Virus record (IMG/VR): IMGVR_UViG_3300031951_000003
Coordinates: 62,001-126,000 of that record
DNA length: 64,000 nucleotides
Strand: one strand, 5' to 3'
The notes below the pieces were generated by a model, which saw only the letters and a program-made list of their open reading frames with translations, did not search any database and was not told where the DNA came from. Both the position numbers and the translations under genes were made by a program. Shown piece by piece: positions 1-64,000 of the stretch (position 1 is the stretch's first letter; each line of letters starts with the position of its first letter).

Positions 1-2685
1 TAATTCATACATGTAATTAGGGTCAAGTCCACGTTTTTCCCAATAAGATAGTTCATCCGATGTTATATCTAAAACATCTTCTTGAAGTTTATCTTGGTCT
101 CCATCTTCGAATGGCATACCGTTGATTAGTTCACATTGTTCTCCCGTAAAAATTCCCCTTTCTTCAGGATTCGTAACAAGTAGTTGGTCACGAACGTCTT
201 GTTTATAAACAACAAGTAAAGGTTCAATTCTTTTGTTGAAAGTTACAATTGCTCTTGGAACATTATATTCACCTGTCAGATTGGGGTTATTTTCTAATAT
301 GTTTGCATCCAACATGTAACAATTAATCTGAACACTGTCTCCCTTTTTTTGGACATCACCATGAGAGGCTTTGACACCATTATTAACATACATAATAACA
401 TCTCCCAAGTTTACACCTATCCCCGTTTGAAGTGCAAGTTCCATGTGTGCCATACGGGACATTGTATTCCCTGCTTTAGTCTTTTGGGTTAATCTTTTTT
501 TATAATCCTCGAGTGTTAACTTAACTTTCGCTCTTTGTGCAATCTTTGAAAGGGGAATTTGTTGGTTGAATATTTTTTGAAGATACTCATAATAATATTC
601 CACGAAGTCTTTACCCTTACCCTCCAAAAGTAATTTGATACCTTTATCCAAAAACTCCTCGATATACAATGGAAGTTTTTTTGATTTGATGGAATTGCCA
701 GTCAATTTAATCTTTCCTTTGGCGTCCATGACCGCATAATTTTTTCTGGCAAGATTAATACATGAAGGCCACACACCATCAGTATCGAGAGCCATCTCAC
801 CCCTCATGAATATGTCATTGTATTCTGCAACGTCCGCTTCAGGACCTTTATAAACTTTTCCCGCCTTTACCTTCCAATTCAACCCACGACCAACATAGTG
901 ATGACTTTCCACATCATCGGGACTGGAGAAGTTTACACCGTCTGTATCCATTACAAGTGGGACATAACCCTTAGACATAAAAAATTTAATCATTTGTCTC
1001 AGATATTGTCTACCTGTGCAAGTAATCTGTTCCCCCATATACATGTCACCCCAAGCAAAAACTTGTGGAGCAGACAAAGCACCAAACATGGAGTTGATGA
1101 ATATTTTGATGGGCAATTGTTTGTTTGAATATGATGCGGACTTTTGTGGGTCAGACTTTTCAAACTCTTCCGCAAGTTGTTTGTAACGAATACGTGTGTC
1201 ACGGAAATACTTCAACATTCCTTTCATCGCACCTGTCACATCACAATCAGGAAATACATCATGCACAAGCTGAATAGAGGGGTATAGAGAGGAGAAGTCG
1301 AGCTTTAATACATTCTTACTATAACCAACCTTAAGTAGTCGAGAAAGACCTCCTACGAAGTCTGTCTTCGATTGTTTGGCAGGGATTGCCAGTCCGTGTT
1401 TGTATGACCAAGCAAGCATCAGCATTTTCCAAAGAGTCGCAGTTCCCATGGTTGATACTCTTTCGTAAGTCGTAGGAATCATAGATGCAAGTAGAAATGA
1501 CGCTTGGTTAAATTCTTTATCCACAGCCAAGGTTTCTTCCAAGTCATCATCAAGATATCTCTCAACAAGATTGTCACCAGTAGTTTTGATATAAATGTCA
1601 TTTCTTTTTTCACATACCTCATCAATCTTTGGGTCCAAACCAACCTTCTTGTAATTACCGTTTTTAATATTTAACCAATATTCTTCCTTAGCGGCATAAA
1701 ATTTTCCAATGTCCGTGTGTTCGATATAAACACGGTCAGGAGCCTCTTTATTAATAAACTTTGTGATATACTTCAAACCAGCCGCCTTGATATTTGAATT
1801 GATGGCTTGAGCTCTTCGAACAGCATGAATTATATCGATTACATTATATCCCCAAATTGATGTTTGAAGAAAATCTTCGACTTCATTTGCTAATTTGAGA
1901 ATCGTATCTTTTCTTGTGTATGAGTGTTGGGGATGTAAGGATTTAATCGCCTTCCTCATATCTAAACCAAGTCTTTGACCTCTTTCGAATATCCAGTGCC
2001 AGTCGAAGTTTGCCGAATTATATCCACCTATGATTGATGGTTTGAGTTGGTCAATCACATTGAAGAACTCCTGTATAGCACCCTTCTCTTGTGATTCATC
2101 CAAACATTCAATTACTCTATGATATCCTTTATTGGTCTTAATTCCTATCATGAATATTCTACCATCTTTGGGGTCTAACGCATTTGTTTCCAAGTCAAAT
2201 ACAAGACGTGTCACATCATCATAATCAGTAAACCCCTTGAATAATCTTTTTTCTTTAGAGACCAAATATTGTTCTACAGGTGGAAGGATTAATATTTTAT
2301 CTTTCGTTTTTTCTCCCCATGGGTCGCATCCACCATCTCTAAAAAACTGAATCAGTTCTCTGTATCCCTTGAGCGATTTTACCATATAGGTCAAACCGTT
2401 TTCTAATCTTTCATTATCCTTTGTATCTAATTTTTGTATTACAATTCCATATTTTGTCATGGCTTCTTTTTGAGCCATTTTGGAATCGTTGTAGAAATTT
2501 ACACCACGTAAATCACCGACCCATGCGAATGGGATAAAAGTGTCTTTACGTATTTCCTTACCTTTACCAGGTATTTCTTTTACCTTGAAAATTGAATTGG
2601 AGACGTAGTCAAATTCTATTGCTACAATAAATTCTTCGGGGTCGTTTCCTAATAGGAAAGACTCAATTGCTTCGTGACTGAACAT
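1..2685 (-). CDS. polB: Family B DNA polymerase with 3'-5' exonuclease (3' end runs off the window)
   Basis: Translated by hand; absent from the ORF track because there is no stop in the window. ATG at 2685 (MFSHEAIESFLLGNDPEEF). Motifs: ExoI FDLET, ExoII GYNSANFDW, Pol A KLDFSSLYPS, Pol B KIFINSMFG, Pol C MDTDG. No intein-sized insertion seen. Confidence 0.95.
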   Translation of the reverse strand, partial: MFSHEAIESFLLGNDPEEFIVAIEFDYVSNSIFKVKEIPGKGKEIRKDTFIPFAWVGDLRGVNFYNDSKMAQKEAMTKYGIVIQKLDTKDNERLENGLTYMVKSLKGYRELIQFFRDGGCDPWGEKTKDKILILPPVEQYLVSKEKRLFKGFTDYDDVTRLVFDLETNALDPKDGRIFMIGIKTNKGYHRVIECLDESQEKGAIQEFFNVIDQLKPSIIGGYNSANFDWHWIFERGQRLGLDMRKAIKSLHPQHSYTRKDTILKLANEVEDFLQTSIWGYNVIDIIHAVRRAQAINSNIKAAGLKYITKFINKEAPDRVYIEHTDIGKFYAAKEEYWLNIKNGNYKKVGLDPKIDEVCEKRNDIYIKTTGDNLVERYLDDDLEETLAVDKEFNQASFLLASMIPTTYERVSTMGTATLWKMLMLAWSYKHGLAIPAKQSKTDFVGGLSRLLKVGYSKNVLKLDFSSLYPSIQLVHDVFPDCDVTGAMKGMLKYFRDTRIRYKQLAEEFEKSDPQKSASYSNKQLPIKIFINSMFGALSAPQVFAWGDMYMGEQITCTGRQYLRQMIKFFMSKGYVPLVMDTDGVNFSSPDDVESHHYVGRGLNWKVKAGKVYKGPEADVAEYNDIFMRGEMALDTDGVWPSCINLARKNYAVMDAKGKIKLTGNSIKSKKLPLYIEEFLDKGIKLLLEGKGKDFVEYYYEYLQKIFNQQIPLSKIAQRAKVKLTLEDYKKRLTQKTKAGNTMSRMAHMELALQTGIGVNLGDVIMYVNNGVKASHGDVQKKGDSVQINCYMLDANILENNPNLTGEYNVPRAIVTFNKRIEPLLVVYKQDVRDQLLVTNPEERGIFTGEQCELINGMPFEDGDQDKLQEDVLDITSDELSYWEKRGLDPNYMYEL

Positions 2686-2696
2686 ATGATTAAGAC

Positions 2697-2741
2697 GAGT
2701 GGTTTATTGGCTTTCACACTATCGTGAAATTCACCTTACTC
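2697..2741 (-). promoter_or_regulatory. Structured 5' leader hairpin 11 nt upstream of the polB start
   Basis: mRNA sense reads GAGU aa GGU gaa UUUCAC gauagu GUGAAA gccaauaa ACC ACUC, giving nested stems GAGU/ACUC, GGU/ACC and UUUCAC/GUGAAA. Confidence 0.5.
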
Positions 2742-2781
2742 ATTCAATAATAAATATAAAAAAAATTAAGTCTTAATCAAA

Positions 2782-3159
2782 TCAACAACACGCAGTTTCG
2801 GAAATGAAACTTGGTTGAATATTAATATAAAGTTGTTCTCTGATTGGAAGAATTAAATTTCCTTCATCATTTTTGATTAAGAATTGTCCTTCGTATCTTC
2901 CTGGCGTATCAGTATCTCTCGAAGTAAATTTGAAATAAATGTAGTATTCTGCAGGAGCACCAGGGTCCAAAATGAGATTAACTATTTCACATGGGGCTGA
3001 AACTATTTTTGGAATCCCAGTCTCATAATCTATCATAGTGAAATATATTGTGGAAACCTCCAACGCTTCCATAAACTGAATATACCCCGCTCTACCGTCT
3101 TTTACGACTTGCATTTTCAAAACTGGTAACGTAGCATTTTGTTTGATATAAAATTCCAT
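2782..3159 (-). CDS. Putative BppU-like baseplate/virion protein
   Basis: N-terminal FYIKQNATLPVL and C-terminal DTDTPGRYEGQF pattern resemble BppU N-terminal domains; TATTTATT upstream. Confidence 0.5.
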   Translation of the reverse strand: MEFYIKQNATLPVLKMQVVKDGRAGYIQFMEALEVSTIYFTMIDYETGIPKIVSAPCEIVNLILDPGAPAEYYIYFKFTSRDTDTPGRYEGQFLIKNDEGNLILPIREQLYINIQPSFISETACC

Positions 3160-3175
3160 AACAATAAATATATTG

Positions 3176-4849
3176 TTAGGACTCTTTACGTAACTCTCTG
3201 TTGTAATGTTCGAAACGGTCGTGTTCAGTTGGTGTCATTAGAAGTAAACCAGGATTTAATTTTTCTTCTTTTGTCAGTTGATACATATGACTCATCCACG
3301 TTTGTTCAAATGGATGTGCCCAAGTAACATCCAAAAACATTTTTTTGTTACCTGGTCTTGAAATAATTTGAGGCCAGTTACAATAATATATGTCGCCTGT
3401 CGCATATGGAACTTTTCTGTGTGAAAGAACTTTTTTGAACTCTGTCTTTGGCGCATTCGGGTCCAATCCTATTTGTGGTAATCTTGGATTTAAGGGCCAA
3501 TACTTTGACCTAACATCTTGAGGAACATTATACCAAGACCATTGAGTCCCGTTATCTCCGTAGAATTCAGAATAATTCAATTTTAAGAAATCAAAGTTTT
3601 CCTTTTGCATTATTTGCATCGAGATTGAAAATAGATTTGGTTCGTATCTTGAAAAACCGTTTTTACATTTCGAACCTTCATTCGGATAAAAAAACATGTC
3701 ATCTTCAAAAAACAAATAATAATCCAAATCTGTTTCTTCAAAATGTTCTGCAATCCACTGCCTTCCTCCACAAATACCCAAGTTATCTTTTTTGATATGT
3801 TCAAAATTATATTCATCACAAAGTTGTTTATACTCTTCTGTTGTTGACAAATCACTTGAGTTATCAAGTAAGAATTTTTTTGTTTTAAGTATGAATTCTT
3901 TATCATACATTAACATTGAATTAATCAACGTTTTGAATTGGTTTGGACTATTGAAAGTTATAACATATAGACCAACTTTGTTAATATCCAAATTTGAAAC
4001 TTGTCTATGAACTGATTCTGTTTTTACTTTCAAATCATCGTTCTTCAAATCCTCAAAAAATTTACCTAACAAACCATTTGATTCTATTTCAAAATAATTT
4101 ATTAACTCGGAGTGTCTATAACACATTATGCTGAATAAAGATTCTTCAGTTCCCATATATCCCGAATCCAAGGTTTCTTTCATCAGAGAATAATATATTG
4201 AATTGATTTCTGATATTGAGTGTTTTGGTCCACCGAAGAACCCACCTCTAGCAACCCTCTCAACTTTAGCACCTGCCATAGAGTTCATCTTATCGAAATT
4301 GAACCCGTGGACTTCTGTATTAGCTTCATAAGGAAAACAAACGAAACTGAATTTGGAGATATATTTTACTAATTTATCCAAAACCTTGTCGTGTGTAAAG
4401 TAACCAGGATGCACAGTATTTGTCAACCCACCGTCAATCCAAAACAGATATTCTGAATCAAACCTATCCATTATTTTTGCATCATTCAAAAGATAAACTT
4501 TTGACATAACCAACGGGTTATAGTTTTCCAATCTCGATTGAGTTGAATCTTTTAACCAACCAACTTGATTATACCACTCAGGGTTATTTCTTATGTTTTG
4601 GATTTTATCAAAAAATTCATTATTCCTGAACCAAGACATGTCTCTTACAATAAATTGTGTATTTGACTTATCCCTTTTTGAAAAAACAAATTCCTCTAAA
4701 CTTTTATCACCATAGATAATCATATTGGTATTGACATCCAATAGTTTTTCAAATTTATCCAAATAATGTTGAAAAGGTCTTGACCAACCTTCACTTAAAT
4801 CACCTCTTCCGATGTCCCAAATTCCTGTTACAAGTGTTATATTACTCAT
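3176..4849 (-). CDS. Two-domain glycosyltransferase (WlaTC/HtrL-like N-terminal domain plus GT-A-like C-terminal domain)
   Basis: TLVTGIWDIGR...FWIDGG typical of the HtrL family; second half VGLYVITFNSP...YYLFFEDD carries a DxD-like motif. Confidence 0.7.
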   Translation of the reverse strand: MSNITLVTGIWDIGRGDLSEGWSRPFQHYLDKFEKLLDVNTNMIIYGDKSLEEFVFSKRDKSNTQFIVRDMSWFRNNEFFDKIQNIRNNPEWYNQVGWLKDSTQSRLENYNPLVMSKVYLLNDAKIMDRFDSEYLFWIDGGLTNTVHPGYFTHDKVLDKLVKYISKFSFVCFPYEANTEVHGFNFDKMNSMAGAKVERVARGGFFGGPKHSISEINSIYYSLMKETLDSGYMGTEESLFSIMCYRHSELINYFEIESNGLLGKFFEDLKNDDLKVKTESVHRQVSNLDINKVGLYVITFNSPNQFKTLINSMLMYDKEFILKTKKFLLDNSSDLSTTEEYKQLCDEYNFEHIKKDNLGICGGRQWIAEHFEETDLDYYLFFEDDMFFYPNEGSKCKNGFSRYEPNLFSISMQIMQKENFDFLKLNYSEFYGDNGTQWSWYNVPQDVRSKYWPLNPRLPQIGLDPNAPKTEFKKVLSHRKVPYATGDIYYCNWPQIISRPGNKKMFLDVTWAHPFEQTWMSHMYQLTKEEKLNPGLLLMTPTEHDRFEHYNRELRKES

Positions 4850-5726
4850 AAATTCTTTTAAATTCTTCTAATATTTTATAGAAACTTTTATTTTTCTGAA
4901 ATAACTCATCTGTTACACCTTGAGGTGCATTATCCCTGCACCACCAAATATCAAAATGTTTTCTCTCAAATAACTCAATATGATTGAAATACATAAGAGT
5001 CATTATTTGTTCTTCATGAGGTAAACCCTCATCGTTAGATAAAACTTCTTGGACATAGTTTTCGAATATATTGACTATATTATCCCACTTGTCCCTGTGA
5101 CCACCAAACAATCCTCCTATGATATGAATACTTCTATCATAATTTTTATACCATCTTGGACTTACAGTTCCTGACCAATAGTTTCTTTCATTTTCTTTTC
5201 CTAAAATTAAAAATTTGTCTTTAGTGTCTTCTATCAAATTTTTCAAAAAATCATTATCAAACAAATTGCTTTCATAAAATCTTCTTAAGGCATGTTTTGT
5301 TTCAGTCAAATACTTGAGAGGTATTAAACCACAATGGGATAATCCCGCGTCTATCCAATAATAGTTATCGTAGGATTTATCCTCATTCCACCACCATGAA
5401 AATTTAGAATATTGTATTTCGATACATCTATCCCCTCTTTTAATCTCATCGACATTTTTTCTCGAATCAATTAAATGTTTAAACTTGGAATTTGAAATAT
5501 CGTATGTTGTAAATTTCAACTTGGATTCTGGTATATTGTTTTCTTCATAGAAAAATTTCTTTAGGGAATCTATTTCTCTATCCGAGGTATAACATAAAAA
5601 ATCCGCATCGGTCATCTTCAATAATGACAATAAACTATATCTATAGTGGGCACCTCTGTTAGGTCTACCACCAAATTCAGTTCCATAAAGGTCACTATAA
5701 ATTGCGGTTATAAACTTAGTTGACAT
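4842..5726 (-). CDS. WlaTC/HtrL-like glycosyltransferase
   Basis: KFITAIYSDL...YYWIDAGL...IIGGLFGG...HEEQIMT parallels the N-terminal domain of the adjacent 557-aa protein. Confidence 0.65.
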   Translation of the reverse strand: MSTKFITAIYSDLYGTEFGGRPNRGAHYRYSLLSLLKMTDADFLCYTSDREIDSLKKFFYEENNIPESKLKFTTYDISNSKFKHLIDSRKNVDEIKRGDRCIEIQYSKFSWWWNEDKSYDNYYWIDAGLSHCGLIPLKYLTETKHALRRFYESNLFDNDFLKNLIEDTKDKFLILGKENERNYWSGTVSPRWYKNYDRSIHIIGGLFGGHRDKWDNIVNIFENYVQEVLSNDEGLPHEEQIMTLMYFNHIELFERKHFDIWWCRDNAPQGVTDELFQKNKSFYKILEEFKRIYE

Positions 5727-6459
5727 TATAAGGTAAATATTTTTTTTCTGTTTTCATTTTTTTATTTTCTGATTCATTCAAAAATCTGTGATTAATCTTG
5801 ATTGGTGAATAGACATTCCAATTGTATGTTTGGGCGTAGAAATTGTTATACATTCCCTGCGACACATCAGAATAAGAATTTTTCTGAGGGGCAATTGGTA
5901 AGATTGGTGCATATGATTGAATTGAAGGATACACATGTTTTACCAATTGTTCATCAATAGGAATGATAAAATCACCACTATAAAAACACTTATCTTTAAT
6001 TTTTTCTATTTTTTCGAAAGATGATTCATCGTATATCAGAATATTTGTTGCGAAAGTTTCGGTCAATCTTTCATGTGGTTTTGGAGGTAAGTTTGTCAAA
6101 TCCAAAAGCATACTGTATTTTTCACTGACGTTCATTGGACGATTGAGTGTTGGAGAAAGATTCAATACACCAAAATCAATTCCATTTATATTTCTCTCCA
6201 AATCCTCAATGAAATTTTTTGCATAAGGCATAAATACACAATCATCTTCTATCACCATTACTCTCTTGTAACCTCTTTCTTTAGCCATTTCAATTATTGA
6301 CAAATGAGAAAGAGCACAACCCATATAATCGTTACGTGGAACAGCCTTAAACAAATCGTAATCCCAACCGATGTAATTCATCTCGAACTTTATATCTTCA
6401 AGTCTGTCAGGTCTACTTTCCAAATTTATAACAAATTTTGGTATGTCTTTGAAAATCAT
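5716..6459 (-). CDS. Glycosyltransferase family 25
   Basis: FVINLESRPDR, GCALSH...AKERGYKRVMVIEDD signature. Confidence 0.85.
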   Translation of the reverse strand: MIFKDIPKFVINLESRPDRLEDIKFEMNYIGWDYDLFKAVPRNDYMGCALSHLSIIEMAKERGYKRVMVIEDDCVFMPYAKNFIEDLERNINGIDFGVLNLSPTLNRPMNVSEKYSMLLDLTNLPPKPHERLTETFATNILIYDESSFEKIEKIKDKCFYSGDFIIPIDEQLVKHVYPSIQSYAPILPIAPQKNSYSDVSQGMYNNFYAQTYNWNVYSPIKINHRFLNESENKKMKTEKKYLPYNVN

Positions 6460-7733
6460 TAGCTTACAACATTATGATTTAATTGTCCAGTGATTCTATC
6501 ACACCATCCTTTTGATACCGAGTGAGGCCAAACAACCCAATATGTGGGAGTAACGTCCGTTTGAAATTCTCTCCAAATCTTACAATATTTGTCAGGGTCT
6601 CTCATATAACCAGCAATTTCATTTTTGTCGGAGTCCTTTCTGAATAAAGTTTCGTCGTTAGGTCCGTGGAAAGCCACAACCCAAAAATCATAATCCGTTT
6701 CAGGAACCTGTGAGTATCCAATATCTATACAATGTTTGAATACCTTAGCAAAATCATTTTTCCAATCTTCCTCTGATGAATAGTTATATGGGTTTGGAGG
6801 ATAATTCTTATCGAGTGTATATTTTTGAACAGCTCTCTTTTCAAATAAAATACCAGCATACTTCTCATATTCTCTTAAAGTTCTCACAGGACCAAAACCA
6901 TAAGGTCCATCATGACCCTCTTGGGTTTCACCATCCATACCAAAAAGTTTTCTGTTGGTCAAATGGGATACTTTGTTTTTCTCACCCCAAGTTTTGTCAT
7001 CATCCCATTGTTTTGTCCTACCCTTACGTGTGTATTCATGATAGACAACAGGAATGTGAGGGTGAAATAAATCATAACCCCATGTGTAAGCTCTAGCTGC
7101 AATTGAGATTTCTTCTCCGTGGAAGTAATATTCAGGATTGTGTTGGACTTCTAGAGAAAACTGACCCAAAGTAAAACAAAAATGTGCAGAATAAAATCTC
7201 GCTGTTACGGGTTTTGTCATCTCTCTCCAACCAGGAATTGTTTCAGGGAGAAAAAACACAGCACCCTCAGGAATGAATCTATCAAATGCCATTCTCCAAG
7301 CATCTTGTGCCCTTCCCGCTGGGTCATTTTCAGGGTCAAAGGAGGGCACATAACCCGTAAGTAGAGGTTTTTCATACCCATCCTTTTGTAGACCCTTAAT
7401 CATTTTTATTAATATTTCATCCCAATCCTTTACAAATCTCATGTGGGAATCAATTTGCATTGTGTATCCTTCACCATCGTAAAGTTGTTGGGTTAAGTTT
7501 CTTGCCCAACAAACGCCTCTAGATTCTTGATAAGGTATATCTAAAATCTTGAATCTTTTATCTTCTCTAAACTCATCTAAGTTGTCAAATCCATCTGTTT
7601 CACTAAATTGTCTTGCGATTGAGAAAACCAAGTTCTTTGGTTTTTTAGCGTTTGCAATCATATCTTTGAGTGTTGGAACTAACTGTGGGTCCCTGTATGA
7701 TGCGATTTGAATAAAAATTTTACTGTTAGACAT
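6459..7733 (-). CDS. GT60-like polypeptide/hydroxyproline alpha-N-acetylglucosaminyltransferase (GlcNAc family)
   Basis: IFIQIASYRDP, SRGVCWARNL, YTMQIDSHMRF..DWD and FHGEEISIAARAYTWGYDLFHP match the Skp1 Gnt1 / GT60 pattern. Confidence 0.8.
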   Translation of the reverse strand: MSNSKIFIQIASYRDPQLVPTLKDMIANAKKPKNLVFSIARQFSETDGFDNLDEFREDKRFKILDIPYQESRGVCWARNLTQQLYDGEGYTMQIDSHMRFVKDWDEILIKMIKGLQKDGYEKPLLTGYVPSFDPENDPAGRAQDAWRMAFDRFIPEGAVFFLPETIPGWREMTKPVTARFYSAHFCFTLGQFSLEVQHNPEYYFHGEEISIAARAYTWGYDLFHPHIPVVYHEYTRKGRTKQWDDDKTWGEKNKVSHLTNRKLFGMDGETQEGHDGPYGFGPVRTLREYEKYAGILFEKRAVQKYTLDKNYPPNPYNYSSEEDWKNDFAKVFKHCIDIGYSQVPETDYDFWVVAFHGPNDETLFRKDSDKNEIAGYMRDPDKYCKIWREFQTDVTPTYWVVWPHSVSKGWCDRITGQLNHNVVS

Positions 7734-7754
7734 ATTATCTTTTTGTCTAAAAAT

Positions 7755-7784
7755 AAAAAACCCTCCACGAAAGTAGAGGGTTTT
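7755..7784 (-). terminator. Rho-independent terminator after the 672-aa Thr-Pro protein
   Basis: Minus strand AAAACCCTCTAC-TTTC-GTGGAGGGTTTTTT. Confidence 0.75.
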
Positions 7785-7803
7785 ATCTTTATTATTTTTA
7801 AAT

Positions 7804-9822
7804 TTAATCTGTAAGTGTGATTTTTGCTACATCTGTATCTTGTAAAGGAACTCCACCACTAGTTAATCCAATCATTGATGGTGGGATTGTTGACCCTGAA
7901 TATAAGAACGACCCATTAAGTTCAACTATAAAATTAACAGGAGTTCCTGTTATAGAAGCTCTTGGATTACCGAATGTTAGACCGTGTAGTGCTGTAAAAG
8001 TTTGACCTGATGTTACAGGTAAAGCTCCTGATAGATTGGTAAGTGTTATACTTCCACCATCATCAACAAAATCTATAATTTCCGCTCCACCTGTTGATTC
8101 GTTAACCGCTATGATTTCGGGACAAATAAGAGTTCCTGTTATTTCACCGTTAGTTAATTCCCATCCGCCACCGCCAAGTAAGTTAAGCCATCCTGATGGA
8201 TAAATATCTGAGAAAGATGCCCCACTAAATATGATATCATTCGGATATGACGGTTGATTATAGTAATAAGAAGTTGTCGAAGTTCCTCCTGAACAAGCGT
8301 CCAATCCAGACACTGTTGAAAATTTAGTTGCACCAATTAATGCGAAAGTTCCTGGTGTTTCAGTAGGTGTTGGTGTGTATGTTGCAGTTTGAGATGGTGT
8401 TTGAGTTGGAGTTTCTGTGTTGGTTGGTGTTTGAGTTGGAGTTTCTGTGTTGGTTGGTGTTTGAGTTGTTGTTGGTGTTGGTGATGATATTGGTGTAGAT
8501 GTTGAAGTCACTGTAGGTGTCGGTGTCGGTAAGTTCGAACATCCGTTAGGGTCGGAACTTGTAATCAATCCTGCTCCACCGCTAACAATAAACCAAGCAA
8601 TCCCATTAGAATAATAACCATCAATAACAGGAACTGTCAGAGCTGTATTTTGATAAAGTGACTCACCAACGTTTGGACCTACTCCACCCGCTACAGTTCC
8701 GTAGACAGGATTAGTTGAACCCAAACAAGCTTCATTCGGAGTTGAACCTGAACCTAAATTATATGTATAGTATCCAAATGTTGCTGTTGGTGTTGTAGTT
8801 GGAGTCGGTGTTGGTGTTTCAGTTGGAGATGCGGTTACAGTTGCTGTTGGTGTTGGAACAACCAAACAAGAACTGAATGCACCCACTTGAGCACCATTCG
8901 AATCTATTTCTGTTACAATATTTGAACTGTTATAAAAACCTGCCAACATTGTTGACGGACCAAAACTTTCAGGATAGAATTGTGTGCAGTTATCGAAAAG
9001 AACCGCATTACCCCAAATATTTCCAACTATTCCTGAAGAACATGCTTCATTCTCAGTTGAACCTGAACCTACTGAAAACTCAAATCTTACTGGTGTCGGT
9101 GTAGGTGTTGGAGTTTGAGTTGGTGTTTCTGTGTTAGTTGGAGTTGGTGTAGGTGTTTGACTTGAAGTAGGAGTTGGTGTTGGACCACAATTTCCATCAA
9201 CTGTAATTGTAGCTCCCGTAATACAACCTGGTCCACAACCAGAAGCAACTATGTAAATAATACCATCTTCAGTATAATAACCTTCCGGATTACCTGTATT
9301 TGGACCTGTAGCATCTGACCAAACTAATGTTGAATCCGCCAAACTTGTTCCATTTACAAATATGTTTGCTGTTTGAACACAATCACAAGTTAGTAATATA
9401 TCCGTCTCATCGTGACATCTCACAATAGCAGTTCTCTCAACGTTTGTAGGTGTTGGAGTTTGCGTTGGAGTTTCCGTGTTAGTCGGAGTCTGTGTGAACG
9501 TTGGAGTATTTGTCGGTGTTTCTGACGCAGTTGGTGTCTGAGTATTGGTTGGTGTTGTTGTAGGCGTTGCAGTGTTCGAAGGTGTTTGAGTCGGACTAGA
9601 TGTCGGAGTAGGTGTGGGTCCAGTTGGTGGGAACGCACCCATATTTTGGAGAACGATTGTTGTATTCGCCGTGGAATATGTTCCATCTATCAACCAAATG
9701 TTTTTTACCTGATTTGGTTCTAATTCTACTTGGTAATCCCACATTGAATCTTCGCATCTTCTATAGTTGAAAGTTGCTATTGTGGAACCTGTGTTTGTTA
9801 AAATATATTTACTACAAGCCAT
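7804..9822 (-). CDS. Mucin-like Thr/Pro-repeat putative virion protein (672 aa)
   Basis: Several TPTPT/TETPT tracts separate Cys-bracketed globular modules; no signal peptide; TATTTATA at 9836-9843 (minus strand). Confidence 0.75.
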   Translation of the reverse strand: MACSKYILTNTGSTIATFNYRRCEDSMWDYQVELEPNQVKNIWLIDGTYSTANTTIVLQNMGAFPPTGPTPTPTSSPTQTPSNTATPTTTPTNTQTPTASETPTNTPTFTQTPTNTETPTQTPTPTNVERTAIVRCHDETDILLTCDCVQTANIFVNGTSLADSTLVWSDATGPNTGNPEGYYTEDGIIYIVASGCGPGCITGATITVDGNCGPTPTPTSSQTPTPTPTNTETPTQTPTPTPTPVRFEFSVGSGSTENEACSSGIVGNIWGNAVLFDNCTQFYPESFGPSTMLAGFYNSSNIVTEIDSNGAQVGAFSSCLVVPTPTATVTASPTETPTPTPTTTPTATFGYYTYNLGSGSTPNEACLGSTNPVYGTVAGGVGPNVGESLYQNTALTVPVIDGYYSNGIAWFIVSGGAGLITSSDPNGCSNLPTPTPTVTSTSTPISSPTPTTTQTPTNTETPTQTPTNTETPTQTPSQTATYTPTPTETPGTFALIGATKFSTVSGLDACSGGTSTTSYYYNQPSYPNDIIFSGASFSDIYPSGWLNLLGGGGWELTNGEITGTLICPEIIAVNESTGGAEIIDFVDDGGSITLTNLSGALPVTSGQTFTALHGLTFGNPRASITGTPVNFIVELNGSFLYSGSTIPPSMIGLTSGGVPLQDTDVAKITLTD
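8401..8460. repeat. Perfect 30-bp tandem repeat x2 encoding [10 protein letters not shown]
   Basis: ttgagttggagtttctgtgttggttggtgt repeated twice. Confidence 0.9.
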
Positions 9823-9873
9823 TTTACTTTTTTTATATAAATACTGAGAACTCGCTCAATTTTATTTTCTTTT

Positions 9874-10509
9874 TTAATAAATCTTATTCAGAACAAAAAT
9901 ATCACTGAAAATTGAGTTCAAAGGACTATTAGAACTAAACTGAGCAGTCACATTCAGAGTATTCGGAATAGTTGTATCAAAGGTTGTATCGTTTACAGTA
10001 TTGAACGCAAAACCTGCAGGAACACCACTTGATTGTTTTGTTGTATGAAATACTCCAAGAGATACAATATCGGCAACTCCAGCAACACCAAGAGTTCTAA
10101 TTGTAAAATTTATTGAGAACTGCCAAACATCGTCTGTCGCTGAACTCATAGTTTGTACACCACTGTCCGCCAACACAACTGAACCCGCCTTCACACGGAT
10201 TTGAATTGTGTCTCCATTTTTTGAAGACAATAACCCACCAAAATCCGCTCTAAAAGAATCCCCAATTTGAAATTGATTCGCACCAACGGTAAGAGTTCCA
10301 ACACCCCCATTGATTAAAGTCCCTTCAACAGTTGTTGCACTAATTGATACGCTATTTGCCGTTTGGGAAAATAATCCATAAACAGTTGGAAATGGTGCTA
10401 ATGTGCTATTTTTAACACGATAAGTTACTCCTCCTTGAGCAACTGCGAATTCAGCGTTGGCAGTCATCGCGGTTAATTCTGGTAATGCAGATATTGGTAA
10501 ATTAGGCAT
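9874..10509 (-). CDS. Putative virion/tail-associated protein
   Basis: N-terminal MPNLPISALPELT, seen in phage fibre-type proteins; beta-rich composition. Confidence 0.55.
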   Translation of the reverse strand: MPNLPISALPELTAMTANAEFAVAQGGVTYRVKNSTLAPFPTVYGLFSQTANSVSISATTVEGTLINGGVGTLTVGANQFQIGDSFRADFGGLLSSKNGDTIQIRVKAGSVVLADSGVQTMSSATDDVWQFSINFTIRTLGVAGVADIVSLGVFHTTKQSSGVPAGFAFNTVNDTTFDTTIPNTLNVTAQFSSNSPLNSIFSDIFVLNKIY

Positions 10510-10510
10510 A

Positions 10511-10786
10511 TTATGTAATTAAAATTTTGTAATTATCCTCTTGGTCAAGGGTTGAATAATCTTCTTGTAATAAATAGTTTGTATCGGGGTTAGAAATATA
10601 GGTATAACATGTTTGGTCAAAAGCCCCAAAATAAAGTTCATAACTTCCATTAAAATATTCCAACTCAACCGTATATGGTAACACATTTGCACCCAAGCTC
10701 ACAGTTCCTCCCGTATCAGGATAAAAGGTAATATTGGCTATCTGACCATTAAAATTCGTGCTTGATATTTGTACTCCTGTAGTCAT
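10511..10786 (-). CDS. Small putative virion protein
   Basis: Lies in the operon between structural-type genes; C-terminal YLLQED motif. Confidence 0.55.
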   Translation of the reverse strand: MTTGVQISSTNFNGQIANITFYPDTGGTVSLGANVLPYTVELEYFNGSYELYFGAFDQTCYTYISNPDTNYLLQEDYSTLDQEDNYKILIT

Positions 10787-10787
10787 T

Positions 10788-13700
10788 TTATAATAGTGGT
10801 ATATTCCATTTATTTGATAGATATTGTTGGACAGATTGTAACTCCGATGGAGATAAAGCTCTACTGTAAGCTAACACATCAAACAAAAATCCATTATAGA
10901 AGAACTGTGTGGTTCCCGCGGGTGCTCCCGTATAGGATACTCCCAAGAACACATAATCAAGAAGTGCATTTGTTGTTGTTCCAACATTAGTTATATAGGT
11001 CAAGGTTTGTCCTGAACCATCAATATAAAACTTTAATTTATCTTGATTGGTCACACCTGTTCCACTAAACACATAAGATATAATGTGTGGATTTGTATTA
11101 ACAACACCACCCGTAGCAAAACCACCACCAGCCGCAATGTTGTATGTTGAACCACTTTGTCTTATGTATGTTGCATCCAACCCTGTATTTCCATCAGAAC
11201 CTCCCTGAATATATTGAGCCGTATTAGTTGAATTGAGTGTCTTAACAACCATAATGATTGTTTGTCCTGATTTTGATGATAAGTCAACAAGAGGGTTTAC
11301 ACTTAAACCATCTGAGGTTCCATTGAACCAAACTCCTCCTAAACCATTTTGAACACCGCTCCACCATTCAGGAGAAGGACCAGCTCCACCACCAATTGGG
11401 TTGGCATTGTGCGCACTTGCAGATGAATCTTCCCATTGTGTAAATGTCGAACCACTTGTTGCATTAGGGTTAAATTGGTCACCAGTCTGACCTTGATAAT
11501 AAATTTCAAGGGTTGGGTCACTTGGTACAATCGCTTGAGTTGGTGTAGGTGTTACATCTGGTGTGTTGGTTTGTGTTGGAGTACTTGTTACCTCAGGTGT
11601 TGGTGTTTGAGTTGGAGTTTCAGTAGGTGTTGGACTTGGTTCATTTGTTGGTGTTGGTGTCTGAGTTGACGAAGGAGTAGGTGTTGGTAGTAAGGTTATT
11701 TGAATATCACAAACAGGATTAGGTGTTACATCAGGTGTTGGTGTTTGAGTTGGAGTTTCAGTATTAGTAGGAGTATTAGTAGGTGTATCTGTGATTGTTG
11801 GAGTTGTAGTATTAGTAGGAGTATTAGTAGGTGTATCTGTAATTGTTGGAGTTGTAGTATTAGTAGGAGTATTAGTAGGTGTATCTGTAATTGTTGGAGT
11901 AGGCGTAGATGTAGAAGTATCGGTTATGGTTGGTGTTACAGTATTAGTAGGTGTTTGAGTTGGAGACTCAGTTGGCGTATTTGTAGGAGTTTCAGTTGGA
12001 GTGTTAGTAGGAGTTTCTGTTGGTGTTTGGGTTACGGTTTCTATCGGGGTTCCTGTTGGAGTGTTAGTAGGAGTTTCTGTTGGAGTCTCAGTTTGAGTTG
12101 GTGTCTCAGTCGGAGTGTTAGTAGGAGTCTCTGTAGGAGTTCCGGTGTTAGTTGGAGTTTGTGTTATGGTTTCTGTTGGAGTCTCAGTAGGAGTTTGTGT
12201 TGGTGTCTCAGTTTGAGTTGGGGTATTTGTTGGGGTTTCACTCGGAGTTTGTGTTGGCGTCTCACTCGGAGTCTGTGTAACCGTTGATGTTGGTGTTGTT
12301 GTAGGACATATTGAGAAACTACCAATTGTGAACCCCTCTGAATCAAGTTCAACCACAATGTTATTATATGAATAATATCCAGAAAGATTAACCGTGTTTG
12401 AACCCGTAGGAGAATCAAAGAATTGATTATTCTCATCGAAGTTCTCAAACTCACCATATATAATTCCATTATCAACACATTGACATGCATCAATCAAAGT
12501 AGTTCCCGAACAAACATTAAACGCGAATCTCAATTTCGTCGGTGTTGGAGTGTTGGTAGGTGTTTCGGTTGGAGTTTCAGTTGGTGTCTCCGAAGGTGTG
12601 GATGTAGGAGTTGATGTTTCTGTAGGAGTATTTGTTGGTGTCTCGGTAGGTGTAGGTGTTTGAGTTTCAGTTGCAGTTGGAGTTTGACCAGGACTTGCAG
12701 TAATTGAAGGTGTAGGAGTATTTGTTGGGGTTTCTGATGGCGTAACGGTTGGTGTTTCCGTACTTGTTGGTGTCAAGGTTGGTGTTTCCGAAGCGGTAAT
12801 CGAAGGTGTTGGTGTTACAGTAGGAGTTACTGTAGGTGAAGGTGTTGGTAAAATTAAAACTCTACAGTCAGGACACTTAGGGTCTAACAAATCATATTTG
12901 TCTTTTTGAATTTTGAAATTGTGCCAAATCTGTGAAGCATTTAAAGGCTCTGTATACATTCTAAATGCACTAATGTCCCCAATTAAACTGCCACCAAAAT
13001 ATTCTTCAAGTTTGATGTGTGTTGTTAAACCTGAATAGATTGTGTTGTCCAAATCATGTGTTGTTAAACACTCTGGGTCTTGTTGATAAACTATTTCGTC
13101 AACAGTTTCAGGACATCCTCCTGAGAATGTAAGGTTGTCGTGTAATCCCTGTGTTCCACCACCAACAGAAATGTTATAAGAAACGCCTATTTGTTTTTCT
13201 CTTGGTGTGTCTAAAAGTCTCGGAATAATCTCTTCAAAGTTTTCAACAACCATGAAAAGTCTACCATTTACGTATAACTTGAATTTACCCAAACGGTATA
13301 TTTGTTCAAGTGTCCAATTGTCATTAAAAGTTACAATTTCAGTTGTTGCCGGGTCATAATCTTTCTCATGGGTTAGAGGAGGTTCAATAAGACTAACACT
13401 ATTGTGAGCAGGAGTAGCGGTATAGATTGTTTCTGTTATCAAACCTAATCCCCCTTTTTCATATAAATCACAAGTATCAAACCATTCATTTCTTTCAAAA
13501 ACAGCATCTATTTGTACCCAATGCTCAAGCTTTGAATAATCAGTTTGTTCACAATCATGGAAGATACCCCTTGTTGAACACCATTCATTTACTGTAACAC
13601 CAGTAACATAAGTTAAACCCGACAGGCATGCACCTGTAAATTCACAATCCCCTGTAATTCTATATGTTTTAACACACAGTCTTGGATTACCAGTGTCCCC

Positions 13701-14717
13701 ACTCAATCTCAAAGAAAGTGCATTTGACACTCCGTCATATAGTGGGTCTAGCTCAGGATACTTGACAGTTGTTTCACAATTACACGGACAACCACAGGAG
13801 CAATTTGTTGATGTTCCTCCCGATTGTTGATAAACTTTCATACAAGAATGTTCAGCGGTAATTCCCGTCAGTAGACATTCGCAGGTATGCATACAAGTCA
13901 ACCCAGATGTAACTCTTGTGTAACCTGTATCTTGTTTTGGGTGTCCGTCCGCATAATGATAAAATTTGTTTTCGGCTCTCGCACCCATGTAGAAGAATGC
14001 CCCTTTATTTTCAGGGTATCTTTTATTCAAACCTACATTTGTATCACCAGTCCATCTATAACGTAACATAACCTCAGTTGTCCAACCCCAATGAGGTCTT
14101 TGAGGGAATACTTGATAGGTATAACCTGGTAACTTATAGAATCCTTGGTAAAATCCTCCATTCAATCTGGCAAAATTTCCTACTAAATCACCATAACTGT
14201 CATACGATAAATCGTAGGTATATGAATCATCATTCCAAAGACGGTTACTTGTTGTTGTAAAACCTGTGATAGGATGAAGTTTCATTCTCCTATCATATTT
14301 GTATCTTGAAAACTTGTCGGATATGTTTGTATATAGACCAGTCGTTATCTCAATTGTTTCACCCGACATTCTTTTTACTAAACCATTATCAATACCCGTA
14401 AGACCAACATCACAAAGAGTTTGTGCTGATGGACAAAAATTTGGGTCGAGGTTGTCTGGGTTCCAGTAGTTTTCGGATACTATGGTATCAAAATCAAATG
14501 TTACCGCAGAGACTGTCGCAACAGTTGTCCCTGTCGAATTAAATTCAAATTTAAAAGGCATTCTATTACCGTCATCATCACCAATTAATAATGGTGAAAA
14601 AATTACCTCTTGGTCAAAGGTTTTTTCGTCTGACGCAAGACAAATATCCGTTATTTCATTAACAGGTAATAGGCCTAACCTTCTAAAATTGTATTGATTA
14701 ATATTCTGATACGACAT
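10788..14717 (-). CDS. Large mucin-like putative virion protein (1309 aa) with LamG/ConA-like domains and long Thr-Pro tracts
   Basis: [22 protein letters not shown] and [28 protein letters not shown] are LamG-type C-terminal patterns; hundreds of residues of TP repeats in the middle; TATTTATC upstream. Confidence 0.8.
11761..11904. repeat. 48-bp tandem repeat x3 encoding [16 protein letters not shown]
   Basis: Unit gtattagtaggagtattagtaggtgtatctgt(g/a)attgttggagttgta starting at 11761, 11809 and 11857. Confidence 0.9.
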
Positions 14718-14725
14718 AAACTAAT

Positions 14726-14754
14726 GATAAATACCTTGTGTCATAGTATTTATA
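14726..14754. promoter_or_regulatory. Divergent pair of candidate late-promoter motifs
   Basis: TATTTATC on minus (14726-14733) before the 1309-aa gene and TATTTATA on plus (14747-14754) before the 272-aa gene. Confidence 0.65.
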
Positions 14755-14769
14755 GTTTAAAAAGAAGCG

Positions 14770-15588
14770 ATGATTACAACAGATAAAGAATTTTATTCTT
14801 CACCATATTATTTCTTTTTAAGAGATAAAGGAAAAGACTATTCATTATATTTCTCTGTAGAGCCAACTCTTGTGGAAGCAAGAAAAAAAGATGAAATGAT
14901 TAAGGTCCCTAAATCTAAGGTTAAACACGTCTTAAATTATTTGGAAAAATTATTGAAAAATAAATCAAATAAAAACACAAAAGACATGAAAGGGGAAATT
15001 GAGGAGCTAGTTGCAACCGATGGTTCAATGACAAACTCTAAAATCCCAATCTTAGACCCGAAACTTCACCCTAGAAAAACTATGGACCAAACTGTTGCAG
15101 CTTCCCGTATAACAAACGACCCAATTTCACGTGGTTACAGAACTTACTATGGCGAGTCAATCGAAGAAATGAGCGAAGAGGATATGTCTGCAGCTTTCGG
15201 ATATGAAGAAACAAAAGACCTCGACGGAAAAGAAACTTTCAAGTATTTCAAAGATGAATTAGAAATGGGTTCCGAAGAGGCCAAGGACCGAACAGAACAA
15301 CAAGGCAAAGACCCTTCAGGTAAAAGAGACAAAAAGTCAAAATACAGAAAAGACCCTAATTTTATTTCAAGACAAATTTTACCTGAAATCCAAAAACAAA
15401 AAGCAATAAAAATGTTAGAGGATATGTTGGCCAAGAAAAAGGATTCGTCGAACGCAGACATTTCAGAAAAAGAAAAAAATATAGAAGTTTCAAGTCTGCT
15501 TAAGAAAAATGCGAAATCTTTGTTGAAACAAATGGAAAAAGAAGGATTATCTAAAAAAGACTTTTTGAAATTACTAGACGGTGAATAA
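14770..15588 (+). CDS. Hypothetical protein (272 aa), possible head-associated
   Basis: Long ORF after a TATTTATA motif; highly charged. Confidence 0.7.
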   Translation: MITTDKEFYSSPYYFFLRDKGKDYSLYFSVEPTLVEARKKDEMIKVPKSKVKHVLNYLEKLLKNKSNKNTKDMKGEIEELVATDGSMTNSKIPILDPKLHPRKTMDQTVAASRITNDPISRGYRTYYGESIEEMSEEDMSAAFGYEETKDLDGKETFKYFKDELEMGSEEAKDRTEQQGKDPSGKRDKKSKYRKDPNFISRQILPEIQKQKAIKMLEDMLAKKKDSSNADISEKEKNIEVSSLLKKNAKSLLKQMEKEGLSKKDFLKLLDGE

Positions 15589-16048
15589 AGATTTATACGA
15601 TAAGGAAATTGAATTACCCGCACACATAAGAAAGCATCTAAAAAAATCTTTCAAATATGTGGGAGAAGTTGATGAAAACACTGAAGGACTTAAAAGAAAT
15701 AAAGAACTTCAAGACAAAAGATTTATTGGGTATAAACAATTGAAAAGAATAAAAAACTTTTTCGATAGTTTTAAGGGAAATCAAAACGAAAAGGAATTCA
15801 TTCTAAACGGTGGTCATCTGATGAAAAATTTTGTGAATGATGAGTTAAGAAAAATGAGGGAATTTGGTCACCTTACTAAAAGAAATAAGATGGATGCAGG
15901 AATGCAGAATCAATTTATAAAACCTCACGAAAAAAAGGATTTTACAAATGTGAGACCTTCAAAAGAACATTCGAAAACCGTGGACAAATATACTGCCGCG
16001 GTAACTGAAAGTCTGAAAAGGATAAACGAAATAATTTCAAAATTGTAA
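15581..16048 (+). CDS. Hypothetical protein (155 aa)
   Basis: Overlaps the upstream ORF as in an operon. Confidence 0.7.
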   Translation: MNKDLYDKEIELPAHIRKHLKKSFKYVGEVDENTEGLKRNKELQDKRFIGYKQLKRIKNFFDSFKGNQNEKEFILNGGHLMKNFVNDELRKMREFGHLTKRNKMDAGMQNQFIKPHEKKDFTNVRPSKEHSKTVDKYTAAVTESLKRINEIISKL

Positions 16049-16051
16049 TTT

Positions 16052-16345
16052 ATGTCAGAACAAATCAATGTTGATTTATCACAGAACATACCTAATACCC
16101 TTACCGCTATCGCAGACGCTGAGAGAGCAAAGTTAATTCCAAAAAACGATTTTAATGCGGTTGGGAATGAATACTCATCAGTTAATAGAGACGCTGTTGC
16201 CGACGGTGATTCAATGGGTAGAGGAACGGGAACATTTTTAGATGTTTACAATGTTAATGCAGGAACAATCACAGACATTGTTGAAAGAAAAAATGAAATA
16301 AAAATCAACAAATTCAATTCAAGTAAAACTTACCCTGATTTCTAA
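16052..16345 (+). CDS. Hypothetical protein (97 aa)
   Basis: Tightly coupled ORF in the same operon. Confidence 0.65.
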   Translation: MSEQINVDLSQNIPNTLTAIADAERAKLIPKNDFNAVGNEYSSVNRDAVADGDSMGRGTGTFLDVYNVNAGTITDIVERKNEIKINKFNSSKTYPDF

Positions 16346-16749
16346 TGAATCTAACGAACACACTAAAAGGTTTACTCACGGAGATTGCTTCCATACAAAC
16401 AGTTCAAGATGCTGTCAATGGGAGAAAAGTTTGTGTGATATACTACGATGGTGACGAGCCAGGTGGTAGAGGACTTCGTGAAATAGAGCCCGTGGCTTTA
16501 GGTAAAAGTAAGGCAGGTAATTTAGTCATGAGAGGTTGGGATAGAGAAGGAGCATCTCACACAGGATATAAGGGTGAACAACCTTTACCTGGATGGAGAT
16601 TATTTAGACTTGATAAAATCCTATCTATGAAACCAACAGGTGAAGTTTACAATACTCCGAAACCAAATTATAATTTTAACGGAGATAAGAGTATGGTATC
16701 AGTAATTACGATTGCTAAGTTTGATAATACTCAACCTCAAACAACATAA
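16345..16749 (+). CDS. Stand-alone WYL-domain protein
   Basis: VIYY...REIEPVALG...GNLVMRGWD...WRLFRLDKI matches the WYL pattern. Confidence 0.75.
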   Translation: MNLTNTLKGLLTEIASIQTVQDAVNGRKVCVIYYDGDEPGGRGLREIEPVALGKSKAGNLVMRGWDREGASHTGYKGEQPLPGWRLFRLDKILSMKPTGEVYNTPKPNYNFNGDKSMVSVITIAKFDNTQPQTT

Positions 16750-16753
16750 TTTT

Positions 16754-17359
16754 ATGAACGAGAACGATTTAATGAGTAGATTAGTGGCTTCAAAAGCCAT
16801 AATGGACAGTCCAAAATTCAACCAATCTAGAAATAGTATTAGTGGTGGATTGCCACCAACATCTTTACAAGACTTCGATGTCCCACAAGCAAAATACAAT
16901 ATTCCACAGGAGTATTTACAAGAACAACAATCTGCACCTCTTCTGAGTCAAATCCCAAGAGAAAATACTAAACCTGTTGGAGTTCCTAGTGTCGATGCAA
17001 TCAAGAACTCAAAATTACCTGACGAAATCAAAAGATTAATGATTGAACATCCGATTGCGCAAGCACAACAACAACAAGCAACTCTATCAAATGACTTAGT
17101 AGAAAAAGCTTCAAGATTAATGAAGAGAGAAGATAGTAACTACATTCCTGAATCTGCTAAGAACAAACAAACAACAAAAGTATCCTCAGGTATTGACTAC
17201 AACATGATTCAAAAAATGATTGAAGAGGCCGTAGAGAAAGCATTAGAAAAAAATGGACTTTTGGTTGAAAGTGCAGAAAAAACTAATGAGATTTTCTCTT
17301 TCAAGGTTGGTAAACATATTTTCGAAGGAAAGGTTACAAAGATTAAAAAGTTATCCTAA
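16754..17359 (+). CDS. Hypothetical protein (likely start MNEND at 16754)
   Basis: ATG directly after the WYL stop; Gln/Pro-rich. Confidence 0.65.
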   Translation: MNENDLMSRLVASKAIMDSPKFNQSRNSISGGLPPTSLQDFDVPQAKYNIPQEYLQEQQSAPLLSQIPRENTKPVGVPSVDAIKNSKLPDEIKRLMIEHPIAQAQQQQATLSNDLVEKASRLMKREDSNYIPESAKNKQTTKVSSGIDYNMIQKMIEEAVEKALEKNGLLVESAEKTNEIFSFKVGKHIFEGKVTKIKKLS

Positions 17360-17414
17360 CATATTTCTTTATTCAACATAGATTGTTATATTTCTCCAAT
17401 ATAACAATTTTTTT

Positions 17415-18626
17415 ATGCCCAAAATTAACGTATTAGTTGTCCCATCAGATAGAACAGGTGTTGGCAAATTTAGGTCTGTAGACCCTCACATTTTTCTACA
17501 AAATTTATATCCTGAAGAGTTTCATGTCGATATTATATATGAAGTTCCGTATAACGATGATTCTTTTTGGAAGAAATACCAAATAGTTGCGTTCCATAGA
17601 AGTTTAGGTGCTGATTTCGAAAAAGCCTATGAATTGATTCCGAGATTGAAATCAATGGGAATTAAAACAATATGTGACATCGATGACTATTGGATGCCAG
17701 GTAAGGAACACCCAATCCACGATGTAATAAGATTCAACAAAATAAATGAGAAAATTACAAACAATCTCAAAGTCGCCGAATTTGTTACAACAACTACCTC
17801 AATATTTGCAGACGAAATAAAAAAATTGAACAAAAACGTTTTCGTTTTTCCAAACGCAATTAACCCAACAGAATCACAATTTAAGGAACCAACACCTGAA
17901 TCAGACAGATTACGAGTAGGTTGGCTTGGAGGTTCTTCTCATCTACACGACCTACAGTTGTTAGACCAATCATTCAGTAAGTTATCTAAACTTTCAGACA
18001 AACTACAGTTTGTAATTTGTGGATTTGACACAAGAGGAACAATAACTGAAATCAACCAACAAACAGGAGAACATAAAAAAAGAAACATATTACCACACGA
18101 AACTGTTTGGGCTAATTACGAAAAAATATTCACACAAGATTTCTCTATTGTATCCGAAGAATATAAAAATTATCTTTTGAAATACTCTCAAGAATCTTAC
18201 CCTGAAGAAAACAAAGAATCATATATCAGAGTCTGGACCAAACCAGTTCAGTCATATGCAAAAAACTATTCAAAGTTCGACATATCTTTAGCACCAATTA
18301 AAAATCATATGTTCAACAGAATGAAATCTCAACTTAAAGTAATTGAGGCTGGTTTTTACAAAAAAGCAATAATTGCTTCTAACTTAGGTCCTTATACAAT
18401 AGATTTAAAACACGCTTTAAAAAATGGAGAATTTACAGACGGTAATGCTCTTTTAGTTGAAGAAAATAGAAATCATTCAGATTGGGCTAAGTTTATAGAA
18501 AAATTAGAAAAAAATAGAAATTGGGTTACCGATTTAGGTGAAAGGTTGTATGAAACCGTGAAGGACAAATATGATTTGAACATAGTCACCAAACATAGAG
18601 CAGAGTTTTATAAATCTATATTATGA
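17415..18626 (+). CDS. GT-B (GT4-like) glycosyltransferase
   Basis: DIDDYW, VGWLGGSSH and DISLAPI...KSQLKVIEAG...IIASNLGPY are typical of phage GT4-like enzymes. Confidence 0.8.
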   Translation: MPKINVLVVPSDRTGVGKFRSVDPHIFLQNLYPEEFHVDIIYEVPYNDDSFWKKYQIVAFHRSLGADFEKAYELIPRLKSMGIKTICDIDDYWMPGKEHPIHDVIRFNKINEKITNNLKVAEFVTTTTSIFADEIKKLNKNVFVFPNAINPTESQFKEPTPESDRLRVGWLGGSSHLHDLQLLDQSFSKLSKLSDKLQFVICGFDTRGTITEINQQTGEHKKRNILPHETVWANYEKIFTQDFSIVSEEYKNYLLKYSQESYPEENKESYIRVWTKPVQSYAKNYSKFDISLAPIKNHMFNRMKSQLKVIEAGFYKKAIIASNLGPYTIDLKHALKNGEFTDGNALLVEENRNHSDWAKFIEKLEKNRNWVTDLGERLYETVKDKYDLNIVTKHRAEFYKSIL

Positions 18627-19324
18627 TAAACATTCCACTTAGTAAGATTCTTTTTTTAGATATCGAAACCGTTGGAGTCCAACCCAATTGGGATTCCTTG
18701 GTAAAAAACCAACCAGCGTTGTCTTTCCAATTTGAAAACTATTTTGATTGGTTTCAAAAAAGATTCCCAGAAGATGCGGACAAACCAATCGGTGATATGT
18801 TCGTCAATAGAGCGGCACTTGTCCCTGAGTTTGCAAGAATTGCATGTATAAGTGTTGCATTTGTGACCGAACAAGGTAACACACGAATGCAATCTTTCAG
18901 TGACCCTGATGAGAAAAAGATATTATTTGAAGTTCAGAAACTTTTACAAAAAGTTGGGGAGTTAGGTTTTTTTCTTTGTGGACATAATGTAAAAGGTTTT
19001 GACATTCCAATGTTGGCTAAAAGAATGATTATAAACGGTTTTCAACCACCAAAGATATTACCAGGACACGATACGAAACCTTGGGAAATAAAGGCTTTTG
19101 ACACTAAGGAATTTTGGCAATACGGTGGCTATGGCTCAATTGCATCCTTGGAACTTATGTGTGTATGTTTGGGTGTAGAATCTTCGAAGACCATGGAAAT
19201 TACAGGTAATAAGGTTCATGACGCTTTTTGGGTAAAAAAAGATATTGAAGGTATTGTAAAATATTGTGAGAAAGATGTGTCTGTATTAATTGATGTAATT
19301 AAAAAAATTCAAAAACTTAAATAA
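18623..19324 (+). CDS. PolB-like 3'-5' exonuclease (DEDD)
   Basis: FLDIETV, GHNVKGFDIP and YCEKDV motifs. Confidence 0.85.
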   Translation: MINIPLSKILFLDIETVGVQPNWDSLVKNQPALSFQFENYFDWFQKRFPEDADKPIGDMFVNRAALVPEFARIACISVAFVTEQGNTRMQSFSDPDEKKILFEVQKLLQKVGELGFFLCGHNVKGFDIPMLAKRMIINGFQPPKILPGHDTKPWEIKAFDTKEFWQYGGYGSIASLELMCVCLGVESSKTMEITGNKVHDAFWVKKDIEGIVKYCEKDVSVLIDVIKKIQKLK

Positions 19325-19325
19325 C

Positions 19326-19931
19326 ATGCAAAAAAAAGATGAAGAACTTCTGAAAGAAATCATGGAACAATTCCAAAGGATAAAGGATGAGGTAGGTATG
19401 GAACCTGATGAGAATTACCAACGTGAGTTGGAAGATTTATTTGGGATGTCCATGGAACAAATGAATGCCGACGCAACAATTGCATTACAGACACAAACGG
19501 TTGAGATTGAACTAATTCATGAGGACGCAATCTTTCCATCATATAACTACCCAACTGATTCAGGATTTGATTTATATTCTGTTGATGAAATGACCTTAGA
19601 ACCATTTGGAAGAGGTTTGGTTTCTACTGGTCTAAAGTTCAATTTCGAAGAGGGATATGAAATACAAATAAGAACCAAAAGTGGATTAGCAGTTAATCAA
19701 GGTTTAATGGTCTTAAACTCGCCAGGCACCGTAGACCAAGGATACACAGGGGAAATAAAAGTGCCTGTTTTTAATGCAAACCCAACCAAATTTACAATCT
19801 CAAAAAACATGAAAGTTGCTCAAGCAGTTCTTTGTCCTGTGAAAAACGGAAGATTTGTCAATTTAGTTCCTGTTGATGAGATTGGTCAAAAAGACAGGGG
19901 AGACAATGGTTTTGGAAGCACAGGAATTTAA
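19326..19931 (+). CDS. dut: Trimeric dUTPase with an acidic N-terminal extension
   Basis: SGFDL, RTKSG, GTVDQGYTGEIKV and RGDNGFGSTG motifs. Confidence 0.95.
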   Translation: MQKKDEELLKEIMEQFQRIKDEVGMEPDENYQRELEDLFGMSMEQMNADATIALQTQTVEIELIHEDAIFPSYNYPTDSGFDLYSVDEMTLEPFGRGLVSTGLKFNFEEGYEIQIRTKSGLAVNQGLMVLNSPGTVDQGYTGEIKVPVFNANPTKFTISKNMKVAQAVLCPVKNGRFVNLVPVDEIGQKDRGDNGFGSTGI

Positions 19932-19941
19932 ATTTTTGATA

Positions 19942-20112
19942 ATGGGAAAATACTACGAAAATCTGGACACTTTGATTGAATTAATCAAAAAACTAGAGAG
20001 GAAACATTTGCTCGCTGAGTTTATTTTGGATTGCATCCAAATATCCAAAATTGACCCCAACAAAACACCACACGAAATTATAAAAGAAGCAAAGAAAAAA
20101 AGATTAGGATAA
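19942..20112 (+). CDS. Small hypothetical protein (likely start MGKYY)
   Basis: Fills the gap between dut and the next glycosyltransferase. Confidence 0.5.
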   Translation: MGKYYENLDTLIELIKKLERKHLLAEFILDCIQISKIDPNKTPHEIIKEAKKKRLG

Positions 20113-21740
20113 TGATAACAGTTGGTTATTCAAGCAGAGAACACAAGCCTGAATTTATAGAATATTTAAAAAAGTCATCAGGATACAAAAAAATTAACGT
20201 TATTGAAAAAATAAATAACGGAGAAAAATCATTGGCTCAAGTTTATAACGAAATTCTGAAAGAATCAGAAACTGATATTATCGTATTTTGTCATGATGAC
20301 ATTTATTTCGATACAAACTCCTGGTATTCCAAAATCACTAAACATTTCGAAAAAACCGACTATGGTATTATCGGTATGGCAGGAACAACATCTATGCCCG
20401 CGAGTGGAAAATGGTGGGAGGATAGAAGAAAAATGATAGGAATTGTTAATCACGAAAGTGGAGGAAAAAAATGGGAATCAAAATACTCGGAATCAATTGG
20501 TAGTTCGGTGACTCCTGTGATTGTCTTGGACGGTGTTTTCATTGCTGTCAGTAAAAGTCGAATTAAGAAAAACTTCAATGAAGAATTCGAAGGATTTCAT
20601 TTCTATGATATCCCATTTTGTTTTGAAAACTTTATGGAAGGTGTTAAGATTGGAGTAATCACAAATATAAGAATAACTCACAAATCAATCGGTGCCACCA
20701 ATGACCAATGGGAAAAAAATAGACAGTTATTCGAAACCAAATACAGCCAAAACCTACCTGTCAAAATACCATATGATACTCAAAGAAAAATTAGAGTTTT
20801 ATTGAGTTGTTTATTTTTTAAAACTTTTACCGGTTCTGAATTATACGTTTATGAATTAGCACAAAAATTACAAAAATTGGGTTGTGATGTTACAATCATG
20901 TCTCAAATAGGTGGAGTGTTAACCGATATGGCAAAAAGACAAGGTATCAAGGTTATAAGTTTCGAACAAGCGCCTGGTTTTAAATTGGGTGACGGGAAAT
21001 GGGGATTTACAACGGAAAAAGGATTTCAACCTTCTACACCAAATATGATGTATAGAGTTACAGAGGCGCCATTCGATATTATTCATATGCAACACAAACC
21101 TGTTGCGGAAAGGATGATTCAATTCTATCCTGAGGTTGAAAAAGTTTATTCGATACATTCTGAAGTCATTGAATTAGAAAATCCAATCAAACATGAATCT
21201 ATAAAAAAATACATTGCAATCAGACCTGAAATAAAAAATTATATGATTGAAAATTTTCAGATTTCTGAAAATGAGATTGAAGTGATTTATAACCCTATAG
21301 ATGAAAACAAATTTGTTACTAAGAATGTAAAAAAAGAAAACGCGATATTGTTTGTTGGGACTATAGATTATCTTAGAAGAGAAACAATAATGGATTTGAT
21401 TGACTACACAAAAGAAAATGAAAAGGAACTTTGGATTGTTGGAGAGGATAAATCGAATTATCTTCCACAAATTCTTTTGAATTCACACGTCAAGCATTTC
21501 CCACCAACTTGGAATGTTGAAAGTTTTATAAATAGATGTTCAGAGACAGCCGGAATACAATTGGGTAGAACAACAATAGAGGGTTGGTTATGCCAGAAAC
21601 CAGGTTGGATATATAAGGTAGATTCGAATGGATTTATTATTTCTAAAGAACTTTATCAAGTTCCCGATGACGTTGAGAAATACCACAGTAGTAAAGTAAG
21701 TGAAAAAATAAAAAATATATACAGAGAAGTTTTATCATGA
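20112..21740 (+). CDS. Fused glycosyltransferase (GT2-like N-terminal plus GT4-like C-terminal)
   Basis: DIIVFCHDDIYF and FHFYDIPFC in the N-terminal half; TGSELYVYELA and ILFVGTIDYLR in the C-terminal half. Confidence 0.8.
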   Translation: MITVGYSSREHKPEFIEYLKKSSGYKKINVIEKINNGEKSLAQVYNEILKESETDIIVFCHDDIYFDTNSWYSKITKHFEKTDYGIIGMAGTTSMPASGKWWEDRRKMIGIVNHESGGKKWESKYSESIGSSVTPVIVLDGVFIAVSKSRIKKNFNEEFEGFHFYDIPFCFENFMEGVKIGVITNIRITHKSIGATNDQWEKNRQLFETKYSQNLPVKIPYDTQRKIRVLLSCLFFKTFTGSELYVYELAQKLQKLGCDVTIMSQIGGVLTDMAKRQGIKVISFEQAPGFKLGDGKWGFTTEKGFQPSTPNMMYRVTEAPFDIIHMQHKPVAERMIQFYPEVEKVYSIHSEVIELENPIKHESIKKYIAIRPEIKNYMIENFQISENEIEVIYNPIDENKFVTKNVKKENAILFVGTIDYLRRETIMDLIDYTKENEKELWIVGEDKSNYLPQILLNSHVKHFPPTWNVESFINRCSETAGIQLGRTTIEGWLCQKPGWIYKVDSNGFIISKELYQVPDDVEKYHSSKVSEKIKNIYREVLS

Positions 21741-22447
21741 TTATTCTAACCACCACTTTTAACTGCGAACAATTCATTGAAAGGTGTTTGTTGAGTATAA
21801 TGGGTCAAAAATTCAAAGATTTTATATGTTACATAACTGATGATTTATCTACGGATAAAACTAGAGAAATCATCAAAAGGACTATATCTGACGACCCAAG
21901 GTTTATTCTTATTGAAAATCATATCAAGTTTTATCAACCAGGCAACTACGACCAAATAATAAGATGGAGAGGTATTGAAGGGGAAGAAATCTGTGTTGAG
22001 ATTGATGGAGACGATTGGTTACCAAACTCACAAGTTCTGTCCAATATTGCAAAAGTCTATGAAGATAAAAATGTTTGGATGACAAGTGGTTCGTTCAAGT
22101 ATCATGACGGAAGACCAGGTTTTGCAAATCCACCTACGACAAATGTAGATGTAAGAAAACAAGTTTTCACCCTTTCTCACATGAGAACATGGAAATCTTG
22201 GCTTTGGAAAAAAATTGACGAAAAAGACTTGAGAGACGACAAAGGTAACTATTGGGATGTTGCTGGTGACCTATCTTTTATGTTTCCGATGTTTGAAATG
22301 TCAGGTATGGAACATTATAGATTTTTGACCGACATAAATTATATTTACAATGAATCTAACCCACTCAATGACCATAAAGTCAATATGAACAAGGTTATTG
22401 AAACGGTCAATAAAATCAGAAACAAAACCCCCTACACAAAACTATGA
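21737..22447 (+). CDS. GT2 family glycosyltransferase
   Basis: ILTTTFNCEQFIERCL, DDLSTDKT and VEIDGDDW. Confidence 0.85.
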   Translation: MIILTTTFNCEQFIERCLLSIMGQKFKDFICYITDDLSTDKTREIIKRTISDDPRFILIENHIKFYQPGNYDQIIRWRGIEGEEICVEIDGDDWLPNSQVLSNIAKVYEDKNVWMTSGSFKYHDGRPGFANPPTTNVDVRKQVFTLSHMRTWKSWLWKKIDEKDLRDDKGNYWDVAGDLSFMFPMFEMSGMEHYRFLTDINYIYNESNPLNDHKVNMNKVIETVNKIRNKTPYTKL

Positions 22448-23091
22448 GTTTTGATTCAAGTATAGAAAACATTATTTTGGAAATTAACCAAACAAAAAAA
22501 ATAGACAACATCCTCCACATCGGAGCGTGTTTAGGTGAAGAAGTAACTTTTTACAACAGACTCAATCCAAAAAAAGTTTACTGGTTCGAACCAAACCCAA
22601 AACTATTGAGCCAATTAGAAAAAAACCTTGCAGGATATAATTTTGAAAACTCATTATTTCCCTATGCGGTAAGCAATAAGAAAGGAGTTGCTAGTTTCAA
22701 CATAATTGAAAACACATCGAAAACAAACCCAGGATGTTCATCCCTTCAGGATTTGAAAATCCACTTGGAACTTTATCAAGATATACAGAAAGTTGATACT
22801 TGCCAAGTTAATACAATCAACATAGATGAATTCATTTCTGAAAATAATTTAGAGTCTAATTTCGATTTAGTCAGTCTTGATACACAAGGACATGATTTTG
22901 AAATACTTAATTCGAGTGAATTAATTTTTAATGCGAATATAATAGTAATTGAGACGGCTAAAGTAGAATTATACGAAGGTCAGAAAATTGACACAGAAAT
23001 AGATTCATTAATGGAGTCCAAGGGATTTCATAAAAAATACTATCACCAATTTCATAGTGTTTGGGGTGATACTCTATATGTAAAAAATTAA
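22444..23091 (+). CDS. FkbM family SAM-dependent methyltransferase
   Basis: LHIGACLGEE, WFEPNP and LDTQGHDFEIL. Confidence 0.85.
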   Translation: MSFDSSIENIILEINQTKKIDNILHIGACLGEEVTFYNRLNPKKVYWFEPNPKLLSQLEKNLAGYNFENSLFPYAVSNKKGVASFNIIENTSKTNPGCSSLQDLKIHLELYQDIQKVDTCQVNTINIDEFISENNLESNFDLVSLDTQGHDFEILNSSELIFNANIIVIETAKVELYEGQKIDTEIDSLMESKGFHKKYYHQFHSVWGDTLYVKN

Positions 23092-23092
23092 A

Positions 23093-23923
23093 GTGATGTC
23101 GAATTTAATATCAGCACACCTTATGGGTGGATTAGGAAATCAATTGTTTGAGGCTGCACACGCTTTAGCTCAAGGCTGGAAACACAACAGAGAGGTAAAA
23201 TTCTTTCCTGATTCTTGGACACCAGGTCAAGGGAGAAATGCTAAAAATTACATCGATAACGTATTCAGAAACTTGGAATTTTCAGATAAGATTGAAGGTT
23301 TTACACACGTATATGAAGGACCTTTCGAGTATTCTGAAGTGAATCCACTGGAAACCAATACCTCATTCTATGGATACTATCAAAGTTCCAAAAATTGGTT
23401 TGGATACGATGAAAAAATAAGAGATATTTTTCAACCTAACCCTGAATTGGTCGAAGAAATGAAATTAAAATATCCTCAATTATCCCAACCAAATACTTTA
23501 TCTCTCCACGTCAGAAGAAGTGAATATCTTCAATTCCCTGAGATTCACCCAACAATTAGTTTAGAGTATATTCAAGAAGCTCTAAAAGTAATTGGGGAAT
23601 ACTCAACAGTATTTGTTTTCAGTGATGACCACGATTTTGTTAAACAAAATTTAAATTTTCCAAGTGTAGTTTATGTAAATGAGTCTGAGGATTGGAGAGA
23701 ATTATACTTAATGGGACTCTGTCAAAATCACATAATATCAAACTCCACTTTTTCATGGTGGGGTGTATTTTTGAACAAAAACTTAAATAAAAAAATTGTC
23801 GCCCCATCTCGTTGGTTCGGTCCTAAAGGTCCTAATGCAAAGGATATCTACGAATCTTACTGGCACACTATAAATTGTGATTGGGTTGAGGGTGGAAGAT
23901 TAATTCCTCTAAAAAATGATTAA
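23093..23923 (+). CDS. GT11 alpha-1,2-fucosyltransferase-like protein
   Basis: GGLGNQLF, LHVRRSEY and HIISNSTFSWW signature motifs. Confidence 0.9.
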   Translation: MMSNLISAHLMGGLGNQLFEAAHALAQGWKHNREVKFFPDSWTPGQGRNAKNYIDNVFRNLEFSDKIEGFTHVYEGPFEYSEVNPLETNTSFYGYYQSSKNWFGYDEKIRDIFQPNPELVEEMKLKYPQLSQPNTLSLHVRRSEYLQFPEIHPTISLEYIQEALKVIGEYSTVFVFSDDHDFVKQNLNFPSVVYVNESEDWRELYLMGLCQNHIISNSTFSWWGVFLNKNLNKKIVAPSRWFGPKGPNAKDIYESYWHTINCDWVEGGRLIPLKND

Positions 23924-24548
23924 TACAAGTCCAAACAGCGAATCTTGTCAAATATCTGACGTAAAAAAAATTGTTACATCTCGAAACTTCAAATTGGATG
24001 GTGATGTAATTGAATTTGGAACTTTCACAGGTGGGAGCACCAAAGTCCTTTCAGGTCTTTTCCCCGATAAAACCATCTTCACAATAGACCATTTTCAAGG
24101 GTTAGAAAAAACAAACAAAAACGTTCCTAAAGATAGTGATTGGATTGAGAGAGCATTTGCTTTGGACAATCCTTTGTATAAACATATTTCTAGTGTTCCA
24201 AAATCTATAGAAGAACTTAAAAATAGATTCAAAGGTCATAATAATATCGAAATGATTATATCGGATATCCATGACTTAACTGAACCTTCGGATTATAATA
24301 TCTCAAAAATTTCCATATGTAACCTTGATGTTGACATTTATGAACCAGCAGTTTCTTCATTAGAGTTTTTAACAAAATGCGAATGGTCCGAGATATTCAT
24401 CAGGTTTGACGATTGGCACGGAGGTGAATCCGAATACGACCAACATGAACGTTTAGCATTCGTAGAGTGGATTGAAAAATATAAATATGATTTCCAAATA
24501 ACTCACGGTGGTTATATAGGTGGGGTCCACGTAAAAAGAGCAAGATGA
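23916..24548 (+). CDS. TylF/MycF-like sugar O-methyltransferase (copy 1)
   Basis: VIEFGTFTGGS, DHFQGL, LDVDIYE and FDDW. Confidence 0.75.
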   Translation: MINTSPNSESCQISDVKKIVTSRNFKLDGDVIEFGTFTGGSTKVLSGLFPDKTIFTIDHFQGLEKTNKNVPKDSDWIERAFALDNPLYKHISSVPKSIEELKNRFKGHNNIEMIISDIHDLTEPSDYNISKISICNLDVDIYEPAVSSLEFLTKCEWSEIFIRFDDWHGGESEYDQHERLAFVEWIEKYKYDFQITHGGYIGGVHVKRAR

Positions 24549-25153
24549 ACAACTCAAACCTTTCATGTAAATTAGAAATTTTAAAAGAGATATCGAAAAA
24601 ATATTCTCTAATTGGTGATGTTTTGGAGTTTGGAACTTGCACTTGTCAAAGTGCAATCCAACTTGCCACAATGTTTCCTGACAAAACAGTATTCACAATT
24701 GACCATTTTCAAGGACTTGGAAAAAGTTCCAAACCATTACCATCCTCAAGTGATTGGAGGGAAGGTTCTTTTGCGTTGGGTGCATGGAACGCAAAAGGTT
24801 GCGAGTTTCCAAAAACAATAGATGAGGCCCTGCAAAAACTATCAAGTAAGCCAAATATAAAACCAATTATCTCAGATATTCACAAATTAACACATCCATC
24901 AGATTACGGAATCGGAAAAATTTCTATATGTAATGTTGATGTAGACATATATGAACCAACGGTATCATCACTCGAATTTTTGTTAAAATGTGAATGGTCA
25001 GAGGTTTTCATAAGATTTGATGATTGGCATGGTGGGAATTCTGAATATGACCATCACGAAAGGCAGGCCTTCAACGAATGGATAAATAAACATAATCTCC
25101 AATTTGAATTAACCCATAATGGGACTTATGGTGGAGCATATATTAAAAGATAA
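24545..25153 (+). CDS. TylF/MycF-like sugar O-methyltransferase (copy 2)
   Basis: VLEFGTCTCQS, DHFQGL, VDVDIYE and FDDW; close paralogue of the upstream gene. Confidence 0.75.
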   Translation: MNNSNLSCKLEILKEISKKYSLIGDVLEFGTCTCQSAIQLATMFPDKTVFTIDHFQGLGKSSKPLPSSSDWREGSFALGAWNAKGCEFPKTIDEALQKLSSKPNIKPIISDIHKLTHPSDYGIGKISICNVDVDIYEPTVSSLEFLLKCEWSEVFIRFDDWHGGNSEYDHHERQAFNEWINKHNLQFELTHNGTYGGAYIKR

Positions 25154-25156
25154 AAA

Positions 25157-25990
25157 ATGGAAAAAAAATTAATCAGGAAAGTATCAGATTGGTGGGGTGA
25201 ATATGATTGTTCATCAAACCGCAACATGCCAAAGTATATACAATGGCTATCTAGAGAAACTGAAACACCACACGAAGTTAGTGTATATGTTGATAACTAC
25301 ATTAAAGATTGGGGATTCAATGACCCATCAAGAGAAAAAATTGGATGGTTACTCGAATCACCACAGATGAATGAGCACACAATCAAATATCTCTTAGATA
25401 ATATTGACAAAACAAGGGAACATTATAAGTGGATATTCACTTGTATGGATAGTCTTGTCGAAATGGGTGCACCATTTGTTTACAATATATCAAATGCGGT
25501 TCCTTGGATTTGGGAAAGAAATAGAATGATACACCCAAAAACTAAACTTGTATCCATGATTGCATCCAATAAAGGATGGTTGAGGGGTCACCAAAACAGA
25601 CTACAATGGGTTGAGAGATTGAAAGATAAAGTGGACCTATTCGGTTCAGGCAGACCCCACCAAATAAACGATAAAGAGGATGGATTGAGAGATTATATGT
25701 TTTCAGTCTCAATTGAAAATGATAATTCTGACACATACTTCACAGAGAAACTTACAGATAATTTTGTTATGGGAACTGTCCCTGTATATTATGGTTCGAG
25801 GAAGGTCGTTGAGAAATACTTCGACCCAACAGGAGTAATATTCTTGGAGGATGACCCCGACTTGTCAAGTTTAACTGTAGAAAAATATCAGTCCATGATG
25901 CCCGCAATTGAAAGAAATTTCAAGAAAGCGTTGGAATTACCACTAGCAGAAGATTACATGTGGGAAAACTATCTTAAAAATTTATTCTAA
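25157..25990 (+). CDS. GT10 (alpha-1,3-fucosyltransferase)-like protein
   Basis: DYMFSVSIEN...YFTEKL...GTVPVYYG is the GT10 C-terminal motif. Confidence 0.75.
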   Translation: MEKKLIRKVSDWWGEYDCSSNRNMPKYIQWLSRETETPHEVSVYVDNYIKDWGFNDPSREKIGWLLESPQMNEHTIKYLLDNIDKTREHYKWIFTCMDSLVEMGAPFVYNISNAVPWIWERNRMIHPKTKLVSMIASNKGWLRGHQNRLQWVERLKDKVDLFGSGRPHQINDKEDGLRDYMFSVSIENDNSDTYFTEKLTDNFVMGTVPVYYGSRKVVEKYFDPTGVIFLEDDPDLSSLTVEKYQSMMPAIERNFKKALELPLAEDYMWENYLKNLF

Positions 25991-26805
25991 TGAAATATCT
26001 TGTTTTAGGCTCCGAAGGACAAATCGGAATGGAATTATGTAAATTCCTCAGAAACAAAGGGGAAACAGTAATAGAATTTGATAACGCTAAAATACCCAGT
26101 CAAGATTTAAGAATACCAAATATCATTGATGATTTGGTGATGGAATCTGATTTTGTGATGTTCTTGGCTTTTGATGTTGGTGGTTCAAGATATTTGAAAA
26201 AATATCAACACACATATGAATTTATTGAAAATAATACAAAGCTAACACTATACACTTTTGAAAGTTTGAAAAAACATAACAAACCTTTTATATTTGCATC
26301 ATCACAAATGGCAAATATGTCATATTCACCATATGGAGTTTGTAAAAGTTTAGGTGAGATTTTCTCAACTGCACTGAATGGAGTCACAGTCAAGTTTTGG
26401 AACGTGTATGGACCTGAACATGATTTGGAAAAATCACACGTTGTGACTGATTTCATATTAAAGGCTAAAAAAGGTCAAATTACAATGATGACCGATGGAA
26501 CAGAAGAAAGACAGTTTTTACATGCTGAGGATTGTTCAAATTGTTTGTATATTCTTTCACAAAAATATAATGAGATTGATAGGTCAAAAAACCTACACAT
26601 AACAAATTTTGAATGGAATACAATTTTAGAAGTTGCAAATATTATTCGTGAGACAATTCCTTGTGAAGTCATTCCTTCAACCGAAAAAGATTCTGTTCAA
26701 CTTAATAAAAAGAACGAACCCGACCCTTACATATTGAATTTTTGGAAACCTGAGATATCCTTGAAAGAGGGTATCAATAAAATTATAAATGAAATGACAA
26801 ATTAG
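25990..26805 (+). CDS. NAD-dependent epimerase/dehydratase (SDR)
   Basis: GSEGQIG Rossmann motif, ASS, YGVCK, FWNVYGP. Confidence 0.85.
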   Translation: MKYLVLGSEGQIGMELCKFLRNKGETVIEFDNAKIPSQDLRIPNIIDDLVMESDFVMFLAFDVGGSRYLKKYQHTYEFIENNTKLTLYTFESLKKHNKPFIFASSQMANMSYSPYGVCKSLGEIFSTALNGVTVKFWNVYGPEHDLEKSHVVTDFILKAKKGQITMMTDGTEERQFLHAEDCSNCLYILSQKYNEIDRSKNLHITNFEWNTILEVANIIRETIPCEVIPSTEKDSVQLNKKNEPDPYILNFWKPEISLKEGINKIINEMTN

Positions 26806-26806
26806 T

Positions 26807-27907
26807 ATGAAACAAAAAAAAGTAGTTGTTTTAGGTGGTGGAGGATTCATAGGGGGGCATTTGGCTAAAAGATTAAAAGAAGAAGGATGTCACGTTAGAA
26901 TATGTGATATAAAAAAACATGAATACTTTTTCCAAGATGAAATATGTGATGAATTTATTTTGGGTGATTTGACTGACCCAAAGGTTGTGGAATTGGTAAT
27001 CGAAGAAGGTGTTGACGAAATTTATCAGTTAGCTGCAGATATGGGGGGTGCTTTGTATATTTTCACAGGAGAACACGATGCAGATGTAATGTATAACTCA
27101 GCAATGATTAATCTCAATGTTGCAAGAGAATGTGTTAAGAAAAAAGTAGGAAAGGTTTTTTACTCTTCTTCTGCTTGTATGTATCCCGAGCACAATCAAT
27201 TAGACCCCAACAATCCAAATTGTGAAGAATCTTCAGCATATCCTGCAAATCCAGATTCGGAATACGGATGGGAAAAGTTATTCTCAGAGAGAGTATTCCT
27301 TTCATTTCATAGAAACTATGGACTCAATGTTAGAATAGCAAGATTTCATAATATTTTTGGACCTCAAGGAACTTGGAAAGGGGGTAGAGAAAAATCACCC
27401 GCAGCGATGTGTAGAAAAGCTGCAGAATCAAAAGACGGTGATGAGATAGAGGTTTGGGGAGAGGGTAATCAAACCCGTTCATTTCTTTATGTAGACGAAT
27501 GTGTAGAAGCTGTGTTAAGATTAATGAAGTCTGACTTTACCGGACCTGTCAACATAGGAAGTGAAGAAATGGTTTCAATCAACGAATTAGCAATTCTAGC
27601 AATCAATATTTCAGGTAAGAAATTAAAAGTCAAAAATATTGCAGGTCGAGAGTTTGAAAAAAAATACGGTTTCAAGTGTCCGTTGGGTGTTAAGGGAAGA
27701 AACTCAGACAACAAGTTATATAGAGAAAAAATTGGATGGGAAGTTAGTCAACCTTTAGAAGTTGGTATAAGAAAAACATATCAATGGATTAAATCTCAGG
27801 TTGATGACTATGAGACACAAACCCCTTGGATATATGAAACACCTGACAATGGTAAAACAGTTTATAGAAGAGAAATAAACAATCCAATTAGAAAAAAAAT
27901 TAAATAA
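26807..27907 (+). CDS. GDP-mannose 3,5-epimerase-like nucleotide-sugar epimerase
   Basis: GGGGFIGGH, LAADMGG, YSSSACMYP, YGWEK and REKSPAAMCRK are characteristic of the GME clade. Confidence 0.8.
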   Translation: MKQKKVVVLGGGGFIGGHLAKRLKEEGCHVRICDIKKHEYFFQDEICDEFILGDLTDPKVVELVIEEGVDEIYQLAADMGGALYIFTGEHDADVMYNSAMINLNVARECVKKKVGKVFYSSSACMYPEHNQLDPNNPNCEESSAYPANPDSEYGWEKLFSERVFLSFHRNYGLNVRIARFHNIFGPQGTWKGGREKSPAAMCRKAAESKDGDEIEVWGEGNQTRSFLYVDECVEAVLRLMKSDFTGPVNIGSEEMVSINELAILAINISGKKLKVKNIAGREFEKKYGFKCPLGVKGRNSDNKLYREKIGWEVSQPLEVGIRKTYQWIKSQVDDYETQTPWIYETPDNGKTVYRREINNPIRKKIK

Positions 27908-27908
27908 A

Positions 27909-28295
27909 ATGATAAATGTCCCTGTTAGTGTCGGAGAGTTAATTGATAAACTTTCCATCCTTCAAGTAAAAAAGACAAAAGTAAAAAATACAGAAAAACT
28001 TGAATACATCAAAAAGGAATTCGAGTTACTTTACAACTTGTCTTCAGAATATTTGAACGATATGACAATTGAAAATTTATACCACGATTTGGTAAACACA
28101 AACTCAAATCTGTGGGAAATTGAGGATAGACTCAGAGTTTTGGAACTTGAAAGTAAATTCGAGGGTGAGTTTATAGATTTGGCTAGAAAAGTGTATATCA
28201 CAAACGACAGAAGATTCGAATTGAAAAACGAAATCAATTCAATCACTTCATCTGAAATAAGAGAAGTAAAAGAATATGTGAACTACAAAAGATAA
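27909..28295 (+). CDS. DUF6165-like protein
   Basis: VPVSVGELIDKLSILQVK...LWEIED...VYITNDRR...K. Confidence 0.75.
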   Translation: MINVPVSVGELIDKLSILQVKKTKVKNTEKLEYIKKEFELLYNLSSEYLNDMTIENLYHDLVNTNSNLWEIEDRLRVLELESKFEGEFIDLARKVYITNDRRFELKNEINSITSSEIREVKEYVNYKR

Positions 28296-28311
28296 AAATT
28301 AAATTTATACA

Positions 28312-29046
28312 ATGGCAAAAACGACGAGAAAGTTGAGTGGAACGACCGCTCAGAGAGATGAGGCACAAATAAAAACAAAGAAAGACTTAATTTGTTCGAT
28401 AGTAAAAAAGAAAACCAAACAAAAATTTTTATCTGAAAATCAAAAAATATATTACGACACACTTTTAAATAATCAAATTACAATCTGTTCAGGACCAGCA
28501 GGTGTTGGTAAAAGTTATGTTGCAATGAAATGTGCAATAGACTTACTTTCTGACCCTCTAACTCCTTTCGAAAAGATTATCATCGTCAGACCGGCGGTGG
28601 AGGCAGAAGAAAAATTAGGTAGTTTACCTGGTGGCGTTGAAGAAAAGTTAGACCCATACATTTTTCCATCATACTATCTTTTGAATAAAATAATAGGTAA
28701 AGAGACGAGAGAAAAACTTAAGGAAGCTGAAGCTATTGAGGTCTTTGCATTAGCTTATATGAGAGGTATGAATATTGATAATTCAATACTCATTTTCGAA
28801 GAAGCTCAAAACTCAACTCCGAGTCAAATGAAATTATTATTGACAAGAATAGGATTCAATTCGAAATTTTTCATATCAGGGGATTTGGAACAATTTGACA
28901 GACATAAAGATAAAACACAAACAGGTTTATGGGACGTGATTAGAAGATTCGATGACATTGAAGATGTTGGCATTTTCGAATTCAAACCTTATGATGTAGT
29001 TAGAAATCCATTGATTTCGAAAATATTAAAAAAATACGAACAATGA
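28312..29046 (+). CDS. phoH: PhoH family ATPase
   Basis: GPAGVGKS P-loop, RPAVEAEEKLGSLPG, YMRG, EEAQN, LLTRIG and GDLEQ. Confidence 0.95.
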   Translation: MAKTTRKLSGTTAQRDEAQIKTKKDLICSIVKKKTKQKFLSENQKIYYDTLLNNQITICSGPAGVGKSYVAMKCAIDLLSDPLTPFEKIIIVRPAVEAEEKLGSLPGGVEEKLDPYIFPSYYLLNKIIGKETREKLKEAEAIEVFALAYMRGMNIDNSILIFEEAQNSTPSQMKLLLTRIGFNSKFFISGDLEQFDRHKDKTQTGLWDVIRRFDDIEDVGIFEFKPYDVVRNPLISKILKKYEQ

Positions 29047-29636
29047 GAATTGGAATCGAAATAAATGGAGTTTTAAGAGACACCTTAAAAAAGATTCAAG
29101 AAGTTTATGAGAAGTGGTTTATAGAAAATCGTTTCGATGATGACGAAGAACCTAAAGGTGAAGTTTTTTCAGAATTGAATTCCTTAGAAATTATGAAACA
29201 TCTTAAATTTAAAGATGAAGATGAATTATATAATTTCTTATACAAAGAGTATACTATGGAAATATTCGGTCATGCCGGTTCTAAGGAATATAACGGTATG
29301 AATGATTTTAATGATTTTTATTTGGACATGAGAGAAGAACATGATATTATTGTTGTTTCTGACGAAATAGGAAAATCGAAACCAGCTTCTTTATTTTTTC
29401 TATCCAAGTTCGGATGTCTTACAGAAAACGTCAAATTTTATAGTGAATCTACAATAAATTATCTTTGGGACAGCGTAGACGTTTTACTTACTGCAAATCC
29501 AAACCTATTATTAAATCATCCTTCTAATGTGGAAGTCATTAAATATGAAACGTCATACAATAAGGATATAAATACAAACCATTCAATTCAGTCGATAGGA
29601 GAATTGAAATCAAAATTGAACAAACTTTATGATTAG
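29043..29636 (+). CDS. HAD-fold 5'(3')-deoxyribonucleotidase-like protein with a degenerate catalytic motif
   Basis: MRIGIEINGVLRD in place of the canonical IGIDIDGVL. Confidence 0.55.
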   Translation: MRIGIEINGVLRDTLKKIQEVYEKWFIENRFDDDEEPKGEVFSELNSLEIMKHLKFKDEDELYNFLYKEYTMEIFGHAGSKEYNGMNDFNDFYLDMREEHDIIVVSDEIGKSKPASLFFLSKFGCLTENVKFYSESTINYLWDSVDVLLTANPNLLLNHPSNVEVIKYETSYNKDINTNHSIQSIGELKSKLNKLYD

Positions 29637-29910
29637 TGTTTTAGGTGAAACTTATTATATCGATTTGGATAAAGTCGAAAATTATTTAGACATGTCCAAT
29701 GATGAAAACTACGAGCCACTTTCAGGAACATCTGAAATGAGAATAAATGTTATTAAATTTGAACTCATAAAATTATTATTAGAAACTGTTCTATCAGAAC
29801 AGGAACCTCTCGAAGATAAGTTAGGTTTAAACAATCCGAAGAACGTTAGTATACCGTTCAAATTGGCATTTAATACCTTACTAAACAAAAAATTAATAAA
29901 TCATTATTGA
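29629..29910 (+). CDS. Hypothetical protein (93 aa)
   Basis: Coupled ORF in the operon. Confidence 0.65.
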   Translation: MISVLGETYYIDLDKVENYLDMSNDENYEPLSGTSEMRINVIKFELIKLLLETVLSEQEPLEDKLGLNNPKNVSIPFKLAFNTLLNKKLINHY

Positions 29911-29911
29911 T

Positions 29912-30961
29912 ATGCAGGCACCAGTAAAAGAAAAATTAGAAATTTCAATCAAAAATTTGGAAGACAAAAAAGCCAGAATTTATTTTTTGGTTCAAGATAC
30001 CAAAAACAACGCTAAAGCTTCTGTTAGATTTATCTATCAAGTTGCAAAAACCCTTTTGGATAATGGATTCAATCCAATCATTTTACATGAAAAGAAAGAT
30101 TACTTAGGTGTAAATTGGATGGGTGAGGAATACATGAAGATTCCTCATAAAACAATTGAAGGTGAGAATTTAGAAATTTCTCCCGAAGACTTTTTGGTAA
30201 TCCCCGAGATATTTGGATACGTTATGGAGCAAGTTAAACAATTGCCATGTGCTAAAATTGTTATAACTCAACAATATGCTCACATGTTAGAAACTCTCAA
30301 TCCAGGTCAATCGTGGTCACAGTTTGGATTTTACAAATGTATAACTACCAATTTCAAACAAAAAGAATATATCGAGAAGGTAATGAGACAATCCTCAATT
30401 GATGTTTTGAAACCTTATATAAATGATAAGTTCCAACCAAAAAATTTACCACCAATGCCGATTATTGGTATTCACACCAAAGAACAATCTGATGCGGTGA
30501 ACATAATCAAAACTTTTTATCTCAGGTTTCCACAATATAGATGGTTTACCTTCCGAGACTTAAGAGGGTTGTCGGAAACAGAATTTGCAAACTCTTTGAA
30601 AGAATGTTTTGTCAGCGTTTGGATTGACGATAAGAGTGGATTTGGAACATTTCCTTTAGAATCCATGAAATGTGGTGTTCCTTGTATTGGCAAAATTCCA
30701 GATTTGATGCCCGATTGGATGAACGAAGACAATGGGATATGGATTACAGACCAAACATTATTCCCTGATGTATTAGCAGATTTTGTTCAAAATTGGTTGG
30801 AGGATAACATCAAACCTGAACTTTACGAACAATTTCAAAAAACAGCAGAAACTTTCTCAAATAAACAAGAGTTTGAAGAGAACGCAGTTGAACTATTTCA
30901 ATCGTATCTAACCACAAGAGCAAACTCATTTAAAGAACAAATGTCAAAAACAGAAAACTAA
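29912..30961 (+). CDS. GT-B (GT4-like) glycosyltransferase
   Basis: DFLVIPEIFG; FVSVWID..SGFGTFPLESMKCGVPCIG C-terminal motif. Confidence 0.75.
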   Translation: MQAPVKEKLEISIKNLEDKKARIYFLVQDTKNNAKASVRFIYQVAKTLLDNGFNPIILHEKKDYLGVNWMGEEYMKIPHKTIEGENLEISPEDFLVIPEIFGYVMEQVKQLPCAKIVITQQYAHMLETLNPGQSWSQFGFYKCITTNFKQKEYIEKVMRQSSIDVLKPYINDKFQPKNLPPMPIIGIHTKEQSDAVNIIKTFYLRFPQYRWFTFRDLRGLSETEFANSLKECFVSVWIDDKSGFGTFPLESMKCGVPCIGKIPDLMPDWMNEDNGIWITDQTLFPDVLADFVQNWLEDNIKPELYEQFQKTAETFSNKQEFEENAVELFQSYLTTRANSFKEQMSKTEN

Positions 30962-30962
30962 T

Positions 30963-31769
30963 ATGGAAAACAAATTTTCAGTATCTGTAATATTACCTAT
31001 CAAATCTTCTAAAGCAAAAGACTTTGAAGAGTATTTTAATAAAGCAATCAATTCAATCAAAAATCAGTCTGTAGAGCTAGAGGAAATTCTAATCGTTCAT
31101 TCAATTGAAGAATCACTTCAAGAATTTTTGAAAAGTTATAATTTCGAAAATCTGAATGTAAAATTATTAGAGTGGAGTCAAAAACCTAATTACTGTTCTC
31201 AAGTCAACTTCGGAATTAAAAATGCGAAAGCAACTTGGATTTCTCTTTTTGAATTTGATGATGAATACTCAAATATTTGGTTCAAAAATGTAAAGAAATA
31301 CGCTGAATCATATCCTGATGTTCAGATGTTCTTACCAGTAGTTGTCGAAGTGGACGAAAAAGGGACCTTCGCTGGTTTCACAAATGAAGCAACGTTTGCG
31401 GCAAACTTTACACAAGAAATGGGATTCTTGACAAATGACACACTTCAAGATTATCAGAACTTCCAAACCGCAGGGTCAGTATTCAAAAAATCTTTGATTG
31501 ATGATTTTGGTGGTTTCAAACCCTCAATCAAACTCACTTTTATTTATGAGTTCCTTTTGAGACTTACGTATAATTCAGTTTCTATTATGACTATACCCAA
31601 ACTTGGTTACAAACACGTTAACCTTAGAGAGGGTTCAATATTTTGGAATTACAAAAATGGTGATTCGAAAATGTTAGAAGATGAAGTTAAGTTTTGGCTA
31701 CAGACAGCCAAGAAAGAATATTTCTTTACTGACGACAGAGTCATAAAATATGAATCACCAAATGCGTAA
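30963..31769 (+). CDS. GT2 family glycosyltransferase
   Basis: VSVILPI, VNFGIKNA and FEFDDEY. Confidence 0.8.
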   Translation: MENKFSVSVILPIKSSKAKDFEEYFNKAINSIKNQSVELEEILIVHSIEESLQEFLKSYNFENLNVKLLEWSQKPNYCSQVNFGIKNAKATWISLFEFDDEYSNIWFKNVKKYAESYPDVQMFLPVVVEVDEKGTFAGFTNEATFAANFTQEMGFLTNDTLQDYQNFQTAGSVFKKSLIDDFGGFKPSIKLTFIYEFLLRLTYNSVSIMTIPKLGYKHVNLREGSIFWNYKNGDSKMLEDEVKFWLQTAKKEYFFTDDRVIKYESPNA

Positions 31770-32515
31770 TGCAAGAAACCCTCTCCGCTTTAACAGAAGA
31801 TATATCATCGAAAAAAAGGGGTAGGAAAGCAGTTAAAGAAAATTATTTTGACGTAAGGGAAGAGACTGCGGTAAGAAACTTTTTGTTAGCCGAATCTTCA
31901 GAAGAAAAAAATAAAATCTATAACGAATTCCTAAGAGCTCCTTTGGATAAGATGATATCATCTATTATCCGAAGATACAAATTGTATCGTAAAGATATGG
32001 ATTTCATTGAAATACACACTGACACTCATTCTTTCCTGATGACAAAGGTGGATAAATTCAAACCCTCTAAAAACAAAAAAGCTTATTCTTATTTCGGCAC
32101 TATTTGTAAGAATTATTTGATGGGTCAAATAATTAAAGACCAAAAAGAGACGAACAGAAAAATATCTTATGAGGATATATCCTCAATGATTGAAGAGCGT
32201 CCAGATATGATTTACACAATTGATGATGACGTTTTGGAAACAGATGTATTGATTGTAGAATATCTCAAAGAATTGAAGGATTTTATTGAGGTAGAAAACT
32301 TGAATGAAAATGAAAAAAAGTTGGGTTATGCACTCATAGACTTGTTTGACAACTACGAAAGTATTTTCTCCGGCGCAGATAACAATAAATTCAATAAAAA
32401 TGTAATCTTATTGTCATTGAGAGAGATGACAAATCTAAGCACCAAAGAAATCAGAAGTTCAATCAAAAGATTCAAAAAGTTATACTTGGTTATTCAACAT
32501 AAATTAAAAAATTAA
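31769..32515 (+). CDS. Sigma-70-like factor, candidate late sigma (gp55 analogue)
   Basis: KFKPSKNKKAYSYFGTICKNYL resembles sigma region 2.3-2.4 (FDP...AFSY...I.N); C-terminal HTH-like segment LREMTNLSTKEIRSSIKRFK. Confidence 0.6.
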   Translation: MQETLSALTEDISSKKRGRKAVKENYFDVREETAVRNFLLAESSEEKNKIYNEFLRAPLDKMISSIIRRYKLYRKDMDFIEIHTDTHSFLMTKVDKFKPSKNKKAYSYFGTICKNYLMGQIIKDQKETNRKISYEDISSMIEERPDMIYTIDDDVLETDVLIVEYLKELKDFIEVENLNENEKKLGYALIDLFDNYESIFSGADNNKFNKNVILLSLREMTNLSTKEIRSSIKRFKKLYLVIQHKLKN

Positions 32516-32534
32516 TGAAAAAGTATTTATTGAT

Positions 32535-32900
32535 ATGCCAAGACCACAAAGAAAAGAAATTAATTTCACTAAGGACTCCATCCTTGCCTTGATGCAAGAG
32601 ATATACAACGAACTTGTAGAACAAAGACAAACCGCTATTCGTATCCAAAATAAAATGTTGTCAATGTTAAAGGACCCTGAAGACATGACAACCATAGGTC
32701 CCGTTATAGAGAAACAACAAAAAATTGTAAACGATTGTGTTGAGAAAAAAATAAGTCTTTCGAAACTACAGTCTAGTATTTGGGAAAAATCCAATAATTC
32801 ACAGGAAAGCTTCTCAATGGCTGATTTGGATGACGACCTACTTCAAAATCTCATTGAAAAGGATGTTTCTAATGACGAGGGAACATACAAAATGAGATAA
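32535..32900 (+). CDS. Hypothetical helical protein (121 aa)
   Basis: TATTTATT at 32524-32531 upstream. Confidence 0.7.
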   Translation: MPRPQRKEINFTKDSILALMQEIYNELVEQRQTAIRIQNKMLSMLKDPEDMTTIGPVIEKQQKIVNDCVEKKISLSKLQSSIWEKSNNSQESFSMADLDDDLLQNLIEKDVSNDEGTYKMR

Positions 32901-32901
32901 G

Positions 32902-35013
32902 ATGCAAGCTAACAATGTCATAGATTTAACAAGTGGGGAACAAAGAGTAAACTCAAGAATAAGCGCTCTCAAGGCCGCGGTGGAAACTCTTAAAGCTGAA
33001 AAAGATTTATCAAAGTCAGTTGCGAACTCATTTGCCGAATCAAAAAATTTTACAACAAGTCAACTCGATAAAGTAAAAGATTTACAAAAAAGGTATCAAA
33101 GAAATCCCCCTAATTCGTTAGACCAATTAATAGGATACATCTTTCAAACTAAAGGACAAGGTTCTGAAACATTAAAATATCTAAGAAAAAAACTTTTAGA
33201 GGTAGCTACTACCTTAGAGCCAAAAGCCGCCGCAATTCTCAAAGAAGAATCTATAAAAGCTTTAGGTTGTTCACAAGAACAAACCTATAAAGGTGTATCA
33301 CCTTCTTTACTTCAACTTCAACCACTCTCAACAATTCCTCAGGGACCTAATGATGGATTCCTTTACATACCCGTGCAATCAATCGATTTTTTAGAAAATT
33401 TAAAAAATGCACCCGATACTAAGATAGGAAAAGTTTATTACGAAAAACCAGAGCCATCCGCTGACCCAAAATTTAAACCATTTGGTGGGATTGATTATTA
33501 TCCAATGAATAAACAACTCTATCAACTCATGGAACCTTCAAATAGTGGTAGAAGTTTATCTCAAATCTTGGGAAAAAATTACCAAGGAAAATCAGGACAG
33601 AATTTATTTGATGTTCAATATACCACAACAAATGGATTGGGTATTACTGGTAACTTTTATCGTGTTGCGTTAATTGATAGGGAAAATAATGCTGGGTTAA
33701 CCTCTAACAAGGTTGGTGAATTTATCTCGGACTACTATAGCACAATAACCATAAATGACCCAGTGGATATTGGTGCACAGCTTGTTAACATAATTTCAGG
33801 TGCAATTGATATTGAAGCCAAAACAGGGTCAGGGCAAATCGATAATCAATCAAGATATGGAATCATATTACAGAGGATTTTGGGATTATGTTTTGATAAC
33901 AGAAGGGAGATTGATGTCAGTGGAATTGCAAAGATAGCCGAATTAGATGGGGTTGATGAAAGCTTTTTTGAATTCAATGAGATTGATTTAAGAAATATTG
34001 ATATACAAATTTCAAACATCAAAAATGGTGTGATGGAATTTGAAGACTGTGATAATATCAAACTCCCAGTAGACGCTACAAATTTAGTTGACCAATTAAT
34101 TGCTTTTAGGGATTTAACTGGTGCCACAGTAGAAGAAAAAGTTGGTGTTTTGGAACAAATTCTAGATTCAATAGTAGAAAATCCTGAATGGAAAGTTTAT
34201 GGAATCAATAATTTGAATTTGGATGTTTCTGTGAACAACAAAATTCTGAAAACTTTGCCATTAGCGGTTGTGGCAAATATTCTATCGCCAAAGGTTCTTT
34301 TACCAATATTCTCTGTGATGGCCATAACACAATCGGCTGCAACATTTACCTATAACCAAGCAGTTACAAGTGCCAACACTTACATAAATTCCGCGAATAC
34401 AATAATCAATTCAGGAAACACCATGGCTACTGAAATTGGTCGAGAGGGTAGTAACATCATCACAAGTGGAACTGATTTTACAAAAAAATGGAAACAATTT
34501 ATGATTTCCATGGTCACCAAAATCAATGCTGAATTTCTGAAAACACTTTATGATATTTTGAAAAGGGACATATTGAATTTAATTAGTATCATAATAAAAG
34601 ATGTCGAAAATTCCAAAAGATTAAAAAACTATGCAATCATACTTAGATTAATTGAACTTGTATTAATAGTATCTCAATTAGTAAATGATTTTGCAAGGTG
34701 TAAAGATTTGACAAAAAATATTTTATTACTATTGAACTCAATCAATGGAATTTCTAATAATGCAATCCCTTTGGCATTGTTACCCGCAGCAGCAATATTA
34801 CCAGGTTTTTCACCTCAAAGAGCAAACATTAACTTTTTGGAAAAATTACAGGCCTTGGGAATACCCACAGGTGTATTACCCGATGGCTCCCCCAATTTAA
34901 TGAATTTGTATAATTTACTAACCAATAGAGCAATTGACGAGGAAAGAGCAGCAAACGAAAAAGTGGAAATCGTATTAACAAGCCCAATTAGTGGAGTCGG
35001 AAAAGCAATATAA
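32902..35013 (+). CDS. Hypothetical protein, probable tail/baseplate component (703 aa)
   Basis: Long ORF in a late-type operon next to the gp5-like gene. Confidence 0.6.
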   Translation: MQANNVIDLTSGEQRVNSRISALKAAVETLKAEKDLSKSVANSFAESKNFTTSQLDKVKDLQKRYQRNPPNSLDQLIGYIFQTKGQGSETLKYLRKKLLEVATTLEPKAAAILKEESIKALGCSQEQTYKGVSPSLLQLQPLSTIPQGPNDGFLYIPVQSIDFLENLKNAPDTKIGKVYYEKPEPSADPKFKPFGGIDYYPMNKQLYQLMEPSNSGRSLSQILGKNYQGKSGQNLFDVQYTTTNGLGITGNFYRVALIDRENNAGLTSNKVGEFISDYYSTITINDPVDIGAQLVNIISGAIDIEAKTGSGQIDNQSRYGIILQRILGLCFDNRREIDVSGIAKIAELDGVDESFFEFNEIDLRNIDIQISNIKNGVMEFEDCDNIKLPVDATNLVDQLIAFRDLTGATVEEKVGVLEQILDSIVENPEWKVYGINNLNLDVSVNNKILKTLPLAVVANILSPKVLLPIFSVMAITQSAATFTYNQAVTSANTYINSANTIINSGNTMATEIGREGSNIITSGTDFTKKWKQFMISMVTKINAEFLKTLYDILKRDILNLISIIIKDVENSKRLKNYAIILRLIELVLIVSQLVNDFARCKDLTKNILLLLNSINGISNNAIPLALLPAAAILPGFSPQRANINFLEKLQALGIPTGVLPDGSPNLMNLYNLLTNRAIDEERAANEKVEIVLTSPISGVGKAI

Positions 35014-35016
35014 TTT

Positions 35017-35226
35017 ATGACAAAAGAACAACTTGACGAAATTGTAAAAGAACAACCAAATCTGAATAATTTACCAAACAACTTATTGGTCAAATACATG
35101 GATTTATTGACAGATGATTTCGAATCAACAAAGAAAAATATTATCGCAGGGACGATTTATTTAGATAAAGTTGAAATGTTATATAATAATATTTTGAAAA
35201 TTTACAACGATAGAGGAAATGGATAA
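35017..35226 (+). CDS. Small hypothetical protein
   Basis: Coupled ORF between two long genes. Confidence 0.55.
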   Translation: MTKEQLDEIVKEQPNLNNLPNNLLVKYMDLLTDDFESTKKNIIAGTIYLDKVEMLYNNILKIYNDRGNG

Positions 35227-36751
35227 CAATTCAATTTTTTTTCAGGTAAGAGTTATCGATAACAATGACCCAATGATGCTCGGTAGAATTAGAGGGTGTC
35301 TCGAAATTGATAACGTTGAGGACATTTTAAGAGCAGTGTCGGACCCACCGTGGAATCCAGAGAAAGACCCTTGGACATCCCGTGACCCATTGGTATTTAA
35401 TCCGCTCCTACCATACTTCTTATACCAAGTCCCCAAAAACGAGGAAATGGTTCAGGTTATATATTTGAACAAAGATTTCAAATATCAGAACCAATATTAT
35501 GTTCAAAACACATATTTTAGCCCAACTTCAACATTCAATCAATTCCAATTTGGCGCAAATAAATTTACAGGAACGGGTATGCAAATCAAAAGCCCAAAAC
35601 CTTTAAAAAACCAAGATGGAACTTATTCTGATAAGGCAATACATAAAGGTGTTTTTCCTGAACCTGGTGATAATGCTTTATTGGGTAGGGGTAGTGCTGA
35701 CGTAGTCATCAAACAGGACGACGTTTTATTAAGAGCGGGTAAATTCAAAGGGGAAACTTTACAACCTAATGTTGTCCCCGTCAATAATCCCCAAAGGAGT
35801 TTTCTTCAACTTTCAAGATTTCAATACATTAAAAGAAATCAGCCAGATAGAACGTTTTATCAGTTACAAGAAAATGTAGTTTTGGTAAAATATCTTATAG
35901 AATGGGTTCTCAACAATCCCGAAAATTCCCAAGACAAATTCAATGGTTCGGTTTTTCTTTATCAGTTGAAACCTGACGCAACCGTAAACTCTAAAAACTT
36001 AAAAGTTGATAGTGTAGTTAAGGAAAATCTTAAATTCTTGGTGACGAAACAAAGTTTCACAATGTTGTCAAAAGAGGATGCCATCAAATATATAAATAAT
36101 TTTATCAGGGACTGTAACAGTTCAGATAGAACCGTAGGTGGTAGAGTTGTTTTTCCGAATAACAACGCTGCCGAAAAGTTCCCAATATTTTATAGACCAA
36201 GTCGATTGATGAGTGAAAAACTAAATCTTACGACCCCGTCAGGTGTTAATGCAACATCAATTGAGGTCAAGAACATTTCGGATGTTTATAATAACATAAA
36301 ATTATTATCAGGAATAAAAGGTGGTTATGGTCTCATATATGCAAAAAATAAAGTTGGTGAACCTCAAACAATTAAAAAACTTAAAGTTCCTGACGTAAAA
36401 TATATAAACCAACAAAATACAGTTGGGGCTCTAGGTGGTGACAAATTATTCTTACTATCACATAATTCTCAAATTCCAGGTAAAGGAAAAATAAATTTTG
36501 ACAATACCTTGTATGGTATCGGTCCTGAAGAATTTGCAAACATAGAATCTAAAACATCTAGCACCGTTAGAGGTGAAGAGTTATTGGAACTTATAAATTT
36601 GATTGTAAGATATCTTATTACACACACTCACGCTTATCCTGGATTACCACCAATACCTGTGACAGAAGACGGTTCTACGTCTCAAGAAATACTTACTGAA
36701 CTACAAAATGCGGTAAACAAAATTCTGAACTCCAATATCCGAATTAATTGA
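35219..36751 (+). CDS. gp5-like baseplate hub/spike protein
   Basis: N-terminal FQVRVIDNNDPMMLGRIR matches the gp5/VgrG OB-fold start; C-terminal THTH resembles the HxH spike-apex motif. Confidence 0.65.
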   Translation: MDNNSIFFQVRVIDNNDPMMLGRIRGCLEIDNVEDILRAVSDPPWNPEKDPWTSRDPLVFNPLLPYFLYQVPKNEEMVQVIYLNKDFKYQNQYYVQNTYFSPTSTFNQFQFGANKFTGTGMQIKSPKPLKNQDGTYSDKAIHKGVFPEPGDNALLGRGSADVVIKQDDVLLRAGKFKGETLQPNVVPVNNPQRSFLQLSRFQYIKRNQPDRTFYQLQENVVLVKYLIEWVLNNPENSQDKFNGSVFLYQLKPDATVNSKNLKVDSVVKENLKFLVTKQSFTMLSKEDAIKYINNFIRDCNSSDRTVGGRVVFPNNNAAEKFPIFYRPSRLMSEKLNLTTPSGVNATSIEVKNISDVYNNIKLLSGIKGGYGLIYAKNKVGEPQTIKKLKVPDVKYINQQNTVGALGGDKLFLLSHNSQIPGKGKINFDNTLYGIGPEEFANIESKTSSTVRGEELLELINLIVRYLITHTHAYPGLPPIPVTEDGSTSQEILTELQNAVNKILNSNIRIN

Positions 36752-36770
36752 TATTTATAAAAAAAAGTGA

Positions 36771-38279
36771 ATGTCAATTTTAAGGTCATATTTCAGTAAA
36801 AATAACACAATTATTTCCAATTCATACGTGAACACAGGACGTAACCCTGTTGTTCAATTGAATTTTGGTGCGTCGGATTACATAGTTCCAAACTATGGAT
36901 ATACACGTTTCATTTTTGATTTAGACCTACAACAACTAAGAGATTCGATTGCAAACGGAACAATTTCGACAGGATGCACATCGGCGATGACACATACACT
37001 TAAGATGACAAACACGTCTTCTTTTGACAACGAGTTACTCAACACCTTTATGTCCGACTCAAGGAGAAGGGCGACCTCATTCGATTTAATATTATTCAGA
37101 ATCCCCAAAACCTCAGGCTCAACAGGTAACCCTCAAGAATGGGATGAAGGGGTTGGATACGATTATAACAATTTTAATTTAGCACAGAACAGTGCACAAG
37201 GTGGTCAATCCCCTTTGACATACGTTGACCCAAGAGCCTTTTCTACAAGACCATCCAATTGGTATCAGACTACCACAATTGATGATTGGTCACAAGCAGG
37301 AATTTACAATAACAAGAATGAGGGCAGTGTTAATTATACGGGTCTTACAGTCGTTTCTAGACAACATTTCGAGTTGGGTAATGAAGACCTCAACATGGAC
37401 ATGACAAACGAAATTAACGGTGTTTTAAACGGTTCTATAACGGGTGTAACAGGTTGGGGTTTAGCATATCTTCCTCAGATTGAAAATATAACAGGTTTGA
37501 CCGATAGTTACAGTGTTGCATTCTTCTCGAGACATACCCAAACTTTCTACCAACCATACCTTTTGACCAATTACGACGATTTGATTCAGGATGATAGAAA
37601 CCAATTTCTGAAGAACCAAGAGAATAGATTATATCTCTACATTTATCAGAATGGTGATTTGGTTAATCTTGATAGTGACCCGTTTGTGAGAATAGAAGAT
37701 AGAGTTGGTGTTGCTGTAACTGGTATGGAGGCATTGACAACTTGTTTAAGAACTAAAGGGGTTTATGAAGTAATTGTTCCGAATGGTTTTACAGGTGCTA
37801 CCCCATGTCAATACTACGATGTTTGGTCAGGATTAACAATTAATGGTCAATCACTTCCAAACGTATCGAATACCTTCACTCTTCAACAATATTCTGCAGG
37901 AATACAAATCGGAACTCTATCCAAAGAACCTCAAAAGTTTGGTTTCAATTTTTACGGGATTCTACAGAACGAACAAATTTTGAATACAGACATTAGAAAG
38001 GTTGGTGTCACAATTAAAAAAGCATACACCGGTCAACAAATGTTATTAGATGTATCAGCATTTTACAGGGTTTATGTCAAAGAAGGAACAACAGAAGTAT
38101 TAGTTCAAGATTGGACACCAATAAACAGAACGCCAAATGAGTATTATTTCATTTTCGATATGAGAGATAAAATTCCTAATCAATATTATGTTGACATTCA
38201 AGTTAACACTTCAGGTGAGAAAGATACTTATAAAAGACAATTAACGTTTAACATAGTAAATCAGAAACAAAATGGCTAA
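36771..38279 (+). CDS. Putative virion structural protein (502 aa)
   Basis: TATTTATA at 36752-36759; beta-rich; YTRFIFDLD motif. Confidence 0.6.
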   Translation: MSILRSYFSKNNTIISNSYVNTGRNPVVQLNFGASDYIVPNYGYTRFIFDLDLQQLRDSIANGTISTGCTSAMTHTLKMTNTSSFDNELLNTFMSDSRRRATSFDLILFRIPKTSGSTGNPQEWDEGVGYDYNNFNLAQNSAQGGQSPLTYVDPRAFSTRPSNWYQTTTIDDWSQAGIYNNKNEGSVNYTGLTVVSRQHFELGNEDLNMDMTNEINGVLNGSITGVTGWGLAYLPQIENITGLTDSYSVAFFSRHTQTFYQPYLLTNYDDLIQDDRNQFLKNQENRLYLYIYQNGDLVNLDSDPFVRIEDRVGVAVTGMEALTTCLRTKGVYEVIVPNGFTGATPCQYYDVWSGLTINGQSLPNVSNTFTLQQYSAGIQIGTLSKEPQKFGFNFYGILQNEQILNTDIRKVGVTIKKAYTGQQMLLDVSAFYRVYVKEGTTEVLVQDWTPINRTPNEYYFIFDMRDKIPNQYYVDIQVNTSGEKDTYKRQLTFNIVNQKQNG

Positions 38280-38742
38280 AGTTGTAAAATTAACCGAATC
38301 AGATATAACCAAGTTGGTTAACAAAGTTCTCAATGAATCATACCAAGAGCATGAAAATTACATGTTTTTTTCTAACCTCAAACAGATTATGAGACAATGT
38401 AAAATGTTGTTGGAGTTTGACCCACAGATGATAGATGAAATTTTACAAAACGGTCACGACTGGGCCGATGACCACGTTACTGAGGCTAAAACCAACATGG
38501 ACCAAGTTTTTGATTTTTTCATGAATGAAAAATCTAAAATGGGAGATTATTTAGATTTCGAAGATTTGAGTGAAGGTAGAAAAAAAACAGGAACTAAACT
38601 TTGTGCAAGAGGTAAGGCAGCGGCTAAGAGTAAATTCAAAGTTTACCCATCAGCTTATGCAAATGGATATGCCGTTCAGGTTTGTAAAGGAAAAATGCCA
38701 GGTTTAGATGGAAAAAAACAATGTTCAGGTGCATATTGTTAA
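38272..38742 (+). CDS. Hypothetical multi-module protein with an LTESD leader and a YPSAYANG module
   Basis: MAKVVKLTESDITKLVNKVLNE leader, HDWADDH segment and KFKVYPSAYANGYAVQVCK C-terminus. Confidence 0.65.
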   Translation: MAKVVKLTESDITKLVNKVLNESYQEHENYMFFSNLKQIMRQCKMLLEFDPQMIDEILQNGHDWADDHVTEAKTNMDQVFDFFMNEKSKMGDYLDFEDLSEGRKKTGTKLCARGKAAAKSKFKVYPSAYANGYAVQVCKGKMPGLDGKKQCSGAYC

Positions 38743-38769
38743 TTTGATTATTATTTTTATCTTTGATTA

Positions 38770-39180
38770 ATGGATAACAAAGTTGTTGGTTTCATCCCGA
38801 ATATATTATATAAGGTTTTTTTAGCACTCAAGGAAAAGTTCGACCCCAAAAAACCGTTGCCGGCTGACGAAAGAATCACCTACGAAATATGTAGAAAGGT
38901 CCTTGACGACTCAGATTCAAAATTAACTTTAGCCCCATTATCTAATAAAAGATTTATAAAAAACGAGTCCAAGGATATGTTTATTGTTTTACATGACCAT
39001 AGTGTAAAACTAATAAATCATATATACAGTTATTCCGTGTATATCTCAGACACAAGTCTTTACGTAGAGTTAGTCGAAAAATTTGACAAGAAATTGGATG
39101 ATGAAAGAATGAAACTTGAGATTGAAATCAATAATAATATCAATCATTCTTTAGAGGAAATTTTAAAAAAACTTGATTAG
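38770..39180 (+). CDS. Hypothetical protein (136 aa)
   Basis: TATCTTTG (Bacteroidota -7 type) at 38758-38765, directly upstream. Confidence 0.65.
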   Translation: MDNKVVGFIPNILYKVFLALKEKFDPKKPLPADERITYEICRKVLDDSDSKLTLAPLSNKRFIKNESKDMFIVLHDHSVKLINHIYSYSVYISDTSLYVELVEKFDKKLDDERMKLEIEINNNINHSLEEILKKLD

Positions 39181-40070
39181 TATCTCCCACTAAAATATAC
39201 GTATAATACCTCAGGTATTCTGAAACAACTTTTCTTTTCACCTTTATTGTTTACACAATCTATTGGTTTTAGATTTTTTACAAGTTTTCTCAGTTCATAT
39301 GGGGCTTTACTTGTCATTAGGTAAACCTGTTCAACAGGATATAACAAATTGGGACTATATTCTTCTTTTAAAACCCTCTTAATTAATCCCCTCAAAGATT
39401 CATTTTTTGGTTTATATGAAGTCATTGTTGGTTTGTTACCTGTTCCCATTTTAGGGTCTTTTTTCTCAGCTTTCCTTTTTTGAGCACATGCATTCTTTTT
39501 TTGAGAGTCACTCATTTTTGAAGCAACACCTGCCGCTCTACATTTTGGATATCCCTTACTATCTGCCTCGGGTCTTCCACACGGAGGATGTCCCCCACCT
39601 TCTTTTTTTCTACATATATTTACCCAAGGTCCTTTGGGTTGTTTACTACCTTTTGGTTTCTTTTTTGTCCCAAACCATACCGCTAAATCCTCTTTTAAAA
39701 CTGGTTCATATTCAGTTTTTGGTATATGTGCAATTCTTTTTACTTCTTTGGGTGTTCCAAGGGCATCACTTCCCATGGGTGAATACCCATTTATTGGATT
39801 TCCGTCATCATCGCTTTGTGAAAACATTTCTTTTGCTTTTTTAGCTCTTTTTATTGCCTTCGTTTCGTTTTTTCTTATTAACGTTTGGTCCCTTTCCATT
39901 TCACCATCATAACTATCGTAAGCATTCACCGCACTAACAAAGTTCGATACTGGTTTCGTGAAAGGTTCCAAGGGCTCTTTTTCCCATATTTGGGGTGCAA
40001 GAACTAATGGTATTTTCATTCTACCTGAACTACCTGAACCAGTGGCTTCATTAATGAATCTTTTTTTCAT
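39177..40070 (-). CDS. Hypothetical protein with an EDLAVWFG...YPKC module (likely start MKKRF at 40070)
   Basis: TATTTATA at 40082-40089 (minus) supports the later ATG. Confidence 0.65.
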   Translation of the reverse strand: MKKRFINEATGSGSSGRMKIPLVLAPQIWEKEPLEPFTKPVSNFVSAVNAYDSYDGEMERDQTLIRKNETKAIKRAKKAKEMFSQSDDDGNPINGYSPMGSDALGTPKEVKRIAHIPKTEYEPVLKEDLAVWFGTKKKPKGSKQPKGPWVNICRKKEGGGHPPCGRPEADSKGYPKCRAAGVASKMSDSQKKNACAQKRKAEKKDPKMGTGNKPTMTSYKPKNESLRGLIKRVLKEEYSPNLLYPVEQVYLMTSKAPYELRKLVKNLKPIDCVNNKGEKKSCFRIPEVLYVYFSGRY

Positions 40071-40098
40071 ATATTTCTTAATATAAATATCCTGTAAA

Positions 40099-40296
40099 AT
40101 GTTTGATAACAAGAATCAATTAATTTCTCGAATTATAGAAATTGAATATCACATTACCTCAGAAATCTCTAAAGGACATAAACCTTTTTTTGGTGACTAT
40201 TTAGAACCTCTCAGACAAGAAGTTGACACATTGAGATGTATTGTATTCGGTTACAATAGTCCATATTGTAAAAAAAAATTGGTGGATAAAAAATAA
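40099..40296 (+). CDS. Small hypothetical protein
   Basis: 65-aa ORF filling the gap. Confidence 0.5.
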   Translation: MFDNKNQLISRIIEIEYHITSEISKGHKPFFGDYLEPLRQEVDTLRCIVFGYNSPYCKKKLVDKK

Positions 40297-40315
40297 TCGA
40301 TTAATTTTGTGTGAT

Positions 40316-40705
40316 ATGAAAAAATATTATTTATTTATCTTGTTTGTTATATCTGTTTTTTCCACTTTCGGACAAAACCTCGGATTTAAAAATCCGAAAG
40401 ATTGTTATCAATTTTTATCACAATCAGAAAAAATCTTACTAAATGAATGTTTGGATTCTCTAAATGTTAAACTTGATTCAATCAAAGGAGTTGATGAAAT
40501 TTATGATTCACCAATTTTATTGAACTGTAATATAAAAGCTGTAGTTAAAAGTGATTACCTTTTCAAGGATTCTAGAACACAAACTTATACAAACTATTTA
40601 ATTGAAACACTATTTCGTAATGCAACACTGATGGAACCAAAATACATGGTTTTTGTTAATAGGGATACTAATGGTTCAAAAATAACGGTGCAACAATATT
40701 ATTAA
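40316..40705 (+). CDS. Putative secreted protein with a signal peptide (likely start MKKYY)
   Basis: MKKYYLFILFVISVFSTFG-Q looks like a Sec signal; TAATTTTG at 40302-40309 upstream. Confidence 0.6.
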   Translation: MKKYYLFILFVISVFSTFGQNLGFKNPKDCYQFLSQSEKILLNECLDSLNVKLDSIKGVDEIYDSPILLNCNIKAVVKSDYLFKDSRTQTYTNYLIETLFRNATLMEPKYMVFVNRDTNGSKITVQQYY

Positions 40706-41268
40706 ACTTCGTAGGGTTTTGCTTCTTCCACGTCTTTAACTTCTAAAGAACGACCCTTGTTTTGTTTTACAATGAAATAATCATTTGGGGTGTAGGATTC
40801 TCCAGTCTTAAGTTTCTTTCTATTTTTTTTGTATTTGTCTAAAATATCAAAATCATACACAGGACCCAAAGATAATTTTCCGATAGCAGGTAAACCATTT
40901 TCTTTTGTATAGACAACCCAATTACCCTGACTCCTTTCGAAGTTAGTTTTAATCAAAGAGGCAATCATATTCGCGGTTTCGGTTGTCTCATTATTTTCGA
41001 ATGTGGAACCATTCCACCTTAGCGATAACTCAGAAAGTTTCGGTAAACTAAATTCAGTTTTCTCAATGATGTTACTTTTAGGTCTTTTCGCAAAAACATC
41101 ATAGGTATCTCCATTTTTAACCAAATATATTTCCTCCGCCTTGGTAGGTTCCGTTAAGGATGTGTTTCTTGAAAAAATAAAATCATAGTTTTGCTGTTGT
41201 TCATTAATTACTCTATTAACAATTTCCACAAATTCCGATTCCGTTAATCTTATTATTTTCTTGGTCAT
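40702..41268 (-). CDS. Hypothetical protein with an LTESE leader (likely start MTKK at 41268)
   Basis: MTKKIIRLTESEFVEIVNRVINEQ; TATTTATT at 41272-41279 (minus). Confidence 0.65.
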   Translation of the reverse strand: MTKKIIRLTESEFVEIVNRVINEQQQNYDFIFSRNTSLTEPTKAEEIYLVKNGDTYDVFAKRPKSNIIEKTEFSLPKLSELSLRWNGSTFENNETTETANMIASLIKTNFERSQGNWVVYTKENGLPAIGKLSLGPVYDFDILDKYKKNRKKLKTGESYTPNDYFIVKQNKGRSLEVKDVEEAKPYEV

Positions 41269-41286
41269 ATAAATAAATATCATAAT

Positions 41287-41315
41287 AAAAAAAAAGGGTC
41301 CCGAAGGACCCTTTT
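41287..41315 (-). terminator. Rho-independent terminator after the major capsid gene, with a cUUCGg tetraloop
   Basis: Minus strand AAAAGGGTCC-TTCG-GGACCC followed by a T-tract. Confidence 0.9.
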
Positions 41316-41334
41316 ATATTTTGGTTAGACCATA

Positions 41335-43146
41335 TTATCTCAACTCTTTCAAATCGAATGTTCTAACACCATCAACTGTGATTCTACCGTAGAATCTGTT
41401 GTTCACCATTTTCTTAGCGTATCTAGTCATGATACCTTTGATTGGTGTGAAGTTGAATGGGTTATACATTGTTGGAGTAAGTTGTAAAGGTACATATGGT
41501 GCGTAAATGTAACCTGTATCAAGAAGCGAAGTTCCTTTGTGACCGATTAACACTTGGTTTGGTGGGAAGTAAGGGTCTCTATAAACTTGGTATCTACCAG
41601 CTAGAGTTCCTACTCTTTCAATACCCATGTTGTATTGGTCTTGCTCAGGAGCTGCGTTTGAAACGTGGAAATATTCTAAATCATCAAAAATCGCAGAGAT
41701 TTCAGAAGATACAACAATCCAGTTAGCACCGCCTCTTAAAGTTGATTTGTGAATTTGAGCTGACAATTGATTGATTGCAGTAATCAACGTTTGGTTCCAG
41801 TCTTTCTGAGTGTAAGAAACTGCGCCAGTTCCACCACCGAGTCTCTTCCAACCGTTGTAATCCCATCTCAAGTTCCATGCTGCACCTTTTCTAAGGTCTC
41901 TCAAGATTTCTCTATCGATTTCAGCCGCAACCTGCTCAGACAATAAAGCTGTCAATTCAGCTTCAGCGTCAATGTTGTGGAATGCTGCAACGTCTTGTGC
42001 CATTTCAGGTGACCATTGTGCTCTTAACTTTCTTTCTGTAACAGAAACAGTTACTGACATAAGGTCAAATGAAACCTCACCAATTTTATCTTCAAATTCT
42101 AAGTTCTTATACAATCTGTAAGTAGCTGAGAACGCTGAGTTTGCAGCTGTTGTTGAAGAGAATGTAGAACCTGTGTAACCGTCCATAGAACCTGTACATG
42201 TAATACATACTGGAACTTGAAGGTCGATTTCAAGATAGATATCACCATTTACATCACAGATGTTGTCATACTGACCACCATCAGTTAATGAACCTGGGAA
42301 ATCTAAAGTAGCGTTGTTGTTACCGTATTGAACGATACCTTTACCATATCTTTGAGTTACTACTCTGAAAAGGTAAGGACCACCACCCGCTGTTGTTGGG
42401 TTAGCAGATACACCGTAGATAGTCAAATCAGACAAGAATGATTCTGTGTCGATTGGGTTACCATCAGGACCGATTAATTTACCTGCTCCGTCAGATGCAA
42501 AACCTGACATGATAACTAATACTTTTCTATAGTTATCTGTTGCGTATGCCGCTGGTTCAAGATTCAAAGTTGTGTTGTTCCACTGAGCTGTTACAACTGA
42601 AGTTATTGCAGATGTTACAGAAGTGAAAGAACCCTTAGAATAATCGAATAAACCTGGTGGGTCTAACGCTGGTTCATTACCCTCATAAAATCTATCATAA
42701 AGGTCTCTACCATTGTTATAGTTGTATCCTGCATTTGGAGATGTTGGACCATCTGGTGCACCGTATGGTGAATAGTGTTGATTAAGACCTGCAGGTGCTG
42801 CTGGGTCATAGCTCTGAATGTTTGGTACAAAGTAGAACAATTTACCGATTGGTAAGTTCATTGCTTGTACTGAAACGATATCGTTAGCCAACAACTTAGA
42901 GAACACTCTTCTCACGATTGGAAATACAACAGTTTCAAATGCACCTGTATCAGATGTAGATGAAGCTTCGTTGATTAAGTGAGAAGCTTGGTTTTCATAA
43001 AGTTGAGCTACGTTTTCTCTCATGTGACCTTTAAGACCCTCTAAGAATCCTAATTTGTCCCATTTGTTGATTGTGTCTTCTTTGATAACTTTAAGGTGCT
43101 TAAGACCGATGTTACCAACAAGACCTGATTCTAATAATGCTCCCAT
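41335..43146 (-). CDS. gp23: Major capsid protein (T4 gp23-like)
   Basis: VSVQAMNLPIGKLFY, RKLRAQWSPEMAQDVAAFHNIDAEAEL, EIDREIL, YAPYVPL and GIMTRYA motifs. Confidence 0.95.
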   Translation of the reverse strand: MGALLESGLVGNIGLKHLKVIKEDTINKWDKLGFLEGLKGHMRENVAQLYENQASHLINEASSTSDTGAFETVVFPIVRRVFSKLLANDIVSVQAMNLPIGKLFYFVPNIQSYDPAAPAGLNQHYSPYGAPDGPTSPNAGYNYNNGRDLYDRFYEGNEPALDPPGLFDYSKGSFTSVTSAITSVVTAQWNNTTLNLEPAAYATDNYRKVLVIMSGFASDGAGKLIGPDGNPIDTESFLSDLTIYGVSANPTTAGGGPYLFRVVTQRYGKGIVQYGNNNATLDFPGSLTDGGQYDNICDVNGDIYLEIDLQVPVCITCTGSMDGYTGSTFSSTTAANSAFSATYRLYKNLEFEDKIGEVSFDLMSVTVSVTERKLRAQWSPEMAQDVAAFHNIDAEAELTALLSEQVAAEIDREILRDLRKGAAWNLRWDYNGWKRLGGGTGAVSYTQKDWNQTLITAINQLSAQIHKSTLRGGANWIVVSSEISAIFDDLEYFHVSNAAPEQDQYNMGIERVGTLAGRYQVYRDPYFPPNQVLIGHKGTSLLDTGYIYAPYVPLQLTPTMYNPFNFTPIKGIMTRYAKKMVNNRFYGRITVDGVRTFDLKELR

Positions 43147-43181
43147 TTTGAGTATTTTTTAGTTTTTATTTATTTTATTTT

Positions 43182-44759
43182 TTACCCCAACTTAGACATT
43201 AAGTCTTTCATTCTTAAGAATTGAGGATTTTCGTATGTTTTAGATTCAATCAAATTTGTCGCTGAACCTGATGAAACAGTATTGTTAATTTTCTTTTCAA
43301 CTGATTCGTTGATAGACTTTGATTCAGTCTTACCCAACTCATCTTTGATTGACTTATAAAGAGATTTCGATTCTTTCAATGATTCAACGTCGTCAAATCT
43401 TCTTAGAATATTAATTTTCTCTTTTTTAGTTGTTGAATGTTCTGTAAACAATCTTGTAGCATATGCTAAGTTTGAATTGAAGATTGCAACTTCGTTCAGT
43501 TTTTCTCTGAATACATTAAGCGCTTTTCTATACTCTTCATTTTTCTCTCTCAACATTGTTACTTCAGCTTCTGTAGATTCTACTTTCACACCATTTTTAC
43601 CATAAACAAAGTTTCTGTTTGGTGTAATTTTTCTTAGACCTCTACCTTCTTTTGAACCCATTCCGTAAGTTCTTGCAGCTTCTTTAGTTTCTGCCTTTTT
43701 AATAACTTTGGATTTTCCTTCCATATTTTCGCCTTTCTTGTAGTCGAATTTAGCTTTACCAGTGCCCATTGTTTTAGGACCTTCTTTTTTGTCCTCTTTG
43801 AATCCACCAGCTGCTTTGTCCTTGTATTTGAATTTAGGACCGCTACCAATTCCAACCCCTTTAGGTTTTACTGACATTTTTTTACCCTCTTTAGTCTCAG
43901 ACTTTTTCAAGCCCTTATGAGCTTTTTTGTGGTTGTATGCTTCGTCCAACATATCATCATCTTCTTCGATTTCTTCAGAATCATCCATGTCATCAGATTC
44001 GTCCATCATGTCTTCATCTTCTTCGTCCATTTCTTCAGATTCGTCCATCATGTCTTCATCCTCATCCATTTCTTCAGATTCGTCCATCATGTCTTCATCT
44101 TCTTCTAAAGATGACTCGATGTCAAGTTCAGTGTCCATGGGTTGTTCGTCCATTTCTTCCTCTTCTTCATCGAATTCGATTTCATACATAACTTCTTCTT
44201 CATCTTGGTCAACTTCAAAGTCGTTGCCGTCATTTGAGAAGATTGCGTCAATAACTTTTTGAGTATCAACGTCTTCCATTTCGTCCATTTCCATTTCTTC
44301 TAAGTTTTGGTCTTCTTCAGACTCACCAAGCTTTACAAGATATTCTGTGTCAGCATCGTTATCTTTAAGGTGAATGTCTTCACCATCTTTTTTAACAATA
44401 ATTCCGTCTTCTTCGCCCATAGCTTTGAAGACTCTTAGAATTTCCTCGTCAGAAGCGTCAGTTAAATCTATTGGAGTTTCATCAGAATCCATGTCCATGT
44501 CTAATTCTACATCCATGTCCATTTCATCATCATTATCAGTATCCATCTCGTCGTCTGACTCAACGTCTCCGACTTCCATGTCTACCTCTGCATCAACCTC
44601 TTCTTCATCGTCTTGCTCTGAAAGAGATTCTTTTACTAATTGATTGATTTCTTCCTTCATAGTAGAAGCAAGTATTCCTTTTGCATTTTGGGCAATAGCT
44701 TCTTCAACATTCTTCATTTGAAGAAGAGCCTCTTGTACTAAATTTTTATTTTCTTGCAT
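43182..44759 (-). CDS. Prohead core/scaffold protein
   Basis: Directly upstream of the capsid gene; extremely acidic centre, coiled C-terminus; TATTTATA at 44783-44790 (minus). Confidence 0.75.
   Translation of the reverse strand: MQENKNLVQEALLQMKNVEEAIAQNAKGILASTMKEEINQLVKESLSEQDDEEEVDAEVDMEVGDVESDDEMDTDNDDEMDMDVELDMDMDSDETPIDLTDASDEEILRVFKAMGEEDGIIVKKDGEDIHLKDNDADTEYLVKLGESEEDQNLEEMEMDEMEDVDTQKVIDAIFSNDGNDFEVDQDEEEVMYEIEFDEEEEEMDEQPMDTELDIESSLEEDEDMMDESEEMDEDEDMMDESEEMDEEDEDMMDESDDMDDSEEIEEDDDMLDEAYNHKKAHKGLKKSETKEGKKMSVKPKGVGIGSGPKFKYKDKAAGGFKEDKKEGPKTMGTGKAKFDYKKGENMEGKSKVIKKAETKEAARTYGMGSKEGRGLRKITPNRNFVYGKNGVKVESTEAEVTMLREKNEEYRKALNVFREKLNEVAIFNSNLAYATRLFTEHSTTKKEKINILRRFDDVESLKESKSLYKSIKDELGKTESKSINESVEKKINNTVSSGSATNLIESKTYENPQFLRMKDLMSKLG
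43990..44105. repeat. Three imperfect direct repeats encoding DEDMMDES(E/D) in the scaffold
   Basis: Core cagattcgtccatcatgtcttcatc occurs three times. Confidence 0.8.
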
Positions 44760-44813
44760 GAAAAAATATATTTATTTTACCTTATAAATAGTGTCAAAAG
44801 ATAAAAAGTTTAT

Positions 44814-45137
44814 TTAGGCTTGTATAAAAGCCCTATTTTGTTTTGATAAAGAATTCAATGTTTTGTCAGTCTGATTAGCAATCCAACTATTCACATTAGA
44901 TAATGTGTCATAAATCAAATATGATTGTTGTAGATTACTTTGGTTCAATAAAATCACACTGTAACAAACCTGTGACGATGGTTCATTGAGAATAACCTCC
45001 GTATCGAAATTTGAAATTGCCTGAGGTATAAAATTGTTTGAGTCACAATACAAAATTGCTGCGGACATACTACTACCACTTAAATTCACGAGGTGTAGAG
45101 TATTCTGAGAGTCTTTATAGGATAAATTGAATAGCAT
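44814..45137 (-). CDS. Hypothetical protein (107 aa)
   Basis: TATTTATA at 45150-45157 (minus) upstream. Confidence 0.6.
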   Translation of the reverse strand: MLFNLSYKDSQNTLHLVNLSGSSMSAAILYCDSNNFIPQAISNFDTEVILNEPSSQVCYSVILLNQSNLQQSYLIYDTLSNVNSWIANQTDKTLNSLSKQNRAFIQA

Positions 45138-45172
45138 ACTTATTTTCTTTATAAATATGTTATTACAAAAAA

Positions 45173-45196
45173 AAAGTGGTCAAATTTGACCACTTT
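45173..45196 (-). terminator. Rho-independent terminator after the DUF4494-like gene
   Basis: AAAGTGGTCAA-N-TTGACCACTTT inverted repeat with a T-tract on the minus strand. Confidence 0.75.
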
Positions 45197-45199
45197 GAA

Positions 45200-45412
45200 T
45201 TATTTTTCGATTACTTCATCGATTTTACTTTCGGAAACTGAGGTTATCCTCCAATCATATGAAAATGATTCATATCTTTTGGTAACTTTAGCTTCCACAT
45301 CGGTTACAGAAAAACCTTTTACTAATTTTTCCTCTCTAATTTTTTTGATTTTTCCTGTGCTATCGTCAGGTAATTCATATTGAATTTTTGCTACAAAATA
45401 CTTTTCGTCCAT
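45200..45412 (-). CDS. DUF4494-like small protein
   Basis: YFVAKIQYE...KIKKIREEKLVKGFSVTDVEAKV resembles the Bacteroidota DUF4494 N-terminal pattern. Confidence 0.6.
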   Translation of the reverse strand: MDEKYFVAKIQYELPDDSTGKIKKIREEKLVKGFSVTDVEAKVTKRYESFSYDWRITSVSESKIDEVIEK

Positions 45413-45416
45413 AAAT

Positions 45417-46133
45417 TTATTTTCCTAAATAATGAGTAAGTTTTTTCATTAAGTCAATAGACTTGTCCTTGGTATCAGTAACTTCTCTTGACTTTTTTTC
45501 CTCCTCCAAATTTTCTTCATATTTAATTCTGTCCTCAGGATTCGTGAACAAGTAAGCACCTGGTGTCGATGGTGATGAAACTAAATCAAAACAAATTAAT
45601 TCAAAATCGTCTTGAACTTCATTTCTTTCCCCTACTTTTTTTAATGAACCAACTCCACGAGATGATATACCCAAAGTAACTCCTTGTCTCATGAGATTTG
45701 CAGCTACGTCACCTTTGGATGATACTATACCTCTCTCATGAAAACCTGGTGTGGTAAGTAATTTTAACTTACCCATCAAAATATTTTTATCCCACCAAAT
45801 GTCTGTAATTAAATGTGATACTCTATCCAAATCAATTAGAGAGGATTCGGGATGGTTCAACTCAGAAGTAGACAAACCCTTAGAAATTATTTTTTTATAA
45901 TTGTCAGCTTCTCTTTTCAGAATTCTTTCAGGATAAAATCTACCGTTCCTATTTGGTGTGTCATACTTTTGTAAAACAGCATAAAACTCAAATGGGTTCT
46001 TATAATCTAATTTTGCAGATTCTTGTAGTATCTTAAAATTATTTTCATCTTTTGGTGAAACATATCCCGCATCCATTTCGATGAGAATACCATGACCGAG
46101 TTCACTTGCTTCTAATATACGTAAATTTTTCAT
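45417..46133 (-). CDS. gp21: Prohead core protease (T4 gp21-like)
   Basis: NRNGRFYP, SELNHPE, LDRVSH, GISSRGVGS and FDLVSSPS. Confidence 0.92.
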   Translation of the reverse strand: MKNLRILEASELGHGILIEMDAGYVSPKDENNFKILQESAKLDYKNPFEFYAVLQKYDTPNRNGRFYPERILKREADNYKKIISKGLSTSELNHPESSLIDLDRVSHLITDIWWDKNILMGKLKLLTTPGFHERGIVSSKGDVAANLMRQGVTLGISSRGVGSLKKVGERNEVQDDFELICFDLVSSPSTPGAYLFTNPEDRIKYEENLEEEKKSREVTDTKDKSIDLMKKLTHYLGK

Positions 46134-46158
46134 TAAGTCTTTTAGGATAAATATATTG

Positions 46159-46608
46159 TTAATCCAAGTTTGTTTGTTCAGCCTTCTTAGTAATCATAAA
46201 AATGAAATGATTATTATTTGAAATGTTATTTTTATAAATTGATTTTACAATTGATTTGATAGAATCTTTTAATTCTTTAGACTTAAAATCTAATGTGTTC
46301 TTTGTGAAAAGATTTACTTCTAAATTGAAGAATGATTTTTTTCCTGATGATATTCCACTTGTTCTTAAGTCTAAATCAACAATACTTTGTTCTCTGAATA
46401 TTTCAGTATCTATTGAATTAAATACTGAGTGTTTTATCTCTCGACTGAGGTTACATACAACTCTATTCCAATTATCATTTTCATTTTTTGGAGTTACCCA
46501 AGACTGTATGTTTATGTATAAAGATTTTAAGTTTTTAGAGTCTACTGTTCCATACATTGTTTTGATGGGTTGAAATAGCTTCAACTTGACACTTTTTCCT
46601 TTCTTCAT
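46159..46608 (-). CDS. Hypothetical protein (149 aa)
   Basis: ORF in the head module. Confidence 0.7.
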   Translation of the reverse strand: MKKGKSVKLKLFQPIKTMYGTVDSKNLKSLYINIQSWVTPKNENDNWNRVVCNLSREIKHSVFNSIDTEIFREQSIVDLDLRTSGISSGKKSFFNLEVNLFTKNTLDFKSKELKDSIKSIVKSIYKNNISNNNHFIFMITKKAEQTNLD

Positions 46609-46710
46609 TAAGTTTCATATTATATTAGTTTATTTTGTAAAAAAATACTATATATAATCAGTAATGTCAAAAAAATGAATTTTTGGAATAATTCCAAATA
46701 TATGTAATAT

Positions 46711-46896
46711 ATGTTGATTATTAATATAAAAGAAAACGAGAATATCGAAAAGGCACTCAAAACCCTTAAATCAAAAGTAATTAAAACCAAACAGAATCAA
46801 ATTTTGTTTGAAAGAAAAGAATATACCAAACCCTCAATTAAAAAAAGGTCAGAAATACTTAAAGCAATCTACATAGAAAAAAAGAGAAAATCTTAA
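46711..46896 (+). CDS. rpsU: Ribosomal protein bS21 (Bacteroidota-type)
   Basis: MLIINIKENENIEKALK..KSKVIKT...RKEYTKPSIKKR..ILKAIY matches Flavobacterium-type bS21; antisense to the head genes. Confidence 0.9.
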   Translation: MLIINIKENENIEKALKTLKSKVIKTKQNQILFERKEYTKPSIKKRSEILKAIYIEKKRKS

Positions 46897-47591
46897 ATAG
46901 AATTCTCTAAGTCTTTCAATTTCATAAAGTTAATTTGGTCAAATTTTTCATCTTTCAATTTAACAATTGTTTCATTGATTTTTTCTTTGACTTCATTTTC
47001 TTTTTCTTGTTCTAAAATGCTTTCTAATTTTACTATAGTTTTTGTCTTAAGTTCTTCAAACTTATTCTCCAAAGTTTTGTTGTCTTCAGAAATTATTTGA
47101 AAAAATTCCTTTTTGGAATTTTCGTCCATAGTTTCAATAAAATTCATTAAAGTTTGATTCGCAATTTTGACCATGGAACTTACAGGAATATTGATAGATT
47201 CTTTTATTGTATTCATCTCCTCTTTTAGAACTGAAACAATATTTTCTTTAGCCGTAATTCTTTCTTTCAAACTTATGTTTTTAGTATAAACCAAGGTATC
47301 AATATCTTTGTATTTGTTTTCAATACTTTCTTGTAATGACTTAGGCATTTTGATATTCGGTAATATTCTCTGTAGTAGAGAAACTCCTTCTTCCAAAAAT
47401 TCTTTAGCTTGAGATTCTGACAACCCTTGAGGTGAACTCAATTGGTCATAAATTGAGTAGGCTTTTGACAATGATTTATTATTCAAAACATTGTGTTTGA
47501 ATTCTCTAATGTTTTTCTTAAATTGTGCTTCATCTCTGTAAGATTCAAGCAAGTTTTTTTCAATGATTGATTTTACTTTACCGAAAGTCAT
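46893..47591 (-). CDS. Hypothetical head-module protein (232 aa)
   Basis: Follows the portal gene; TATTTATT at 47607-47614 (minus). Confidence 0.7.
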   Translation of the reverse strand: MTFGKVKSIIEKNLLESYRDEAQFKKNIREFKHNVLNNKSLSKAYSIYDQLSSPQGLSESQAKEFLEEGVSLLQRILPNIKMPKSLQESIENKYKDIDTLVYTKNISLKERITAKENIVSVLKEEMNTIKESINIPVSSMVKIANQTLMNFIETMDENSKKEFFQIISEDNKTLENKFEELKTKTIVKLESILEQEKENEVKEKINETIVKLKDEKFDQINFMKLKDLENSI

Positions 47592-47614
47592 CTTGGTGTA
47601 TTTTCAAATAAATA

Positions 47615-49453
47615 TTATGAGTTCAACAACTTATCCAATTCTTTTTCAATTTCACCCAAAGATTGTTGTGCAATACCAAGATTGAGGGAACTCTTCCCTT
47701 TAATCATGTCATTTTCCAATAAAATATTAAGTTCTTTCTCTTTCGATTCAGGAGTAATCTCACCCCCCTCAGTAGGTGGTGGTGGAGGAGGAGCAGCCCC
47801 TAACTCTTCACCTCCCCCTGGAGGAAGTGGTGGTGGAGGTGCAAGTTCTTCTTCTCCGCCTGGTGTTGTTGAAGCACCTGCGGAAGGTGTGCTACCTGAA
47901 GAGCTACCATATAATTTGTCAATATTATCAAATAACCCTGTTTTACTTATAACAGTAGGTGTTGCTTTCAATTCTTCACCAACTGCTCTTTCGATTCTTT
48001 GTTGTTGTAAATCGAGTCTGATTTCTTCATCAGACCAATTAAATATGTGTTTCTTAGCCCATGTTGCAGAAGTTGCCGCAATACCAAATCCAGTATCTGC
48101 AACCAAATCTTTATATAGAAGAACTTTTTCTTTCCAAACATCAACTTTCAATAAGTCAGCTTGAGTTGATGGGTTAGTTAGTCCTAAAGTAAAATTATTC
48201 AATTCATCTTCGAATCCTAATAAGAACAGATGAACAATTGCAATCTTATTAAGTTCCGCCAACATACTCTTCTGAATTCTGTTGATAGTTCTAGCAAATC
48301 TAATATCTTGTAAGGCTAAGTTTTTACCATCTCCAACTACTTCCTCGAAACCTAAAAACGCCTTTGGAACACGGAGTGCAGTGAGTAACTTTTTCTGAAT
48401 ATACTCTATATCGGCAATCTCTGATAGGTTCGTTGCACCTGGTAATGTATCGATTGGACTAGGTGCCGCAGGGTCACGAACAGGAACAAAGTAGTCTTGG
48501 TCAACCGCCATTTGATTGAATCTCATGTCTACATTACCTGTCTTACTATCAACAATTTGTTCTCTTTTGAATTTGTTGGCCACACGTTGAACATATGCTT
48601 CAACATCGTCATCGTTCATATTCCCTACGAACACCTTGAAAATTCTTCTTTCAGGTGCTCTTGAGGTTCTATAAATCAACATCGCATCTTCACAAAGAAG
48701 AAGTTGTTTCCAAGTTCTTCTCGCTTTCTCCAACATAGATGTTCCATAAGGAAGTTTTCTGTCATCACCTAATAATCTAAAGTGAGCCATTTCCCAAGAT
48801 TGGAATTCCATATTCTTGTTCTTCCATGTAAAATGAAGGGCTTTTTTGTCTTTATCTAATTCTTGTGTAATATCAACTGAGATTTTTGCACTAACTCCAA
48901 CCTCATGTCTTTCTATTTCAATTGTTGGTAGTTGTTGACAACCTACAACACCCTTTTCAGGGTCCAGTTTCAAATAAACAAAGTTATCACCATACTTACA
49001 AGTGTTTCTTGTCCACATTGGCAAGTTGGTGTTGATGTCTAAATTACTATTGAATAAATCCGCCAAAACTCCTTTGATTCTTTTTGACTCAGAATATATC
49101 TGAAGAATAAAACCATCCTCATTTGTAGTTGTCGACTCCTCTGCGTATATATCCAAAGCGGCTGAAATTTCGGGTGTATACTCCATTGACTCATAGTCAT
49201 ACTGAGCAGACAATCTTGTTGGTTCGTAGTAGATTGCTTGAGAATATAAATTATTCTCTACCTTAGCCCACTGATTAGCCAAGTAGTAAGTCTGTTGTGC
49301 TTGAAGTTTTTCAACCTCGTATTCCTCTCTACTTTTGGTGCGTAGTAATTCTTTTTTATCAAACTTGAATGTAGGATAATCTTGATTCAGTAAAGAATTA
49401 GGTCCAAAAGTTTTCGACAGTCGTTGCCAAACTGTCATTTTTTGTTCAGCCAT
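47615..49453 (-). CDS. gp20: Portal protein (T4 gp20-like)
   Basis: EDAMLIYRTSRAPERRIFKVFVGN, QDYFVPVR, TLPGATNL and ALRVPKAFL. Confidence 0.95.
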   Translation of the reverse strand: MAEQKMTVWQRLSKTFGPNSLLNQDYPTFKFDKKELLRTKSREEYEVEKLQAQQTYYLANQWAKVENNLYSQAIYYEPTRLSAQYDYESMEYTPEISAALDIYAEESTTTNEDGFILQIYSESKRIKGVLADLFNSNLDINTNLPMWTRNTCKYGDNFVYLKLDPEKGVVGCQQLPTIEIERHEVGVSAKISVDITQELDKDKKALHFTWKNKNMEFQSWEMAHFRLLGDDRKLPYGTSMLEKARRTWKQLLLCEDAMLIYRTSRAPERRIFKVFVGNMNDDDVEAYVQRVANKFKREQIVDSKTGNVDMRFNQMAVDQDYFVPVRDPAAPSPIDTLPGATNLSEIADIEYIQKKLLTALRVPKAFLGFEEVVGDGKNLALQDIRFARTINRIQKSMLAELNKIAIVHLFLLGFEDELNNFTLGLTNPSTQADLLKVDVWKEKVLLYKDLVADTGFGIAATSATWAKKHIFNWSDEEIRLDLQQQRIERAVGEELKATPTVISKTGLFDNIDKLYGSSSGSTPSAGASTTPGGEEELAPPPPLPPGGGEELGAAPPPPPPTEGGEITPESKEKELNILLENDMIKGKSSLNLGIAQQSLGEIEKELDKLLNS

Positions 49454-49490
49454 ATTACAATTTAACTTATTACGTCAATAATATAAATAG

Positions 49491-51248
49491 TTATTTGGCA
49501 CCAAATAACCACCCATATTTTTGATAATCCTGTTTAGAAGGACCCTGATTATTTGGGTGTTGCCTTCCCATTTGTGGCACGAAAGGATTGAAAAATTCTG
49601 AAGTATTTTTGTTTTCATTTACAACTGATGTCCATGAATTCAACATTGCCTTAGTATGATTTACGACTTTCTGTAATGATTGAAATGATTTTTCCGCAAC
49701 ATAAATTGCCATTGACATCCCCATAATACAGTCGTCGTGATGTCCCTTTTGATGGTCGGGTCTACCATTTACATAAATGAACGTATTCATTTCGTTGTAT
49801 AATCTATGTGAATATATTTTGAATTTGTGTCTAACCGCTTCCTCAAATGATGAAATAATTTGAACTCTCTTGGAATTGAAATTTATTCCTGGAATTTTTT
49901 CATTCAGTTTGGGGTCCCATTTCCATTTGTTGGTTGTATCTACATTATCAACATATAGTCCTGCAGGATAAGACATCTCTTGCATTTTTCTTGCAGTTGA
50001 AACCCCCATCCCTCCTGTTATATCTATAACACAATATGCATTATACATTGAACCCCATTTGAATGCTATTTCTGCAATTACATCAGGTGGGACTTTACCA
50101 ACATATTCTAATACCTGTTCTCTTTCATCAAAATCGATTATTTGTATACACGAAAAATCCTCAGAATCTCCACGTGATACGTCAACACCCATAACATATT
50201 TGTGATTATTTTCGGGTTCCTTGAATATCCATAACGCACCCCCCATTAGTTTTGCTGATGGTTCCCTTAGAGTGTTATGTGAGATTTCTTGCATCAAATC
50301 AGATTCGAAAACGTTATCACCTGAACCCAAGAAGTTACATTCCAATTCCTGAGCAACTTTTCTTCTATCGAATTTGAGTTTCTTTACCATACCCTCAAAC
50401 CAAGCAGAACAAGGTTTGTATCCTTTAGCAATATAATCTGTTGTTGTTGTATGGTCCCTTTCATAAGGGTTTTCTACAGATAAATCTAAAACTGTATCGG
50501 CAGGATAATCCTCCCTATTCAACAGAAAATGAACTAAGTCATTCGTTTTCACCATATACAGGTCTTTAGTATATCTTGGGTCTCTATACCAAAACATCTC
50601 AGAGATTTTGAATTCATTCATTCCTCTCAAGGCTTGGTCATAGATATCATAATAAATTGGGTCATAACCGTTTGGAGTTGATATTACAATCACCTTACCA
50701 CCCGTGGAGAGTGATGCCATACAAGCGGACCAAAAGTCGTTGTCGGCTTCAATGAACGCCGCTTCATCAAATACAAGTATAGTAGGGGTATAACCTCTCA
50801 GGGCATCTCTTGATGTTGCAACCGCTTTTACTTCACAATCATTTGTGAGTTTGAAATGTCGTTGAGAATTTTTTTCAGCGGAAAATCCAACACCAACCCA
50901 TGATGGCCATTGTTCAGTGAATCCCCTGATTTTGTTTGCCATCTCGACAGATGTATCGAGTTTGTTAGCGATAATGAGAATTTTTTCTGGCTTATTCTTT
51001 TTTGCAAATACTAATTTTTTTGATGCCCAAGCAGCAGTCACTGTTGATACTCCAGCCTGACGATACTTTAAGGCAATATTTTCATTATACTTATCGTAAT
51101 CTTCTATCAGTGAGACTTGGTCAGGGAATAAATCTAATGGAACATACTTCTGAACAGTGTTGTCGTATGTTTGTAAATAAGTTCGAAGTGCATAAGGAGT
51201 GCTCCTAACACACTTCGTAACCTCTATAATTAATTGTTCTTTAGTCAC
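49491..51248 (-). CDS. gp17: Terminase large subunit (T4 gp17-like)
   Basis: KYRQAGVST (Walker A variant), LVFDEAAF (Walker B), ISTPNG, GVDVSRG and HDDCIM nuclease motifs. Confidence 0.95.
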   Translation of the reverse strand: MTKEQLIIEVTKCVRSTPYALRTYLQTYDNTVQKYVPLDLFPDQVSLIEDYDKYNENIALKYRQAGVSTVTAAWASKKLVFAKKNKPEKILIIANKLDTSVEMANKIRGFTEQWPSWVGVGFSAEKNSQRHFKLTNDCEVKAVATSRDALRGYTPTILVFDEAAFIEADNDFWSACMASLSTGGKVIVISTPNGYDPIYYDIYDQALRGMNEFKISEMFWYRDPRYTKDLYMVKTNDLVHFLLNREDYPADTVLDLSVENPYERDHTTTTDYIAKGYKPCSAWFEGMVKKLKFDRRKVAQELECNFLGSGDNVFESDLMQEISHNTLREPSAKLMGGALWIFKEPENNHKYVMGVDVSRGDSEDFSCIQIIDFDEREQVLEYVGKVPPDVIAEIAFKWGSMYNAYCVIDITGGMGVSTARKMQEMSYPAGLYVDNVDTTNKWKWDPKLNEKIPGINFNSKRVQIISSFEEAVRHKFKIYSHRLYNEMNTFIYVNGRPDHQKGHHDDCIMGMSMAIYVAEKSFQSLQKVVNHTKAMLNSWTSVVNENKNTSEFFNPFVPQMGRQHPNNQGPSKQDYQKYGWLFGAK

Positions 51249-51256
51249 AGGTAAGG

Positions 51257-52564
51257 TTATTTAGGTCTTGATATACCTAAACTACCTAAGAAATCATCTA
51301 AGTCATCTTCGTCATCCTCATCTTCAGAGTCTGACCCAGTTTCTTCCTTGTAGTCATCAAACTCTCTTTTGAGTTCTTTAGCTTCTTTCATGATTTCATC
51401 GAATCTTTGAGTTGCTTTTTTCACTTTTGATTGGTCTTCGGAAATAGCGTTTCCGATAATCTCCAAAAATTCTTCGGCAGGTATTTGGTATAACTGAATG
51501 TGGAACCAGTTTATTAGACCCTTGTTTTCCTCTTCAAACATTTCATCGGGTAATGCGAATCTGATTTTTTCTACGATTTCAGGACCTATTCTTAATTGCA
51601 TAGGTTCGTTAGATAAAATATCAACTTGACCTTGAACCTTTTGTCTCATGTCCGGGTCTTCAGGTAGACCATATCTACCTTTAGCTTCTTCTATACCTTT
51701 TATAATTTCATGACACAAGATTGGGAAAATCATACCAAAGGCGTTTATTACAGTATCTGGTTTTTCTTCAGATTCTCCTTCTTCATCTCCTTCTTCATCA
51801 TCATTGTCAGAGTTTCCTAATTCGACCTTTCCAGCTACGCCTTGACCTGTTTGGCTCATCATCTCAATCATTTGTTCCATAGTGAAATACATGAAATCAT
51901 TGATTGCCATTATACCCAAGTAATCCCTATATAGAGATGGGTCAATTGCATCCAACCTTTCTTTAATTTCAGGTTTTTGAAAAACGTAGTGTCCTTTTTT
52001 TGCCGCCCCTTGAATTATAGCATTAATGATGTTTCTTTTGTGTTTTTCAAGTTCTAATTGTTCTTCATCTGTCAAATCTTCAACATCAAAAGAAATTTGT
52101 GGCATTTGAGGTTTTTTTTCCTTTTCTTCTTCTTCGTCTTCTTCAGGTTCATATCTGAAGTTAGAAACATCGATTGGTTCCCTATTAAGATATGGCTTTA
52201 TAGTAAACCAACCAGCAGGAATTTCGGTCTCATCTAAAGACGCCTCAACAGCTAACTGCTCTAACTCATCCCTGTGTTGAGATTCGATTCTCATTATGTT
52301 AGGTAAACGACTCATCATTTCCTGATAAATCATGCCTTGAACCTGTTTTGAACTTATATTTCTATTTCCAGTAACTTCTCTCAACTTATCGGCTACTTTT
52401 CCGAAACGGGAACTCACTAACCTTTGAACATCTTCAGTCCCCTTTTTCAGTGCAGGATTTTTTGCATAAAGACCTTCAGGGTCTTTCAATTTTCTTTCAA
52501 GACTAGGGTCCATTCTTTCGCTTCTCCCACCGTAATTGATTTGTTCTTTAATTCTCTTTGCCAT
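51257..52564 (-). CDS. Hypothetical protein (435 aa)
   Basis: Long acidic ORF adjacent to the terminase. Confidence 0.7.
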   Translation of the reverse strand: MAKRIKEQINYGGRSERMDPSLERKLKDPEGLYAKNPALKKGTEDVQRLVSSRFGKVADKLREVTGNRNISSKQVQGMIYQEMMSRLPNIMRIESQHRDELEQLAVEASLDETEIPAGWFTIKPYLNREPIDVSNFRYEPEEDEEEEKEKKPQMPQISFDVEDLTDEEQLELEKHKRNIINAIIQGAAKKGHYVFQKPEIKERLDAIDPSLYRDYLGIMAINDFMYFTMEQMIEMMSQTGQGVAGKVELGNSDNDDEEGDEEGESEEKPDTVINAFGMIFPILCHEIIKGIEEAKGRYGLPEDPDMRQKVQGQVDILSNEPMQLRIGPEIVEKIRFALPDEMFEEENKGLINWFHIQLYQIPAEEFLEIIGNAISEDQSKVKKATQRFDEIMKEAKELKREFDDYKEETGSDSEDEDDEDDLDDFLGSLGISRPK

Positions 52565-52565
52565 G

Positions 52566-53444
52566 TTATTTTTCTAATAGATTCATAATTAAGTCAATCA
52601 CCTCATCTTTAGCAGACTTAGCGGAAACCTTTTTAGCTTTAGGTGCTGGATTTTCACCAGGGTTAGGATTTTGTCCAGGGTGTTTTGGTCTTGGTCTCGG
52701 GGCAGGTTTTCCAGGTTTCGTGCCAGGTTGTGTTTTTGGTTTGGTAGGAGCTGTTGAAGGTCCTTGTTCCGAGATATATTTAACTAAATCACCTTTAGTT
52801 ATTCTTGGAGGCAAGTTTTTTTCTACTATCTTCATAATTTCGTTTTCTAAGAATAAAGATACAGGATTTTTTCCTTCCTTCAAAGACTTTTTTACATCCT
52901 TTACACATCTTTCGTATTTGTTTTTTTCTTTAGCACTCCAAAGATGTCTTTCCTTTGTTCCAAATTCTTTTCCTAATTGTGCAGTGCAGATAGCCCATGG
53001 ATTTTTCTTTGTCTTCTCTTCCGACATCCCCATCATTTTTCTATTATTATCAGAATCATTATCCATTCCGTCAGGAGCCATATCATTTGCATCATGAGGT
53101 GCCTCTTGACCTGTAAGTGATTGTAACGCATCCGCACCCAAGGCGTTTTGGTCAGTTACATCATCTGTTTCAGTCTCATCTAATTCTCCTTCGGTTGTTT
53201 GAGATGCAACCACATTACCCGCAGCATCCATCTTTATAGATACTCCATCAACATTAGCACCCGTAGTCCTTGCAGTTGCCGCAGGTATAGTTGTCTTTGT
53301 GATTTGTTTTTTTTCTTGTTTAACTTGTTCACTAATTACAAATCTATCAACAAGAATATCAATTTGGCTTTCGCTCAATTTAGAAAGTGTCTTTTCAGTA
53401 AGACCCTTCTCTATCAGTTTTTTAATCTTTATTTCAGTTTTCAT
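52566..53444 (-). CDS. Hypothetical protein (292 aa), possible head internal protein
   Basis: Multiple (L/I)xE sites; Pro-rich C-terminal linker. Confidence 0.65.
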   Translation of the reverse strand: MKTEIKIKKLIEKGLTEKTLSKLSESQIDILVDRFVISEQVKQEKKQITKTTIPAATARTTGANVDGVSIKMDAAGNVVASQTTEGELDETETDDVTDQNALGADALQSLTGQEAPHDANDMAPDGMDNDSDNNRKMMGMSEEKTKKNPWAICTAQLGKEFGTKERHLWSAKEKNKYERCVKDVKKSLKEGKNPVSLFLENEIMKIVEKNLPPRITKGDLVKYISEQGPSTAPTKPKTQPGTKPGKPAPRPRPKHPGQNPNPGENPAPKAKKVSAKSAKDEVIDLIMNLLEK

Positions 53445-53826
53445 AAACTACTTTCTTTTCAAATTCTAAAATCAAATCTCTTTCGTAGAGTTTGTCTTTT
53501 ATTTGTTGTTCTGTTTCACCAAATCTGAAGACTAATCTTTTTTTATTTTCATCATCAGACTCCCAAGCTAACGAGACTACGTCATCAATTGCATCTACCA
53601 TAGAAAAAAAATCGGAGTTCTGAATCAAATCCAATTTTATCTCGGTATTTCTCAGAACTCCTACTTTCTTTATATATTTTAACTCAGGTGGTGTCGGGTA
53701 TCCATTAGATGGTTTACTCTCCCAATATTCTCCCCACACATCCAAAGTATCTGAGAAAATGAATTCGTAAAGGTTGTCTCCTTTATAGTTGGGACCTAAT
53801 CCGTTTACAAATATCAATTGACTCAT
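53434..53826 (-). CDS. Hypothetical protein (130 aa)
   Basis: Coupled ORF. Confidence 0.65.
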   Translation of the reverse strand: MSQLIFVNGLGPNYKGDNLYEFIFSDTLDVWGEYWESKPSNGYPTPPELKYIKKVGVLRNTEIKLDLIQNSDFFSMVDAIDDVVSLAWESDDENKKRLVFRFGETEQQIKDKLYERDLILEFEKKVVYEN

Positions 53827-55148
53827 ACTAATAATCCTTCAGGTGAAATTTTAACTTGTTTTCCTTTATTTTCAAAAACTAAGTTTTTTTTGTTACTTTT
53901 ACCTATGATGGTTGCGTTAATGTTTTCTTCTAAAAACTTTTTTGCTGCCATTTTTTGTTCGATAGATTCACCAAGTCTTTTGACTTCGGTCATCTGTCTT
54001 TTCAAAGAAATCATAGATTGTTTTTTTCTCTCACCAAATTTTTCTCTATTCTCCAATATTTCTTTTTTACTAATCTCGAAATATTTCGAAATAACTTTGT
54101 CGATTTTGGATTCACCAAAAATACTGTCAAAAATTGCTCCATTAGTAGATTTCTTTTCTTGCTCGTCTGATTGTGTTAGTTTCGAAGTTACATAAGATGC
54201 TACTACAGGTGCCGCTGCTCTTGCAATTGTATCCCATTGTTCACCTACCTCACCTTCAACTGGAATGTCCATATCTGTTTGGATATCTTCTACTTCAGTA
54301 TCATAAGTAATATCTTCCTCTGCTGATGGTTCTTCCATACCCATTTCTTCATCTTCACCTTCAACCTCTTCAAATTTAGATAAAATATCTTCTTTATCTT
54401 CTTCACTTAAAACACCTAAATCCAATGAAGATAAAACCATGTTGATAACGTATTTCACGTTTTCAGATGTCATACCTTCTTCACTATCAAGAGTTCTTAT
54501 TTTTTGTGTGAGTTTACCAGTAAGTTTTTGTATTGTTTTGAATGTAACTTTCTCTTCTCCACCAATTTCTACTTCAGCATCCATTTCAACTTCACCTTCA
54601 GGTGCACCCATTTCATCAGCCCCCATGTCTTCCATTCCCATTTCTTCACCGCCAATTGCATCTGGTGCATCTGCGGCAGAAACTTCAGCATCAGGTGATG
54701 GTGGTAATTCAGGAGATGGAACTGCAGGTGGTTCAGCTGGTGGAACATCCTGTGGTTCAGCAACGGGTTTTGGAGTCTTTAAAACGATTTTTTTTTGCTC
54801 ACCATAAAGTGAGACACCTTCTTCGTTTTCGTTAATTCTATTCAACTCTCCCGCCAATAAATTCAATCTTTTGAATGCTTGAGAATATGATGAATAATAT
54901 TTTCTATTCTTCATCGGCTCGATGTAATCTGTCTGACCTTCAGATACCATTTTCTTAATGATGTAACCTTGTCTTTCTTTTACAATCTCATAAGAATTAC
55001 CGTCAGCTAGACCGATAGAATATTCGCTTCTACTTGTCTCATTAATTTGATTAGGAATAGACTCATTGAAACGAGCTATTTCCATAATTCTTTTAATTTT
55101 TTCTTGGCCTGTGAGCTTTTCACTTCCAATTGGTTTTAAGTCTGCCAT
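53823..55148 (-). CDS. Hypothetical acidic protein (441 aa), possible prohead core component
   Basis: Acidic, Pro/Met/Glu-rich low-complexity centre. Confidence 0.65.
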   Translation of the reverse strand: MADLKPIGSEKLTGQEKIKRIMEIARFNESIPNQINETSRSEYSIGLADGNSYEIVKERQGYIIKKMVSEGQTDYIEPMKNRKYYSSYSQAFKRLNLLAGELNRINENEEGVSLYGEQKKIVLKTPKPVAEPQDVPPAEPPAVPSPELPPSPDAEVSAADAPDAIGGEEMGMEDMGADEMGAPEGEVEMDAEVEIGGEEKVTFKTIQKLTGKLTQKIRTLDSEEGMTSENVKYVINMVLSSLDLGVLSEEDKEDILSKFEEVEGEDEEMGMEEPSAEEDITYDTEVEDIQTDMDIPVEGEVGEQWDTIARAAAPVVASYVTSKLTQSDEQEKKSTNGAIFDSIFGESKIDKVISKYFEISKKEILENREKFGERKKQSMISLKRQMTEVKRLGESIEQKMAAKKFLEENINATIIGKSNKKNLVFENKGKQVKISPEGLLV

Positions 55149-55167
55149 ATCTTAAATTATAATTTTT

Positions 55168-56178
55168 TTAGTTGTTTAATCCGTTAAACCCTCCTAAGGT
55201 TATTGCGTTTAGTTGTATCGCAATGCCATTCTCGGTTGCGTATGCTGGATGAGGTACTTGTGTTCCTGCAGGTAATGTCCCGCCACTGAACGAACCTAAC
55301 ATTTCAGCAGTATATTCATAATTTTGGTTTACAGAAGTTCCAGTATAAACCACACCACAATCTGCACAATCAACAAATGGACCGTCTACAAATGTTGCAG
55401 TTGCAACGATTGGACCATAACTTGTATCAGTTATGAAATAACAGTTATAATCTAAATTGTTGTTATCAAACGTGAATAAATACATTTCACCAATAGTTGG
55501 TGAAACTCCTGAAATCTCTACACTCCATGTTGTTCCAATACAATCCGTAATTAACCAGAATCCTGGAGGTGTTGGAGTTGGAGTTCTTGTTGGCGTAGGT
55601 GTTGTTGTGTTTGTTGGTGTCACAGGTGGTGTTCCTGTTGGCGTTGATGTTACAGTCGGAGACACAGTAGGTGTAGTTGTTGTTGTCGGTGTAACCGCTG
55701 GAGTTCCTGTGTTTGTTGGTGTTTGAGTTAATGTTGCCGATACTGATGGTGTAGGTGTTGATGTTTGAGCAGGTGTTCCTGTATTGGTATTCGTTGGTGT
55801 GTTTGTTGCCGTTACCGACGGAGTTGGTGTTGACGTAACTGAAGGAGTTCTTGTTGGAGTAGGTGTTTGAGTTCCTGTTACAGGAGGTGTTGATGTTACC
55901 GTAGGAGTTTGAGTTGTGGTAACTGATGGTGTAGGCGTTGGGGTGACAACCGCTTGACATGTTGCACAATCACCATAATCAGATGACATGAAACTAACCA
56001 CATCCAAACCTGTTGTAGGCTCAGCATTATCGATAATGTCATAACAACCCTCAGCTGTAGCTCCTGTGAATCTTAAAAAGTAATTCCCGTTTACCGCAGG
56101 GAGATTTGAACTATCAAAATCGACTAGTATCGCTGGACCGCCACTACAAGCACCAATAAGATATGTAACTAAAGCCAT
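55168..56178 (-). CDS. Third mucin-like Thr/Pro protein (336 aa)
   Basis: A TP tract of over 100 aa lies between two related modules that each end in DCxxC; TATTTATA at 56191-56198 (minus). Confidence 0.75.
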   Translation of the reverse strand: MALVTYLIGACSGGPAILVDFDSSNLPAVNGNYFLRFTGATAEGCYDIIDNAEPTTGLDVVSFMSSDYGDCATCQAVVTPTPTPSVTTTQTPTVTSTPPVTGTQTPTPTRTPSVTSTPTPSVTATNTPTNTNTGTPAQTSTPTPSVSATLTQTPTNTGTPAVTPTTTTTPTVSPTVTSTPTGTPPVTPTNTTTPTPTRTPTPTPPGFWLITDCIGTTWSVEISGVSPTIGEMYLFTFDNNNLDYNCYFITDTSYGPIVATATFVDGPFVDCADCGVVYTGTSVNQNYEYTAEMLGSFSGGTLPAGTQVPHPAYATENGIAIQLNAITLGGFNGLNN

Positions 56179-56227
56179 CTAATTTTTCTTTATAAATATA
56201 CGATTTATATAAAATAACTAATTATTA

Positions 56228-56971
56228 TCAATCAAGAGACTTAATTTCAATTGAAAGTTCTTTGTCTTTGATTTTCGTTTTTTCATCGAATAATTTTCCA
56301 ATGTGTCCTGACCTTCTCAAAAATTTGAAAACTAAATTTTCATATGAGAATTCACCGTCTTTATTTAAACCTGATTGTCTGTAGTCTTTGAGTTTTTCTT
56401 TCAATTTTTTCAACTCTTCAGTTTTACCTGTTGATTTAGCGTCTTCAACAGCATCGTCAATTTTTTCAGTCCAACATTTGATTTTATTTTTCAAAACTGA
56501 CATATTAAGCTTCAATTCCTTTTTTTCAGGTTTATGAATCCATTCGTCATTCATTATTGAAAATACACCATCACTGTGGTGTTCGTCAGATTCACCCTGC
56601 GCATAGACTTCCACATCATATCCATAAATTTTGATATTGTGTTTGGAATTGAATATTTTCTTTTTTAAGTCAAATAGTTCTACGTAAAGTTCTTTTTCTT
56701 TTCCGTATCTCTCAAAATCTATAATAACGTGTAAATCAAAGTCTGAAAACTCAGACCAATTGTAGTTTGCCAAAGAACCCATTAGAAACACGTCTTCAAC
56801 AAAAACATCATCACCTAAATCATCCACAAATTCTTCAGCAATCTTCATTAACCCTTTTCTGATTTTAGGTTTCAAAGTTGCCTCCTTTGGGTCATTTGGA
56901 TTTTCCCAAATTTTTGGATTCAAAGTATCACGAACCGAAAAACTACTTATAATTTTTTGAAAATTACTCAT
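56228..56971 (-). CDS. Pol-beta superfamily nucleotidyltransferase
   Basis: GSLANYNWSEFSDFDLH (GS...SDxD) plus a downstream YDVEVY. Confidence 0.8.
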   Translation of the reverse strand: MSNFQKIISSFSVRDTLNPKIWENPNDPKEATLKPKIRKGLMKIAEEFVDDLGDDVFVEDVFLMGSLANYNWSEFSDFDLHVIIDFERYGKEKELYVELFDLKKKIFNSKHNIKIYGYDVEVYAQGESDEHHSDGVFSIMNDEWIHKPEKKELKLNMSVLKNKIKCWTEKIDDAVEDAKSTGKTEELKKLKEKLKDYRQSGLNKDGEFSYENLVFKFLRRSGHIGKLFDEKTKIKDKELSIEIKSLD

Positions 56972-56992
56972 CCTAAATAAATAGTCAGAGTG

Positions 56993-57235
56993 TTATAGTT
57001 TTTTATATTTGAATTTTTTTGAAATATCAGTTGTGAAAAACTTTCCTTGTGATTCTGATTTTCTGAACTTTGTGTAAATCTGATGTGGAACTTCATCGTA
57101 TTCATATCGAAACCCGTTGTTAAATTCAACAATCATTTTTTTAGTTTCAGTATCATATTCGCTTTTTTTGATATTTGAAGATTTTATTTCATTCAAAATC
57201 TTTGTTCCTTTAATTTCTTCTTTAATTATTGCCAT
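56993..57235 (-). CDS. KTSC domain protein
   Basis: SSNIKKSEYD...LIVEF-like MIVEFNNG..YEYDEVP...SQGKFF. Confidence 0.85.
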   Translation of the reverse strand: MAIIKEEIKGTKILNEIKSSNIKKSEYDTETKKMIVEFNNGFRYEYDEVPHQIYTKFRKSESQGKFFTTDISKKFKYKKL

Positions 57236-57524
57236 TTTCGAGTGGGGTTAATGAATCAATTTTAGATAATTTAGGTTTTAAATAAAGTATGAAATCATCA
57301 TGAGAAACATCAAACCCATAATTTTTTAATTGTTTTTGAAGATTGTCTGCAAGCATGGATATTTCTGCTCTGATTTCAAAAATTCGGATTGGACCAGACG
57401 ATACACTTTCAAGAGACTTATCAGAATAACCTTGTTCTTGAAATATAATTCTAAGTTCCAAGTATTTTTCTAAGATTTCTTGGAAGGAGGAATTATCCTC
57501 AACAAATTTTTTCCATAGTTCCAT
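57222..57524 (-). CDS. Hypothetical protein (100 aa)
   Basis: Coupled to the KTSC gene. Confidence 0.55.
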   Translation of the reverse strand: MELWKKFVEDNSSFQEILEKYLELRIIFQEQGYSDKSLESVSSGPIRIFEIRAEISMLADNLQKQLKNYGFDVSHDDFILYLKPKLSKIDSLTPLENGNN

Positions 57525-57566
57525 ATTGTTAAATAGTTCTGATGATTATTACTATTTACTAATATC

Positions 57567-58148
57567 GTGTCATCTTTAGAAAAAATAATAAAAAAAGTTT
57601 TAATTGAGGTAAGAACCCAAAAAAAAGACGAATTCAATCGTGGTATGGAACATAGAATATATGCATCCAAATCTAACCCCGATAGACTATTCAAAGTGGG
57701 AGATGAGGGTGTAGGATATTGGGTCGAAGTATTCCGTTCAAATCCTGATATTTTTGCACAAGTTTACAGAACAGGAAAATTGGATAAATGGAATTATTAC
57801 GCCGAGATAGAAAAATTGGAAACAAATAGGGTTTTAAACGAATGGCAACAAATTGAAGAAAAATTAGAAGAAATTGGAATTATCGATTCTGAAGATGGTT
57901 CATACGGAAGAGATATTACCGACATATACACCAATCATGGGCATGACCAAAAAACAATAACAGAAATTTCAGAGAAACTGAGAGATTACGACAAACAAAC
58001 CTATAGTCTTTTTATCAAATATTTTAAACTTTTCAAAGATTGTGAAAGAGCTATTGAAAAAATTGTTGGTCATGAGACACTTGTTGATGCACATCGTTAC
58101 AATTTTGGTTATAGTAAGGATGGTAAATTGAAATGTTTGGACATATAA
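57567..58148 (+). CDS. Minimal protein-kinase-like protein
   Basis: RGMEHRIY (Gly loop-like), LFKV (catalytic Lys), DAHRYNFG (catalytic loop) and CLDI (metal-binding Asp) at the C-terminus; GTG start. Confidence 0.6.
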   Translation: MSSLEKIIKKVLIEVRTQKKDEFNRGMEHRIYASKSNPDRLFKVGDEGVGYWVEVFRSNPDIFAQVYRTGKLDKWNYYAEIEKLETNRVLNEWQQIEEKLEEIGIIDSEDGSYGRDITDIYTNHGHDQKTITEISEKLRDYDKQTYSLFIKYFKLFKDCERAIEKIVGHETLVDAHRYNFGYSKDGKLKCLDI

Positions 58149-58177
58149 AAAACCCCCGCCATTGATAACGAGGGTTA
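58147..58177. terminator. Possible terminator between the convergent kinase and hsp20 genes
   Basis: AAAAACCCCCG...CGAGGGTTAT imperfect hairpin with a T-tract on the minus strand. Confidence 0.5.
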
Positions 58178-58197
58178 TGGATGTTCCTTTTCAGAGC

Positions 58198-58596
58198 CTA
58201 TAGAATACTAATTCTTTTCTTTTCTTGTTTTATATAATTGGGAACAAAAACTGTTAACATGCCGTCTTCAATTGTTGCTTCGATTGATGAAGGATTGTAA
58301 CCTTCACCAATTTTAAATTCCTTAGAAATTTTCTTGGTTTTTTCTTCACCATTCAGTTTATAGTTTCTCATTCCGTCAATATGTAAAACACCATCTTCCA
58401 TTTCTACTTTCAAATTTGTTTTGTTGAATCCTGGTGCTTCGAAAAAAAGATAAGCACCGTCTTTGGTGTGGTTTATTTCATAATTTTCTTCAGAATTATT
58501 TTTTAACACTGAGGTGGTGAAATTGTAATTTCCCCTTTTGTTGTTAAAGAATGAATCCATAAGGTCTTCAAAATTTGAGAAATTTGAGTAATACAT
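58198..58596 (-). CDS. Small heat shock protein Hsp20 (likely start MYYSN at 58596)
   Basis: FEAPGFNKTNLKVEMEDGVLHIDG and ATIEDGMLTVFVP alpha-crystallin motifs. Confidence 0.9.
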   Translation of the reverse strand: MYYSNFSNFEDLMDSFFNNKRGNYNFTTSVLKNNSEENYEINHTKDGAYLFFEAPGFNKTNLKVEMEDGVLHIDGMRNYKLNGEEKTKKISKEFKIGEGYNPSSIEATIEDGMLTVFVPNYIKQEKKRISIL

Positions 58597-58669
58597 AATT
58601 TTTAATTTTTGTTTTATAAATTTATTATTTATTTTTGAGTAGTCAACTTTGATACCAAACCACCACAAA

Positions 58670-58743
58670 TGACAATTTGTAAGTGGAATTATAGATAATA
58701 TGACAAAGTGTCAATAAAAAAAATAAATCCTGTCAATTTGTCA
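58670..58743. promoter_or_regulatory. Array of three TGACA-N3-TGTCA near-palindromes between the divergent hsp20 and clpC genes
   Basis: TGACAattTGTAA (58670), TGACAaagTGTCA (58701, perfect) and TGTCAattTGTCA (58731). Confidence 0.65.
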
Positions 58744-58794
58744 AAACATTTGTTTGTGTCTCAAATTTGATGTTAATTTGTAAAAATATCTACT

Positions 58795-60810
58795 ATGAAT
58801 GATTTAATGGATGACGACGAAAAAATGATGAGCAAGAAACAAAAACAATCATCAGACAGTCCAACCCCTGTGTTGGATAATTTTAGTCGAGACTTAAATA
58901 AGCTCGCAGAACAAGGTAAGTTGGACCCAGTTATAGGTCGCGACAGAGAAATCTTGAGAATTGCACAAATTCTTTCAAGAAGAAAAAAGAACAATCCAAT
59001 TATTATCGGAGAACCAGGTTGTGGTAAAACCGCAATTGTTGAGGGACTGGCAATGAAAATTGTAAGTGGTGATTGTCCCCGTAACTTAGTTGACAAACGT
59101 ATCGTAAACTTAGACCTTACCTCTGTTGTCGCAGGAACAAAATATCGCGGCCAATTTGAGGAAAGAATGAAAGTTATCATCGAAGAACTACAATCCAATC
59201 CGAACGTTGTTGTATTCATTGATGAAGTACACACATTGGTTGGTTCTGGTAACTCGGCGGGGTCTATGGATGGTTCCAATATTTTCAAACCCGCTCTTTC
59301 ACGCGGTGAGATTCAAATTATCGGTGCTACAACCCTCGATGAATTCCGAAAGAATATAGAAAAAGACGGGGCACTAGAGCGTAGATTCCAAAAAGTTGTT
59401 GTTGACCCATCAACAGTTGTTGAAACAATCCAAATTCTCAAAAACATCCGTGAGAAATATGAAAGTTATCACAAGGTTTCATATTCGGATGAGGTCATCG
59501 AATCATGTGTTAAACTTGCAGACCGATACATCACCGACCGTGAATTCCCTGATAAAGCATTCGACATCTTGGATGAAGTAGGTGCAAGAATGCAGACAGA
59601 ACTCAAGGTCCCTGAATCAATCGAAGAATTGAAAAAGAAGGCGGCTGAAATACGTCAGTTAAAAGTTGATGTAGTAAAAAAACAGAACTACGAACAAGCG
59701 GCACAGTTACGCGATAAGGAAAAGAAATTGTTGGACAAATTGGATACTGAGAAGAAGAAATTCGAAGAAGAAATGATTAACAACAAACAACAAATTTCCG
59801 TTGAGGATGTGTATGATGTGGTTTCTTCTATGACCAAAATCCCTGTGAATAAAATGAGTGTTGATGACACTAAAGCTCTTGTCAATTTGGATAAGGAATT
59901 AATAGGTAAAGTCATTGGACAAGACGATGCTGTTAGGAAAATTGCTAAGGCAATCAAAAGAAACAGACTTGGTATCAAAGACCCAAATCGTCCCATCGGT
60001 TCATTTGTTTTCTTGGGTTCGACAGGTGTGGGTAAAACTCACTTAGCTAAACAATTGGCAAAAGAAATGTTTGGAAGTGAAGACTCCCTAATCAGAGTTG
60101 ATATGAGTGAATATCAAGAAAAACATACCGTATCTAAATTAGTAGGTGCTCCTCCAGGTTACGTAGGTTACGAAGAAGGTGGACAGTTGACTGAAAAGGT
60201 AAAAAATAAACCATACTCAGTTATTCTTTTCGACGAAGTTGAAAAGGCGCACAAAGATGTGTTCACAATTCTTCTTCAAATTTTAGATGATGGACATGTA
60301 ACTGACAGCTTAGGTCGTAAAATCAATTTCAAAAATACCTTGATTATTTTGACATCAAACCTCGGTGTAAAGAAATTACAAGATTTTGGAACAGGTATTG
60401 GGTTTGGTTCTAGCACTTATAGTAATGAAGAGGCCAAGAAACAAGTATTGATGAAGGAAATGAAAAATTTCTTCTCTCCTGAGTTTTTGAATCGTATTGA
60501 CGATACAATTGTATTCAACTCTCTTAGTCAAGATGATATTAAAAAAATCACTAAGATTGAACTTGATAAGTTAATCTCACGTCTCAACGAAATGAATTAT
60601 AAAATCACATACGATGAGACCTTGACTGAACATCTCGCAAAAGTTGGATTCGATGAACTATATGGTGCAAGACCTCTCAAACGAGCAATCCAAGATAAAG
60701 TCGAGGATTTGATTTCAGAAGAAGTTTTGACCGACAAATTAGTAGAAGGAAAAAACTATATTGTCAAAGTAGAAGAAGATACTGTTAAGGTTGTTAAGAA
60801 AGGAAGATAA
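58795..60810 (+). CDS. clpC: ClpC-type AAA+ chaperone/protease subunit lacking the N-terminal Clp-repeat domain
   Basis: Two AAA+ modules (GEPGCGKT, GSTGVGKT), UVR-like KKQNYEQAAQLRDKE middle domain, GIGFG ClpP-docking loop; starts directly at TPVLDNFSRDL. Confidence 0.88.
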   Translation: MNDLMDDDEKMMSKKQKQSSDSPTPVLDNFSRDLNKLAEQGKLDPVIGRDREILRIAQILSRRKKNNPIIIGEPGCGKTAIVEGLAMKIVSGDCPRNLVDKRIVNLDLTSVVAGTKYRGQFEERMKVIIEELQSNPNVVVFIDEVHTLVGSGNSAGSMDGSNIFKPALSRGEIQIIGATTLDEFRKNIEKDGALERRFQKVVVDPSTVVETIQILKNIREKYESYHKVSYSDEVIESCVKLADRYITDREFPDKAFDILDEVGARMQTELKVPESIEELKKKAAEIRQLKVDVVKKQNYEQAAQLRDKEKKLLDKLDTEKKKFEEEMINNKQQISVEDVYDVVSSMTKIPVNKMSVDDTKALVNLDKELIGKVIGQDDAVRKIAKAIKRNRLGIKDPNRPIGSFVFLGSTGVGKTHLAKQLAKEMFGSEDSLIRVDMSEYQEKHTVSKLVGAPPGYVGYEEGGQLTEKVKNKPYSVILFDEVEKAHKDVFTILLQILDDGHVTDSLGRKINFKNTLIILTSNLGVKKLQDFGTGIGFGSSTYSNEEAKKQVLMKEMKNFFSPEFLNRIDDTIVFNSLSQDDIKKITKIELDKLISRLNEMNYKITYDETLTEHLAKVGFDELYGARPLKRAIQDKVEDLISEEVLTDKLVEGKNYIVKVEEDTVKVVKKGR

Positions 60811-60813
60811 TAG

Positions 60814-60839
60814 AAAAGGGGGATATTCCCCCTTTTTTT
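60814..60839 (+). terminator. Rho-independent terminator after clpC
   Basis: AAAAGGGGGA-TAT-TCCCCCTTTTTTT. Confidence 0.85.
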
Positions 60840-60851
60840 GTATTTATAAGT

Positions 60852-61460
60852 ATGAGTAATTTTTCAAGATTATTAGGTCAGTTCAAAGAACAGTTTCCTG
60901 ATGAATTTAAATCAAAAGTTGACATTATCGAAAAATTTGTTGTTGATTATATTAATAAAAACAAAATCACAATCAAGTTTTTGAATTCATGTGGAACCGG
61001 TTTCAGTGGGGTAAGAACCAAAGAACAAGTAATCATTTGTTCGCCAATGAACATGAGAACAATTGGTGATTTTCTTTATACCATATTTCACGAAATACGT
61101 CACGAAAAACAAATCCGAGATATTAAGATGGATAATCCCTTAACCGATTATGATTTGGAGGATTTTGAAAAACTATATAATCAATACTGGGAAATGGAAC
61201 TGGATGCAGACCAGTTTGCAAAAAATATGATTGCCAAATTAGTTATTAAATTAGAAATACCCATTTGGTTTGCCAAAGGGCAGTTCAATTTATCACACTA
61301 TATCGAACAATATCCATCGATGTCAAAAAGTGTTCAGATGTCCCTCAGGTCAATTGTAGACACAATTCGACATATAAAAAAATCGGGTGGTGAATTTAAT
61401 GATATTCAAGACCACCCGATGGTTAAAACACATATTGAAAGATTAGAAAACTTTATCTAA
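60852..61460 (+). CDS. Putative zincin metalloprotease-like protein (HExxH)
   Basis: IFHEIRHEKQ and a downstream E-x-DA (EMELDADQFA); TATTTATA at 60841-60848. Confidence 0.55.
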   Translation: MSNFSRLLGQFKEQFPDEFKSKVDIIEKFVVDYINKNKITIKFLNSCGTGFSGVRTKEQVIICSPMNMRTIGDFLYTIFHEIRHEKQIRDIKMDNPLTDYDLEDFEKLYNQYWEMELDADQFAKNMIAKLVIKLEIPIWFAKGQFNLSHYIEQYPSMSKSVQMSLRSIVDTIRHIKKSGGEFNDIQDHPMVKTHIERLENFI

Positions 61461-62302
61461 ACCTTATAAGGGTTTTGGTTGTAACTATATTCCTTAGCCT
61501 TTTTAAAATGTAGTTTGTACCCAAGTTCTTCAATCATTTTTCTTCCCATATCGATTCCATTGTAAACATCTTCCACAACAACGTATTCATTTTTTGTGTG
61601 GTAATCATAGTACCCTATTGAGAAATTAATACAAGAAAAATCAAACTTTCCTCTCAAGGCATAAACATCTGTATATGGATGGACCATATATTCCATATCC
61701 GTTGGGACCATACCTTCAGTTAGTACTTTGTCACACGCCTTAAAAAAGTCCGTATCTCTATCGAATAGAATTTGACCGAAACATTTTTCAGTAATCATCC
61801 AGTTTTCAGGTGCGTCAAACTGAATTCCATATCCAACATTTTCGAAAAATTCAGGGTCTGCGTTTCTTGAACCGTGACAACCTGTTTCTTCAGAAACGAA
61901 AAACGCTGCTTTCAAATATGGAAGTTCTTTGAGTAATGTAAGACATGCAAACACTCCGCATTTATCATCTCCACCTATACCAGTGGGATTACCTTGGTCG
62001 TTATATGCCTTTAAAGATAATTTGAGTGCTCCTTGAGCATTTGGAAGATTTTCTTCAACAACGTTAATCGTGTCAAGTTTGTGTACAGTGTCTGTGTGAG
62101 ATATTACACAAGGGAAATAAAAACCTTCAGGTAAATCCCCAACCGGTTTCTTTGTTGCATACACATTATTTTTTTCATCGAGATAATATTCGATTTGATT
62201 TTCTTCCAACCATTTGGTTAGATAAAGAACCATTAAATCTTCTTTGTATGTGTGTGTTGGAACACTTAAAACTTCTTTGAGTAACTCTAAACTTTTTGTC
62301 AT
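61457..62302 (-). CDS. M20/M28 family zinc peptidase (likely start MTKSL at 62302)
   Basis: SHTDTVH, GGDDKCG, EETGCHGS and YHT; TATATTTG at 62307-62314 (minus) upstream. Confidence 0.8.
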   Translation of the reverse strand: MTKSLELLKEVLSVPTHTYKEDLMVLYLTKWLEENQIEYYLDEKNNVYATKKPVGDLPEGFYFPCVISHTDTVHKLDTINVVEENLPNAQGALKLSLKAYNDQGNPTGIGGDDKCGVFACLTLLKELPYLKAAFFVSEETGCHGSRNADPEFFENVGYGIQFDAPENWMITEKCFGQILFDRDTDFFKACDKVLTEGMVPTDMEYMVHPYTDVYALRGKFDFSCINFSIGYYDYHTKNEYVVVEDVYNGIDMGRKMIEELGYKLHFKKAKEYSYNQNPYKV

Positions 62303-62322
62303 ACTGCAAATATATGACAAAA

Positions 62323-63369
62323 TTACAATTCAACCAAATTAAATAATTCTGGTTGATAAAGTAATTTGTTGAAACCGTCTTCAGAAATTTTGAATTTATT
62401 TATACCCGACATCCCTTTCTTCTTTTTCAAAGATATGTCAATTTTTTTTGTTTCCCTATCAAAACCATCGATTCTAAAAATTAAATCCGACCCTTTTGGT
62501 ATTTCATACCATATACCGATTTTATGTTTTTTTGTAACCCTATCAATCATATCCATAAAGGTGTTAGAATCACCTGATTCATAATCTTCTTCAATTCTCT
62601 CCAAAATTTTTTCCAACGACCTATTTGCTTCTTTATTAAAACTTTCATTGTCGAATACATCATCATCTTGATATTCAAACCTATCTTCATCCCATCCACC
62701 AATTGTTCTATTGGAATCTTGGAATATAGTTTTCAGTAATTTTTTGATTGACACGTGTGGAACATTATATTGAATGAAATTTGATATTAAATCACCCACA
62801 GTTGTTTTGATTCCATCTCCATGTCTCTGAAAACCAAAATCCCCTAAAAAATTATTCAATTCCGAATTTACATGTTCAGATGCAACGTGTCTTATTTCAA
62901 TATTTTTTTCGTGGGTCCAATCAATCACTATTGAGCCAATCTCTCGGGGATAATACTTTTCTAAAAACACTGCAAAACCAGCTCTGTCTTCTTCATCCTC
63001 GTAGTCAAATTTTTTACTATATATAAGTTTGGATATTCTTTGTAAAAGTTCTTTATTATCTGAATCGAAATTGTACCAAGGACCATACCCGTCTAAAAAA
63101 TCTTGTTCGGATGCACTTGAATCTTGAATATCGTAAGTATTGTACGGATTGTTAATTGCCTGTTCGAACCAAATATCATCATCATCCAAACCAATAATTT
63201 TTCCAAACTCATTCATGTCTGTGAATTCTATAATAACTTTTGACAAAGCAGGATTTTCCCTACTCGCAATAACTCTTCCAATGGACTTATCCGCCCCTTC
63301 CAATTCATACTGATTAATTTTTCCTTTTACAAATTTTCTTAAAGCAAAAAAACTATCTCCTGGTTCCAT
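62323..63369 (-). CDS. Hypothetical acidic protein (348 aa)
   Basis: TATTTATA at 63374-63381 (minus) upstream. Confidence 0.7.
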   Translation of the reverse strand: MEPGDSFFALRKFVKGKINQYELEGADKSIGRVIASRENPALSKVIIEFTDMNEFGKIIGLDDDDIWFEQAINNPYNTYDIQDSSASEQDFLDGYGPWYNFDSDNKELLQRISKLIYSKKFDYEDEEDRAGFAVFLEKYYPREIGSIVIDWTHEKNIEIRHVASEHVNSELNNFLGDFGFQRHGDGIKTTVGDLISNFIQYNVPHVSIKKLLKTIFQDSNRTIGGWDEDRFEYQDDDVFDNESFNKEANRSLEKILERIEEDYESGDSNTFMDMIDRVTKKHKIGIWYEIPKGSDLIFRIDGFDRETKKIDISLKKKKGMSGINKFKISEDGFNKLLYQPELFNLVEL

Positions 63370-63441
63370 ATCGTATAAATAGACTTTTAATTTGGAAATT
63401 TAATATTTATGTATATCTTTGTTGTGTTCTTTGAAAATATT

Positions 63442-63834
63442 GGGGAAGTCATGGCAATTGATTGGCGTGTGTAGTTATAGGTGGCACGTAGGAGCTGAGT
63501 TAACTCCTTTATCAACTGATTTGAAAAAACAAATGGCAATACTTTTGCTAAGATGGCTGCTATCGGTTTAATCGCTGAAGAAGCTACTGTTGTTGCTTAA
63601 TTTAAGTCACGACACTCGGGTCGGTTAGGACATTAACCTAGGAACAGAAGTCCAATATACGGGTCACAGGTCAGAGCTCGTTTAAAATAATTCTGAGACC
63701 AAGTTGTTTGTAGGTGGGTTTCTCACATATATCAAACCTAATATTTCGGAACATTGAGAAACAATGTTGTAATAAACGTGTAGTCACTTATAGTTGTCGC
63801 GAACAAGACACGGGTTCGACTCCCGTCTTCTCCA
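63442..63834 (+). ncRNA. ssrA: tmRNA (phage-encoded)
   Basis: 5' GGGGAAG pairs with 3' CTTCTCC-A including the G3:U alanine identity pair; T-arm ACGGG-TTCGACT-CCCGT; internal tag ORF 63535-63600. CCA is not encoded (ends CCACAG). Confidence 0.92.
63535..63600 (+). other. Predicted tmRNA tag reading frame (A)GNTFAKMAAIGLIAEEATVVA*
   Basis: Resume codon GGC after AAAT, by analogy to Gly-starting Bacteroidota tags; Ala-rich frame ending in TAA. Confidence 0.7.
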
Positions 63835-63843
63835 CAGCAGATT

Positions 63844-63870
63844 AACCCCGAGAAACTCTCGGGGTTTTTT
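63844..63870 (+). terminator. Rho-independent terminator after the tmRNA
   Basis: AACCCCGAGA-AAC-TCTCGGGGTTTTTT. Confidence 0.9.
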
Positions 63871-63954
63871 ATTTGACTTGTTAAAGATTTATTAATATTA
63901 TTTAGACGACTTTGGAAATTAAGACCATACTTATTTTAGTCGGAGAGCAATTTT

Positions 63955-64000
63955 ATGAAATATTATTTACTGACGAACTTCAAAACTTGTAATATCGGAA
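63955..64000 (+). CDS. Start of an ORF running off the window (MKYYLLTNFKTCNIG...)
   Basis: ATG after an AT-rich promoter-like region; too short to assign. Confidence 0.35.
   Translation, partial: MKYYLLTNFKTCNIG

What the first reader, a model, noticed from the sequence alone, without database searches (positions are those of the whole stretch)
63442..63834. Phage tmRNA with a long, non-canonical degradation tag
Seen: an intact alanine-acceptor tRNA-like domain and a predicted tag (A)GNTFAKMAAIGLIAEEATVVA of 21 encoded residues, ending VVA with internal acidic EE. Known: Bacteroidota tags are short (about GENNYALAA) and end LAA for ClpXP recognition; phage tmRNAs have been reported before. 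Inference: the phage rescues ribosomes stalled by host RNases or abortive-infection toxins while changing the fate of tagged proteins, either sparing them or routing them to another protease. No smpB is in the window, so host SmpB would be used.
Basis: partly seen in the sequence, partly recalled or inferred. Interest (0 to 1): 0.7.

Follow-up and report, generated by a model that had tools for sequence, protein, structure and literature searches.

The report
Jumbo-phage tmRNA with conserved 21-residue tag
A 321-kb T4-like phage that probably infects Bacteroidota carries its own expressed ribosome-rescue RNA (tmRNA), and its peptide tag is twice the usual length, conserved across at least 82 related phage tmRNAs, and unlike the short tags of the likely hosts.

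Summary
Window 63442-63835 (+) is a full-length tmRNA: ARAGORN finds it, and Rfam RF00023 scores 76 bits against a cut-off of 47. It has a G3:U70 acceptor stem, a T arm, a covarying helix 2 and a helix 5 that holds the stop codon.

- The Rfam alignment puts the resume codon there.
- The frame-setting A at -4 is invariant in 82 of 82 relatives.
- All 82 distinct relatives keep an open 20-22 codon frame.
- Codons 1-13 carry excess synonymous change (p = 8e-9).

The gene has a Bacteroidota-type promoter and an intrinsic terminator. Contigs from four lake metatranscriptomes lie only inside it.

The host genome is a complete 321-kb T4-like phage without smpB. It carries a ClpP and, 2.6 kb upstream of the tmRNA, a ClpA/ClpC-type unfoldase; this gene order is kept in 43 of 54 related loci. 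Of 71 Bacteroidota tmRNAs, 69 have 8-10-residue tags ending [LM]AA.

What reads the tag is not shown. Phage tmRNAs and long tags are both known, so this is a new variant of a known kind, of moderate interest.

The parts
63391..63421 (+). Bacteroidota-type promoter: -33 TTTG (63391-63394), a 19-nt spacer, then -7 TAtcTTTG (63414-63421). It ends 20 nt before the mature 5' end.
   Evidence: Read from the sequence and matched by pattern (13 matches in the window against 4.5 +/- 2.3 in shuffles). TAnnTTTG lies within 90 nt upstream in 68 of 77 distinct relatives, most often at -27 or -28 (37 occurrences). That this is the Bacteroidota sigma-A consensus rests on my own knowledge.
63442..63835 (+). 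tmRNA gene (ssrA), standard one-piece form. CCA is not encoded here: the discriminator A at 63834 is followed by CAG.
   Evidence: ARAGORN. Rfam RF00023 at 76.4 bits over the full model. Helix 2 and the T arm covary across 82 relatives. G3:U70 is present in 73 of 73 relatives with both letters. Metatranscriptome contigs lie only inside 63454-63827.
63530..63534 (+). Frame-setting upstream context C-A-A-A-T, with A at -4 (63531).
   Evidence: A at -4 in 82 of 82 relatives, pyrimidine at -5 in 81 of 82, purine at -3 in 80 of 82. This matches the E. coli U85-A86 rule (PMC2481249).
63535..63600 (+). Tag reading frame: resume codon GGC, 21 codons (GNTFAKMAAIGLIAEEATVVA), stop TAA at 63598-63600.
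   Evidence: The Rfam alignment puts the consensus resume codon on GGC 63535. The frame is open for 20-22 codons in 82 of 82 relatives. Codon-position entropy is 0.79/0.65/1.19. Codons 1-13 show 62 synonymous against 73 non-synonymous differences, where 23% synonymous is expected; p = 8e-9.
63588..63614 (+). Helix 5 hairpin holding the last three codons and the stop codon.
   Evidence: Single-sequence folds of the 28 relatives printed give the same hairpin, with compensatory changes in the 3' strand.
63844..63874 (+). Intrinsic terminator: a 10-pair stem (63844-63866) followed by a T-rich tail.
   Evidence: 2 found, 0.2 expected in shuffles.
58795..60810 (+). ClpA/ClpC-type double-ring AAA+ unfoldase, 671 aa. 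It has no Clp_N domain, a UVR-type middle motif and an IGF loop (GTGIGFGS). It is a candidate reader of the tag; this link is inferred only.
   Evidence: Pfam AAA, AAA_lid_9, UVR, AAA_2 and ClpB_D2-small. PHROG 4871 'ATP-dependent protease'. Sequence. Found upstream of the tmRNA in 43 of 54 related loci with enough flank.
60852..61460 (+). 202-aa protein with an invariant HEIRH (HExxH) motif, probably a small zinc metallopeptidase. Its link to the tmRNA is unknown.
   Evidence: Alignment A3. Model pLDDT 83. Only weak fold matches (E about 1) to CapP, IrrE/PprI, SprT-type proteases and minigluzincins.
61457..62320 (-). M20-like peptidase, syntenic with the tmRNA.
   Evidence: Pfam Peptidase_M20 at E 1e-4, below the cut-off. 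PHROG 4191 'peptidase' at 1.6e-31. Present in 68 of 85 related loci with enough flank.
62323..63369 (-). 348-aa protein of unknown function, transcribed divergently from the tmRNA. It evolves fast but keeps its position.
   Evidence: No Pfam or PHROG match. Model pLDDT 87 with no credible fold match. Present in 60 of 85 related loci.

Best explanation
This is a working, phage-encoded tmRNA.

Shown:
- The gene is a separate unit with a host-type (Bacteroidota) promoter and its own terminator.
- Its RNA is found in lake metatranscriptomes.
- It has every part of a standard tmRNA.
- Its tag frame is 21 codons long, and the whole length is under selection on the peptide.

Inferred:
- Host RNase P and the host CCA-adding enzyme mature it.
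- Host AlaRS charges it through G3:U70.
- Host SmpB and EF-Tu deliver it to ribosomes stalled on broken mRNAs. Such mRNAs should be plentiful while a T4-like phage destroys host transcripts and while host nucleases attack phage ones.
- The ribosome resumes at GGC 63535 and adds Ala plus GNTFAKMAAIGLIAEEATVVA.

Most likely role of the tag (inferred): a two-part degradation signal.
- The C-terminal V-x-Ala-COOH end enters an AAA+ protease.
- The conserved upstream block (K-M-x-x-x-G-L-[ILV], then acidic residues) is a docking site that sets which protease or adaptor takes the protein.
- The phage's own ClpC-type unfoldase plus ClpP is the leading candidate. Host ClpXP or another host protease is the alternative.

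The confidence given (0.6) is for the whole statement up to 'degradation signal'. The part 'working tmRNA with the 21-residue tag' alone I put at about 0.9, and 'read by phage ClpC-ClpP' at about 0.22.
For: Identity as a tmRNA:
- ARAGORN and Rfam detect it, and the sequence shows the tRNA-like domain.
- Helix 2 has up to 6 pair types per position.
- Acceptor positions 5-7 covary, and G3:U70 is present in 73 of 73.
- Helix 5 shows compensatory changes.

Long tag:
- The Rfam resume position falls on GGC 63535.
- A at -4 is present in 82 of 82 relatives, and this base sets the frame (PMC2481249).
- The frame is open for 20-22 codons in 82 of 82 relatives. Resume codons are GGC 68, GGA 8, GAC 5, GCA 1; stops are TAA 79, TGA 2, TAG 1.
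- The third codon position is the most variable.
- Codons 1-13 carry excess synonymous change, p = 8e-9.
- M7, G11, L12, E15, V19 and A21 are near-invariant.

Expression:
- Contigs from four lake RNA runs lie only between 63454 and 63827, with nothing on either flank.
- One 171-nt contig is identical to the window over the whole tag frame.

Dependence on the host:
- No SmpB in this genome or in 3 other near-complete genomes of the clade.
- No CCA enzyme and no RF/ArfB.

Bacteroidota host:
- The promoter motif.
- Shine-Dalgarno-like sites ahead of only 12 of 267 ORFs.
- Gly resume codon and a GNT/GET start, as in Bacteroidota tags such as GNTSYALAA.
- A family member sits on a 7.4-kb contig of a Flavobacterium MAG that also has its own tmRNA with tag GEGNYALAA.

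Protease link:
- A ClpP with the Ser-His-Asp triad.
- A ClpC-type ATPase with an IGF loop.
- The order ClpC, M20-like, p348, tmRNA is kept in 43 of 54 loci, down to 64% ClpC identity.
- ClpC and ClpP are each present once in 3 of 3 other near-complete genomes.
Against: - No experiment or structure links the tag to any protease.
- The gene order may simply reflect common descent of one phage lineage.
- The sub-family with ATS-type tags has no ClpC within 6.5 kb upstream (0 of 5). One 54%-complete genome of that sub-family shows neither ClpC nor ClpP. A long tag therefore does not need the phage Clp genes nearby.
- The penultimate residue varies (V, A, G, E, K, T, L). This argues against canonical ClpX recognition but does not point to ClpC.
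- Part of the conservation of the last codons is explained by helix 5 pairing.
- Host identity is inferred, not shown.
- Metatranscriptome contigs show presence, not charging or tagging.
- Pseudoknot 1: the outer pairs of stem 1 covary, but stem 2 is unclear in my alignment.
Confidence: 0.6

Rival explanations
1. The true tag is ARAGORN's short AEEATVVA. Translation would resume at GCT 63574, and the upstream 13 codons would be untranslated spacer.
For: This is ARAGORN's call for this sequence and for several relatives. The window has T-A-A-T-C before GCT, which fits the resume consensus. Eight residues ending in V-V-A look like an ordinary tag.
Against: - At that site -4 is A in only 49 of 82 relatives.
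- Codons 1-13 show purifying selection on the peptide, p = 8e-9.
- The frame from GGC is never interrupted in 82 relatives.
- The Rfam alignment places the resume codon at 63535, 12 nt after pseudoknot 1.
- ARAGORN itself calls the long tag in most relatives.
Confidence: 0.04
2. The tag is a degradation signal read by host machinery only: host ClpXP through the V-x-A end, or host Lon, FtsH or Tsp through the hydrophobic stretch. The phage Clp genes would serve other purposes.
For: - The terminal Ala is invariant and a hydrophobic residue sits at -2, as in bacterial tags.
- From memory, alpha-proteobacterial tags end AEEFAVAA and are ClpXP substrates, close to AEEAVVAA in some relatives.
- The ATS-type sub-family lacks a nearby ClpC.
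- The Bacteroides control genome has ClpP, Clp ATPases and Lon.
Against: - The penultimate position takes K, E, G and T in natural variants, whereas it is Ala in 69 of the 71 sampled Bacteroidota tags.
- If host ClpXP were the target, the short host-like tag would do. The extra conserved 11-13 residues would be unexplained unless a host adaptor binds them, and none is known to me in Bacteroidota.
Confidence: 0.3
3. The tag does not cause degradation. It would spare rescued products, or give them another fate such as aggregation or membrane association, so that the phage gains ribosome recycling without loading the proteases.
For: The end departs from the [LM]AA rule of the likely hosts. The middle of the tag is hydrophobic.
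Against: - A tag that only has to avoid recognition needs no conserved sequence and no length. Here 21 positions are constrained, with near-invariant M7, G11, L12, E15, V19 and A21.
- Very short tags exist in nature when degradation is dispensable: 2-residue tags are reported in PMC11915505.
Confidence: 0.12
4. The RNA mainly acts as a decoy. It would soak up host SmpB or compete with the host tmRNA, as reported for the TLD-only tmRNA of mycobacteriophage DS6A, and its tag would be irrelevant.
For: There is precedent: the TLD-only form of DS6A inhibits tmRNA in E. coli (PMC4131195; PMC11915505). The phage has no smpB of its own.
Against: The full mRNA-like domain, the frame-setting A, helix 5 and the peptide-level selection on the frame are all kept. 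A decoy would not need any of them.
Confidence: 0.04

Closest known systems
Standard one-piece bacterial tmRNA (Rfam RF00023), in particular Bacteroidota tmRNAs with tags such as GENNYALAA, GEGNYALAA and GNTSYALAA
   Same: The tRNA-like domain with G3:U70, helix 2, A at -4, a Gly resume codon, a G-N/E-T start of the tag, the stop codon in helix 5 and a terminal Ala.
   Different: - The tag is 20-22 residues rather than 8-10.
- The penultimate residue is free instead of Ala.
- Sequence similarity to 71 sampled Bacteroidota tmRNAs is confined to the tRNA-like domain.
- It is not found in 400 further sampled Bacteroidota genomes.
- It is carried by a phage that has no smpB.
Phage-encoded tmRNAs: Bacillus phage G, cluster C mycobacteriophages (Bxz1 group), and huge phages from metagenomes
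   Same: These are large phages that carry ssrA together with many tRNAs (PMC4131195; PMC7162821).
   Different: - There is no detectable DNA similarity to any of 50,697 deposited phage genomes.
- Some huge phages also carry SmpB; this clade does not.
- I found no published analysis of tag conservation in a phage tmRNA clade, and none of these tag sequences appears in the searched literature.
Extended Mycoplasma ssrA tag read by Lon (Gur and Sauer 2008; Ge and Karzai 2009; both known to me only from reference lists seen)
   Same: A tag well over twice the usual length whose extra residues co-evolved with a different protease. This is the best precedent for the idea that tag length marks a change of reader.
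   Different: There the organism lacks ClpXP and uses Lon. Here the phage has no Lon but carries a ClpC-type ATPase and ClpP. The link between tag and protease is untested here.
Two-part E. coli and Caulobacter ssrA tags with an SspB adaptor site upstream of the ClpX site (from my own knowledge)
   Same: The proposed logic is the same: a C-terminal entry signal plus an upstream docking block.
   Different: No SspB-like gene was looked for or identified here. The conserved block (K-M-x-x-x-G-L-I) is unrelated in sequence.

Membership tests
tmRNA (RF00023, standard one-piece form) | Covariance-model score above the curated gathering score over the full model | tested here: met
   76.4 bits against 47, model positions 1-374, E 6.7e-28. 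The same result was obtained on the whole genome.
tmRNA (RF00023, standard one-piece form) | tRNA-like domain: a 7-bp acceptor stem with G3:U70, a T arm and discriminator A | tested here: met
   Read from the sequence. G3:U70 in 73 of 73 relatives. Acceptor positions 5-7 and the T stem covary.
tmRNA (RF00023, standard one-piece form) | Long helix 2 joining the tRNA-like domain to the pseudoknot ring | tested here: met
   The RNAalifold consensus on 82 sequences has 24 pairs, many with 3-6 pair types.
tmRNA (RF00023, standard one-piece form) | Pseudoknot 1 just upstream of the resume codon | tested here: inconclusive
   The Rfam alignment places its hairpin at about 63494-63520 with two mismatched pairs. 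The outer pairs of stem 1 covary (AU/CG; GU/GC/UA/AU), but stem 2 is not resolved in my alignment. Pseudoknots 2-4 were not tested separately.
tmRNA (RF00023, standard one-piece form) | Tag frame with the frame-setting A four bases before the resume codon, and the stop codon in helix 5 | tested here: met
tmRNA (RF00023, standard one-piece form) | Alanylation, SmpB binding and trans-translation activity | not testable with these tools
   Only presence of the RNA in metatranscriptomes was shown.
ssrA degradation tag read by ClpXP (canonical) | C-terminal [LMV]-A-A-COOH | tested here: not met
   The window ends V-V-A. Across the family the penultimate residue is V 37, A 15, G 6, E 4, K 3, T 2, L 2. 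Of 71 sampled Bacteroidota tags, 69 end [LM]AA.
ssrA degradation tag read by ClpXP (canonical) | Tagged proteins are degraded | not testable with these tools
   This needs reporter assays.
ClpA/ClpC-type unfoldase that docks on ClpP (window 58795-60810) | Two AAA+ modules plus a ClpP-docking [ILV]-G-[FL] loop before the FxPEFxNR motif | tested here: met
   Pfam AAA and AAA_2. GTGIGFGS...FSPEFLNRID is in the sequence. That this is the docking-loop position rests on my memory of ClpA.
ClpA/ClpC-type unfoldase that docks on ClpP (window 58795-60810) | N-terminal Clp_N repeat domain (adaptor binding) | tested here: not met
   No Clp_N hit. The PHROG 4871 match starts at profile position 156. Scores fall below the NCBIfam ClpA and ClpB cut-offs.

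The most novel reading that the evidence does not exclude
The long tag is a phage-private degradation signal. Its conserved middle block would dock on the N-domain-less phage ClpC (or on a neighbouring phage protein), so that every polypeptide rescued by the phage tmRNA goes to a phage-encoded ClpC-ClpP protease rather than to host ClpXP. That would give a self-contained viral rescue-and-recycle pathway that borrows only SmpB, AlaRS and EF-Tu from the cell.
Probability: 0.22. Interest if true: 0.8.

Novelty: new variant of a known kind. Interest (0 to 1): 0.55.

Why it matters
tmRNA tags are the textbook example of a degradation signal, and changes in the tag are known to track changes in the protease that reads them.

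This clade is large: at least 82 distinct sequences on more than 119 viral contigs, including several complete genomes of about 320 kb. Its tmRNA is expressed in lakes and keeps a tag twice the normal length. The likely host phylum has very uniform short tags.

The tmRNA also sits beside phage genes for an unfoldase and peptidases. That makes one question directly testable with a handful of reporter constructs: does a virus redirect the fate of rescued polypeptides, or only the supply of free ribosomes?

It also flags a practical point. ARAGORN truncates the tag in part of this family.

Tried and rejected
- blastn of the tmRNA against 50,697 deposited phage genomes gave no match.
- An exact-motif scan of 185,579 species genomes gave 6 hits. 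Only one is a family member, on a 7.4-kb contig binned in a Flavobacterium MAG; the other five are chance.
- BLAST of the tmRNA against 401 Bacteroidota genomes matched only that same MAG.
- The phage-family HMM against 71 Bacteroidota tmRNAs gave only weak matches over the tRNA-like domain, so no donor lineage can be named.
- The alternative +1 frame (AILLLRWLLSV) was rejected.
- The genome-wide TAnnTTTG count shows only about 1.8-fold enrichment upstream of ORFs, which is weak on its own.
- p348: no Pfam, PHROG or Atlas lead, and no credible fold match.
- p202: PDB profile search was empty and fold matches are weak, E about 1. The HExxH motif is the only firm feature.
- The outer-membrane barrel protein downstream has no NCBIfam match, so I do not call it SusC.
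- No Lon, SmpB, PolyA_pol-type CCA enzyme or RF/ArfB is found in the genome.
- Complex prediction was not used. A substrate tag engages the pore of a hexamer (6 x 671 residues, over the size limit), and a blind test of a neighbour with a 21-residue hydrophobic peptide would not have moved my odds.
- Literature: none of the tag strings appears in the searched full texts or in the supplements of the 2025 tmRNA database paper. The Gur and Sauer 2008 paper is not held.

Full report
**What is there.**
ARAGORN finds one tmRNA in the window, at 63442-63835 on the + strand. Rfam's tmRNA model RF00023 matches 63442-63837 over all 374 model positions at 76.4 bits, against a gathering score of 47, with E 6.7e-28. 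The tRNA-like domain can be read from the sequence:
- Acceptor strands GGGGAAG and CTTCTCC, with the G3:U70 pair that alanyl-tRNA synthetase reads.
- Discriminator A.
- A T arm, ACGGG-TTCGACT-CCCGT.

CCA is not encoded in this copy, though most relatives encode it. The window is bases 62001-126000 of a 321,139-bp virus record with direct terminal repeats, rated complete. That genome has 24 tRNA genes, a T4-type Gp23 capsid protein and a Gp20 portal.

**Which tag.**
ARAGORN prints AEEATVVA for this sequence. Both lie in the same frame and differ only in where translation resumes. Five results favour the long reading:
1. The Rfam alignment puts the consensus resume codon on GGC 63535, 12 nt after the pseudoknot 1 hairpin.
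2. Two motif scans of IMG/VR brought in more than 119 contigs, and an HMM finds the gene in 123 of 124 loci. Among 82 distinct full-length sequences the frame from the aligned resume codon is open for 20-22 codons in every one (21: 69; 20: 8; 22: 5). Resume codons are GGC, GGA, GAC or GCA, and the stop falls at the aligned position. The two shifted frames contain stops in 59 of 69 and 68 of 69 sequences.
3. The base four positions before the resume codon is A in 82 of 82. It is preceded by a pyrimidine (81 of 82) and followed by a purine (80 of 82). This is the U85-A86 context that sets the frame in E. coli (PMC2481249). At ARAGORN's short start the same position is A in only 49 of 82.
4. The third codon position is the most variable, with entropies 0.79/0.65/1.19. 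In 34 independent nearest-neighbour pairs, codons 1-13, the part the short call leaves out, differ synonymously 62 times and non-synonymously 73 times. Only 23% synonymous is expected from random changes; p = 8e-9.
5. ARAGORN itself reports the full-length tag in most relatives.

The alternative frame starting at GCA 63536 gives AILLLRWLLSV in the window and is not kept elsewhere.

**Architecture.**
- Helix 2 is recovered by RNAalifold with many compensatory pair types, and the T stem covaries.
- Acceptor positions 5-7 covary, and G3:U70 is universal.
- The last three or four codons and the stop codon sit in a hairpin, helix 5. Its 3' strand changes in step with the codons, for example GUUGUU/AACAAC, GUUAAG/CUUAAC and GUUGAG/CUCAAC.
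- Only the outer pairs of pseudoknot 1 stem 1 covary clearly.

The RNA is therefore a standard tmRNA whose single-stranded coding stretch is about 11-13 codons longer than usual.

**The tag as a peptide.**
The family profile is G-N-[TV]-[FLY]-[AND]-K-M-[AES]-x-[LI]-G-L-[ILT]-[RA]-E-[EAD]-x-x-V-x-A.
- M7, G11, L12, E15, V19 and A21 are near-invariant.
- The penultimate residue is free (V, A, G, E, K, T, L).

For comparison, 69 of 71 tmRNAs drawn across the Bacteroidota phylum have 8-10-residue tags ending [LM]AA, such as GENNYALAA, ADDYSYAMAA and GNTSYALAA. The other two are odd ARAGORN calls, DQVDKLNSVP and ANRDYA. The most frequent tag length in the 2025 tmRNA database is 10 residues (PMC11915505).

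**Expression.**
Upstream lies TTTG, 19 nt, then TAtcTTTG (63391-63421).
- TAnnTTTG lies within 90 nt upstream in 68 of 77 distinct relatives, most often at -27 or -28.
- The composite motif occurs 13 times in the window against 4.5 expected.
- To my knowledge this is the Bacteroidota primary-sigma promoter consensus.

A 10-pair terminator follows at 63844-63866. In four lake or freshwater metatranscriptome runs, assembled contigs lie only between 63454 and 63827. Nothing lies on the 142 nt before the gene or the 113 nt after it. One 171-nt contig is identical to the window across the whole tag frame. The empty flanks argue against carried-over DNA. This shows the RNA is present, not that it is active.

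**Host.**
No host is proven. The pointers to Bacteroidota, probably freshwater Flavobacteriia, are:
- The promoter.
- Shine-Dalgarno-like sites before only 12 of 267 ORFs.
- The Gly resume codon and GNT/GET start shared with Bacteroidota tags.
- A downstream gene for a 1091-residue outer-membrane barrel protein with a CarboxypepD_reg N-terminal domain.
- One family member on a short contig binned into a Flavobacterium MAG that has its own tmRNA with tag GEGNYALAA.

The phage family is not otherwise found in 400 further sampled Bacteroidota genomes. It shares only the tRNA-like domain with their tmRNAs.

**Partners.**
- The genome has no SmpB, no Lon, no PolyA_pol-type CCA enzyme and no RF/ArfB. 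Three other near-complete genomes of the clade also lack SmpB.
- It does encode a ClpP with the catalytic Ser, His and Asp in place.
- At window 58795-60810 it encodes a two-ring Clp ATPase without the Clp_N domain, with a UVR-type middle motif and an IGF loop at the position where ClpA carries its ClpP-docking loop. That position is from memory.
- Between this gene and the tmRNA lie three genes: a 202-residue protein with an invariant HExxH motif, an M20-like peptidase, and a fast-evolving 348-residue protein of unknown fold.
- The order ClpC, M20-like, p348, tmRNA is kept in 43 of 54 related loci with enough upstream sequence, down to 64% ClpC identity.
- A sub-family whose tags read ...ATS[KN]VA(V)A lies in another context with no ClpC upstream (0 of 5, against 31 of 32 for the acidic type). 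This is one split on the tree, so it is not statistical evidence.

**Interpretation.**
Firm points:
- This is a real, complete, expressed phage tmRNA.
- Its tag is 21 encoded residues.
- The whole tag is constrained as a peptide.
- The phage must borrow SmpB.

Inferred points:
- It raises ribosome-rescue capacity during infection.
- The tag is a two-part degradation signal.

The constraint over 21 positions argues against a tag that merely avoids proteases, and against a pure SmpB decoy. The free penultimate residue argues against canonical ClpX reading. The neighbouring phage unfoldase and the phage ClpP make a phage-private route attractive but unproven.

I put about 0.9 on 'working tmRNA with the long tag', about 0.6 on 'degradation signal' and about 0.22 on 'read by phage ClpC-ClpP'.

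**Comparison and novelty.**
- Phage tmRNAs are known in Bacillus phage G, the Bxz1 group of mycobacteriophages and metagenomic huge phages (PMC4131195; PMC7162821).
- Long tags tied to a change of protease are known in Mycoplasma (titles seen).
- This clade has no relative among deposited phage genomes, and its tag strings do not occur in the searched literature.

It is a new variant of a known kind: moderately interesting, cheap to test, and a reminder that automatic tag calls can be truncated.

Noticed in passing
window 64060-64000+ (continues beyond the window; L213:61-3336): Directly downstream of the tmRNA the phage encodes a 1091-residue protein with a CarboxypepD_reg N-terminal domain and an outer-membrane beta-barrel domain. 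This is the build of Bacteroidota SusC/TonB-dependent receptors, but it has no NCBIfam match. An outer-membrane transporter-like gene in a phage is unusual.
   Followed up: partly
window 58795-62320: There is a cluster of proteolysis-type genes beside the tmRNA: a ClpA/ClpC-type ATPase lacking Clp_N, a 202-aa protein with an invariant HEIRH motif, and an M20-like peptidase. A Bacteroidota-type promoter motif lies at 58608-58637, ahead of the ATPase gene.
   Followed up: partly
genome 147387-148064 (outside the window; L128:1366-2043): A phage ClpP scoring 196 bits with the Ser-His-Asp triad. Three other near-complete genomes of the clade each have one ClpP and one Clp ATPase.
   Followed up: partly
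window 63834-63837: This copy of the tmRNA gene does not encode CCA (A-CAG after the acceptor stem), while most relatives encode CCA. The genome has no PolyA_pol-family nucleotidyltransferase.
   Followed up: partly
window 63426-63441 and the same place in related loci: A conserved leader, GTTCTTTGAAA(A)TAT, lies between the -7 box and the mature 5' end in most relatives. It may be the transcription start region or an RNase P context.
   Followed up: no
L025, L027, L049, L053, L065, L077, L098, L102, L111, L114, L115, L120: A sub-family of the tmRNA has tags such as GNVYNNMEIAGILATSKVAA, with no acidic pair and sometimes 20 residues. It sits in a different gene context without ClpC upstream. 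L060 and L104 carry a more divergent 21-residue tag, GDIFADATVGHFVTEGAEVVA.
   Followed up: partly
genome 134989-140972 and 161395-161483 (outside the window): There are 24 tRNA genes, 23 of them in one minus-strand block.
   Followed up: no
window 3176-4849 (-): A 557-aa protein with an HtrL_YibB domain (E 1.9e-21), a family of unknown function linked to cell-envelope sugar metabolism.
   Followed up: no
window 56228-56971 (-): A 247-aa protein with a weak nucleotidyltransferase (NTP_transf_2) match and a strong match to PHROG 36119 of unknown function.
   Followed up: no
L130 / G001:C53: A 7.4-kb contig carrying a family member is binned in a Flavobacterium sp. MAG that also has its own canonical tmRNA (tag GEGNYALAA). 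This is probably phage DNA co-binned with its host and is only a weak host clue.
   Followed up: yes
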